A stretch of 63,829 bases of DNA, filler included, from Reticulomyxa filosa (Eukaryota; Protista; Foraminifera), in assembly GCA_000512085.1 (NCBI GenBank). It is 19 parts of 19 records of this genome, joined end to end, with 100 filler letters (N's around TTAATTAATTAA, not from the genome) between each part and the next. Parts side by side here need not be neighbours in the genome. Positions count along the whole stretch, not along the records: positions 18,915 to 24,316 come from ASPP01009404.1; 18 more parts are not named here. One strand, written 5' to 3'. This document shows positions 1 to 63,829 of the stretch, in pieces. The notes under the pieces are model-generated. The model had not been told where the DNA came from and did no database searches. It saw only the letters and a program-made list of their open reading frames with translations. Made by a program: the position numbers and the translations under genes. How positions within the stretch are numbered: position 1 is the stretch's first letter; the number at the start of each line of letters is the position of its first letter.

Positions 1-101
1 TATATATATATATATATGTATTTATTTATTTGTTTTGCTCATATGTAAGATATATGCATGTATATGTTTATTTGCTTGCCTGTGCAAATAAAAATGTGTA
101 G

Positions 102-3100
102 GTCTCAGAAATGTTTTTGAAGCATACGATGTACATATGCTTATATTTGTCTCGCAGCAAAGAAAACAGTGTGAAGCAAACGAGCATTGCAGCGTTGCAG
201 CGTATATTAACGGTGACGGTGGAGTACTGTGCTCATAACTATCGCCTCACTCACAACACAAATGGCACGGACTCAACGGAAGTGCAATCCTCTCTGCATC
301 ATTCGCAGCTGCACTTACAATCACAGTCCCGCTCTCACTTACACTCACATCCGCAAGCATCGTCCTCGCCCATGGACTTGAAGGACGTGGACCCCGACAT
401 TTTGGAGATGAAAGTGGGCACTCCCAACGCCGACAAAGACAAGAGCTCCAAATCCGCACAGTCACAGCAGCACACCCCGAACACGGCCACCACCGGGGCC
501 ACTGCGAGCAGCAGCAACAATTTGCACAATATCAATAAAACTCATTACGGCGTGTTCGAACACATTTTACACGATTTGTGTTGTTTAGCTTCGCCCATTG
601 CATATTATCTCAACCACTCGTCCAATACTCCCGTTTCGAGTGAACGATTCAATATAAGTTTCACAAAACTTACATATACATATACATATATATATATTTA
701 TATATATATGTATATGTATATGTAACTTTTTTTTTTTTTTTTAAATGGATTATATCACATTTGACACCATTATTATTTGCTTGTTTGTTTGTGAATCAAA
801 ACTACAAATAAAATAAAAGATAAGAATGCAAATATGTATGAGACAGACCCGATTGTGTCAACTCAAATCCAGACGAATGCCTCTCAAACGGGGATGTCAA
901 CGGACAATGACCCGGGTCGCACTCGATCGGAGAATGAAGACATGTATCGATCGACAATGGAAGAGGACTTGTATCCAGACATAATCGAGGTGGAAGACGA
1001 AAACGGCACCGGCACCGACAACGCCAATGCGAATGAACACGGGGTATCGATCGCCACTCCGACCTCCTCCTTGTCGTTGGAGAGTATCCAGCACAAGTAC
1101 ATGAACAAAAAGCCGTCCATGGCAACACGAGATGACAACGACGGGATGGGTGGCAACGAAAGCAAAAGCAACACGGTGGCGACTGTGGATATATCAATTT
1201 TGTTGAGATATCTCAAATTGCTAGATATCAATTTCAAAGTGGACTACATTCCAGTCTTGGAAATCCTTGAGACATTAATCGAAAGTAGTGACTTTCAAGA
1301 ATTGCTTCATTGCGAAAGCATTTTGAAAGTCTTGCGCTTGCAGTTGTGTCGTTTATTGATCGAGATGACTCGAAAATGCTCTCACTTTGAAGAAATGATG
1401 AAAGTGTCTAAATTGACATTTGTTTTATGTTACGTTGCAAATATCGATAATAACAATAATATATACATATATACATATATGTATATATATATATATATAT
1501 GTATATACATTTTTTTTATTTTTATAATACCTTATATGTGTATGTGTAGTGTATCAACATCATTCATATTTGGTATTGGAAACTGAATTGATTCTGACGG
1601 AGTTCTTACGCTTATTAGAAACGGCGAATTACCCTCCGTGGGCCCCTATCATTGTGTTGGAAACGTTGCGACATTTGCTACGAAACGACGAGCTGCTCAG
1701 GTTTTTTTTATGTGCAATATGACATGAACCCTCAGTCGGATAAGCGGCTATTCGGTACATTGATCCACGCCTTGGGACGCTTCTTGCATCAAGTGACGAC
1801 AAGAACGACATTGCGAGAGACCAGTCAGTGGTCAGCTCGACGCTTGGATCGCAAGCCGTTTGTGTTTGTGAAAGACGGCAAAGCACCTTCTCACTCCATT
1901 ACATTACATGTGTCGTTGGCCATATCGTGTCTCACTTCATTCGCCGAAGGTTTGGCTGTCGTGTGTGGTGTCAGTGAGGACACAAGCAGTGGGGGTCATA
2001 ATGTCAATCCAGTAACTGAGACTGTTTCAACCCCAACCGCTAGTACTGAAGCAACTGTAACAATGACAACAACAGCAACAACAACAGCCACCACTACTGC
2101 AAATACAGAAACAATTAAAACATCCAAAGCAACAACAACAACAACAACAACAACGTCGATGCCGACACCGACGACAACGACGACGACGACAATGGCAATC
2201 ACAACTGCTACAAACACGCTCAATAAACAAGTTCCCAACTCTCCGAAAAAACAATGGACCGAGAAGACGTACAATTGGAAATACCGACACGAATGGTCGA
2301 GGTGATATGGAGACCCTTGTTGGGTGCTTTGAGTCATATGCTGCAACATTCCAGCCACGAACAGCAGTATCACCAACTACTGTCCATCTATCAAACCTTA
2401 TGTCGCATCTGCGGCAAAATACGCATGCCCAAACCCTTGGAAGCCTATTTGCGATCCATGAGTCAACACAGTCTACCAATCACTTTCATTAGCATGAGCT
2501 TCAGTGATATGCTCACCAAATACTCGTCGCTATCCAATGGCAATGTTGATTTGATGACACAGACGACTTCGTCTTCTCTTGGTATGTTCTGTTTCTCTTA
2601 TCCAAATAACTGTCCTTTTTGAAAAGTGCACGTACCCAATCCACAACATGCATGCACACAACGTCTTACGTATACACAAACAGAAAACGGATCAAGCATG
2701 ATGAAAGATGATAGTGTAATTCAATTATCTGTGAAAAACGTTTGCACGATCCATGCGTTGGTCAATATATCCCATGGCTTGGGTGGCGTGTTGGACGGGG
2801 CTTGGACCGTCGTGTTGGAAACGTTTGAAAAGCTCGACTTCATCTTCCACAAACTGCCTTGGCGATTGGTCAACGACAAACAAGAGCCCATCTCCGCGGA
2901 TTCTCATTGGAACGACGAAGTTAAAATGTTGGATGCAAGACTGCAACAATTATTTGGTGTGTGATAGGTAGTAGTAGTAGTAGTCATAGGGTGCTACTAC
3001 TCTTTTTTTTTTTTTTTTTCCATTGATATGCACTGACAAGTTCTATGTACTATATTTGCATATGCACGTATAGCAATATTTCCAATACGCTTGTTTGCAA

Positions 3101-6100
3101 CTATATTATGTATATAATATAAATGGTATTGTGATTGTAATGTGCAATAGAGAGCTCTGTGTATTTGGACGATCAAGCTTTGAACGCCTTGTTGGTTGCG
3201 CTGGGCCATTTGTCATCTTCCTCTTTGGCGGGCTTAGCAACGACAATGAATGATTCGGGGCCTGTTTCCCCACCCACACAAGTTCAAAGCTCACAAAGTA
3301 CAGAGAGCACGTCTCTTCACAACACTTTGGAAGTTACGATTCAATCTATTATTTCAACCAGAGAATTCGTACTTATCATTTGCAATAACAATGAACAATG
3401 AACAATAACAATAACAATAACAATAACAAAAATAGATGAAAGAAACACTAGAAAAGGTGAAATCCTTTGCTCTTCGCAAGTTTGTCGAAACAATGGAAGT
3501 GAATATCTATCGCTTGGACACATTTTGGACGGATGCATATGGACACTTACACTTGGTAATCAATAACAAATATCATCCACAATTGAGAAAGTTTGGCATG
3601 TCTTGCTTGCTGCAAATCCAATTGAAGGCGTTGACGTCGGTATATGGGGCCCATCGAGACAATGCGAATGACGAAAGTGCCGACGAAATTGCCAAGCAAG
3701 CGCAAAACATGGCGATATCGAACAATGCCAATCTCCAAGCGACGAAAAAAGAAATCAAACAGCAGACCGTCGTTCTGATAATGAACAGTCTGGAGAAAAT
3801 CGAATTTCAAAAAACGCTGCTGTCCCCATATACCAAATTATTCGCGTCCAAATATGACGACACTCGAGAGCAAGTCATCAAAAGTGTTAGTGAGCTCTTG
3901 GAGCAATGTGGACAGTATATTACCGTAGGCTGGCCTACCATTGTCGAATTGCTGCACTGTGTGGTATTTATCCCTTTCCAAAAAAAAAAAAAAAAGGGGA
4001 GAGGGACTTTTTTTAAAACGTGCATGTTGGTGACAGGCTGAAACAAAAGTCAAACTAACATGCCTGAAATTGGCATTTGACGATGTTCGAATGATAGCAT
4101 CCGACTTTTTGGATTGGTAAAATTTGTGCTCACATAAATATATATACGTAATTTGTTTTGAAAGAATGAAGGGCAAATGACAACAAATATTGATTTCTTT
4201 GGTTATTAAAAAAAAAAAAAAAAATGAACAGCTTGCCTGATTACTGCATGCTAGGATTAATTGAAACAATAGGGTTGTTCGGAAAACAAACAACCGACAA
4301 TACTGTCAGCTTTTCGTCAATTGGCTTGCTGTGGAGAATCTCCGATTACATAACAGTGTTGAGCAAGTCACAGGAACAAGAACGAGAACGACAGCAACAG
4401 CAACAACAACAGCAACAACAACAGCAACAACAGCAACAACAACAAGAATTGGAGCTGAATCAATCCTCAGAGTTTAAAAACAAACGTCGAACAGAAATCC
4501 TAACTATCAGCGACGGGTTGCAGTTGAAAATGTATAAAGAATTAGAATATCTTTGCACCGACGAAAGGCCAGACGTTCGAAACTCGGCATTGCAGACCAT
4601 TCATTCTGCAATTGTATCGTACGGACCCAATCTGCTGATGGACTCGTGGGTCAAGTGCATCGAAGTCTTGAAAACAATGCTTCGAAAGGTTGTTGTGGAC
4701 AGAGTCCGAATGACAGCCCAGCAAGATGTAAGTTTGTTTTTTTTTTTTTTTTTTTTTTTGGTTCCTTTTGCAAACAAAATTAAATGAATAAAAATGCAAC
4801 GCATAATATCTTTTCTTTTGTTATGAGTATGTGCATATACACAAATAACATATACATATATATGCAAGTAGTACATAAACAATGAGGGAGATGGGGATCA
4901 ACACTTGTGCCTGAATTTGTAGGAAGAGCTACGCGCCAGCGTTTCAATGAAAGAATATCGTGCGCGTAAAAAGAAATGGAACCAATCGGAGACGCATTGC
5001 TTGCAAGGGGCTTGTCGTATAATAAAAATGTTTATAATGAAATTGCATCGTATGAATGAGTTTAAAGACTACTGGACGTTTTATTTGAACACGATAGTGC
5101 AATTGATGGACTTGAATCCAGACGTGGCGAGCTCCGGTATTGGATGTTTGCAAGACATTGCACAGGCGGAGCTGTTTCTCAACTGTTGCGCAAAGAACAT
5201 GAAGTATTGGAATGAGCTGATCGAGTGCTATCGTGCCATTATCCATTCCTTGGCAAACAAGGAGCTGAAAAAGCGAAAAGACGAAACCCAATTGGTGAGT
5301 ATTTTCGATTCGTTGATCGAATCGATCAAAGATTTGTTGAATCCAAATTTGCCATCGCGCAAGTTGTTCACATTGCAGCAAATCGAAAGCGTGCTGAGCA
5401 CATTGGAGCATTTGGTCAGTGATAAGCAATTTGATCCCTTTTCAGAGTCTTTGGAAATGCTCGACGTCCGACTAACCCGTCTCAAAAATGTGCTGTCCAT
5501 ATACGAGCAATTGCCGCCCTTGTCCACCGCCATTGCCATCAGTGTTATTGCCAAAATCACTGGCTATTTTAGTTATTTACAAAAGTGTTGTGTCGGTTAT
5601 TCCTATCATACCAACCAAGTGGCCCAAGCCAAAAAAGCTGACGTCAAGACGCCTGGAAATATCGTTGACACCGCTCCTGTCACAGCAAAACCAGATGATT
5701 TGACTAAATCAATGCCAAAGCCATCTGCCAAAGTTTTTTTTTTTTTTTTTTTTTTTTTAATTTCTAAAAATAAAAATGAAATGCAATAAATAAATAAAGT
5801 GATAAAATACACAAAACAATAAGCTAACCAGAAAACCCCATTATGGAGTCGAACTGTCTCCAGAGGCATTGCTGCAAAAGATCGATCGGACCATGACGAA
5901 AGTGGCTCAGACAGCGACGCAATTGGGCGTGATTTTTTACAGTGTCGACGCTTCGAATAGCATAAAGATTGAGTGCTTTGAAATGCTGATTATCGGCATT
6001 GCCAAGATAATTGACCCTTTCGTGTGTCCGATCAATGTAGTGACAGAGTCCATTCACGGCTTCGAAGAGGTTTGCAAGGCAGGCCTTCCCAAATTTAGCT

Positions 6101-7657
6101 CGGATTCCAGCGAGGACGACGGGGTCCGCACCCAAGTGGAAAGCGTCATCCCTGATCTGTTGCACGCCAACGAAGACGAAGGTGATGGCAACGGCAACAG
6201 TGCCGAGCATACCAAAGGGTCCACCCTCCGCATTTGGAGTGTGTTGGGAGATATCATTTCCATTGCATTTCGTCTGCAAGAACAAAAATATGCGCCGTCT
6301 ATCATCGCAAAAGAAGCCACGACCAGCGTATCCGCCGTTTCGACTCAGCAGCAATTACAAGACGCTGAAAAGCTAATTGATTTGAAGGTCCAATTGCTGG
6401 AAATACTCATGAAATACATCTTGCCGTTTGGGCATTTTGCACCGTCGCAACTCAAAGTTATTGATTATGGCTCTGTTTTCTTTTGTTTATTTAATTACAT
6501 ATATGTACATATATATACATATATATGTATATGTATATGTATATCGGGTATACGTGATATCTTTGTATATTATCTTAGCAAAGAATCGTGTTGCTGTTAA
6601 ATACAAACTGTTCGTCCGATGTTGGTGATACCAACAACTTGCCTCCGCAAAGGCAGACTCGTGTGGCCCAGGCATGCATTTCGGCAATGTTTGAACTGTG
6701 TGACGACACCTTACGTACTCGCCAGAAGTATGACATTGAGCTGTCTTCCACTGCTTATAGTCTGCTCATTCCGAAAATTGCACAAATCTTTGACCATTTC
6801 ATCGAGGATGAGGTCAAATTGCGTGGTCCTTTGCCCACCTATCGGCAACAAGAAATCACACATATTTTAAGACTCTTGAGTGAGTTTTGTTTTTATTGTT
6901 TACGTCTTTGTTTATTTATTTGTTTGGCTGACTAATAAATACCAAAAGATAATAAGACCAATGTCAATCATAACATTTCTCATTATCGACATATGTGAAA
7001 TCGATCGTCTTTTCCCTTTCCCATTTCTTGATTGAATACATAGAATATTTGCGTGTTCATCCCGAGTTGGATGAAACGGCGCGTCAAATGAAAGACTCGG
7101 AACTATCAAACAAAAAAGAAGGCCAGAGCGAAAATGAGGAGAGCAATGACAGCGCGCAATTGAGTGAGGATAAAAAAACGAAAAGCGGAAGAAGGGCAAA
7201 AGATAAGAAGACAAACAGTTCCAGCACTACTGCCAACACAAGTGTAGCTTCTGGCGTATTCAGCATGTTCTGGGGATCTTCTGCCAACAACAACAATAGC
7301 ATGAATGAAATCAACAAACCAACATCAACGCGTGCCAATAATGAAAATGGATATGACAAAGCTGTCAAAGAGGAAATGAAATCTGAAATCAATGACTCAT
7401 CTTCCAATGCCTCGGACATCAATGCCATTAAAAGCCTTTCCCCTATGGACGAGTCTTCCCAAGGTGACAATCGTCCTCAAAAAAAAGCCTTGTACCACGT
7501 CGGAAAATTAAACTACTGTGGCAGCTCAAAGACCAGGCCCCATCTGTTTCGATTATATCCCATCTTATGTCAGCTCATCAAAGTTCAAGATCCCACTGTC
7601 AAGGAATATCTTTGTGTTGTTTTCGAAAAGCTGGGTACCGAAATGGAAATTAAATAA
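102..7657 (+). CDS. MON2: MON2-like Golgi/endosome HEAT-repeat (Sec7-family-related) protein, about 12 exons, 5'-partial
   Basis: GT-AG splicing gives MON2-like segments: ETELILTEFLRLLE..PPWAPIIVLETL, MVEVIWRPLLGALS, LSVKNVCTIHAL..HGLGGVLDGAWTVVLETF, LFESSVYLDDQAL, DDTREQVIKSVSELLEQCGQYITVGWPTI, FGKQTTDNTVSFSSIGLLWRISD, CTDERPDVRNSALQT, WNQSETHCLQG, DEVKLRGPLPTYRQQEI, HLFRLYPILCQLI. Apparent 1-nt indels near 1712, 2246 and 5832. Confidence 0.85.
670..725. repeat. Near-perfect palindromic AT microsatellite (hairpin) in a MON2 intron
   Basis: 670-694 TTACATATACATATACATATATATA is the exact reverse complement of 701-725. Confidence 0.9.
2058..2192 (+). repeat. ACA/ACG coding microsatellite (poly-Thr tract)
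   Basis: Encodes TTTATTTATTT...TTTTTTTT within MON2. Confidence 0.9.
4391..4445 (+). repeat. CAG/CAA repeat (poly-Gln)
   Basis: Encodes a Gln run in a MON2 exon. Confidence 0.95.
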
Positions 7658-8067
7658 ACACAAAATTTACAAAGAGAATTAATTTGCTCAAAAAAAAAAA
7701 AAATATTGGCTGTTCTTTCGTTCAAACGAAAATAACTACATTTAAACAAATGTAATTTTTTTTAATCTTTTTTTTTTTTTGCGGAAGGGGAAAAAACAAT
7801 ATCCATATTTTTTTGCTTTTTTTCCCCTCTCTCACTCAAATGATTAAGAGACTATTTTGTGAAGAGACTGAACATTTTTGAATACATCGGGTACTCCGGA
7901 CGTGTTCCTCAAACATGGGCGATTTTATTACATATACGAAACTTTTGAGATTTTATCTATATCATTTAGATTTAAAAAATAGCAACACAGTGACTGTCCG
8001 AATCTCAATTTGCAGTTTTGAAGTTTTTTGGCCAAAGGGGTGTATATAAATTTTATTTAATTAAAGA

Positions 8068-9530
8068 TGTCTGACCCAATGCTTTCACATGGTGATAATC
8101 ATCCAGAAGCCGTAATTCAATCACATCCATCAACTTCAAAAGCCTTTCAGCCTATTTTCAAGAGAGCAAAAACCAGGGAATCATCAATGTGTTTTGTCAA
8201 TTGGCGATCGAAATGTGCAAGGTTAATTTTATTTTAATTCCTTTGTCCAAACATGTATCACTCAGCCAAAACTGCCACCCCTCCCTAAAAAAACGAAAAA
8301 ACAATATTAGGAAGGACAAATAAGCACAGCATATCAAACATTGTGTAATATCTTGGCCGGTCCGTTTGCAACTCAAGCTAAGCAAAGTGCCTTTTATTGG
8401 ATATTACGTTCGGAAATCGCCGAAGAGCTGCATGATCTGAAGCATGCAGCTGCATGTTTCGATATGGCCGCACAACATTATTCACAAGTTCGTTTTGTCT
8501 TTCCCTTTTGTTTTTTTTTATAATATTAGTATAAAAATTAAAAGTAGGGGAAGGGGCATGATATAAACGCAATATCGGATTTTTCACTCTCAAAAAAAAA
8601 AAAAAAAGCCATTTTGGACGTGGCAATTGCATTTCGAGCATTTAAGAACCGCCATTTGCAATTTTCCGGAGCAACTAGTTCGACGTGTTCAAACGATGAC
8701 AAAGCACAAACAAACAACAATAATGACAATGGTGATACCAAAAATGATAATCGAGTGCAAGATGTTTCTTGTACCTCTCCAGCAATTGAATTCAGTTTTA
8801 TGCAAGGCGAGAATGGGAACGGTGATGAAAATGAAAATAACAAAATAACCAACCCTTGTAATAACCGTTCCGTCTTTAACAATAATGAGCATATGTCCAG
8901 TTGCAAGTCGGTGGGAAGAGGCCAGGAGGTACTTCGATTGAATGAATCAGAATTGTCAGCAATTGATGCAAATAGCGTTATCAGTGAAATGAGTTTAGGG
9001 TCTTCATTGTCTCCTTTTTTCTCCTCCACGCATCATAATGATGCTCCTTCCGATCCTTTCAAAGATTCATTAAATCATAGCACCAATGCTCAGTCCAACA
9101 AAGTCAGTGCTACACCTTTGACGGATCAATTGTTCAATGCATTTGCGAAGTCAACAACAAGAGTCACCAGGACTAATAAAAGTGACAAAGCTGTCCGCGA
9201 TGTTCCAAGAGCCACTCCTCTGACCGATCAATTTTTCAGGACGTGGAACAAAAAAATACTTCCAAACTTTCCGCTTCTCATACAGTACCTGAGAAAAGTG
9301 ACAATCGCTTCAGCTCTTTGCCCAAATATAGTTCACAAAAAAAAATATCTTTACGTACCTGCGACGAGAACAATGTGCTAGAAACCACACTTACTGGTAA
9401 TGGAGACTTTGCCACGGATAACATTGCAGACAACACAAAACATTTCAAACCTTATACGCCACGGAACGCTCACATTTTGGTCACGCCGCAGTGTACTCAA
9501 AGGTCTCATACGAGTGTTGTGCTAGAGTAG
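8068..9530 (+). CDS. Protein with a Mad3/Bub1-, Mps1- or CKAP2-type helical (TPR-like) segment and a disordered tail; 3 exons, apparent indels
   Basis: AKQSAFYWILRSEIAEELHDLKHAAACFDMAAQHYSQ|P.LDVAIAFRAFKNR pattern. Introns 8222-8329 and 8488-8608; frame changes near 8190, 8612 and 9232. Confidence 0.45.
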
Positions 9531-9918
9531 CTTGGTCAGTAGACAAATAGGAGTGCAAGTTCTAGGGCTAACTTGGGAGGAATATTTACGTTAACTTATT
9601 TATTTATCTTGTTGAATCTTAGTTCAACTGATAACAGAGCAGCCGAACGGCAAAACCGAAAAAACAAATTCTTTTCAGACAAAAAATTTTACAAAGGATT
9701 AAAATTGTTCCTGGCACTACCATTATGATTACTCAAACCCTAGTATCTCTTAGTACACTATATGTTGACATTTTTTGCAATAAAAATACGAAGTACATTT
9801 GCCTTTGAATTAATTCACCTCTTAAAAGAGCGGGATGAATTTTTTCCATTTTGAATATTTTTAATTTAATTTGGAAAAAATTAATTCTCACAAAAAAGAT
9901 GAGGATCCAACAAAATGA

Positions 9919-10703
9919 TTATTTTTTAGGTGCTGATCGAAACGAAGAAGTATTTTCATCAGCATCAAAAGAAGTAAGTTTGCTCCATCTGGCGAAGAAG
10001 CGATCACTAAATCGTAACGACTTGCCATAGCTGTGGCGTTTATTGATATGTGCGATGATACCCCATGTTTCACTTTCAGTCCACGGAGAATCAGCACCTG
10101 ATAATTCTTCTTTCCAATCAGCATGAACTGTACTCACTGCTTGTTTGTTATTTGTAATTGTCTTACCAGCGAGATCCACGCGCTCGTAGATGGTTTGGAA
10201 TTGTCGTCTTTCTATCTGTTGATTTGCTCCTGTCTTGTAGTATTCATTTTTGAACAATGCCTCTCCCATTTTAGGTAACAATGTTATCGCGTTATCACCT
10301 TTCTTTCCTAAGTCTATTTTGTCTCTTTTTTATTATTTTATTTTATCCTTCTTCATTATCAAAAAGTAGTGTCAAGGTTTATGAACCAAAAACAAATCAA
10401 TAAACAAAATTAACATCGCAATTGCGCAATTTCATCCAAAGTAACTGTGATTTTTTTTTAATTTTAAAAGTCCTTCCGAAGGTGAAACACTTGATGAAGG
10501 TGCAATAAATTTTGAAACAATGCCACTTCTTTGCTTTGCTCTAACGTTTGGTTATTTATTTTTTGTTTGTTTTGCTTTTTTTTGACTGTTCGTTCTTTTT
10601 CTTTCTCTTAAATAAACCTTGAGGCAGTCGAATATCTGCGTTGAACATCCAAGAGCCCACGAGAAAACAATACTCGGTTTGTTATAATATTTTCTAAGGC
10701 CAT
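9919..10703 (-). CDS. Hypothetical protein with a probable mitochondrial targeting peptide (spliced)
   Basis: First exon MALENIITNRVLFSRGLLDVQRRYSTAS ending at a GT donor; last exon corresponds to ORF 9919-10281. Confidence 0.5.
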
Positions 10704-11016
10704 ATCAAACAATCATTCCCTAGAAAGGGTCTTTTTTACGTTAAAACAAACAAAAAACCGCAGTTTCACTATAACTATCTTTTAAATTTCGAATTTATCA
10801 AAAAGTTGTGCGTGTGTACGTCTTACACTATTTTTTTTTAGTTTTTAAAACTGTTTTGGAAAAAGCTTTTTGTTTGTCTAATTTTTGAAGATTTCTAATA
10901 AAAACAGATTATTATCAAACGTAATAAAAAGTAAATACAAACGTAAAGATAGCACAGTCAAAAAAGGGTACCTCCTTTAGCCTTTTTTTTTGTGCTTTCC
11001 CCTGCGTATAAAAGAA

Positions 11017-11875
11017 ATGATAGGAAAATCCGAAACACAAGAGAGTAAACAAATTGAAAAAAGCAAAATGGTCTCCATGCCAGTAGAGAGTATGGAACTG
11101 CTAAAGGATAACGTGCAAAAAGAGGCGGAAGAGATAATTCACTGTGTGATCCCAATAAAAATATTGGAACTGAATGTGCAGTATATGAAATTGATGGAAA
11201 ATCGGAAGAAGGTCCAAACCAAGTGTAATCAACTGAATGTGCTGGTGGTAGGTGATGAAATCAAAGAAGATCTATCAATGGAAAACACCGACTCCAAAGT
11301 ATCAGGCTCCAAAAAACAAAAGCGCGGGCAAGAACAAATAAAAACAACGAGTAAAAAGAAAAGGAATTTTTCTGAAATGTCAAAAGACGACATAGCAGTA
11401 GAATGGAAAGCCAAAGCACAAGTATTGTTTGACGAAATAAAAAAGGAGTTACAACAAATGACGGAAATTGTGGAGCCAGAAGTACTTTTTTCATGGACAG
11501 CTTAGACAAAGTCATTTTATTTATAAACTTGCAAGTGCCGCCATTGAGGACGGCAACAACTTTGGGGTTGCGGTGCAAGAAGAGGTCAAAAAACTTGTTG
11601 GCGATGCGAGTGCAAATGCATACAATTTTTTGCGTGAAATGCCAAAATATCACACCCAACGGAGTGACATTGAAACCAAGTTGTGCAAATACCCTAACCT
11701 CAGAGATTACTACAAAGTTTTGATCGACCTTGACAACAAGCAGGCTTTGCTACTGTTACACACTCTCAAAGATTTGAGGAACAATTTCTTCATCATTCTT
11801 GACACTTTGCACAAAAATTTTCAAAAGATTGTTCAACCAAAAGGTCATAAGCCCGCGACTATGTCTTTATACTAG
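11017..11875 (+). CDS. PSME3: Proteasome activator PA28/REG (11S) subunit, intronless, two apparent -1 indels
   Basis: Alpha domain (EAEEIIHCVIPIKILELN) plus beta domain MDSLDKVILFINLQVP.IEDGNNFGVAVQEEV...KYHTQR...KYPNLRDY...LRNNF..ILDTLHKNFQKIVQPKG..SLY. Frame switches at about 11490 and 11541. Confidence 0.9.
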
Positions 11876-12409
11876 GTTCAAATGAACACGATAATTTTTT
11901 TTTTTTTGTTACTCCTTCCCCTAAAACTCAAACACGGTTTTTTAAAAGTTGAAATTTATTAATAAATTAAAGCTTGTTCTACTGCATTTCTTTTCTTCAT
12001 TATCTTTTTTGTTTTCAATATAATAGCATATAAAATGATACGACAACGTTCTGTTTATTAGACAATTGAATTGTTGATAGATTGGATCAACTCAACAAAT
12101 TTGTTCCAAAAAGTAAGATATGCTGTTGAAAAATGAGCACTTTGTTATTTATGATTAATTTAATAAAAAGTGTTAATTATTCAGTAACGAAATTGAGACA
12201 AAAGTGCTCAAATTTGTGGAAATGGTGATGAGTGAGCGTTGAAGCGAAGCAAATAATAATAAAGAATTACTAAATCTTGTCAAGAAGAACCGATTGCAAC
12301 AATTAAGGGAAGGAGGGAGAGAAGGGAAAAAGTGTTTGATCACAATGAAAGGAAAAGGCTATTAAAAGTTTGGATATCCAAAATGTTCTACAATTGCAAA
12401 AGATTTACT

Positions 12410-13021
12410 TTAGCAGCTGACGTCCTCAGATAAATTCACCTGAGGTCTATTTTCAGTTTGAATGGATATGTGTCCTTCTTCGAATTTGGGCATTTCCCAA
12501 GTTTCGGCCATTTTGGGTTCTTCCGTGAACCATTCATGTTTCAAAGCAGCGGTAGCAGTCAAGCGTTTGGAGGGATCATAGCATAAAAGTTGTTGCAGCA
12601 TTTCAAAGCCTTTAAGACTGAGAATGGGTCCTTCAGTCTTTTCTTTTTCAGCATCGATTCCATTTTTCTCCTCGCTTTTGTTTTCTGTTTTGGTATCGAC
12701 GTGATTGTCAGTGGTTTGGCTGTCGTTGTCGCCGCGTTGAGGAGCAGCGGCATGTTTATTTTTATGAGCATAATGCAAAGGAAGAGGAGTGCCGACGGGA
12801 AACCTTTGATGCAATTGGCCAGAATAGTTTTTCCAATGGAAGCGTTTCGCATGTGGTAGTTTGGAATAGTCAGACCATATTTCGTCATTCGGAGTACCGA
12901 GGCATTCAAATATCTAAATTGTGAAGAAAAAAAAAGCACATAAAACATTATAAATATATGAATATATGTATGTATATGTATACATACATATATGTACATA
13001 TATGTATATATTTATATATAC

Positions 13022-13053
<32 letters not shown>

Positions 13054-13852
13054 GTATATAACTCACCAATTCAATTTGTTTAAATTCTCCTTCGCCTTGG
13101 AACAACACTTGACCGGTCAAAAGCTCAGCGCAAATGCAACCAACGCTCCAAATATCAATAGGTGGTCCGTAAATATCAGTGCCCATAAGCAGCTCGGGTG
13201 CTCTGTACCACAGCGTGACGACCAAGTTAGTATAGGGCTTCAAGGGCAGTCCATATCTGCGGGCCATGCCCAGGTCACAGATCTTCAAGACGCCAGAGTC
13301 GGTCAATAGCAAATTCGCCGTTTTCAAATCTCTGTGCAAATAAACGAGTCATGCAAATGTTGAACTCCGCTCAACAGTTGATACATCAGACACTTGACTT
13401 GGCCCAATGTCCAGCGAATCCCGTTCGTTTGCATCAAATGCTGCACGTCGTTATGAGCGTAATCCATTACCATGTACACATCGAACGACGGCCTCGTTCG
13501 GTCCTCACTTGACACTACCACTTCCCTCACTTTGATCACGTTTGGATGCGATATCAACCCTTGGAGTAATTTCATTTCACGCAATGAATGCACCGGAAAA
13601 CCGCTTCGACTTTTGTGTGTCTTTACTTTCTTCAATGCCACGATTTCGCCGGTTTTTTTGCATCGTGCGCGGTCTAAATTCTCCCATTTATCCACACATC
13701 CCCCCCCCTCAACGGTGTCATTTTTTTTTTTTGAGAAGGTTCAGATAGTTTTCTCTATTTACTTAACGGACAACGCCATACACGCCCTCACTAATCGTAT
13801 TTAACCTTTCATAGCAATCTTCCACGTTTCTGCAGCTCGAAGTTTGCAACAT
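12410..13852 (-). CDS. CDK10/CDK11-like cyclin-dependent kinase, 3 exons, one apparent -1 indel just before HRD
   Basis: [23 protein letters not shown]|[66 protein letters not shown], |[17 protein letters not shown]. Confidence 0.9.
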
Positions 13853-14061
13853 GTCCCACCTTCACTGATGCGACCGAAGGGTGCCCTTTTTTTTTTTAGC
13901 ATTTTTTTGAGGGACAAAACAAAGCAATATGAATTGCACAGATAAATTGTTCAATTTGGTAAAAGAAAAGCAAGCAAGCAAACAAAAAAAATTAAAATGA
14001 GGAAAACACAGGAGAGCCCAGGGGGGGGAAAAAAAAGGAAATCTATTAATAAAAAAGAATC

Positions 14062-14508
14062 ATGTCGAACATTGTGGTTGAGAAGCTGGGTGCATTTTTG
14101 GGGAAGATAATAAAAGATTACAAAAAGCAGAAGCTAGATGTGTCTCTACTGAAAGGCAGTGTACAGCTGAAAGACTTTGGTTAGAAATGCGTATGTTGCC
14201 TTGTTTCTGAGCCCAAAACGTTGACAAAATGAAAGATGGTGGGAATGGCTCAATACAGAAGTGGACGTGAATGTGGTAAATATGTACATGGAATACTATG
14301 TGCCGTTTCTGCAAGTGACCAAATTGAAAGTGTCGAATGTGATATTGCAGTTGCCGAGCTATGTGTTAATAAAGAAATATGCAACGCTTGTGAAGATTGG
14401 ACATGTTGAGATGGAGTGTACACAAAGAGATATTTCCACGCCAAGTGTGGCAGAGTCGACGAAAAACGATTTACCGTTTTTGTCAACGGCTTCACAAGCT
14501 GAGCCAAC
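14062..14508 (+). CDS. Chorein-N domain lipid-transfer protein (VPS13/ATG2/BLTP3 family), 3'-truncated by contig end
   Basis: Exon 14062-14179 plus exon from 14259 gives MSNIVVEKLGAFLGKIIKDYKKQKLDVSLLKGSVQLKDFEVDVNVVN...LQVTKLKVSNVILQLP...VKIGHVEME, the chorein-N pattern. Confidence 0.7.
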
Positions 14509-14618
14509 GTAATGTATTTTATTTTTTTTAAATTTGTTTATTTACTTATTTTTATATTTTGTTTATCATTACAATCCTTAAGATAAGGGGGGGGGGATAA
14601 AAGGAGTTCTTTTTAATC

Positions 14619-14653
<35 letters not shown>

Positions 14654-14753
14654 NNNNNNNNNNNNNNNNNNNNNNNNNNNNNNNNNNNNNNNNNNNNTTA
14701 ATTAATTAANNNNNNNNNNNNNNNNNNNNNNNNNNNNNNNNNNNNNNNNNNNN
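14654..14753. other. Artificial contig spacer N44-TTAATTAATTAA-N44 (six-frame stop). 18 copies, starting at 14654, 16834, 18815, 24317, 26525, 33882, 35063, 36909, 38137, 40132, 41458, 43279, 46860, 50386, 56272, 59321, 61066, 62726
   Basis: Identical 100-nt structure each time; genes are truncated at these points. Confidence 0.99.
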
Positions 14754-14814
14754 AAAAAAAAAAAGGAGGAAATCATAATTTAAAAAAATTGGGTGGAAAA
14801 AAAAATTGCAAAAC

Positions 14815-15119
14815 TTGGTCTTCACCCCAATATTGTTCCATTTTTGCTATGAACTTCAATGCCACGCTTTTGCAAGTTTTCTTGTCGTATCCACGCTTTA
14901 CCCTGTTTGTCAATCCGAAATAGTGATGTTTGGTTTGGTATGATTTTTTTGTTTTGTTTTTATTTTTGCTTTTGGAAGTAGTTCGGTTGCACGGTACACG
15001 TACCACGAATAACCACCTCTCCCAATCGTTTCTCCAATGTACCATCGACCGACTGAGCGCAGCTGAGGTGTTGTTGTTGCAGACAGAACACTCTCTTTCA
15101 CAGTTTGCTCTTGTTGCAT
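14815..15119 (-). CDS. Ser/Thr protein kinase N-lobe (CAMK/AMPK-like), partial
   Basis: VGRWYIGETIGRGGYSW|VKRGYDKKTCKSVALKFI; intron 15003-14903. Confidence 0.8.
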
Positions 15120-15673
15120 GATTTTCTGCTTTAACAACTGGAAATTACTTAAAAACACTGAATGTATATCCCTTTTTTTTGTTCGTCTTTTTTTACCGTG
15201 CGCGCTACTAGGTACCGCAATACCCTTTTTGTCAATTTCCTTTCCATGCAATTACAGTTTGTGCCTTTATCAAGTTTGATTATGTTGCAAATGATTAGTC
15301 GGTGTAGCGTATTGATTTTTGCTGTTATCATATGGAATAAAATTTTTACGTTGAAACAGCACCATTTTTTAGAACCACATAAAAAAAGTCGAACATTGAA
15401 GAAGATTTGCCAAAACAAAGATTAGTTTCAATAAAATTTATATTTACTCATAGCAAAGGGATGTAAAACAATAACCCCAAACCGAAAGAGAGTAAGGTTC
15501 AGCTCCAATATGACCAATTTCCAAATTGAAAAGCAAGCACTTTACAACCAATTGCAAAAATATTGAATTGAACAAATGATCCAATTAGTAGTTTTGTTTC
15601 AAAAACGATTCTAAAAAAGTCGTGAAAGAACTTTAAACTTATACTCTAGTTTTTTACTCAATTGCTAAAACAA

Positions 15674-16660
15674 ATGGACGAAAAATATCTCGAGGAGACT
15701 CTTGTCAATGACCTTTTAGAAGCAAAAGGAGCAAAAAGAGGAACACTAGTTCAAAAGAGGAACTCCACGCAACAAAAGAAAAGTTAAAGCAATATTACAA
15801 ATTACAAGACAAGTTGGTTCCATTATTTGATGATCCCGGACAATCCATTGAAACCTGTTACATTAGATTGGCTCTTTTGACTCAAAAACGATTTCAAGAG
15901 CAGAAAGAAAAATGACAAACAATGAAAAAGCTGAAAAAGACGAAGAAGCAGATGAAAAGTATAAAGAAGAAAATGGAAAATGGCCAAATTCTTTGGATTA
16001 TTCGTTAATCTATGAAAACAAAACAGAAATAATAAAAATACAAGATATTTGGAATGATAAACAAAATGGATCAAAGGTTCGTCACATTAGTATTCGCGGA
16101 AAAGCCGGTAGTGGAAAAAGTGTATTGCATCAAAGAATTGCATATTTATGAGCCAAGGATCAAATGTGGAATAATAAATTTCGATCGTTAACTGCACATT
16201 ACCTTGAGAAAAATTATTAATATTTTTAATCAAAATCATAACACTGGTGATGAATATAAAGATGAAAGTAGTGAAGATATTGAAAATCATTGGTCAAAAA
16301 TTTTGAATACATTACATATTCCACAATGGGATACGAATGACGCCAAACATATAATGCATTCGATGAATGGATTGCTATTGTTAGATGGCTTCGCTGAAAT
16401 TGCAAATGAAATTGAGAAAAAAAATCTGATTTACAAGAATGGTTTTTACATTACACTACCAATGAAAAGTATTATGTAATAACAACAAGTCGTCCTAATG
16501 CAATATGTTCATATCTAAATAATCCACAAATATTAAATGTGATTGGATTTCATTCACGAGATATTCAAAATTATGTTTATGCTTATTTCCAAAATATTCA
16601 AATTGATCTCAAGGACAACTAACAAGCAGATTTGTTGATAAAGAAATTGAATGAAAATCC
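15674..16660 (+). pseudogene. NACHT-domain NTPase pseudogene
   Basis: Walker A IRGKAGSGKS followed by RIAYL-TGA (Trp to stop at 16149); Walker B LLLDGFAE; ITTSRP motif; multiple stops and frameshifts. Confidence 0.8.
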
Positions 16661-16933
16661 AATATCCGAGCCAAATGAAGAAATGATACAGTATGTTGAA
16701 TACATAAAATGCCACATTATGAAGATTATTGATTTTCTACATGAAAAACATACATTTAATACTAATTTTTTTTTAAAAAATGTCTACAAATGTTATAATT
16801 TTTACATTTTAAATTTTTTTTTTTTTTTTTTTTNNNNNNNNNNNNNNNNNNNNNNNNNNNNNNNNNNNNNNNNNNNNTTAATTAATTAANNNNNNNNNNN
16901 NNNNNNNNNNNNNNNNNNNNNNNNNNNNNNNNN

Positions 16934-16971
<38 letters not shown>

Positions 16972-17060
16972 AAATGTCGCATTAATGCTGTTGCTTCCTT
17001 TCTTTCCCTTCTTCCTTTTTTTTTTTTTTTTTTAAAATTCAAAACAAACAAATAAAAAAC

Positions 17061-17686
17061 CTGTTTGTCCATATGCAATAAGCATCGCATTAAATCCTAT
17101 TCAAATTATTTTGTGGTTAAGAGTAGTTCAAACGTGCATTTCATCAACAGACAATTAATTTTTGCAGCAACATACCTTGAAGAACATTCTGCAACAATGG
17201 GACACATGCTTCTTCAAAAACCTTTCAAATATTAATTTCATGCACTTATTTCAACTTCAAAGACAAAGTAAAAACATAATAATAAAAAAGTTATCCCCTC
17301 CCTTTTTTTTTTTTTTTTTTTTTCTCTACCCCACTATTTCTCTAATGGTCCGTGTCCAGACAGGGAGACAGATCAGATACTTCACTGTATGATTGTTCTT
17401 GGGCATCAAACACTTTGGTGAATTCATATGCTTTTTGACTTTCTTCAATTTGTCGGGTTGTAGAAGAAGGCTGTGAACGATGAATAATTGTACTGTCTCC
17501 TTTGCATTTGCACGACACTATATCCGATTCCCATGCCATTATTCGGCGCAACCGAGCGTATATTTTTATTCCGCCAGGATTGTCACTTTTCTGCTCATAT
17601 TCCACTCTTTCGGATGAACCATTGTTTATAGATGTGGCCAGACGGGTTCGAAGTAGCAAAGATGACTTTGGACTTACTTTATTCAT
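17061..17686 (-). CDS. Kinesin motor domain, N-terminal part, truncated by contig end
   Basis: IKIYARLRR...YEFTKVFD..|VFEEACVPLLQNVLQG|FNAMLIAYGQTG. Confidence 0.85.
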
Positions 17687-18119
17687 TTTACTTTAATATT
17701 CCTCTTTTTTTTTTGCTGGCCTCTTTTGCTTTTCTGCAGCGTTCTGACCCATATGCAGTGAGGTATGAAAATATAGAAACAAACACAGCCAAAACAAGGA
17801 CAGTCTTTACAGTAGCATTAAGACAGTGTGAACAAAATTCAAAAAATGCAGTATTTCAAACAGGTAGAAATTGCTATTCTGTTTAAAGCCTAGAGTTTGC
17901 AATGTGCTGTTCAAGGATTAGACATTATATATTTTAGCATTCATCTTTTTCCTTTCTAAAGCACTACAAAAAAAGTATAAAGGAAAAATTTAAAAAATCC
18001 TTGTATTGAATCATCTCATACACTTTATCTCAATAGGAGATTTTTTGCTGAGAAATTTGGAGAGAAAAAAAAAGAAACTGACACGTGCAAACAACAACAA
18101 CTTAAAAAAGAGTGAATGA

Positions 18120-18739
18120 ATGCCTGCAATTGACAAGACTTACCGTGTGTTGTTCGGCTCGCGTTGTTGGTGTGGGTGGGTCTACTTTTGCCACTGGTAA
18201 GCTATTATTTGTACGAGTACATAAAGTATGGCAAGCATCCGGTGATCCAAAAGAGATACTCAATGATAGTATTTGCCCTAAATGTAACAGTAATTGTGTA
18301 TTTATTAGTCGAAAAAGTACTTAACATCCTTCTAACAGTCTTGGACACGATTCCAGATTCCGGCCCTGTTCATATGGCAGTATTCTCCATTGAGTTACTG
18401 GTTAACAATCTTTGCATGCTCGGAGTTGCATATTTGTACGCTCTACGGAATTACTTGATTTGCTATGACTTGCATTACATTTCCAAAACAAGTGAGTCCA
18501 CCCAAAAAAAAAAAAAAACCTTTAAAAAACTATTGCCTCAACCTGTTTGTATACGTATACGTTTAAATAAATATTTATTTATTTGTGTATTAATAAGCAT
18601 CTCAAGAGTGGGCAGTAAAAATCAATCCGGATGCATTTAAAGGGAGTTGGTACTTGCAGCATAAAGGTACCTATGGTAATCCACGTTACATGTGTCGCTT
18701 CGTTGTTCCGCTGTACTTACTATCATTCGCTGCGTTGAC
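18120..18739 (+). CDS. Multi-pass membrane protein, possibly 7TM-RGS/GPCR-like, partial
   Basis: Three to four hydrophobic helices with KHPVIQKRY after TM1; intron about 18492-18597; probable 1-nt indel near 18158. Confidence 0.5.
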
Positions 18740-18767
18740 GTATGTATCTTGAGGCAACTTTATTATT

Positions 18768-18802
<35 letters not shown>

Positions 18803-18914
18803 GGGGGAAAAAAANNNNNNNNNNNNNNNNNNNNNNNNNNNNNNNNNNNNNNNNNNNNTTAATTAATTAANNNNNNNNNNNNNNNNNNNNNNNNNNNNNN
18901 NNNNNNNNNNNNNN

Positions 18915-18965
<51 letters not shown>

Positions 18966-18981
18966 TTATTTATAAACAAAC

Positions 18982-19591
18982 CTGTGTCACTGAGGGTGGC
19001 AAGTGTAATATCTTGAAACCTTCCTCTTTTTGTCAGATAAGACGTATACTCCCATTCCCATTGTAATGGAGGACCGAACATCAATCCTCCGTCTGTGACA
19101 GGGGTCAGTGCATTGATGGCCAACAGGTTACGATCACGACCGAAATATGCGTATCCTCCTACGATCAAGACAGAGATATTACTGTCGCGCATCCATTGCC
19201 CACTCTTATTTGTGTCTTGCAATAGTACTCTCGTCGGCAACTCGCTCGGATATACCCAACCAAACGATGTGCTTTCCCTTGGTATCCCTGCCTGCTCTTT
19301 CGCGTAGTCGTCCAGTGTCACTGCATATATCGGTGACAATTGTCCTATTATACTGTCCAACGCGATCTGCTTTGCTGATATCACCTGCAGAAATTCTTTC
19401 AATGTACTCAGCGACGGTTCTCTGTCGTTCATCACTTCCTCGAAGTTCAACTCAAAATACCCAACGTCATCCTTCGCTACTGCCAAGTACGAAAAATGAT
19501 TCGCTTTGTACTGCGTCTTTTGGATCCCAAAGGGACCAAGTTTATTAGGAAATACGTCTTTTGGAAAATTGTTGTCATAATGTACTTGCAT
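18982..19591 (-). CDS. Hypothetical protein (partial), divergent from the EF-Tu paralog
   Basis: About 200-codon GC-richer open frame ending at a GT donor followed by a TA repeat. Confidence 0.65.
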
Positions 19592-20033
19592 GTTACTATT
19601 TTATCTTTTTTTTTTCCTCCAAATTATATTATCTTTATTATTATTATTTTCGTTTATATTTTTTTTTCATGTTCCCTCTCTTTCCTCCCCTCCGTCAAAC
19701 CTTGTTTTTCTTTTTGAACAACTTCTTACTCTTAATGCCAAAAAAGATGTGACACATTTTTTTTCGCCAAAGGAAATGTTTTGGCGTTTCGGTTCTTCTT
19801 TTAATTCTTTTTACTAACGAATTTGAAAAAAGATAAATTAGATGATGCAACGAAAGAATACAACGGATTTTTTGGTATTTTTTAAGATGTAGTTCGTCAT
19901 GTTGTTATTTATTACGTGAACCGTGAAAAAGTACTTGCTCAGCTGCACACAAAGGTCGTCCAAAAAACTTCTAGTAATTTCGGTGTTTCCCCCTTTCCAT
20001 TTCTCGCTATATGTTTGTGTTGAAAGACGAAAA

Positions 20034-21743
20034 ATGCTACGATTTGCGCACTGTTTGAAGAGATCACCACTGTTTGGCATTCGTTATTTTTCGGGTTTGT
20101 CATATCAGGGTGCAGTGCGTGTGAAGGACCATGTGAACGTGGGTTGCGTGGGCGATGAAAGACATGGGAAGACATCACTGGCACACGCCATATGCAAAGT
20201 ACTGAGCGACATACCACAGTCAGACTCGCACACAATAGACTTTATGGCCCTAAATAAGTCAAAGTTAGCACTAAAGAAAGAAGACGGACACAATTTCCAT
20301 AACTTTGAATACGAAACACCTACTCGTCATTACCTGCACTGTGACAACCCAGGGTCTTTGGATTACATGAGCAATCTCATCACAGGCTCGTCGCAATTGG
20401 ACTGTATTGTCCTTTGTGTCAGCGCCGTAGACGGAATCGGCCCAATTTTCAAAGAGCAAATGCTTGTGTTGAAATACACAAACATTCATAAAGAAAAACT
20501 GCCTTTGATTGTCTTTGTCAACAAATTGGACCATCCTTCTTTCGATGTCGAGTTGCTTCCTTTGGTCGAACTCGAAGTAAAGGATCATCTCAAATCACTT
20601 GGTTTTGACAGTTTATAGAATTTATATTTATATATACATATACATATGCATATACATATGCTATCTCTCTCTCTCTCTCTCTCTCTGTCTTGCGCTACGC
20701 ACATGCACGCACGTATACGTATCCCAATGAGGAGCGCATGTTCGGGGTTTACATGTGTATATTACCTGCGGCATGTAAACTGTGTGCATGTACGTGTACG
20801 TATACACGCGTACGTTTACATGTATGTGTATATGCATGCACATATTTATTAAAAAAAAAAAAAAAAAAAGACATCGAAAATTCCATTTATATATGGCTCC
20901 GCTTTAGCGGCAACGGAGTCTCGTGAAACAAAGATTGGGAAAGAGCCGATATTAAGATTGATAAACGAACTGGATAAATTTGAATTGTTAAACAAAGAGA
21001 AAGAAAAAACAAATGAGGAAAATAAAGACTTTGTAATGCCAATACAAATCGTGTATAATTTGACAGGTGTTGGAATAGCGGTGATTGGGAAAGTGTTGCA
21101 AGGGAGCGTGGAGACACAAGAGAATGTGGAGTTGTATGGTGCGTGGAAAAAGCCAAGCACGACAACAGCTAAAGATCAGGCCAAATTGAAAAGTAAGAGC
21201 AGCGGATTGCAATCGGCACAACAAAAGCCCTTAAATGGGAGTGTGGGGAGTTTGAAACTGTTTGGCAAGTCGATCAAATGTGGCCTGCCCAGAGACTATC
21301 TCGGTGTTGCCTTGCATAGCAACAACATCACCACAAAGAATGTCAGACGTGGGATGACGGTCATTTTGAAACGCAAAACTCAAAAAAAAGGGTCCGACGG
21401 CGATAGCGACGACAACCCCGTCGAACATTGGAAACACACGTGGTCATGGACCTGTCAACTCACTTTGCTCGACGAACAACTTGGAGGCCGTCGCACGCCC
21501 ATTCAGAGTGGCTTTATGCCCACCTTTTATTTTTTGACCACAGAAGTCACTGGCACTGTGGACCTGCTTGATGTCTCCGGGTCGAAGGACCCCAATCTTA
21601 TGCTCTCCCCTGGAGACACCTCGACCCGTGTTCAAGTCACACTTTTGGAGTCGTGTGTCGTTTGGAAAGGCTTGACCTTTGTCGTCAGGGAACGTGGCCA
21701 GACCATTGGCTACGGTACTATTCTTGATGCCGTTGAAATTTAG
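20034..21743 (+). CDS. Highly divergent mitochondrial-type elongation factor Tu paralog (probable pseudo-GTPase), 2 exons
   Basis: Presequence MLRFAHCLKRSPLFGIRYFS; HVNVGCVGDERHGKTS, EYETPTRHYLHCDNPGS, FVNKLD, ELLPLVELEV, YGSAL, GGRRTPIQSGFMPTFYFLTTEVTG, PGD, FVVRERGQTIGYG. Intron about 20611-20870, with a 1-nt phase discrepancy. Confidence 0.9.
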
Positions 21744-22121
21744 TTGTTTTTTTTTTTTTTTAATTTGAATTATTAGTTTCTTAATTTTTTTTTGAGGGGG
21801 GGAGGAGGAGGAGAGGTACCTCCTCTTTTGTTTGTTTATCAAAAAAACTTGTATGTTTTTTAAACTCTTTTAGAACTCGATTACACGCACACACACACAC
21901 AACTCCGTTTATTGACGAGGATCCAGAACATCTCAAATTTTACTGATTTTTTTGTAAACTCTTTCAAAAAGAAACTTGGACTCCAAAAACAAATGGTCGT
22001 CATGTGAGAATCATAACCGTAGCTACAAAATTTGGACAGGTTTGAAAGATTTTGTAGAGCCCTTTTTTCTTCCTCTCTGCATTTGCTTGATCTTCGGCTT
22101 TTTTGTTTGGACAATTTACTA

Positions 22122-24004
22122 ATGCTGCAATGTCTCGAGTGGCTTCGTTCATGGCGGCCACGAAAACACCGCCATGGAGCAAAACAAATCGTTTTTGCGT
22201 CTCGTGATATCCTTCAACATCTACTGTCATATTTGCCTTTTAGTGACATTTGTTCATGTGCGCAAATTTCTTCATATTGGAATCTAATGTCAGACTTTTC
22301 ATTATTGGAAAGGTAAAAAAACTTTTTGCTTGTGTTTCCCCCTGTCTACGCTGAGACCTACACTTTTTTTTTTGTAAAACGGACTACAGAGAAGTCAAAA
22401 AAAGATGGTTGCATAGCAAAAAATTAAACGATATGCAACAACAGCTAGAAATAGTTCCTTTTGAGATTGACCAAGCAGAAGTCTACTGGAAGCATCGAAT
22501 TCTGATAAGAGAGTGCATACAAAAGTCTTTTGGTATAATACCCATATTGTAGTATTATCTAATTGAAAATGTAAATAAAGACTTTTTTTCTTCTGGTCAC
22601 TGCAACAGAACATACAAAAGACACATTTGAACAAATGGAACAAATAATGGCGTTTATGGAATTTCATAGCAACGATGTATCGGTCCAAATTGAAGGATTG
22701 CGATGGGTAATTGAAATTTTTGAGTTTTCGCCAAATAAAAGCACACAAAACGGTTGTACTACTTTACAAACAGTTTTAATTGAAAATAATAATCTTGGCA
22801 AAGCTAGTTCTCCCAAAATACCTCAGTGCTCGCCTAGTTCGTTGTCTTCTTTAGTCACAATACTGCAACAACACATGCATCAACCTTCAGTAGTTGCAAT
22901 CATCAGTAAAGCGCTCGGGATTTGGGCAATCCAAGGTCTTATGATATTTTCATTTATTTGTTTGTGATGAGAGGCTTAAAAAAAGGGGTATTTTGGTTAA
23001 TTTTCTGTTTGGTGTTGTTCAGAACAAAATCGACAGTATATTGGAGGAACTAAAGCAATGAAATTGTTCAAAAACTGCATTTCCTATAATTTTGAGCAAG
23101 TAAAAAAACAATGGAATGCACACTGCTTCGATGAATTGTCTAAGAACATGTTATGTTTATGCAATCTTTTGTGGTCACTTGTAATTATCAGTAGGCCTTT
23201 AGGAGGAATAGAAGGTGAAGCTTATCAAAGAAATGAAATTGAAAATTATCATAATGTTTCAATAATGAACAATCTGCGAATTCATTGTTCAGTGTTATCA
23301 ATAATCGAATATTTCGTTCGAGCAAAAGGACAACTAACACCAGAAACTATTGTCGGTGAAGCAAATTTTTATCTGTCTGACTCAGTCTACTTTGACTCAG
23401 AGCCGGAGCCATCCTTACAAGATAATGCGATCAGCTCAGATCATGCTCACTTAGTTTTAAGCAAATGCTATTGGCTGATGGTTAACTTGTCGTTAATTGA
23501 AGAAACTAAAAAATATTTAATTGACAATCACCTTATCGAATACATTGTCAATTCTCTTCAAATATATTCAAGTGCACTGTACAAAGAACTACAATATCGG
23601 GCTTGTTTTGCTCTAATTAACCTATGTATTCGTGGCCACGCTAAAAAACAAGTGTTGAAATATTGTGCAATTCCACTCATTATTCAGGCAATGAATCGAT
23701 TTTCAAACTGCTATTATTTTCAAAAATGTTGTACCAATGTCATTCGATCATTGTGTGCAACACATGGCTATTACACAGGTGCGTTTTTTTTCTCGATTTG
23801 TTGTTCGTTCTAAACTCCCTTCTTCCTTTTTTTGAAAGCCAAAAACCAATAAAAATAGAGGACGACTACATCATTTGTGAAACTATCCAAAAATATGAAG
23901 GGACGAAGGCTCTTAAGAAAATTAAAGAAAATTTTCCAACACAATCCAGTCTATTGTCTTTGGCTAACACTACCTTACATTTTATTCACCTTGCGTCTCA
24001 GTAA
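22122..24004 (+). CDS. F-box plus armadillo-repeat protein, 5 exons
   Basis: F-box DILQHLLSYLPFSDICSCAQISSYWNLMS; ARM-like repeats (SVQIEGLRW, ELQYRACFALINL, IPLIIQAMNRF); all introns phase-consistent GT-AG. Confidence 0.75.
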
Positions 24005-26274
24005 ACGAAACTCCAATTAAATTGGAATCTTGTGAAAACATAATAAATTGAATGAATTAGACGCCTCTTTTTAATTTGTTTTTGCCTCTGTTTTTTATTG
24101 TAACATTGTTTAATCTGTACGTGTGATTACTTAAAATTATTTAAGAATAATTAGAACTTTGAAAAATTAGTTAAAAAAGAAAAAATCTTGAGTTTTTCAT
24201 TGCAAAAAAAGATTTTTATGTGAATATTGACAAAGAAATATTGAAAAAAAAACAAAAAAGAAAAGGGAAGAAAAAAAAAAAAAATAAATAAAATAAAAAC
24301 AACGAAATAACTAAGTNNNNNNNNNNNNNNNNNNNNNNNNNNNNNNNNNNNNNNNNNNNNTTAATTAATTAANNNNNNNNNNNNNNNNNNNNNNNNNNNN
24401 NNNNNNNNNNNNNNNNTGTTTGTTTTTCATTAAGAAAATCTATCATCTTCATAAGGTGGCGTTTTAGGCGTTCAGTTTTTTTTGCAACATACTGTAAATT
24501 ATCCTATGACATTGTTTCAGGACAACATTCATTTACAAATTTAAGTGATATGTCTTTTGCTGATTGACTTTTCATTGGAATTGCAACATATCCCGTGAAG
24601 AACTCTATTATCGATAACTATAATTTGTTTCAGGTGATTTGCCAACTATGTACATAGCCACAATGTATAATACTCTTGTTGCATAGAAGTGTTGAATCCA
24701 TACTGACTTTGGATCGGCTCTTAGTTTTGTCACTTAGCAATTGAAATTCTTCTCAAAATTTTTTCAAGTATTTGTCAATTACTTGTAAGTATAATCTTTC
24801 TTTAATTAAGGTTACAATCTTTTTGAACCGGAATGCTGTGATAATGCATTTGAATGAAAATAAGCAAGTATGTCATGCTTCAACATACCATGTACTACAA
24901 TTTTGATAGTACATGTTATTAAATTCGTTTTCTATTGACAGATCCTTCTTATTAAATAATGAATGCTAACTCGAATGAAGGTCTACATTGTCGTTTTTCC
25001 TTCTGACAGTTTCCTTTTTATGTTTTTTATTTCGCTATAGTGTTCCCGAGATTCTACGTCGAATAATTTGTCGAAATTTCTTATTTCTCGTGATAATTCA
25101 AATGCTTTTTCGATTTGGCATTGAACATCGTTAAGATTATTTTCTTTGTGTTTATGCTTTTTTATTTAATCTTGATAACTATTAACTCCAATAATTGTTC
25201 TGATTTCTCCAATTACGATTACGATGATATTTTATTTGAAATGCCTTTTCTGTTCATTATCTCCTTGTATGTCACAATATTTGAACACTTTGTCTGAATT
25301 TTTATTAACTAACTAATTAGTTTTTGATCAACGTTTTGATCTTATCTTTAGCTTTCTTGGACTGCACTTTCCGTTTATATTAATGTCTTCGGCTCTTTGT
25401 TCAATATTATATGTCTCGTAGTCCATGTATTGCTTACAGAAGCGCTTGCATTAACATATCATCAAATGGTTTTATTCTATTCATTGCAGGGACATTGCGC
25501 TCTTCTGCATATTCTTGCTATCTGCTTTGATTCAAAAAGGTGTTATACATACATGCAAGGTAAATAATGAAATTAATTATAAACTTTATAAAGAAATATT
25601 TAAAAATATCATATTGAACATTGTGCATTGTACAGATTATGAACATAACAGTTGATGTCAAACATGACAATCTTGTTACAAAATCAAGATATTCAAAAAA
25701 CGTTACATCAAATTTCACAAAAAAATTCAAAAGAATCAAATTTTAATTGTTGTTCAAGTCTAATTTTTAAAAAGTATCTACGTGACTTAAAGATTCCCAA
25801 AAAAGATTAAAGATTTTGCAGGAGTGCACATAAACAAAACATTCATTTGCAAGATAAAATTTTTAAAATCATATGAAAAGATGAAATTTTATTTATTCAA
25901 TTTTTTCTGTAACCTCTGCATATCTCTAATATTATCAGCTTACAATACCGATAATTGAAATAAATCCTTCGTGTTTAATAACATTAACCGAACCAAAACA
26001 AGTTCAAATTGTGATACATTGATTTTTTATCTTTAAAATCTTGATTTAATCTTTTTCGATCATATTTGATTCAATCACTTTCACACAAATTAATCTTCGT
26101 TTCATCTAAAAGGATATCTTTTCATAATAATCTGCGATCGAATGTTTACTCGTAGTAATAAGACTATCTTCAAATTTAGCTTTTTCTTTTTCTATTTGAA
26201 AGGTTTTTGTTAGTTTGGTTGCTACCCGTTTTTTAAATGAAAATTGATGTGAACGTTCGTATTTTATTATCGAA

Positions 26275-26524
26275 ATGACAGAAAGCATAGAAAAGAAAGA
26301 TGAAGAAGAAGAACAGATATTTACATATTTGAAGAGCACAGCCAAAATAGATGGTGAAGAAGCCTCAAAGATCGCCTCTTACTTGCGTCGAAAGGAAAAA
26401 ATAACACAAGGGGAAGACATTGCAATATTGGAGCCACAACAATGGAAAGAAGCTTTTGCACACGTACAATTGACTCTGACTTCAAAGAAAAAGCTATTGA
26501 AAATGGCGAATAAAATACGTGAAA
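26275..26524 (+). CDS. Hypothetical protein with a SAM-like helical N-terminus, partial
   Basis: Open frame from ATG to contig end. Confidence 0.45.
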
Positions 26525-26733
26525 NNNNNNNNNNNNNNNNNNNNNNNNNNNNNNNNNNNNNNNNNNNNTTAATTAATTAANNNNNNNNNNNNNNNNNNNN
26601 NNNNNNNNNNNNNNNNNNNNNNNNTTTTTTTTTTTTATTGTTTGTTTTTTGTTTGAATTTTTTCCTGTCTTTTCTATCTTTCCCTCCCTCCCCCTTTCCT
26701 CTTCTTTTTTTTTGCTATCTTCCAATTCTTTAC

Positions 26734-26946
26734 TTGGCGGTTCACTTGGATTGAACGACGAATGATTGTCTTGCATGCAAAACTCTCACCAAACAGCTTC
26801 AATGGGTTTTTTTGAACACGGTCTTTCACTTTACCAAGGTACACTCCTGAAAATGAACCTTGACCAATCAATTCCTCCAAGTTTATATCTCCCAAATCCA
26901 ATTTTATCTGATTTTCCTCACTTATCAGAGGTGCTGTGGTGGACAT
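26734..26946 (-). CDS. Protein kinase first exon, partial
   Basis: LEELIGQGSFSGVYLG...FACKTI (subdomains I-II), followed by a GT donor. Confidence 0.7.
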
Positions 26947-27406
26947 GATCGTTGGGTTATTTTCTTCAAGTAAAGAAAAAACTCATATTGCGTTCACTAA
27001 CTGTCAACGTGATTGTAATTTGAAAATATACAAACTTAACTATGAAATATATATATATATATTGTGCATTAGACTTGCAAAAAAATGACTTTTAATAAGT
27101 TGCCGTGTCAAACGTATTAATTATTAAGTAGTTGAAAACAAGTTTGTGTGTATATAAACGTTGCAATCGTTATCAAACAAATATACTTTTTTTCTCAAGA
27201 TAAAGCGGTTTTTTGTATTTTATTGTTGGTTATTACTGTAAATTTGAAAAATTAATGTCTTTTTGAAAAAAAATTTAAATAACTATTTTAAGGTAAATAC
27301 TGAAGGAATGTAAAGCCAAAGCAAAAAAATTACCAAAAAATTTGAGATATGCATTCAAGTACTGTTACATTTATAATGCACGTAACTACTACAAACAAAG
27401 AGATAA

Positions 27407-29622
27407 TTATGAAAGTTGTGCAAACAATTCGTTTCTTTGTTGTTCAAGTATTTTTTCAATTTCGACAATTCTCATTTCTTTGTCTTGGATGTTATCTTTT
27501 AGTTGCATAATTAAATCATCTTTTTTACATAAAGTTTGCTTAATCCGGCTTTCCAAGTGCTCTAATTCAGACGAATGCTCTGCCATAACTTGTTTAATCT
27601 GATGTTCGTAAGCTTTTTGATTCATTTGAATTGTTTTTTCCAGTATTTCTTGTTTCTGTTTGTACTGAGCCAACTGCTCCCCGAATTTTTTGTCTTTGTC
27701 TAAAAACTGAGCTTCGGATCTCTCTTGAGTTTTTTGCTTGTCCAAGTTTAATTCATCAATTTGACTATTTAACTTTTTAATCATATCTTCGCAATCGCTT
27801 AATTTTGCTTTCATCGTAGTGTTCTCTTGTCGTAGTCCTTGTTTTTCTTCAAACTGCGTTTGATTTTTTTGACACCATTCGTTCAACTGTTTGTTTTTGC
27901 TAGACAACTCTGTCTCTAACTGTCGTATTGATTCGACATGCTTTTCTTGAATTAACTTGATTGCAGTTTCATTTTCGGTTGTAAATTTGTCAATGATAGT
28001 GTCAATTTCTTTTTTTTGTTGGATTTCTAGTGCTTCTTTGAATTTGGCAAGCTTGTCTTGCATTTCACCGTTTAACTGTTTTTGTATGATTGATTTCCAT
28101 TCTTCACTTTCTATCTTTTGCACTTGCTTTAAATTTTGAATTTCTAGTTCGTGTCTTCGGCCGCTACACTCCAGTATGTTAATATGTCTGCTTTCCAACT
28201 GTTCTAGCTCTTTTTTGTGGCTCTGTTCTAATTGCCGAATTTTTTCTTGTTCCTTTGATATCAAAAATTCTACTTCTTCTACACATCTGTTTTGTCGTTG
28301 TCATAGTCGTGTGGAGAAAAAAAAAAGAAAATATACACAAAAACTTGTACTTTGTTCTAAGACAATTGTGAAAAGATCATTGACTGAAGTTTTATGTTAG
28401 TCTTTGTGAGTTTTCAAAGTAAGAGAACCTTTTTTTGGGTTTAGCCTTACCTTTTTTTTGTTCCATCAATTCAACTTTATGTTTTTTTCCAATTCAGAGA
28501 GTTTATCTGCCCATTCACTTTCCCATTTGAGTTTTTGAGCGTTAAAACTGTCTTTGAGAGCATTGATTTCGTTCTCTAAGCCGGACTGATATTTCTCTCT
28601 CCAAAACTCTTCTCTCTTTTCTTGTTGTACCAACAAAGTCTCTTTTTGCTCACGCAACGCTGCTAGCTTTTCATCTTCTTTCGTTTGGACATCCCTTTTG
28701 TTTTTTGCTATAAGACGCTCGATTTCAGGCTCTAATCCTTTGATAGTCATAGACTTGATTGCTTTGGTTTTTTGTTCCATCCATTGTTCCCTCTTTGTTT
28801 GCTCCGAAGCAAGCCATAATTCTTTTGCTTTTTTAAGCCTTTTTTATGTTCCAATTGCAGTTGTTCCATTTTACTTCCATAATCATCATGTAATTTCTTC
28901 AATTGTTGGGTCAACTCTTTGATGTATTTGTGCCAACAAAGAATACTTGGTGAAATCGTCATTGATAATTTGAAATATTTTTTTTTGAAAAAAAGACGGA
29001 TTTATTGCAAATATTGCACGTTTTGTGCAAAAAAAAAAGTAAGGTAAAAAAAGTTTTTGATGTGAATTAAATACTATGCACCGTCGCATTGCAACGAAAG
29101 TTTTTCTTTATCTTTAAGCAAACGATCAACAAATGACAGATTGCGATGAATTGAATGCTCGAATTCTTTTTTTTGATTTTGCAACTTTTGTTCGTATGAT
29201 GCCTCAAGTGCCTTTTCAATATCTTTTTGTTTATTTTTGGAGTGCTCAAGGTTTTGTTGTAACAGTTGAATTGTTTTGTTTTTATCATTCAGCTGAGATT
29301 TTAATGCTATCATTTTAGACTTAATGTCGACAAAGACATTCGACGCTGCTGACACAGAGGATGATTTGCTGGTTGTTGCATCGAGTAGTAAGTCTGTGCA
29401 AAAAGGTTCTGAAGACGCCGGATGAAGGCTTGAAGATGAAGCAAACTGAAGATCACCATCAGCTTCATTTGCCACCGTGTCCAAAAATGACATCAATTTT
29501 GTCACTTTTTCATGCTTTAAAAATTTTCCTTCTTCAGTTTTTTCATTTATGGGAACAGTGAGCTGAACCACTGTTACGGAAGAGGGAACCTCGTCACTAA
29601 AATCATCTTTGCAATCATTCAT
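27407..29622 (-). CDS. CEP131: Centrosomal/centriolar-satellite protein CEP131 (AZI1)-like, 3 exons, three apparent A-run indels
   Basis: IHRNLSFVDRLLKDKEKLSLQCD, KTKAIKSMTIKGLEPEIERLIAK, KEIDTIIDKF, ELEHLESRIKQTLCKKD..ILEQQRNEL match the CEP131 C-terminal half. Confidence 0.85.
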
Positions 29623-29743
29623 TTTTCAAAATCACTAAATTGCTTTTCTGTCTTTTAAATGTTTTTTTTTGACGTCATGTTGACTCTGTAATTGCACGTT
29701 AAAAGAAAATCAATTGTCCATAACTTGTTGAAACAACGGACAA
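29623..29743. promoter_or_regulatory. Putative bidirectional promoter between CEP131 and DRC7
   Basis: 121 bp between divergent ATGs; palindromic TGACGTCA at 29670-29677. Confidence 0.5.
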
Positions 29744-32700
29744 ATGGATATATTTAATACTAATGAACTTAATACTTCCAAGCCAATGGCTATTACCATT
29801 GAGACATTTGACCAAACACAGCTAATCTCAAAATATGAATACTTAAAAAAAATGAGAGAATCAAAATATCCCAATGAAAATTTTAAAAATTCTTTTGACG
29901 AGATACATATTCTAGTTGAGTAAACTAACTGATACTTGTTAATTAAAAAAACTTGTACCATTTTTGTTTTAAAAGGAATATGCTGAATGCTTTCGTCGGC
30001 AGTTTGTTCAACTGTTTCCAAAAAGGCCAGACTTGTTATTGTCTGCTCAAAACGAATTTGGGATTAAAGTTAAGATAATTATTTTGTTGAAAACAGAGCA
30101 GAAAGAAAATTCAATGCATTCAAAAAATTTAGAAATTTGTGTGCACTTCAATTCGACCAACCTTGCAAAGACTCATGACAACATGGAATTTGGAAAAATG
30201 TGCAAAATTTGTATCAAACTTATTGATATATCAACCTCTACCTCAACCTACACAATTGGTGAAACAAAAAAAACAAAAAATATGCATTGCAAAAAATGAT
30301 TTTGAATAATGACCCAAAATAAAAATTCTGCAAACACATTGACAATCCTAATAGCCCAGTGTTGTGATATCTCCTTCAGCTTTGTTGGAAATCAGAAATG
30401 GTGATTCTTTGGATTTTTCCATATTTTTAGTGTCTTTATTGCGAGGGAGTGGGTATGATGCTTATGTTGTCAGTGGATTTGCTGCAAAGGATACCACATT
30501 ATGTACCCAAAGTTCTTGTTCATGTCCCGAAGCAATTTTAAATCAAACAAAATGGGTATCTCCAGAAGAATCCAGTAATATAGAAAGCAAGTTTGAGATA
30601 CCCTCGCATTATCAAATTCCTGACAGAACAGTCAAACCTACCACTTTTAGCGAGTGTTTGAAAGAAAAGGAAAAGTCTTTGGAAAATCAAAAAATTAATG
30701 AAGTGGAAAAGGCAAATGCGGTAAACATTGTGGAAAAATCATCTATTGATCCATTAGAACGTCAAAGAGTTCACTTTTGGGTATTAGTGAGAGCAGGATG
30801 CCGGTACGGGCTAAAAAAAAACTAAAACAAAAGAGAAACCTTAAAAACTGTAACAAAATTTAATCACGACGTAGAAAATTTAAATTTTATTTTAAAGTCG
30901 TTCTATTGATTCTTTTGAGGGTTTCAATCCCAGTAAAGAACATGAATATTTATGTCTTCACAGGGATGTTGCACATCATTTATTTATCGAAGCAGCCACA
31001 GGCGAAATATACTCAATGGAAAAAGAAAATCCATATTTTAAAATAGAAAGCGTATTCAATGAAAAAAATTACTGGATTAACATTGACACGGTAAATAATT
31101 CTCCACAACACTTCGGTCAAATGTCATTTAATTTCAACGACTCCAAGTTTTGGGAGTTCATGTTTTTTGACGAAGCCCATCCACTTCAAGATTTCAACAA
31201 GATCAAAGTTTCTGACTTAGCTTTTGTATCTTTCATTTTATTTTGAAAAAATGCTGAAATGTTTGCACAAAACAACACGTTTTTTTGCTGTGATTTACTG
31301 AACTTGAACGAAAACTGGCTGTTTTCACAGAGCAATGAGCAAAACAAAAGTTCAGCAACGACAGATGAAACTGCTCCAACCGTGTTCCAAGCAAACAAAC
31401 TTAACAAAAGCTCTTCATTTTTACATAAGCCCGAAGTAGAGAAAAAATTGTTGTTGATGCCTAGTTCATGGTGTAAGCCATTTTCCATTGAACAAAGCGT
31501 ACATGACTCACCTTATCCAGGTAGATATAAAAAAACTGATTACAAGGCTTGTGTACTCGAACAATGGGCAAGATTTCACCCGAAAATGAAAGGGTGTGTA
31601 CTTAAACTTACAATATATAAAGACGACAAAATTGAAAACGGGATTTCCGAAATGAGAGAAATGTTTTGCGATAGAAAGTTGAGTTTGAAAAAAATCCCTT
31701 TTCCGTAAATCTTGTCTTGCTCACTTGATAGCAAGATTTGATAATTGAGAATGATTTTGTAATGTTTACCAAGTGCTTTCAACAATAAATTTAAAAAAAA
31801 CAATGAAAGAGATAAGTTAATTCAAAGGGTGACCAAGGTAGCTGACAAGATTGTAATGGAAAGATATGCACCCGGTTGTGCAACTGGTGTTGAAGCGATG
31901 ATAAACATAAGTAACTCGCAAAGGATAACATGGTTCTATCTCACACAGAGAATTGACGGTTTAGTCAAAAGGACAGAAGTGTTTGGAGAAAAAGTAATTG
32001 AACAGTTTCAGAATCAGACAAATGGAGTGACTCAGAGAATTATTTATGCAATTGACCAATCCAACTCAGTTCAAACACAATGAAGTACCTATTGGCATCA
32101 AAAACTTTGCTTTCAAAAGAAAAACACTTTTTTTTTTTGTTTGATCTAACAAAAAAGGAAAAAACAGTGATGAGTTTGAATTTTGCTGGCGATGCTAATA
32201 TGGAATTTGGAGTCTCTAAAGTGGAAGAGTTTTATGAAAAGAAAGAAAATGAAGGCAAAGAAATTGGAAGAATTTTATTTTCTTTGATTGACAACGAATA
32301 TCAAGTTTTTTATCATTATGGCCAAAACCGATTGCTTGCCAGCAATCGTACTTTCAACAAATCCACCGGCGAAACATCAGAATGGCAGACTAGCAGTTTG
32401 GAGCCAGCACCAAAGTTATACGAGTTGAAACAGCAGTTCGAACGTCTAGTGGCTCGAGAAAAAGAGCTGATAACAATGTTAATTATTTTGGATTGCATGT
32501 TTGTACTTGAAAAAGGTATTTGATTTAGCAGCTGAATTTTGTTTATATGGATTATATAGCATCCGTGAAAGAGAGCGTGGTTTTGGTATGTTACTGCGCA
32601 AGATGTATGAAGAAGGCGAATGTGTGAAGTTGATTAAAGATCCACTTTTCATTTCCAAAGAAGAATCTGTGCACGATACATTGAAGGAAAAACCTGACGG

Positions 32701-33193
32701 AGAGGACAAGCGAGAAACAACAGAGACCTATGATTCATTGTCAGCTTATTTACCACAAACGAAAGTAAGCAGTCGAGAACAAATGAATCAAGTCAAAGAA
32801 GAGTGTTTGAGAGCACTAAAAGATAGAATGACTGAGAGACTGAATGTGATTATGGTATGTAGTTTGGAGTTGGTGCAAGGACCTTTTTATTAACACTTTT
32901 TTTTTTTTTTTCCAAATTTATTTTTGTATATGTATGTATTGTTTACAATTAAAAAGCGACGTCTGAACAAAGAGACTGAAGAATTAGAAAAAAAGAAAAT
33001 TGCATTTGCAAGAGCACAAGCAAATGCTCCTGAAAAGGTAGAAATTGAAAGTGAATTTGAAGAGTACCGCCGAAAGGCCGAATTTCGAATAAGGATAACG
33101 AAACAAAGACTACTCGAGCACGAGCAAGATGCTGTTTTACAGATGAATGAACTAAACGAAAGGATCGAAAAATTGTTTTGGCTTCAAAATTGA
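29744..33193 (+). CDS. DRC7: Dynein regulatory complex subunit 7 (CCDC135), 10 exons, intact
   Basis: EYAECFRRQFVQLFPKRP..NEFGIK|KFVCTSIRPTL, SPSALL..GDSLDFSIFLVSLLRGSGYDAYVVSGFA, RVHFWVLV, IESVFNEKNYWIN, MPSSW, RIDGL, ECLRALKDR, FRIRITKQRL. All nine introns phase-consistent. Confidence 0.92.
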
Positions 33194-33838
33194 AAATCTT
33201 GCCAATGTAAAAAAAAAAAAAAAAAAACTAAGAAACAAAATGATTGGATCCGAGTAAACTAATTGGTGCAACTACCAAAATTTGTTTTGAAATTAAATTT
33301 ATTCCCCCCTCCCCTCTTCACACACAGTGTTTTTTGAAATTACAAGTCAAAAGTTTTCGTTTTTATCCTCTCTAAACAAGCTCGTAAAAAAATCATTGAG
33401 GGCACAAACAAGAAAGGGAGGAAATATTTGTGTTTTTGTATTTATTTTTCACATCACTCAATAACAAATTAAAAAATGTATAAAAAAAACGCTATCAAAA
33501 CTTAATGGAGAAAAAAAAATAGAAATGATTTTTTTTTTTTTTTTAAAAAAAGGAGCCCAAAAGTGACCTCACGAGCCATGTGATGGAAAAAGTGACTTGA
33601 CATAGTGAGAGACTTTTCCAACCATCGCCGTACCGACAGCATCCTTATGTTCTTTAACAGTGATGGAAGGATGTACTTTGGCAAGTGAAGAATTCTTTCT
33701 CCAAACTCTTTTTCCATTGTTGATTGGAAAATTTTTGGAAAACTCAAAGTAGAAACGCATTCTCCAGTTTTTTTTCTTTTCGGTATTATTCTTTTTGCTA
33801 TTGTTAGTAATAGCATTTATATTGCTGTGATTATTAAC

Positions 33839-33839
<1 letters not shown>

Positions 33840-33881
<42 letters not shown>
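33840..33881. repeat. (ATT)n microsatellite at contig end
   Basis: Direct observation. Confidence 0.95.
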
Positions 33882-34569
33882 NNNNNNNNNNNNNNNNNNN
33901 NNNNNNNNNNNNNNNNNNNNNNNNNTTAATTAATTAANNNNNNNNNNNNNNNNNNNNNNNNNNNNNNNNNNNNNNNNNNNNCTCTTGTCAATACTTATTG
34001 CATTGAAGTTCTTTTTCATTTCTAAAAGTTGTCGTTCTTTTGATACGTTTTGTTTTTTTTTTTTTTTGAGATTTTCTTAGATGAAGTTTATTTGAACTTT
34101 TTAGATCAAGATTAATGAATAATTTTGTATCTTTTTTCCCAATAAGGGGATAAAATATTGTTTCTTTGAAAAAAACTTTGAGAAAAACTTTTTTGGAGTC
34201 AACAAGAATTTTTTTGCTGATAATTATCCGACTTCATTATTAAAGTAAAATTTTATCTTTAAAATAATTTGTCAGCAATACCAAACAAATTAATAATTTC
34301 ATTGACACTTATTGTTAATATTAAATGTTTGATATTTATTTTAGATATTCCTTGAAAAATTTGTTGAATAAAAACATAAAAAAAACATTTATATCTTGTG
34401 TCATACACAATTACAAATTTAATAAGTGGAACAAAATTTTACTCATTTCTTTCATTACTTAATAACACAAAGGAAAGTAATTTTGTAATTATGAAATAAA
34501 AATCAAAATCAAAGTTATTTAAAGATAGCATGGGTTAATAAGATATTTTAATTGTGCTTTTTTCAAAAT

Positions 34570-35062
34570 TTATTCATTCTAGTGTATTTTGTAATAATTT
34601 TGTTAAAACCATCGATCCATCCTAATCTTATCTTTAATTTTCGAGCCCAATATTCAATAATAAATTTTGTTTCAATGTTTGACTGTTTATTATTTATTAT
34701 TTGTTAATCAGTTTTATACAATAAAATTTACTTGTGTTTCATCAAAATAAATACACAAATCATTACCAACAGTGACAAATCCCATACACGCACTTTAGTC
34801 TTCATGTGAGTTAATAATGCTCTATTTTTATCTGCTCCTCCAATGATATGTATATGATTGTCTTCTTTACTCCATATTGCAGCACAATTATATAATGGAT
34901 AGGGTAAAGCGTCTTCAAATGTCATCCATTTGTTTTCTCGAATTGAATACTTGTGTACTGATTTTGAGGCAACTTCGAAACAACAGTCATTTTTCTTTCC
35001 ACCAAAGAACAAGATGACATCATTGATACACACATATGCATAATTAGAGAATGGTTTGATAT
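34570..35062 (-). CDS. Kelch-repeat protein, C-terminal fragment
   Basis: YAYVCINDVILFFGG..VHKYSIRENKWMTFE..IHIIGG..THMKTKVRVWD, then last exon IIEYWARKLKIRLGWIDGFNKII. Confidence 0.75.
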
Positions 35063-35162
35063 NNNNNNNNNNNNNNNNNNNNNNNNNNNNNNNNNNNNNN
35101 NNNNNNTTAATTAATTAANNNNNNNNNNNNNNNNNNNNNNNNNNNNNNNNNNNNNNNNNNNN

Positions 35163-35760
35163 CAGTTTATTTGTGTTTCATCAAGATAAATAGATAAATA
35201 AATAAATGATTACCAGCTGTGAATGATCACATACGCGCACTTTAGTCTTCATATGAGTTGATATTATTTTACTTTTCCTCCAATCATGTGTATATCATTG
35301 TCTTCTTTATTCAACCTCCCAATGGACTGGGTAAAGTGTTTTTAAATATCACACATATGTATATTCAAAGAATAATATCATCACAAATAGGTAATTGATG
35401 AAATTGAAAATTGTTGCCATTTGATAATTTTGCTGATTTATTTTTCATTTTCTGAATTTGATACAAAGCAATGATAACAAATATAATTACCAGTTGTTGA
35501 ATAAATTGAAATTTATTTAAATCAAACACACTAATATTTTTTAGAAAATAAGTGATAAATAACAAATGATAATTGAATAGTTGTGATTGTCTGTGAAAGG
35601 AATCCATTGGTTGTAATTGCTTAATTCATTTGATTTGAAAGTAAAAAAATTAAACAAGTAAGTAATCCGAGTGATAGTTCGTTTATTTACAAGAATATTT
35701 ATTTGTATTGTGTCCATTATGGCCTTTTTACTAGTTTGACGTTTTGTCATAACAATTTTT
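35163..35760 (-). pseudogene. Degenerate kelch-repeat pseudogene, paralogous to 34570-35062
   Basis: 35163-35310 is similar to 34728-34870 at nucleotide level; WIPFTDNHN, ISVFDLNKFQFI and FQFHQLPICDDI fragments lie in broken frames. Confidence 0.7.
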
Positions 35761-36393
35761 AGATTTACATGGCTTCATTGAATAAAAATTATTGCTAAAT
35801 TAAAAATAATTAAATGAATAAAGCAAACTTTTAATTTATCATCAAAAAAGAAACTACTCACAAATGAGAAAAGTAATAGTTTTGAGAAATTGTAGAAACA
35901 ACTTTATTAGAGTCCTTTGTTTGTAAATTTATATCTGTTTTGAAAATTGATCAACTGTAAGAAACAGCAGAAGACAGACATAACTTCCTCCCTCTTAAAA
36001 TGACTTTATTTTGCTTCAGCATTATTCAGATATTTTAAAATAATACTGGATAAAACAAAAATTAGAACCCTTAAAATAAACTAATTCTGTTGTTTGATGA
36101 TCCTCTACCCGAAGTGAATTTCTTATAATTGTCTTTGATGAAAGAAAGAAGAATTAGGTCTCCTTTCATTTTCGTATACAAAGGGTATTTAACATGACTT
36201 TTAGTCCTAGAATGTTTTTCTTCTTGTGGTAATATCAATTAAACATAGTTGGAATTGTTATTGTCCTATTCAACACTATTTAACAATGTCTACACAATAT
36301 GATATCCATTTTTCTCACCTTCTTACTCACCAATTACGTGATTACATTTTTAAGCGCTCAAAAAAAGGGTTTTCTTTTGCAGTTAACTTCGTC

Positions 36394-36908
36394 ATGCTTA
36401 CACAACTTCAACAGACGTTCCCTGAGATTAAGGAAGAGATCATTTCAGATGTATTGGAATGGTTTAAGCAAGATGCCGAAAAGACAAAGAATATCTTAAC
36501 CTGGCTAGCAGAGAACACGTAACAACCAATTTCTTTTCTCTTTTTTACTAACAAAAACATTTCAATATTTTTTAACAAATCATTGATTTATATATTTTAA
36601 TACAGCACAAATTTACAACAACAACATTATTTAATGCGTTTATTCAAACAATTTGGCAATAATCTAGGAAAAGAGATAATATCACAGACATGGAAAAATT
36701 ACAATCAAATTTATAGTGATACAAGAATAAAATTAGAAGATATTTGTACGACTTCCAACTTAAATGAGTTAAATGTAAATAAAATATAAAATATAAACTA
36801 TAAAGAAAAGATAAAATAAAATAATAGGTATCAAGAAGAAAATGAATTAAAAATACTTCGAGAGATGTGTTTGCATATTTTGTGGAATATTTTGAAATAT
36901 CCTAAACA
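36394..36908 (+). CDS. CUE-like plus PUB-like domain protein, partial
   Basis: LTQLQQTFPEIKEEIISDVL (CUE-like) and ILREMCLHILWNILKYPK (PUB-like); short introns. Confidence 0.55.
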
Positions 36909-37086
36909 NNNNNNNNNNNNNNNNNNNNNNNNNNNNNNNNNNNNNNNNNNNNTTAATTAATTAANNNNNNNNNNNNNNNNNNNNNNNNNNNNNNNNNNNN
37001 NNNNNNNNCCTTTTTTTTTATATATACATATATACATATATATATGTATACATGTATATGTATATATAACAATTTGGACTACTACC

Positions 37087-37930
37087 TGTTTCTCTTGTGG
37101 GGATGCCAGCACGTAAACTCGTGACAGAGGTGGTGGCGGAGAAGCGTTGCGAAGCACTTCGTACATCGAGCCAATCGCGTTCATTTTTAGCAGAGTCGGT
37201 GTCGACGCTGGCATCCTCGAGCATGTGCGAAAGCGGCCCCATCGGCAAGGCATTTTGTGCGGGCAACGACTGGCGCTTTGTTTTCAAGTAGTGCACGCCG
37301 CGTGCTCCTTTGAGGTCCACGCTACTTCGCGTAAGCAGCATCGAGTCGTTGTGAGGAGGATGATGATGATGATGATCATGCAAGCCTACCGCGCCCGGTG
37401 CGGAAAAGTCGAAGCTGGCCCGAATTTTATAACTCAGCGAATTTTTTTTGGACTCGTTGGAGAGCGTGTCGACCGACTTGACATGCTTTAAGGTTTTCTC
37501 AATGTGTTTGTCTTCGAAAGGCGCTCCGAAATAATATAAAAACGTACGGAAGTCAAGTTTGCCTTTTGGTTTGGGGAGATTGTTGATCGGATCATTTGCG
37601 AGCATAGGAAACAGTCTCGATTGCTTTCGTTTGCTTGCCTCTTGAAATGTATTGGTGCTGTGATCAGGGGACAATGACGACGCGACGGACAATTCTTGTT
37701 CTTTTTGTTTGTTCTGTTCGTTGTGACTCCCTGGGATGTTGCAATTCGTCGTCATGGTCCGGAAGAACTGCTCAATATGTGCAGACTCCAATGACTTGGA
37801 GTCAGTGTCCACCCCATATCGCTTCAGCAGTCCCAAGAACTGCTCGTAGCTGATTGTTTCATCCTCGCCACGCTCGTTTGGAGCAAACAACTTCCGCAGC
37901 AATCGAATTCGCTGCTGATTCTGTCGAAAC
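37087..37930 (-). CDS. EF-hand-like protein, internal exon
   Basis: RKLFAP..DETISYEQFLGLLKRYG and GKLDFRTFL motifs in a long open frame. Confidence 0.55.
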
Positions 37931-38098
37931 CACATGCAATTGGTATGATGATCCAACTGCTTCTACATTATATTTTTATGTGCATGTGTGTATACGTCGT
38001 ATTTACATGTCACACAAATTTGTATCACGAGTTTTGTATAAGTTTGGATACTACAACATCCGACATTGTGCGAAACAAAACAAATTTCATATGTGTTG

Positions 38099-38136
<38 letters not shown>

Positions 38137-40231
38137 NNNNNNNNNNNNNNNNNNNNNNNNNNNNNNNNNNNNNNNNNNNNTTAATTAATTAANNNNNNNN
38201 NNNNNNNNNNNNNNNNNNNNNNNNNNNNNNNNNNNNCGGTCAATGAATCACTTCAATGTTTTGGATGGATACGTGGGCAATGTCAGTTTCAGTAGTTGAT
38301 TATATTATGGTCACCTCTCACTCTCGCTCACTCACTCACAAAGATGTCGTCGCTGTGGATACGAGCGAATTTCTCGGACTCAAAAAGTGGAAGGGTCTGA
38401 CATTGACAAGACCATCACTCAAAATAGTAGCTCCAGGGGACGAGCTTTTCAATGACACAAACTTCCTTCAAGTCCATTCAATCGTGCAAAATCACGTAAT
38501 ACTTGATGGAAGAGTTGTCATTGAAATCAAAGAACGCATTTGACAGAAGAACTCAAGGGATTATTGTTATTTGGTGGTCATTTATGCGCTTGTCCTCTTT
38601 CCTGTTACCTGATTCTATAATTGTGATTGGTCCATTGCTTGAAAAAGTTTTGTTTTGTGTACATATCAACATAACATCTTTATACGTATATTGATTATTT
38701 ATTTATATGTATGTGGTATGTGTTGTTTAAAATTTTTGAATAGATATTGAAAGATGTGCAAGTGGAAATGGACGTACATTACATGAATTTTGGATTGCGA
38801 ATGGGCAAGTTGTTGCTGTTTATGTTGCTATTGGTGCTGTAACGAGTCCCCAAGCAATGATGGCAATAATGATAGCAACGGCTTGTATCGAATATGGATG
38901 GCATTACGCTTTGAATGGCGTATAATTTTAAAAAAATTGCAGATCCATATCGTGTAATGGCTCATGATTGATTGAAAAGAAATCAAACAATCGAAAGTGA
39001 TGAACTAATTATTATCGAAATTGTATGCGCATCTATATTCCAAGTTATGATATTTTCTTATAATGTGATTGGAACATGTATAATCAACATACACGCATAT
39101 AACATAGGTCTCCAAAGAATACAATAACTGCCTATGGAACAATTGGAAAGTGATTGTGGTGCCTCAAGCAAAGGTGAAGTGAAGTTCAAACTCCGAGTTG
39201 GTATATTCGATTGCAAGTATTTAACACTTGCCTCAAATTTTTTTGATTAAAAATTTTTCTGTCTTTTTTTGTGTGAATTCTTGTTTCTCTTGATTTTTTT
39301 TAAAAATAATTTCAATGAATTCTTCCAGCTAACCTAATATCTTCAAATTATATTCATCATAAAAAATTATAGTAACGTTTACAGAAAAAAGGAACAAAGA
39401 AAACTAAATACAAATTTCAGTTTACTTTCACCAACACTTTTGAAGGTGTTGTCCAACAATGGTGGACGTACATTAGTTTCAACTTTCTGGCTTGTCTGCT
39501 GTTCCGCGCCGTACACATCGTGACGAATGGCACTGTTCCATGACTCTGGCGTAAGACTGCACGAAAAAGGTTTCAGAAATTTCCAATTCAGCAAAAATTT
39601 TTTGCAATTGGGTAATGTCTATCTTGGCATATCATGACACCACAGCAATAGTATCCATTATTTTTGCTTTTTTTTTTTTTTAAATAATAATATGGTCGGA
39701 CCACCTCTAAAACAATATTTCCCTTTTTTTCTTTGGCAAAAACGAGACCATTCCAAAATTATTCTAAATATCTGTTCTCCCTTTCGTTTTTGTCGTCGCT
39801 TCAGTGTTTCAAAATTACACATCACAATATCGCCTCAATTTGTTTGGATACTTCCAAGTCGGTGATGGTTCATACAACAGATAACAAGCACGGCAAATTC
39901 GCATTTGATTTTCGAGGAAAGCATAACGGCAAAGTGTTATGTGATGGCAATCCGCTGTTTTCGCAATATACAACAAATGATCCCATTTCAACAACAATAA
40001 TCCAATACTGGAGATTGTCCGTTATGTTGCATATGTAAAATGTTCCATGATGATTCAAATAGTCCAAGTTCTCCTTATCTATCGTTGCCTCACGGGCCAT
40101 TCGCAAGTATTCCTGGACATATTTCAGGGGGNNNNNNNNNNNNNNNNNNNNNNNNNNNNNNNNNNNNNNNNNNNNTTAATTAATTAANNNNNNNNNNNNN
40201 NNNNNNNNNNNNNNNNNNNNNNNNNNNNNNN

Positions 40232-40955
40232 AAGCAACAAGACCCTCTTCTTCGTCTCGTTCGCACAGCCGAAGCAACAGTCGTGGTCGCACTCGAAGCA
40301 AGAGTAAAAGTCGATCACGCTCGTATTACCGCAGAAGATACGTCCGAAGACAATTGCGCAGTACCGGCTCATTTGTCCATTCGAAAAGACAAAGATGAGG
40401 AGGATAAGGACAGACAAAAAGAAACAAATCAAAAGAATGAGAGCGAAACATCCAAATTAACTGAGACGAAGTGCACAAAGGAAGGACAAGATCACAAAGG
40501 CGGTCCTGCTTCAAAAACATGATGGAAATATCTCACCAAATCAAACCAACAGCACCACGGGCTTCAAAGAAGAAAAATTAAAGTTGTGTCTCAAAGATGT
40601 AAGAAAAGAAGAAGCAATCTCATTTTTTATTATTTTTTTATTTTTTGATTGGGTAAACATATCACATACACACACACACACACACACAGGGCAGCACTGG
40701 AAAAAATTCAAAGCAAACACACAGTTTTGCCAATCACTTGTGCAAGGCCAATTGACAAAGCCAAGATTTGGGCAGTGTTGACAGGACACTTTGATGCAAA
40801 CAATGGTCTATGGGCATTTGTTACTCACTTTTGAAAACAACTGGCGTGGAAATGTGGGACCAATTGTTTGCACATGAAAGCTCTTTCATTGAAAAATACG
40901 GCTTGGAGGCATATTTAGAAGAATCCATGCCATCATTTCACAACCCTGCCTCTAA
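40232..40955 (+). CDS. Hypothetical protein fragment
   Basis: GC-richer coding-like segments separated by a GT-AG intron; frames broken. Confidence 0.35.
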
Positions 40956-41559
40956 GTTTGTCAAAGATGAAACTGTGCCGTGAATTTGTTCCCCCCTTTT
41001 TTATTTTCTTTCCACCAAATTTTAATTTGATAAAAATTAAATTGTTGCATTCACAAGAGAAGGAACCTTGGGTGCAACAATATTTGACAAAATCAATAAT
41101 TTTTTTTCTTGTCGTTGTTGAAAAATTCTCATCCCTTTCTTTGCAATACTTGATAAAACAGCACCGAAAACATAATGCTTTTCAATTGCATGTTTTTAAA
41201 GTAGCAAAAAATATTTTTGAAAGAAAAACATCATTAAAACGTCAGCAATTACTTTTTTTTTTAATCAAAGACAAAAAAAAATTCTTATTTACGAATTTCA
41301 CAGATCGGCCGCCTGGCATTACGAGCAACATCTCAACTTGTGAGAGTGCTGAAGCAGTTAGTGAAGTCGCAAATAAGAAACATTGTAACTACGTTTCTGA
41401 GGTAGTTATAAACATTATTATGGTCCTGGTCCCTTACCTTTTACAAAATTTCATACANNNNNNNNNNNNNNNNNNNNNNNNNNNNNNNNNNNNNNNNNNN
41501 NTTAATTAATTAANNNNNNNNNNNNNNNNNNNNNNNNNNNNNNNNNNNNNNNNNNNNAT

Positions 41560-42363
41560 GTGCTGGAAAAAAGCAAGTCAAGCATTAAAAATTCCATCAA
41601 TCTAACAAAGAGTGTAGTACTCACCGTAAGTAAACAGAGTCAAAATCAAAGAACAGAGTCGATTTGCGATGAGATCACTAAATGGGTAGAAGAAATGCAA
41701 ATCCATGTCACATGTATAAAACAGCTATGGATGAAGGTGAAAGAAGAGCACATCTCTCTCCAAGAAAAATGGGAGCAGATCGCTCATGCATGCACCGAGT
41801 TCAGTTAAAAAAAAAAAAAAAAAATTGAGTCATATCTCTAAGCATACCCTTTTTTTTAAAAAAAAAAACAATTTTGGAATACAAGTCCACAGCCGACCAT
41901 AATGTCAAAAATATTGGAAACATTGAGTGCAGCAATAATTGCTGGAGGGATTACTATATTCTTTGTTGAAAGGGATTGGACGATTCTATTACATGCATTC
42001 AATGACGGTGTTATAGATATTCATACACCTTTCGCGGCAGTCACTGGATATACACGATTGCTAAAAGAAAAAAGCGCGTTGCGGCTGTTGAATGATGTTT
42101 CCAAAGAACAATTGTCCTTTGAGAGACAGCGTACAAACCGGATAAACAACATCCTAACTAATGTAAACGCCTTGGACAAATTGACAAAATGTGAAAAAAA
42201 AGAGTCCGAAACAGAATGGTTTTATCGAGCTGATACAAGGAATAAAAGTCTTGACAGCTTTTATTCCAAAACTACTGCTGTTATCAAAAACTGCAAACAA
42301 ACGGATAAAAAAATTGACTGTCTTTACGAGCAAAAAGTGTGGCAGTTTATGCGTCTTTTGTGA
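41560..42363 (+). CDS. Hypothetical protein fragment (2 exons)
   Basis: Two co-oriented ORFs separated by an A/T-rich intron-like stretch. Confidence 0.45.
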
Positions 42364-42685
42364 ACGCTTGTAATGTAAGTCGGAGGATAGTGCTAGTACA
42401 ACAGTTTTTTTGGGATTATTGAGTTGAGACAAAGAAGACTGCATGTCCCCGTTTTCAATAAAAAAAGAAAGCTAAAACTTAAAAAAAAAGGAAACAAGCA
42501 TTAACAAATTTAAGGATTATATGTGGCTTTGAAGAGAGACTTAAAATCAAATACAATCTGACTTTAAAAATCAAAGAAAGTGCAAAACATTTACGCAAAA
42601 TTAAAGGACTGCTTCATGCCTTGTTTCAGTTGGGTAGGTTGCCAGACTTGAACTTAAAAAAAAACATTTATTTGAAAAATTGACA

Positions 42686-43204
42686 ATGTGGTCATATCTG
42701 TCAAATTTATGGTTTTTGACTTTGCTGACAAAGTTATTTCTCCTCGCGGCCGATTCAAGCGTAGATATTGAACATAAAGTTCGCATAAACTTTGGTTCTT
42801 GCACAAAGCCGTACCGCGAACAACCACTTTGGCCTTACATTTTGGCTCGACATCCTGATCTGTGGATCTGGGGTGGTGACATTGTCTATCACGTTACGTT
42901 AGAAAGCAAAATAAATAAGCAAACAAACAAAAAATTGGCAAATAGATGTAATTTATGAGTAAAATGAAGGGGGGGGGAAAAAAAAAAGGACCGACCAAAT
43001 GTGACCTGTATTAATGCCTTAAAAAATTATATAACAAGAAAATCGAATCGTTTGCAATGTAGTAAGATGGGTTTTGGTGAAGGTGATCCCAACAAATTCG
43101 AAAGCAATTTTGAAATAATGGCACAGCATCCTCTCTACCAGGAGTTGGTGAAGATGGCTCCAATCATTGGAATTTATGATGATCATGACTACGGGCAGAA
43201 CAAG
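42686..43204 (+). CDS. phoD: PhoD-type alkaline phosphatase, partial, with signal peptide
   Basis: RINFGSC, PDLWIWGGDIVY and GIYDDHDYG motifs. Confidence 0.85.
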
Positions 43205-43239
43205 TATTTGTATATATTTAAAATAAAATAAAATAATAA

Positions 43240-43278
<39 letters not shown>

Positions 43279-44123
43279 NNNNNNNNNNNNNNNNNNNNNN
43301 NNNNNNNNNNNNNNNNNNNNNNTTAATTAATTAANNNNNNNNNNNNNNNNNNNNNNNNNNNNNNNNNNNNNNNNNNNNATTGTTTAAAAAATTTGAATAT
43401 TTATTCATTTTTGAAGATTTTCGAGAAAAAGTTGACAATCGTGCCTACGTCGTAACAATAAAACTTGACAACTTTTTTTAAAGCAGGCTTTACGAAAATA
43501 AAAATAAGTGAGAAATAGTAAATTGTATTGAATATTTTCCAAAAAATCTAACTATACAAATTTCACATTTAGCAACAGCTGTTCTTCAAAGTTTACTATG
43601 TATATTTATTTATCTTTTTTAAAAAAAATTAGTATCAAATGAAAACTTTAAGAGTAAGAATGAATTGTGTGTGATCAAGGAGATAATCAAGACAATTATG
43701 TATTATGTTTTAAAATAAAAAATTTATAGTTTGATTGATTTATGCGACCTTTCCGCCACGTCTAATTATTGCCAAAGTTTTTGTACATTTACTGTTTTGG
43801 CAATGTGTTGTAGTTCGGTTATTTTTTTTTTTGGAATTAAAACTAACAAACGAGAAATAATTGTTACATCGAATATCTGGTTCATTGTTTGTAGTTTGCT
43901 TTTGATATCAATTTAAACTCTAACTGTCAGTGTAAACACTCAAAATCGATTAATCAAACTATGTAATAAATTTCTGAGTGCAGTTTAAAGATAAAAATAG
44001 GTGAATCATATGTGCAAGGAGAAACTTGCGCAAAAAGACAAAAAATTTGTTGTTGTGGTTGAGAAGAGGAGGTACTCATATTAAGGACAAAAAAAGAAAG
44101 GCAATGCACCAGTTAATCAATGG

Positions 44124-45775
44124 TCATTGCTGCGATTCATTTTGTTCAATGGGAGTACGACAAATAGGGCATAAATGATTGCGAGTCAGCCATTCGTCAA
44201 TTTCGGCAGTATGAAAAATGTGTAAACATGGTAATCGACGAATTTTATCACCATCTTTAAAGCTTTCTAGACAGATGCAACATCGATGGAATTCATCATT
44301 TTTTTTTACGTTTTTATTTTTTTCTGCTTCTTTGGCTTCGTTTACATCGGCTGCCTTTTCTTTCGGCTTTGCCTTTGCATCGGATATGTTTGCAAAAAAA
44401 AAAAAAAAAAAAAATAAAGTCATTCGGCAATATGTATTATATATGTTACATATGATGTAACGAATTTCAAAAAAACAAAACTCGAAAAGTATCAACAGGC
44501 AGCTGTTCAATGTCTGAAGTGTCAGCTCCTCTAGGCGCAGGCGGGAATAATCTCAACAGAGTTTCGTAGTCCATGTTTTCATTCATTAAGGCTCCACCAA
44601 ACATTTGTCCAGGGAAGATTGTCATAGGCCGAATACGAAACCCGAAAAATGGGTCCGCTCCTGCACCCGTGCTATACGAAAAGGGCAAGCTACTACGTGA
44701 AGATGGAAAAGAGGTTCCTGACGTTGCAAAGTTGTCCTGCGTTAACATGGCCAAGTATGTATCACAAACAAAGAAGTTACAAAAAAAAAAAAAAAATGAA
44801 CTAATTAAAATTAGAATGACAATTTTTAGATTACAAATTGGAAAACATTCAAAACACACGAAACGTTTCCAAAAAACGAGTGGAAAGAACCAAACCCCAT
44901 AGGAAAGAGAGCCGACTGTCCACTTGGCAAAGTCGACGACGAAAACTGAAAGGAAACGCTGCCACTGCCATCCGATACCGAGCCAGATCCTTGAGATCCA
45001 GATCTTGGATTACTAAAGTGAAATGTGCGATAATGGGAAAAAGTTTGTGGCTCAGTCACAGCTCGTTCATTGAAATAAGAGCGCTGTCCTTGCTCTTGTT
45101 CTTCTTGTCGTCCTTGTACTTGACTTTGTACTTGACTTTGTACTTGTACTTGCTCTTGCCCATGTCTTTGCTGTCCTTGCTCTTGCCCATGTCCTTGCTG
45201 TCCTTGCTCTTGCCCATGTTCTTGCTCATCTTCTCTTGCAAATTGGGCCGCTAAATGTCTTGCGAGCTCTTCATCTGTCATTATTTGCTGACTTTGATTT
45301 TGATTTTGATTTTGATTGGTTAATGAGTCCCCGTCCATCCTCGCACTAGCGTTCTCGCTTGCACTGGCGTTCTCGCTTGTACTGGGTGCTTCAACCATCA
45401 TTGCATTGGTCGAATCGGGGGCATCTTGTAACTGTGACTGCCGCAACTCCTCTTCTTCTTCTCTGCATTTTGCCGCTTCGTTGTTGTATTCTTGTTGCAA
45501 TGCATTAATTTGCTTCTGAATTTGGTCCATTTTTTGCTTTCTTTCCTTTATTGAACGTTCCAGTTCGCTTTCACGAGAGTCCATATCAACGTCCATTTGA
45601 TTTTCTTTTTTTTTTATTTTAAAAAAAGACATTTTTTTTTTTTTTTGGGACTCTTTATCATTTTTAAGAGGTGTGCTTTCTTACCTGTTGAAGGTGCATG
45701 AAGGCTCTGCTTTCGACGAGCTTCTTCTCGAAGACGTCGCTCTCGTATTTGCCTTTCTAGGTCGTTTTGCTCCAT
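44124..45775 (-). CDS. RING-H2 E3 ubiquitin ligase with coiled coil and UIM/MIU-like motif, 4 exons
   Basis: TDEELARHLAAQF; NMDYETLLRL..RGA...IEQLP; CCICLESF..GDKIRRLPCLHIFHTAEIDEWL....CPICR. Confidence 0.85.
45148..45226 (-). repeat. 27-nt coding tandem repeat (HGQEQGQQG/R), about 3 copies
   Basis: Repeated tgctcttgcccatgt unit. Confidence 0.85.
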
Positions 45776-46142
45776 TACTCTTCCAAAGCGAATAAAAGAA
45801 AAGGTGCTTAAAGGATTGTGAAAGAAATCCTGTCAAAGCAATATTATAGCTTGCTGAAAAAAAGGGTCGTTGTTGTTGCCGAACCTGCTAACAACATGGT
45901 TTAAGGTTTTGTGTTGTAATGGTATTTTTGAAACAATTGAAGTTTACATTTTCCTTGTGACGGAAAAAAATGGTCCGAGCATTAAAGAAATGAGAAGTAC
46001 AATATGCTTGAGTGTGATGGTGGTTGTGGAAAACAATGATTCAACTAAGAAAGCTCAAAGTGACACAGCGATAAAAAAGAGCCACAACAATGGAAGAGAA
46101 AGATGTGCACACCTAAGACCGTTCAGCAACGAAGAAAAGACA

Positions 46143-46750
46143 TTACCATCTCCCACCGCCTCCACCTTGTATTTGTTTTGTTTTTAGTTTGTTTAGATAA
46201 CCAACAAAAAAAAAACAAAAAAAACAAACCTCCACCAAATGAAGACCCTCCTCCAAATGAAGATCCTCTGCCAAAGCCGGAGGAACCACGACCAGAACTT
46301 TGAGACGAGGACTGATGTGGCGCATAACGTGTGAAAGCGGTATCATTAGCAAAATCGCGAAGGGTATGTGGGCTGGCAGCATTGGACCACTGATCAACCA
46401 TGCCATTGTTGATATAGTAAGGATAGTAATGTTGAAGACGCATCAATCGAAAGCGTAGTTCTTGTCTCCAAAGCCAATCTTCCATGGAAATGTTTGTTCT
46501 GTTCCCTCGGTCGAATGCGTTTCGAAGTTGTTCCCCCCAGGCCGGGGCGCGACCGCCGTTCGTGCCGTCGTATACATTGTCGTTGACATGGGGCTTTTCC
46601 AAGTGATCATCGTCTTGCTTCGTGTCACTGCCGTTGGAGCTGTCGCTGTTGTTCGTGGCACTGGTTGTCGTCTTTCGGTGTCTCAAATCGCCGTTTTCCC
46701 CACTCGGTCGAGGCCGATCGCTAAGTGATTCAGTTGGACTTATTCCATCC
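46143..46750 (-). CDS. C-terminus of a protein ending in a Gly-rich tail typical of TPM (MOLO-1/YgcG) domain proteins
   Basis: SSFGGGSSFGG|GGGGGRW-stop after splicing. Confidence 0.55.
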
Positions 46751-46804
46751 TTTTTTTCCTCCTTTTTTTTTTTAAAAAAAGAATGGACGAGGGGACCACG
46801 TTCC

Positions 46805-46836
<32 letters not shown>

Positions 46837-46959
46837 CAACAAAGTTAGAGTAGGGAGAANNNNNNNNNNNNNNNNNNNNNNNNNNNNNNNNNNNNNNNNN
46901 NNNTTAATTAATTAANNNNNNNNNNNNNNNNNNNNNNNNNNNNNNNNNNNNNNNNNNNN

Positions 46960-49900
46960 CAGGACGAAACATTGTATTTAGTATTGAATGAAAATCGATT
47001 GAAGGGATATCATATGAATCATATCAAATACATGAAGTACGTCGTGTAGTCATTTAAGTTTAATCTCGACATTCGCTGAAATATCAGGTGTTGATGTCGG
47101 ATCCCATAATAGCATTGTACTTGCGCAAACTGATTCACAACGAGATGTCATTTCATTGCGTTATATTATGAAAATGGGCAACTTATACAACGCATGAACT
47201 CCACGTTACTATGTATATATTTCCAATTCAATTAACTCCAAACTTGAAACTTTTCTTGGAGCCAAATTTTGTGGGATGACATCCCTTTTTTATCAATGAC
47301 CACCGCTTTCAATCAATATATCTGTTATTTGATGAGATATTTATTGATGAATACATATCGTACGGAATTGGACAGTGTTTTGAACGTAAACTGCACTTGG
47401 CTTCTTCAGCAAGCTTTCAACCATAAAAAAAGGATTTTTTTTATCAAGAACCCCTTTGCACATGAACAACACATAATAAAGCAGTCATGTCACAAATGCA
47501 TGACAACATAACAATAACGATAATAATTTTGGTTGAAAGTGTGTTGTTCTTTCATTATGATATATATTGCAAATGCTGGAAGCAAGAATATTTTATTATT
47601 ATATTTACATTGTAACTTTGCTTGAAAAATATATTATCCTATAATTATTTTTACTCTAGCATATTTTTAATCAATTAGCTCTATATAAAAAAATATCTTC
47701 ATACAAAGGCAGCAGATAATAATTAAATTTAATGCAACTTTTTCTTTGCAACAAAATCATTGTATTTATAAAATTTGTCAAAAATAATTTAAAAATTATA
47801 CACATATATAAGTTTTGTCATTATGACATGTTTTAAAATTTTTATTTTTTTGTAATAAAAAACATAGCAGCATCAATAATATTTTTAATGTTTTATTTAT
47901 ATGTATTTCGTTGTAACATGAAGAATATATCTTTTTTTTTTCATTACTTTTATTGAAGTTGGATAATCATTTCAATTTTATTAAGTATAACAAAAAATAA
48001 AAATTTTAAAACATGTCATAATGACGAAACGTACATATGCATATATTTTTTTTGACAAATTTTACAATGATTTTGTTGCAAAGAAAAAGTTGCATTATAA
48101 TTTAATTATTATCTGCTGTCTTTGTATAAAGATATTTTTTTATACAGAGCTAATTGATTAAAAATGTGCTAGAGTAAAAATAATTATAGGAGAATATATT
48201 TTTCAAGCACGGTTGCGATGTATTTATCTTTGATTCGCAGCAAGTTGAGTATTTGTGTAATTGCCTCCATTTTTGTAAATTGATTCGCTTCATTACAAAT
48301 TCAATCATTTCTACTACGATCCATTTAATAAATTTTTCTGAAAAATCATCACGAATTTGATATGTGATTTGTGAGTTCTGAATGTGTCCATCTTTCAATA
48401 CAAATGTGCTTACATAGCTTTGTACCAACAACTGCGTTTGATTCTGAGAAAAAAGATGAAGCATTACATTTTGCTTCAATGCTTGGCCAACATGTTTCAA
48501 TAGTGTATTCAAAGATTCAAAGTTATCAAATTGGCAGAGTTCAAATTGCTTTCGAATTAAAGAAATAAATTGAATACTTTGAATTTGATGGTTATTTGCA
48601 ATGATACATAACACACATAATCGTAACAAATTCCACCGTTGACTTGCTCCAAATCCTTTTGCATTTGTTTGATCCATTCTTCCAACACTTGATTAACTTT
48701 TTCATCATTGGCAAAGTCTTCTTCACAATACAACATCAGCCAAGTGCACAAATTTTTCACTACATTCAATTGAATTGGTTTCAGCATCTCTGATTTCATT
48801 AGGGATCACTATGCAAAAGCGGCGTTTTAATTCTTTGATTCATTTTCGAAAATTATTTCCTGTTTCCAAAAAAAAATAATACGTATACCTAACAAAAAAA
48901 AAGAAAAATGTATAAATCATAAATATATAAATTATAAAAAAACTCAACAGTTGAGAATTCTTTGTAACACATAATTAAAATTTCCATTGTTTCATTATCT
49001 CTTTGTCGTTCATGTGTGCAAAGTAAGACGATTTGTTGAAGAGTGATGTGATGGGCATCTCGACAACACAACTTAGATTTTGAACTGATGGCTGAATGCC
49101 AGATGCAGGTATATTTACAGCAGCTTTAAGTATGTTTTCGTGGCTGTCCATTACTAGAATGACCTCTTGATTTGGTGTTCTTTGTGACATCGGAATCAAA
49201 GCCCAAGAGCAGCAAGAAGTCGATGATGACTTCATATCAGAGAAATCGTTCTTCCACTTTAAGATTGATAGTATCTAATGTAAGATTCCTATCGTCATCA
49301 TTCAACAACTTCTTCGCGATACTTCGTATCATGTTGAACATGTGTCTGTGATTTTCATTGTAACAGCTGATGTCAATTACTGACTATTCGAATGCGCATT
49401 TTTTTTTCATTCTATCTCTTCCAACACCATTACTGCCGTTGCCACTACCACCACCACAATTACCACTGACTTTGTTCTTTGACATGTGCTTGCTCGATAC
49501 TCGCATCTCTCCGTTGTTGCGGTTGTCGTCTTCGAATAAGAATTTCAACGACACTTTTCGTCCATTTAACGACGGCGACATCATCAATTTGCCTTGGTTT
49601 GAGTACGCACTGGCATTGCTCGGCTGCGATTATTATTGTCTATAAAATTTTTTCATCACGGCCAAAGCCACTCGACGATTGGGGCGTATCGCATGTGGCA
49701 CAACGTGATGAAGCAGTGTCGTCCATTAATGTGTATATCTGATGACGACTATTTCCTCCACTACCTCTTCCTCTTCCGCTGCAAGAAGAAGATTGATTAC
49801 AAATAACCTCTTTGTCGACAGGGAGCCACTATCCTTCTTGTGCAACACTCTCGTCATCTTCATTGCTTTTGGACTACTTCTCGCGCTTCAGACGCTTCTT

Positions 49901-50036
49901 CTCATCACTCTCTCCAAGGCTTCATTGTCGTGCTTCAGTTGCTCCTCACGCTCCATCAGTGCTTTCAAACTCTTTTGCTTGCTCTGTTCGCATTCTCATC
50001 CGCAGTCATTCTTGACTTTTTCAGAACTGGGTCATT
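46960..50036 (-). pseudogene. RasGEF-like (REM domain) pseudogene interrupted by a MITE
   Basis: MEILIMCYKEFST and PIQLNVVKNLCTWLMLYCEEDF (REM-like); many in-frame stops; frame runs into the inverted-repeat element. Confidence 0.55.
47608..48220. mobile_element. MITE/foldback element, about 240-bp imperfect terminal inverted repeats, TA target-site duplication
   Basis: 47608 to about 47852 is the reverse complement of about 47990-48220 (e.g. GCTTGAAAAATATATT, ATAATTATTTTTACTCTAGC, GCAGATAATAATTAAA, GCAACTTTTTCTTTGCAACAAAATCATTG). CA..TG ends; TA at 47606-47607 and 48221-48222. Confidence 0.85.
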
Positions 50037-51098
50037 TTTTGTAGTTTATGGGTCATTTTTGAACCAATTTTTACAAAAAAAGTACTTTTTTCAAAAAAAA
50101 AAAATTTCCAAAAGTGTATAATGGGGGGGATGTAGTTCAAATTTTTTTATGTTGGTTTTTGTAATGTTTCTTTCTCAACAATAAAAAGTATCGTTCCAGT
50201 GGTACTTATTCCCAGAAAACAAAAGAGGAAGAGCGTTGAAAACAAACCATGAAAGTAAAAAGACGATGGAAGACATTAGGAAAGTCGTCTAAACGACCGA
50301 AGAACCAAAGACAAAACGGAGCGAAAAACCATGAGTCAGCAATTGATCCAATCTTCAAAAAATATTATTGTGATTGTTTGGCAAGNNNNNNNNNNNNNNN
50401 NNNNNNNNNNNNNNNNNNNNNNNNNNNNNTTAATTAATTAANNNNNNNNNNNNNNNNNNNNNNNNNNNNNNNNNNNNNNNNNNNNAGTTGCCTCAGTACT
50501 GCTGTTAATGCCGCAATCCGCGTCAGTATCATGACCATATCTGTCCTGATTTGGTAAACCACTGCCCCTTTTTAATCTTTTGAACCATGTTAACTTAAAG
50601 AAGAAAACAAAATGATACTAAATTGATCGAAACATGGGACTTGATATCTGTTTTAAGAGTAATATATTGACAGATATCTGATGTGTTCACACTGGTCTTA
50701 CTTGAGCTTGCTTGTTTACTTAAACAATAAATTTTTTAAATATACTTGTATCCTTCCAACTTTTATATTTCATATCCTGTTTGCGTCTCATATTTGGATT
50801 GTCCAGTTTTCTGAAACGGTATAAATATATCCACCTTGATGCAGTTGTGAAATATTGTAACTAAATATTCTTTGAAAAATTTTTTTTTCTTGACATGATA
50901 TTTTATATTTGATTAATTTCATGATTTTCTAGCCATAATCCTAAGCACTTTGCAATATAAAACTTGTGCATAGTTTCAATGTTTACAAGCATTAAAAAAA
51001 CACTCAAATGTACTGTCAGCAGCAAAGCTGCCTTTTTTGTTGTAGCACCACACGACGCTACTACAAAAAAAGGGATATAAAAAAAGAAGCTACCTGAT

Positions 51099-52317
51099 AT
51101 GAAAGTAACAGAATGTAACAAATCTCACATGGACCGGGGTGCAGATGCAAATATTCCAGAATTTATCGGTGTAGTAACAATTATAGACGCATTGGCACTG
51201 CCGGTGCAGACACTGTTGTTTACGTATTCAATGTATCATTTAATTAAACTGTGTCGCGACGCAAACAAATCGTTTATAACATCTGCAATTGTATATCAGA
51301 CATTTGCGTGGATATATCCCTTTCAGTTATTTGTATTTTTTGTAATTGGGCGAAGGAACCTGTGGGCAACAAAGCATGCAAACTATTGTCGTTTTGCAGA
51401 GTTTTCTAATTTTTTTTCGGGTGCAATTTTTTATCTTGCAAATGTGTTGTTTTGGTTCCAGCGATTAGGTTAAAAAAAATTTATTTTCTTGTATATTCAC
51501 CATTTTCGTTCGCATTACGTATACAGAGGTATACGTATGCATAATCATTTAAAAAGCACATATACAAATAAATAAAAAAAACATATGTACATATACATAT
51601 AAATATATATGTATATGTACATATATGTATATATATATACATATTTATTTATTTATATTTATACATAAAGTGGCAGTATTTGAAGCGTCCGTGCTGAAAA
51701 TAGCGCAATGGCAAAGTCGATTGTTTCACATATTATTTGTATTAGTGAGCGGATTTACAATAGGTTGTGTAATTTGGCTGAGTATTGAAAGCACGTGCAT
51801 ATACAAAATTCATCCATCCGACTTTGACCCGTTTGGCAAACATACATATTATGGATGCTTTCGAGACTCATTTGTATATTCTCTGTTGCTGTCCAGCGGG
51901 GCTGTGATTACATTCGTATTCAATATCGTGGTTGCTTATTTATACGTATCTCGACTATATCGAGTTACGCAGTCTGTCGAAGAGCAAGGTACAATTGGAG
52001 ATGTAGTGAAGCCGGCCGAGGCACATAACACGATCGAACTTGTTGGCTCCGCTTCTCGGCCTTCCAAGTCCATTGCCATTTCCACTGCTTCGCATCCCCA
52101 AGTCGAAATCGTTCGCAAAGCCACACTCATTGCTATTACAAGTATCACCAGCACTATGCTGTCCTTAACTATACCCGCTGTTTTTTCTGGTGCTGATTTT
52201 ATCATTCTCCTTGACACGTTCCTCAATGGCTTGCTCATTTGTTGCTCTTTCAGCTTCGGCAACTCTATCTACTCTTCTTTGTTTTCTTGTTGCAACACCT
52301 TTCGTCCGCTCAAATAA
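51099..52317 (+). CDS. Seven-transmembrane GPCR-like protein, 2 exons
   Basis: Three TM helices in exon 1 and four in exon 2; Cys at the top of TM3; long third intracellular loop; phase-consistent intron 51469-51670. Confidence 0.7.
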
Positions 52318-52658
52318 TCCTCTTTGTACACCGTACAAATACGCACGTCTTAAATATATACGTAATTTTTTTAAAATTTTTTTTTGTAATGATAATAACT
52401 CTAGTGCTTTTGTTTTGTGCGTTATCACGCACGGGTATCATTGGGGATTGTCGTCTTTCCCTTTCGTCCCAGTTTTTTTTAATAATACTAAAAAAAAAAA
52501 AAACGAAAATTTGAGTTAGAGACTTTTTTTGGTTTAAATAAAAGAGAATAAACTCTAACTGAAAATAGACCCATACGTTTGTGGTCAGACAAAAGTAAAC
52601 CACGAGTGAAGGGGAAAGGGACGCATCAACAAAAAACTTTTTGTTGATATCCCCCTTG

Positions 52659-53514
52659 CATGTTAAGAGCAAATGCCAACCCGTCTACTCCTTCCTATTG
52701 CAGTTGTCATTGCCGATGTGCAATTTTCGGAATGGTTTTATGAGCAGCTACGCTTCCGTCAGTTCAATTACACTCGAGTTAACTTGGCACAGCACACGAA
52801 TACCCGCACAAAAACAACCAACCAAATAAACCAACAAAAAAAAAAAGGCTGGTACGACGATGACGAACGAGCGAGAGTTTGCAAGAGATGAAGTCGACCG
52901 AACTCCGCCACGCGCCCTCTCATTGGACGACGCGCACCTGAAATCCGCAGATGAAAGGATTTACCAAAACTATCTCAAAATACCTTTGGCAAACGTCACC
53001 AAATTTTCCGAAGAAAGTGAGCAAACTAAAGCAAGACCCAAATATCTTGTCAACAACGTTAAGTAAAATCATTTCAAACTTTGGCAAACGTACATATAAG
53101 CGTGACCCCCCCCCCTTTCAAATAATAATAATAATTCTCTTATTATCCTCCTTCAACATTGAACCCCTTTTTTTAAAAAAAAACTTTGAACTTTTTTTGC
53201 TACATTTGACCAACCCCCTTTTTTTTAAAAATAATAATAATAAAAGCGGTGTTTAAATTATACTGCACCAAAGATGATTATATTTTTTTTATATGTTATA
53301 TTAGGACATATTGCTGAAATCATCTATAATCGAAGGAAACAGAGAGAAACAGCGATATTCGTACAAAGGATTAGTGGATTTGCCATGGTATTATCTGCGA
53401 TGGGCTGATCGAACCAAAGTTGACCATGACAGAGAAGCTACCAAAATTGCTTCTCAAAACCCAATTGTTTTTGGAGCGCCTTATTGGAAAGGAATCAAGT
53501 CTAGCGACCTTTAA
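52659..53514 (+). CDS. Small hypothetical protein, possibly mitochondrial, 3 exons
   Basis: ORFs 52860-53066 and 53311-53514 joined by GT-AG introns; MLRA.. N-terminus needs one extra A. Confidence 0.45.
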
Positions 53515-54106
53515 TTTCCTTGCATTTTTTATTTTTTTTATTTTTTCCTCCTTCCCCCGTTGCTCATACCAACAAATGACAGCGGATAAGGAAAGGGAGG
53601 GTGATAAAAAAAAGGGTGCGGGGGAAAGCTTAATTTATCAAATTCCTTGATGCATTTCCCTCCCTTCCGCTTTCTTCCCGATTTGAATCAACACATCCCT
53701 CTTTTTTTTTCCCCTCATGAAAAAGAAAAAATCTCATTCTAAAGCGTTACATGCAATCCACTTTTCTTCACACTGGTTGTTATATTTCCTTTTCTGTAGA
53801 GACCTCTTGCAAAGTTTGTCATCTATGCACTCTTTGCTATACATGTTCCTCACTTTTTTAATTTGGTATTCTGAACTGCTGAGCATTTTAAATTCAAAAC
53901 TGATTGTAATCAATAAGATCAGAAGTTGATTGTATGATATCAAAGTCAGAAACATTTAAACACGGTTTTTTTTTGTGTTTTGCAGAACGATTAGGTTTTT
54001 CATTGCAGTACAAAAATGGATAATTGAATTTCGATATCAACGTTCAGCAAAGCCCGACAACAAAAAAAAACCCTTTGGCTTGGGAATCAAAGCATATAAT
54101 TCAAAT

Positions 54107-55004
54107 ATGGGCTGTGTGGCCGCTGCAGAAGAGAAGCCAGAAGAGACAAGTGAAAAAGCTTCGGAAAAAAAGAAGACTTCTCAGACAGCAAAGGACTCAT
54201 CGTCAACCAAAGAAAAGCAAAAGAAAGAGCATCAGCCGAGGCCAAAGCGGGACCATCAACAACATCAAACACAAACGCAAAAGCAAAAGCAACTGCAAGT
54301 ACAAATGGAAATGGAAATACAACATCAAAAGCAAGGACAAGCCCAAGTCCAAGTCCAAACGCAAAGCCAAGTGCAGCACGGCAATCAAGAAATGGAGCTG
54401 CCGGTGCGACACAAAGTCATGTAAATGAGAAAGGGACAGGAGGCACAAAGACAAAGGAGAAAAAATCGAAAGCCACACCGAACAAGCAAAAAAGTTAGTT
54501 GAAACAGATGTGAACGAGATTAGGGGGTCTTTTTTTTTTTGAGGTTAAAACAAAACCCCTCAAAAAAAAAAAAAAAATCAAGGCTGGGATCATGACGACG
54601 AAGAAAACGAAGAAGAAGAGGATGATAGCAGTGAAAACAGTGCTAAAAAAAAGTGGAATCCAAGGAGCTCGAATGTGTACACAGGCAAAATCAGCGAGAG
54701 GGAATTGAAGATAAGTCCGGAAGAAGGCGAACGAAGGAAATCGGCGTGGGAGGATTCTGATGAAAGTGGAAGTGAGGAAAATGACGAAGTTGCTGCCACT
54801 TATAATAATAATGGCAATAATAATAATAATGCCGCTGACTATCACCACGATGCTCACTCTACCGACCATGACAAATTCAATAAAGAAAAACGTCCTACTC
54901 TCTCTCAAAACAGGGAAACCAGATTGACTGTCGCTTTAGGCCCGCACGTTGATGCACGTAGGGCTTCTGCTATTGTCCCCGGGCTGCCCTACGCTCCACA
55001 GTAA
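54107..55004 (+). CDS. Low-complexity protein with N-terminal MGC dual-acylation motif, 2 exons
   Basis: MGCVAAAEEK start; intron about 54494-54581; one apparent indel near 54390. Confidence 0.5.
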
Positions 55005-55667
55005 CTCCCTTTTTTTTTGTTCATATGTGCTTCACTTGTCTACATTTTCAACCCCCTTTTCTTGTGGCTGTTGATAATATACCCCCTTTTTTTTCCAAGC
55101 TTTTTGTTTTTCAGTCTTGGTTCACATTTTTGTTAAATAGCAGTCCATTGTGTTTCTGAAATGAAAACCTACAGAAATCAATTGGTTGCTTACTTTTCAT
55201 ACTCACAAATTAGTACTATTCTTCTTTTGCCATTTTTGGAAAAAAAACAACTGCATTTCATTTTGAACAACCAGGAAAGGTATAATAAAAACTAAAAGCA
55301 ATATTCAAAAACTGCAATATTACACTTACAACTCTGTGCCTAGCTTCTTGCACCATTTTGAATAAATTTTGCTTATGCTCAATCTTTTTTCCAAGGAGGA
55401 ATGGTATATTTTTGAGGAGTATTGTTTTTTTACGTGTCGTTTATACTTAAAAGAAAACAAATAATGAAATTGCTCTGCCAACGAAAGGCAAAAACTTAAA
55501 GAAGCAGACAAAAAAAGAAGTGAAAAATCAAACCATAAAAAGAAGCACGTCAACTTCTTTTAAGTACCACAAAATAGTGACCCCCACTACCCTTTCCCTC
55601 ATGCAACCTTAAAAATTTTTTTTTATTATTTTTATTTTTTAAAAAAGAAATTGTAAGAACAAAAAGT

Positions 55668-56198
55668 TTACAGATCGTGTTCCTGTTTGGCACTGACAAT
55701 TTCTTGTGATTTGACCAAAGTGGAGTACATTCCGTTTAAGTCCATAAGCTGTTCGTGAGTTCCCATTTCGTCAATTTCGCCGTCCACCAAGACCATAATG
55801 TTGTCACTTCGAGTGATTGTGGACAAACGGTGCGCAATGGTGATGATTGTGTGACTCTTGTGTGCAGATATGTTGTCCAAAGCTTTTTGGACTTCTCTTT
55901 CGGATTTAGTATCTAAGGCACTGGTTGCCTCGTCCAACAATAAGATGCTTGGTCTGTAGACTAAAGCACGAGCAATACTGATGCGTTGTTTTTGTCCTCC
56001 ACTCAAGCGTCCTCCCATGGAACCTACTTTTGTCTTATAGCCGTCAGGGAGTTTCAATATAAATTCATGTGCGTCCGCCAATTTACACGCCTCAACTACA
56101 TCCTCCAGGGAAACATTTGTGTTACCCGCACGGACATTTTCTTCGACTGTGGTATCAAATAGCAATGGTGTTTGTGACACATAGCCAATTTGAGAACG
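55668..56198 (-). CDS. ABCB/MDR-type ABC transporter nucleotide-binding domain, 5'-partial
   Basis: IGYVSQTPLLF, LSGGQKQRISIARAL, LLLDEATSALD, IAHRLSTI, GTHEQLM. Confidence 0.95.
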   Translation of the reverse strand, partial: RSQIGYVSQTPLLFDTTVEENVRAGNTNVSLEDVVEACKLADAHEFILKLPDGYKTKVGSMGGRLSGGQKQRISIARALVYRPSILLLDEATSALDTKSEREVQKALDNISAHKSHTIITIAHRLSTITRSDNIMVLVDGEIDEMGTHEQLMDLNGMYSTLVKSQEIVSAKQEHDL

Positions 56199-57999
56199 CT
56201 ATTTTTTTTAAATTTACAAAAAAAAAAAAAAAAGGAGTTTACATAATTTTATGTTTGTTTTTTTTTTAGATNNNNNNNNNNNNNNNNNNNNNNNNNNNNN
56301 NNNNNNNNNNNNNNNTTAATTAATTAANNNNNNNNNNNNNNNNNNNNNNNNNNNNNNNNNNNNNNNNNNNNTTTTTTGAGTGTACGGTTTTTTTGCAAGA
56401 TATGTAGTATCTTTTTTTTAAAGACAAAAAATTATATCATATTTATAAATATATCTCATGAATATATTAAACAAAAAAGAAATTTAAAACATTTGACAGA
56501 ATTAGCATTAACAAAAATTAATGATATTGTAATTAAATTTGTTAATAAAATAATTAAAAAATATATTATTGTTTAAGTTACATTTATATATAATTAAAAC
56601 AAAATTTTGAAATATAAAATAGTATAAATATTATATTTATATTATTTGTGATAATAATCATGCAAGTTGCTGATTTTGTATTATACTTAAAAAAAAATTG
56701 AAATACATTTACTTAAAACATACATGTCACTATAAGCATTATACAATGAAAAAAATTAAATTCAGCTTTATTTTTTTTTATTTATCAAAATTTTACAGTT
56801 TGACATATACTTATTCACAAAAAACTTGAAAAACATTTGCCTAAAAAAAACTTGATATTTTAATTAAAATTAGAATGCAAAAAGATAATAATAAAAGAAA
56901 ATTTTGTGCAACAATACATAAAAACGCAATTCTATAAATGTAAACTAACAAAAATTTTTAAAAATAAAATACATTTTGAAACAATTGAAAATTATAATTT
57001 TTTTAAACAAAAAAAATGTTTATTTTTCAAATCATATTCATAATGTATTTTTCGTATACGTAATAAATGATACCATTTGTTACTATTATTCGAATATAAG
57101 TCAATACAATATGTAAAATTTTATCTTGGCAATGTAATATTTGACAAACTATACTTATTCCAGTGAAAATATGTAAATGTGAAAATCAGTTTAATCACAA
57201 GTATTTACTACAATCATTGACTAATACAAAATATCTTGTGCAAGTCCAATTGAAAATGTTAATTTCAATGTCATTGTGAAAGCAATTACATATAATAATT
57301 GCAAATTGTTGTATATATTTATACTTGTCAATGTAATTTGAATATATTACTCAATTCATTAGTTTCTTCATTACACACATAATGTATTTAATACAAGTTG
57401 TATTAAAATAATTTATTTCAAGTAATATTTGTCTATTTGTCGCAATACAGTTTGATATTCATTTACACATAATAGCATAAAGTGCTATTTATGTCCAATC
57501 GCAATTACTACATTTAACACAATACAAATTAAATATTAGCTTTTCACGCGTTATTAAATATAATGACTGAATAACTTTATGTAGAACTTCAACTCGTTGA
57601 CTTATTCCAACAAACATGTCGTCACTACATCCTCAACGTAGTTTAGTCATGTGCGTGCCAATAAATCTATTGATGCGTCATAATATATTCTTTGTAGTGT
57701 TTTTTTTTTAAAGTCCCTATTTGCAAGCCTTACAAAAAAATCTCTTCATTAATGGATAACATCTTTAATGTCATTGTGTATGTGGTGTGTTGATAAATAT
57801 TAAATATTATGTTTATCCAGACTGATTCCAGTTTGATTACCCTTACTTAGTAATATTGCATTTTTATTTCCGCAGTACATTTGACAATATTACATTGCTT
57901 ATCATTTATCTACAACTATCTCAGCTCGACACAAATGAGTTTTGAGGTAAAGCCAGTAAAACGCCAAAAAATCCTCGGAATTGTCATAAAAAGTGACTA

Positions 58000-59289
58000 A
58001 TGGCTTTAATCACTCGCCGCACTGATGGAACCTCAGAACAAAAAATATTGACATTTGAAAAAGATTTGCGGGTGAATTTGTCTCGATTTTTCTTGTTGTG
58101 CTTTTGTTGGTTGAAGAAGTTTGACAGCTGTTTTGTTTTGTTTTGTTTTTTCTTTCCCTTGCGTGGCTTGGTTTCGCAGCACGCCTACAATCCATTATAT
58201 GAGCGTTTGGAAAAGGGGGTATCATTGCTGGACAACTTGGCGACAATGTTACATCTGCGCATTGAATCAGACACAGAGATGGTGCGAGGATTGCAAAAAG
58301 TGTTGAGTCGTATGGATTCGCCAATAGGCGAAAGCGGAACTGTCAAAGACGCGTTTGACGCAATCAAGGCCGACATTAAGAATGAGTACACTTCCAGGCA
58401 TTAAAAAAAGCTGCACAATATATAAAACAAAAATTGTATCTTGTATGATTTTCACGTGAGCACAAAAACTTAAAAACTTAAATAAAAGAACGGAGCATAT
58501 CAACGCATTGACGGATGACGTGTATAAGCCATTGGTAGAATTGAGAGAACATTACGCTCAAAACAACAAACGAGTTGAGGAACAACAATAAGAGAAGCAA
58601 TAACAACACAACAACAACAAAAAAAAAAAAAAAAAAAGAAATGTTCGATCATATAAATTCGAATAGTTTGCGCAAAGGGTGAAACAAAATACCAAGTTGT
58701 TAGAGGCGTCTTTTGCAAAGAGAAAAAAAGTTGGACTGAAATATGAAAAAGGTAAAACACTTTATTTGCTTGTGTTAAAACAATACATAAGTTTTGAAAA
58801 ATAAATAAATAAATAAATACATGTATGTAATATGTATATGTATTTATTTATTTTTCAAAACTTGTCAGCAACACAAGACGTGATTGCCAATCGCAATCAG
58901 TTAGCAAATGCAAAAAAAGAAGGCACGTTGACATCGTCACAGATCGTCAAAGTTAAATACGAATATAGTCGTTGTGTCTTTGAATTGCATAAAACAGATA
59001 ACAAATAAAACAAATACAAAGTTGGAAACAAAAGTGAAGACGGCAACAGAGAACCAACAGCAGTGGAAAGAAAGATACGAAAAAGAACAAGACAGTTTAG
59101 CACGAGAAAAGGTGCATTTTTACGACGAAATGACCGCTGTGTTGCAAGGAATGGAAGCAAATGAGCTAACGAGACTGCAGACGGTCGGAGATTGTCTTCG
59201 CAAATGGGCTGTGTTTACGACCAATGTGTGTGCAAATCGTAGTTATGACATTCAGTCATTGGCCGAAATTATGTCATTAATCAGACCAG
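58000..59289 (+). CDS. F-BAR (FCH) domain protein, 6 exons seen, 3'-partial
   Basis: FEKDLR|HAYNPLYERLEKG..LATMLHLRIESDTEMVRGLQKV..GESGTVKDAF..; VLQGMEANELTRLQTVGDCL. Confidence 0.75.
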
Positions 59290-60987
59290 TTTCAATCTTT
59301 TTTTTTTTTTTTTTTTTTTTNNNNNNNNNNNNNNNNNNNNNNNNNNNNNNNNNNNNNNNNNNNNTTAATTAATTAANNNNNNNNNNNNNNNNNNNNNNNN
59401 NNNNNNNNNNNNNNNNNNNNTTTTTATTTTTTTATTTTTTTATTTTTTTATTTTTTTATTTTTTGTTTTGTTTTTGTTTTTTGCTTGTGTTTAGTTTTCT
59501 TTCCCTCTTTGCTTTTTTTTCCTCTCGCTATTAATATACCAAGCCACACAATTCCAGTCCTCTACACTCCTCGACGGGTTCACTACTGACTCTACCAGTT
59601 CACGTTTTTCCTCCTCTCCGTCACCATTCTGCCCAGTCCCATCCCATACAGAAAATTTCACGCGTTTATGCAAAGGTATTTTTAATTATTTTTTTCAAAA
59701 AAGGTACCATATTGAGCAGCACTTTTGGTATTAGTAGTCTCGAAATGTTGATAAAGTAAGTGCCCTTGCGGAACTCGCCAACTTCTAGTGTTTTTAAGTT
59801 TTTTGTAAGAAAGAAAATTAAGCTTAGACAGTGAGAAGGTGGTAATATTCCGAGGGAAGTGAAAAGGATACTAAGTAAATTTGTGGTCTTGAGTGTATTT
59901 GACCAGGCAGCAAATGATATGTCTTTCATCCAATCAAATGACGTGACACACTCATCCGGTGCAGATGACAAAAAGAAGTCTTTTAAAAATCGTGTGTTGT
60001 CGAACATGCATATAAAATTAGTGTGCCTTCCCTAGATGAGCCTTTTTCTTATTTTACTTTTTTTTGGTTGCTAATTCTCTTTCTTTATTCAAAGTATATT
60101 GTAAATGGGAGTATGAAAATGTTATCATATCCAACGGTTTTTTCAATGTTCCAAACAATTTCACAAAAAAAGAATTATGTGTATAAATTTAATTTTTCTC
60201 AATTATTTTTAAATGTATTATTTCATATCTATAGTATCTTTGGGAAAAAAATGAACGAAACAATGAAACAAATTCAAAGAAACACAACCCACTCATACAA
60301 TTTCATATGTTATCTTCAACGCCACACCTTCAAAAAAAAAATAATGTTACAATTATAATTCTTGTGAAGGTTTTGGTGGAAGATATACAGCTTGGTTAAA
60401 GTCATGTGGTGATTCAATAGCACTTAAATCGTCTTCCAATAACAATTCATCATTATCCACATTTGGCAATGCACTTACATAAACTTGTTTATTATATGTT
60501 TTTGTTTTTAATTTGTCATCATCTTTTGGTTTCATAAACTTGTCAGCAAAGTTCTATTTATATTTATATATCACATTGTTTTATTTTTAAAAAACAAACA
60601 AGCAAGGTGATTATCTTAACAGCCAATTTTTCTCTTGCATTTGTACTCAAAGAGTCAAATTTTTGTTTTAAAGATTGATTTTGATTGGTATTGGTATTGG
60701 ATGACTGTGGATTCGTAGTGTCTTTGTCAACATCAGTATCAGGAAGTACTTGATAATTTGAAGAAATTGTTTGAGAATTTTTGCGTTTAAATAAATTTGA
60801 AATTTGAAATGTGTTGTTATTGTCGTTATGCTGAGAAGATTGTGTCTCACTATCTTGTTTGGAAGCAAGATCATTAGTGTTTGCTGTATTTTTTGTCAGT
60901 TCTGAACGAGGTACTGAATTGTTCGATTCGCTTTGGTCATTTACTTTTTGTGATTGTACTTCAATTGGTTTGTTCTATGTTTGTTAT

Positions 60988-61018
<31 letters not shown>

Positions 61019-61209
61019 GTGTATATATTATAATATTATTTATCCACAAAATCAAACCACACATANNNNNNNNNNNNNNNNNNNNNNNNNNNNNNNNNNN
61101 NNNNNNNNNTTAATTAATTAANNNNNNNNNNNNNNNNNNNNNNNNNNNNNNNNNNNNNNNNNNNNTTGTTCTTCTTTTTAAACGAGTTTGACTTTTGGAA
61201 AAAAGAGAG

Positions 61210-61890
61210 AAATGGCGGAGACCACCTTACCAAGTAATAACGACACATATTGCAAACTATCACATTTTGGACTATACCCGAAAAAGTTGACTGCTCGTAA
61301 ACAATTTTTCCCTCCCCTTTTCGTTTTTGTGTGATTGCTACATATCATGTTTGCAAATATGTAAATATTCAGAGGGACTTAATTGAGTGTCCAGCTTTAT
61401 AACAGATGAAAACAATTGGTTCAATCAAATACGAGCCAAAATATTAGCACCAAACGCTTGCATTCACGAGCAAGGCAAAAACATTTACTCCGAGTACACC
61501 AAAGCAGCAACTGTGCCAGTGGTTGCAGTAATTATAATAATAGCAGCTACCTTTGTGATGTTGTTGCTGATGGCTATTGCCTGGCGTTCTAGGAACCCTT
61601 ATCAAACAGACTGGTTCAAGGAGCAACGATGGATTACCTGCTTTGTATTACATTTCCTGTTGTTGCCTTTAAGTTCAGTGCGTTCTGTCATAATCGATCC
61701 GATTTTATTTTGGCAGCTGCAGCTTTTATCCACATCGACTTCATACAACACTTGTTTGCTGGCTTTGCTTTGGCCAACAATTGAATTACACAAATTACTG
61801 CACTCGGATTATTTCTCACTTTTTTTGTATACGTACTTTGCAGGTCCCTCATTCCAAGAAATTTTGGTATTTTTTTTTTTTGTAAGTTGA
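61210..61890 (+). CDS. Hypothetical multi-pass membrane protein
   Basis: 167-codon ORF with several hydrophobic stretches; upstream ATG exon. Confidence 0.4.
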
Positions 61891-63829
61891 AAATCAAAAA
61901 TGAAATTCCACTTACAAATGCTGGTGCTGAAAACACACAACCACAAGGCAATAAGGGTGTTGAACTTGCTTTACAAGATTTCACTGCAGTTTATTATTTT
62001 TTGATCCAATAACAGCAACAATAATAAAAAAATGTTTTAATATTGAGAGAGAAAAAAAAAAGATTGGGTGATGTTTTGTGCAATAGGTGGAAACTTCACT
62101 GCATGATACTGGAGACCTCATAGACTTTGGCAAATCATGAGGACAAAAAGAGAGCGCATGATTCAACACTTTAAGATGTTTGGGAAACTGTGTTGATATT
62201 TTTGGGTGCGCATGCATTGTCTTTGCTCAATGCGCTCCTTGTATGGTACTCGCCTTGTTTTGCTGCTAATTATTTAGCTTGCAAAACGTAAAAAGTATTT
62301 AATGTTTGGATCACTTGCATGTGAAACGACATGTCGATGATGGGGGTGGGGGGAAGGAAAGGATTTGGTTGGCCTTTTTACGGCTGGGGATTGGATTTAG
62401 GCTTTGCATTCGGAAAATTTTTTTTTATGTATATGAAAGGCTTCTATTTCCTTGTTTTAACCCAATTTTACCAACTTGATGGTTATTTGCGAGCATTATC
62501 GTAATTCTGCTTTTTTCAACATAATCGAAATTATTCTCTTTGACAAACAAAACAGTCAATTTCAATCTTATATTCGCTTAATTTTTTTTGCTTGATTTAT
62601 CGCATGTTTTTCCTTTGGAACAAGAAGACTAACAAATTATTGTTCAAGATAACTAAAGAAAATACAACTGTAGTCCGGAATTTACACTAAGGGTGGCAAA
62701 TACATTAAGTAAGATTCATTAGCTTNNNNNNNNNNNNNNNNNNNNNNNNNNNNNNNNNNNNNNNNNNNNTTAATTAATTAANNNNNNNNNNNNNNNNNNN
62801 NNNNNNNNNNNNNNNNNNNNNNNNNTTATTGTTGTTTATTGCTTGGACCGATTCATCGTCAAATAATCAAAAGTACAAATTTGTTTTTAGCAGAAAGACG
62901 TATACCAACTCATTTCGAGTATTGCAACGTAAATTTGTTCATATATTAGGTATTTGGTTGGATGCATCATTTCAAAAATCAACATGACTATATCGAAAAT
63001 CAATGCCACTGTAAATGTTGTGCAAGTTACTACTTTCATTTCTTCTATTTTTTTTTATTTATTTTTTTTTTTTTTCAAATCCAAACGAATACACGCATTA
63101 TTACATTATTACGTAAGTGAATGTGTGTTTGATAATGTCACTCATAATAACTTATCAATTTGAAGGCGTCGTACAGCTGAGGCTTCAGTCTCAAAAAAAA
63201 AATGTACCAGCTCCCAAATACTGGAGTAACACCCAGCACGTCAATTATGACCATAGCCCACACACGATTGGGTATCCATGCCGACACAATCCTTTTTTTT
63301 TTTTTTAATTAGACTAGGTGTGTGTGTGTGTGCATGTATGTATGTTTGTTTGTTTTTTTTTTTTTAAAAAAAAAGAGGGATGCACACAACAAAAAATTAA
63401 AAAAATAAAAAGGTACATAAATATAAACGAAGGTGTAAAAATACATACCACAGCGACAGACACGAGCAAATGACGTAGCAAATGAGCCGTGGGACCCACC
63501 ATTGAGTATTTCCCCAAGTTTTACGATTACGAATAAACCAGCTAAGCTTTGTGGAATTGGCTTTGCTCCCTACCAAACTGTCCAGTCTCAAGCCTTTTTG
63601 AAATGAATATTGCACTAATGCTTGATGATACATTTGATCATAATACAACAAATATGACCTTTATTTCCATACACACACACATGCATGTACATTTCACTCA
63701 TTGTACAGTCGCATTTGTTCTTTCATTCAAAAAAAAAAAATGTACAAATATGATCGGTCCATTTTTTTTTTTTTTTTTTTTTTTTGTAATAAAATTTAAA
63801 AAAGGGGGAGGGAAAGAAAAAAAAAAAAA

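Follow-up and report, generated by a model that had tools for sequence, protein, structure and literature searches.

The gene described here lies on the plus strand of a window of 63,829 nucleotides, the whole stretch of Reticulomyxa filosa DNA that was analysed (19 parts of assembly GCA_000512085.1 joined end to end), in the part taken from ASPP01009404.1. Its two exons, 20034-20609 and 20871-21743, have intact reading frames and are separated by an intron that divides the G domain from the rest of the protein. Taken together, they read as a functional nuclear gene for a three-domain derivative of EF-Tu, with the following layout:

20034 to 20609, plus strand: exon 1, with a presequence-like N-terminus and the EF-Tu G domain; the end is 20609 or 20610, depending on splice placement
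20034 to 20120, plus strand: N-terminal extension (MLRFAHCLKRSPLFGIRYFSGLSYQGAVR...), which may be a mitochondrial presequence
20610 to 20870 (about), plus strand: spliceosomal intron of 261 nt with (TC)n, CA/TG-rich repeats and a poly-A run; in-frame stop at 20616-20618
20871 to 21743, plus strand: exon 2, which completes the G domain (GSAL) and encodes domain II, the linker and domain III before the stop codon at 21741-21743

Gene structure, splicing and selection

Searches, scoring and folding were run on each exon by itself. Exon 1 reached 81 bits against Pfam GTP_EFTU and 116-120 bits against the NCBIfam EF-Tu models, and HMMER aligned it with residues 8-163 of EF-Tu structures in the PDB; exon 2 reached 94-104 bits against the NCBIfam EF-Tu models and was also aligned to PDB EF-Tu structures. 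In Pfam, the exons gave GTP_EFTU at 81 bits, D2 at 17.7 bits and D3 at 61.7 bits, the D2 score being this low because a Lys-rich insertion splits domain II. The architecture of G domain, beta-barrel domain II and domain III is thus found, and the statement of the first-pass annotation that all three EF-Tu domains are present is borne out by Pfam, NCBIfam, the PDB alignments and AF2. The summed score against the EF-Tu models, approximately 210-225 bits with the exons scored separately, is less than half of the curated cut-offs of 449-522: TIGR00485 gave 115.9 and 93.6 bits for the two exons (cut-off 522) and PRK00049 gave 119.2 and 104.3 bits (cut-off 449).

An EF-Tu fold was also predicted with confidence. 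AF2 folded the exon-2 product with a pLDDT of 83.9, and the best Foldseek matches of this model are domains II and III of EF-Tu. For an intronless full-length orthologue (P0011), AF2 gave a pLDDT of 78 and a pTM of 0.81; the model superimposes on the GTP form of EF-Tu with a TM of 0.83-0.87 and on the GDP form with approximately 0.52.

How the two exons are joined can be seen in a close relative, approximately 93-95% identical to R. filosa. A contig from this relative, from a run presumed to be RNA, spans 20081-20608 of exon 1 and lacks the intron, with 20608 joined in frame to 20881 by 11 letters rather than 12; a search for RNA runs from R. filosa itself returned none. An intron at the same site as in R. 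filosa, after G[FY]D, is found in L001, L003 and L004. GT-AG borders put the R. filosa intron, as assembled, one base out of frame, and this mismatch reflects either non-canonical borders (AG..AG or GT..GA) or a one-base homopolymer slip. The earlier description of the locus as having no premature stop therefore holds for the spliced form and fails for the genomic stretch 20034-21743, where the stop at 20616-20618 lies inside the intron. The NCBI protein entry ETO24155.1 is from R. filosa; the public protein record of the gene consists of exon 2 only, i.e. the public gene model is fragmentary, and the degenerate G domain is therefore invisible to database users. A word-index search with exon 1 gave no match in a collection that is without any R. 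filosa exon 1 model.

Compared with the relative, the gene shows 31 synonymous and 8 non-synonymous codon changes, which corresponds to a dN/dS of approximately 0.06 over 312 codons. The G3 motif is the same in both (DNPGS), with one synonymous change within it. The first-pass annotation had named a lack of expression, or a dN/dS near 1 without orthologues, as outcomes that would speak against its reading. Instead, the close relative provides a spliced, transcript-like contig (run presumed RNA), dN/dS is approximately 0.06 and five orthologues exist.

The N-terminal extension before the HVNVG strand is 32 residues long, compared with 11 in E. coli, and contains 6 Arg/Lys and 1 acidic residue. 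Five family members (see below) have extensions of 28-43 residues that are basic and acid-poor. Of the earlier proposal that the protein is targeted to mitochondria by a presequence, the presequence-like N-terminus stands, and it is from such N-termini that the targeting itself is read; the family protein is putatively mitochondrion-targeted, with a candidate presequence of mitochondrial type. Among language-model clusters, those of eukaryotic 'EF-Tu, mitochondrial-like' proteins lie nearest, which we treat as a lead only.

The G domain and the aminoacyl pocket

Motifs were called from HMMER alignments to solved EF-Tu structures and from a MAFFT alignment to E. coli TufB. Changed and kept motifs, insertions and domain III are listed here in order along the gene:

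20151 to 20174, plus strand: G1 / P-loop GDERHGKT; the GxxxxGKT frame is kept, with H19D, V20E and D21R
20274 to 20303, plus strand: switch I remnant KKEDGHNFHN; 2-residue deletion, Arg58, Ile60 and Thr61 absent, His66 replaced by Asn
20343 to 20357, plus strand: G3 DNPGS; Asp80 and Gly83 kept, Cys81 replaced by Asn, catalytic His84 replaced by Ser (TCT, 20355-20357)
20520 to 20531, plus strand: G4 NKLD, the guanine-specificity motif; kept, with K136 and D138 invariant in the family
20895 to 20906, plus strand: GSAL, kept, in exon 2
21030 to 21092, plus strand: start of domain II, FVMPIQIVYNLTGVGIAVIGK; rebuilt aminoacyl pocket with E215Q, D216I, F218Y, R223V, T228I and R230K, and with Gly222 and Gly224 kept
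21141 to 21242, plus strand: Lys/Ser/Thr-rich insertion in domain II, absent from canonical EF-Tu, of variable length in the family and low model confidence
21249 to 21305, plus strand: signature SLKLF...RDYLG in place of GVEMF...GENVG; E259K (21255-21257) and N273Y, with RDYLG at 21291-21305
21369 to 21431, plus strand: Lys-rich, acidic insertion in the II-III linker, of low pLDDT and diverged in the relative (loose end before 21412)
21432 to 21740, plus strand: domain III (GGRRTP, FYFLTTEVTG, FVVRERGQTIGYG), Pfam GTP_EFTU_D3 at 61.7 bits, EF-Tu residues approximately 304-393, pLDDT above 90

Every motif change named in the first-pass annotation, including the Ser codon at 20355-20357, was reproduced by HMMER and MAFFT, and its account of GKT, NKxD, GSAL and the domain III motifs as kept proved equally accurate (GGRRTP..FYFLTTEVTG in domain III). 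A DxPGH motif with His84 and the Val20/Ile60 gate is not found: G3 reads DNPGS, G1 reads GDERHGKT and Ile60 is deleted. Neither is an RGITI switch I with the Mg-coordinating Thr61, as E-RGITINTAH is aligned by HMMER with EDG--HNFHN. Further, DYVKNM has become DYMSNL and SGRG has become TGVG. With respect to what defines a pseudo-GTPase, the catalytic residues are absent, and G1, the Asp and Gly of G3, G4 and G5 are retained at motif level.

The pocket residues H66, E215, D216, F218, T228, E259 and N273 are all replaced (by N, Q, I, Y, I, K and Y, respectively). All changes that had been reported at the contacts with the tRNA end are seen; the description of these residues as lost, however, has to be modified, as the pocket is not simply lost, but rebuilt, and its new residues do not vary within the family. 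An altered ligand is therefore as likely as no ligand. The protein stops at the canonical C-terminus (..GTILDAVEI), without a C-terminal extension.

The family in other eukaryotes

Is this version of EF-Tu confined to R. filosa? An exhaustive HMMER profile search of 1.84 billion representatives yielded just six proteins at E<1e-30, beyond which the matches fell off to canonical EF-Tu. Beside the R. filosa protein, these are five further members from marine and other metagenomes, i.e. from uncultured eukaryotes. They are orthologues that share the loss of His84 and the pocket changes, and they fall with R. filosa in one clade (monophyletic at 100/100, with a long stem). Among 156 retrieved proteins, the SLKLF/RDYLG signature is confined to the six of the family. 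Since this odd version of EF-Tu is conserved in five other eukaryotes, we take it to be a working protein. No description of such a clade was found in full-text literature searches or in the trGTPase survey, which also speaks against membership of an already described family, the third outcome the first-pass annotation had named against its reading. The family appears to be a small, old and previously undescribed clade derived from EF-Tu.

Four orthologue G domains show G1/G3 pairs of GDEKHGKT/DNPGD, GDYQSGKS/DNPGQ, GDQGCGKT/DNPGN and GDESHGKT/DNSGN. Position 84 is thus S (in R. filosa), D, N, N or Q and never His. H19D is fixed in 5/5 members and D21 varies (R/K/G/S/Q); switch I has 10% identity to E. 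coli, with H66N fixed in 5/5. Kept throughout the family are the P-loop GK[ST], DxxG, [N/T]KxD (one member has TKLD instead of NKxD) and helix D; K24, D80, G83, K136 and D138 are invariant. The aminoacyl pocket carries its own fixed replacements (H66N, E215Q, E259K and N273Y); 7/7 members share E215Q, R223V and R230K, along with S-L-K-L-F and D-Y-L-G. Also retained are the Gly222/Gly224 loop, Asn90, Arg288, an Arg318-like residue, Arg377 and the domain III core, while Lys89, Gln329 and Arg333 are lost. Counted column by column, 30 of the 162 positions invariant in canonical references are kept in all family members, among them those of the nucleotide-binding core and helix D, and 47 in none, many of these being fixed to one new residue.

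At the level of sequence, the nucleotide-binding frame is under selection (G18/G23/K24/T25, Asp80/Gly83, [N/T]KxD and GSA[L/H]), and the elements of ribosome-triggered GTP hydrolysis are gone or unconstrained (His84, the Val20/Ile60 gate, Thr61 with RGITI, and Asp21). The family-wide presence of G1, the Asp and Gly of G3, G4 and G5 lends support to the earlier suggestion that the protein may still bind nucleotide and would be unable to decode canonically.

A word-index search with the family alignment yielded no new member and missed some known members as well. The only match from a scan of JGI metagenome contigs for the SLKLF pattern (L008) was rejected as a family member, being a bacterial str-operon EF-Tu. 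Canonical-type matches screened for a labelled eukaryotic mitochondrial EF-Tu as a tree root were mostly chimeric metagenome fragments.

Possible roles and known systems

With somewhat better than even confidence, we regard the protein as a conserved, mitochondrion-targeted and GTP-binding EF-Tu derivative, a repurposed pseudo-GTPase that would act as a non-decoding adaptor, and probably, as we assume, as a paralogue of a canonical mitochondrial EF-Tu. From motifs we infer nucleotide binding, the absence of hydrolysis, the localisation and the contact with the ribosome or EF-Ts. We propose that the protein would bind GTP and stay in a closed, GTP-like form because canonical hydrolysis through the SRL and His84 would be impossible. 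In this form it would dock on the partners of EF-Tu: EF-Ts and/or, on the mitoribosome, the L7/L12 stalk and the factor site. It might bind a tRNA body as well and would not deliver ordinary aminoacyl-tRNA. The role would then be that of a non-hydrolysing ligand or adaptor in the highly derived mitochondrial translation of Retaria, possibly with a new job outside decoding, such as assembly, quality control or regulation. Retarian mitogenomes are without tRNA and ribosomal-protein genes, their rRNAs are fragmented, and essentially all mitochondrial tRNAs are imported (PMC10127745; PMC13421374).

Alternatively, the protein could be the sole mitochondrial EF-Tu of Foraminifera or Retaria and still deliver aminoacyl-tRNA, which we consider unlikely. 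GTP would be hydrolysed by another route, through a polar residue 84 and/or another activator on a mitoribosome with fragmented rRNA, and the pocket would be a co-adaptation to imported cytosolic tRNAs. The strong purifying selection, the highly derived state of retarian mitochondrial translation and the retention of the nucleotide motifs, helix D, the Gly loop of domain II, Arg288/Asn90 and the domain III core would all fit. The searches made here, whose reach did not extend to such a gene, brought up no second EF-Tu of a foraminifer. Indeed, residue 84 is polar in every member, so that hydrolysis may be residual or differently activated, and in Ras-like GTPases the catalytic residue at the equivalent place is a Gln. 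However, His84 is, to our knowledge, universal among translational GTPases, and H84A abolishes ribosome-stimulated hydrolysis. That position 84 is not one fixed residue, but varies within the family, looks like loss of constraint, and Thr61, the hydrophobic gate, Asp21 and six pocket residues have changed together with it. Moreover, a canonical EF-Tu is kept by other lineages in which all mitochondrial tRNAs are imported, trypanosomatids among them.

No more probable, in our view, is a GTP-locked tRNA carrier of changed specificity, which would bind the acceptor/T-arm and select a non-standard ligand with its 3'-end pocket: a deacylated imported tRNA, or a misacylated or negatively charged aminoacyl-tRNA, to be escorted or sequestered without ribosome delivery. 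H66, E215, D216, F218, T228 and N273, which set amino-acid specificity (EF-Tu:Phe-tRNA complex, engineered EF-Sep), are among the replaced residues; the replacements are family-fixed and not random, and they cost the pocket two acidic residues and add E259K. The retained Asn90, Arg288, Arg318-like residue and Arg377, the closed, GTP-like model and the import of essentially all mitochondrial tRNAs in Retaria would also favour such a carrier. Against it, Lys89, Gln329 and Arg333 are missing, there is no conservation of the switch I that helps to maintain the tRNA-binding conformation, and we know of no precedent for an EF-Tu-type escort in mitochondria. A decaying duplicate, pseudogene or annotation or assembly artefact, to which the many missing near-invariant residues, the GT-AG intron out of frame by one base as assembled and the fragmentary public gene model might point, is highly improbable and is contradicted by the intact frames of both exons, the in-frame spliced junction in the relative, the low dN/dS, the derived states and intron site in common with five orthologues, and the confidently predicted fold.

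Few known proteins are as conserved as EF-Tu, whose catalytic histidine is regarded as universal in translational GTPases. A clade that has long been under strong purifying selection without the histidine, switch I or the canonical pocket is therefore a natural experiment in translation-factor repurposing, in a mitochondrial translation system, that of Retaria and Foraminifera, that is among the least understood. If the protein is a paralogue, as in our preferred reading, it would be a new accessory factor of this derived system. We think it doubtful that foraminiferal mitochondria, and perhaps those of Retaria as a whole, work with this histidine-less protein as their only EF-Tu. Were this the case, a textbook rule would be overturned: decoding on a fragmented-rRNA mitoribosome would proceed without the catalytic histidine, and GTP hydrolysis would be either unnecessary or set off in another way.

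With canonical EF-Tu (TufA/TufB, TUFM; TIGR00485) the family shares the three-domain fold, P-loop GK[ST], DxxG, NKxD, GSAL, helix D and the domain III core, whereas it is without His84, Thr61/RGITI, the Val20/Ile60 gate and Asp21, and the R. filosa protein has a rebuilt pocket and Lys-rich insertions in domain II and the II-III linker. Four degenerate EF-Tu-like proteins of bacteria among the search matches (P0018, P0027, P0055 and P0146) are likewise homologues of EF-Tu in which the P-loop and/or DxPGH is disrupted; they are without SLKLF/RDYLG and unrelated to the clade, some have an extra copy of domain II, and with the P-loop broken they probably do not bind nucleotide. In SelB and the engineered EF-Sep, the amino-acid pocket is remodelled, to change the aminoacyl group that is accepted, at positions also altered in the R. 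filosa protein; both factors are fully functional GTPases with His84, which the R. filosa protein lacks.

EF-Tu1 and EF-Tu2 of nematodes and other protostomes are lineage-specific mitochondrial duplicates with altered tRNA recognition (PMC4342817; PMC1636415). The R. filosa protein may likewise be a lineage-specific mitochondrial EF-Tu duplicate, and the family here belongs to a foraminifer and microbial eukaryotes rather than protostomes. The protostome proteins are working GTPases that deliver truncated tRNAs and have C-terminal extensions; compared with mtEF-Tu2, the R. filosa protein has neither the catalytic set nor the C-terminal extension for D-armless tRNA. The closest functional analogy is Ski7 of yeast, an eEF1A/Hbs1-like pseudo-GTPase that binds nucleotide without a catalytic histidine and serves as an adaptor, not as a decoding factor. 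Ski7 is cytosolic, belongs to the eEF1A lineage and has other partners, the exosome and the Ski complex; its common ancestry with the R. filosa protein goes no further than the superfamily.

Layout and splicing of the gene

The first-pass annotation had described an unbroken reading frame over 20034-21743 encoding all three EF-Tu domains. The three domains and every listed substitution were recovered, while the continuous frame did not hold, since an intron interrupts the gene. The features below lie in a single R. filosa piece; the coding blocks were taken from the ORF list and the DNA.

Features of the R. filosa piece
18915-24316: R. filosa piece with the EF-Tu-like gene, 5402 nt
18917-19591 (-): upstream ORF, 225+ aa, cut by the piece edge
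20034 (ATG) to 20616-20618 (stop) (+): coding block 1
20610-20870: intron, with a (TC)n run (~20665-20688), repeats rich in CA/TG and ~20 nt of poly-A
~20871 (open) to 21741-21743 (stop) (+): coding block 2, separated from block 1 by the 261-nt, AT- and repeat-rich stretch
22032-22313 (+): F-box-like domain (Pfam, 30.5 bits) in the downstream neighbour (22032-24004)
23058-23810 (+): weak ARM-repeat match in the same neighbour, after the F-box-like domain

The downstream neighbour (22032-24004, +) appears to be a multi-exon gene. The upstream ORF has no Pfam match and ends close to a (TATA)n repeat, rich in (AT), at the piece edge.

Exon 1 encodes the EF-Tu G domain (NCBIfam EF-Tu models, 116-120 bits; Pfam GTP_EFTU, 81 bits), and exon 2 the end of the G domain together with domains II and III (NCBIfam, 94-104 bits; Pfam D3, 62 bits). 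The Pfam D2 score of exon 2 (17.7 bits) falls under threshold because an insertion splits domain II. Both exons were scored, searched and folded separately, never joined; their summed scores amount to less than half of the curated EF-Tu cut-offs, yet EF-Tu is, by a wide margin, the best-matching family.

A word-index search with exon 2 led to NCBI ETO24155.1 (UniRef X6NCV6), 'translation elongation factor Tu [Reticulomyxa filosa]'. This gene model (20838-21743) begins with an intronic ATG (MHIFIKKKKKK...), loses the GSAL segment by splicing and does not include the G-domain exon at all, so that a protein named elongation factor Tu consists of domains II and III only. Exon 1 has no protein model in a collection of 5.8 billion proteins. 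Thus, the degenerate G domain is invisible in the databases.

Among public runs we found none of R. filosa's own RNA, and just one that contains part of the gene: contigs of a 2021 run, tentatively assigned as RNA, from a relative ~93-95% identical. One of these contigs (688 nt) matches 20081-20608 and, after 11 further letters, 20881-20988, so that the 261-nt intron is missing and the junction is in frame, joining exon 1 to 20609 with exon 2 from 20871. The GT (20611)..AG (20870) borders as assembled would leave 12 letters, one base out of frame, and cause a frameshift. The 11 versus 12 letters imply either unusual borders (AG..AG or GT..GA) or a one-base homopolymer difference or error.

The same contig also jumps from 20988 to 21069, skipping 80 nt of exon 2 (20987-21066) bounded exactly by GT..AG, which would break the frame and delete the conserved FVMPIQIVYNLTG motif. 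A second contig of the run retains this stretch. The skip probably reflects aberrant or alternative splicing (an 'exitron'), and the two splice forms within one run behave like RNA.

An orthologue family lacking His84

Are these substitutions peculiar to R. filosa? A profile of exon 2 and its first relative was searched with HMMER against 1.84 billion representative proteins and returned only six proteins at E<1e-30, after which scores fell to ~100 bits, as for ordinary EF-Tu. Sources of the five non-self members are two metagenome scaffolds of TARA Oceans, three other ENA assemblies and one Logan run. Four G domains were read from their contigs, and all four lack His84.

G-domain motifs of the orthologues (L001, L003 and L004, contigs; P0011, full-length intronless protein)
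L001: G1 GDEKHGKT; G3 DNPGD; G4 NKCD
P0011: G1 GDYQSGKS; G3 DNPGQ; G4 NKID
L003: G1 GDQGCGKT; G3 DNPGN; G4 TKLD
L004: G1 GDESHGKT; G3 DNSGN; G4 NKLD

In L001, L003 and L004 the frame breaks directly after G[FY]D, the site of the R. filosa intron, and the L001 intron, in phase 1, is cleanly bounded by GT-AG. The motifs SLKLF and DYLG are invariant in 7/7 domain II-III sequences of the family and absent from all other proteins among the 156 retrieved. In a domain II-III tree the family forms one clade (100/100) with a long stem and long internal branches. Pairwise identities of only 40-50% indicate that the clade is old. The tree excludes P0012, the protein called on L004 (6001-6630), which reads through a short unspliced intron inside domain III (VCTGLYHSFAALLSCSFAVVVSVERQ).

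The orthologue on L004 has at least four exons, the R. filosa gene two and that on L002, which encodes P0011, one. L002 (1-4076) carries five same-strand genes with spacers of only ~10-85 nt, a layout that suggests a highly compact eukaryotic genome rich in AT. Four further hits of the profile search (P0018, P0027, P0055, P0146), EF-Tu-like and apparently bacterial, have a broken P-loop and DxPGH, and in two of them domain II is repeated once more at the C-terminus; these proteins are separate degenerate EF-Tu homologues, unrelated to the family.

Residues kept and lost

The substitutions first aligned by eye were all reproduced, at the positions given, both in HMMER alignments with EF-Tu chains of solved structure and in an alignment with E. 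coli TufB (from NC_000913): GHVDHGKT to GDERHGKT, DCPGH to DNPGS (Ser codon TCT at 20355-20357), DYVKN to DYMSN, SGRG to TGVG, GVEMF to SLKLF and GENVG to RDYLG. Switch I is two residues shorter and lacks Arg58, Ile60 and Thr61. The protein retains NKLD, GSAL and the core of domain III, and the Lys-rich insertions lie, as described, one in domain II and one in the II-III linker.

Across five canonical reference EF-Tu sequences 162 positions are invariant, of which 30 are retained in every family member, including the P-loop (G18, G23, K24), D80, G83, N90, K136 and D138, helix D (E150, E152), the domain II loop (G222, G224), F261, R288 and R377. Another 47 are retained in no member, many having a single fixed replacement: H19D, H66N and C81N in 5/5, E215Q, R223V, R230K and E259K in 7/7, R333L in 6/7, and N273Y, which belongs to the invariant DYLG. 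Other positions vary within the family (84, S/D/N/N/Q; 21, R/K/G/S/Q; 89, S/P/T/T/S). Identity to E. coli is only 10% in switch I, compared with 57-58% near G1 and G4 and 48% for helix D. Selection therefore acts on the nucleotide pocket and on some partner surfaces, but not on the hydrolytic machinery.

By the same comparison, the aminoacyl pocket is rebuilt, not eroded. In the EF-Tu:Phe-tRNA complex and in engineered EF-Sep, the altered positions are those that decide which aminoacyl group is accommodated. A rebuilt pocket would suit a carrier locked in the GTP state with a non-standard tRNA ligand, a reading that we nevertheless consider unlikely.

The P0011 model, folded from a family-plus-canonical alignment (pLDDT 78, pTM 0.81; N-terminal 38 residues disordered), best matches PDB structures of GTP-form EF-Tu and of EF-Tu within ternary or ribosome-bound complexes (TM 0.83-0.87, versus ~0.52 for GDP-form structures). 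The R. filosa exon-2 model (pLDDT 83.9) matches EF-Tu, with low confidence only in the two insertions. In 5/5 readable members the N-terminus is 17-32 residues longer than the E. coli start, rich in Arg, Lys, Ser and Thr, with 0 or 1 acidic residue, which fits a putative mitochondrial presequence. As a lead only, P0011 lies nearest to eukaryotic 'EF-Tu, mitochondrial-like' clusters in a protein-language-model atlas.

A candidate pseudo-GTPase of mitochondria

In summary, we found a conserved, selected and spliced gene that encodes a three-domain EF-Tu derivative that retains the nucleotide-binding motifs and has lost all canonical elements of ribosome-triggered hydrolysis and of the aminoacyl pocket. 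We favour, with some reserve, a pseudo-GTPase paralogue. Such a protein would bind GTP, stay in the closed state and act in mitochondria, not in decoding; it would serve the mitoribosomal factor site, EF-Ts or a tRNA as a ligand or adaptor that does not hydrolyse GTP, and docking to the ribosome or EF-Ts is the least secure step. A sole EF-Tu of deviant mechanism would keep the nucleotide-binding motifs and decode without those lost elements, and seems about as improbable as the tRNA-ligand carrier.

Between R. filosa and the relative, 32/40 listed differences fall at third codon positions, 31 codon changes are synonymous and 8 non-synonymous, and DNPGS shows one synonymous change only. With dS 0.17 and dN 0.011 (Nei-Gojobori, 312 covered codons), dN/dS is ~0.06; judged from these rates, the gene is under strong purifying selection. 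A decaying duplicate had been expected to give a ratio near 1, and a pseudogene or artefact is accordingly very hard to credit.

How does a pseudo-GTPase paralogue compare with known systems? Full-text literature searches found neither a histidine-less mitochondrial EF-Tu nor an R. filosa EF-Tu, and for mitochondria a broad survey of translational GTPases reports just the EF-Tu1/EF-Tu2 duplication of protostomes (PMC4342817). Retarian mitogenomes carry no ribosomal-protein genes and essentially no tRNA genes, and their rRNAs are truncated and fragmented (PMC10127745; PMC13421374). Elsewhere, mitoribosomes with fragmented rRNA take on repurposed non-ribosomal proteins (PMC13421374).
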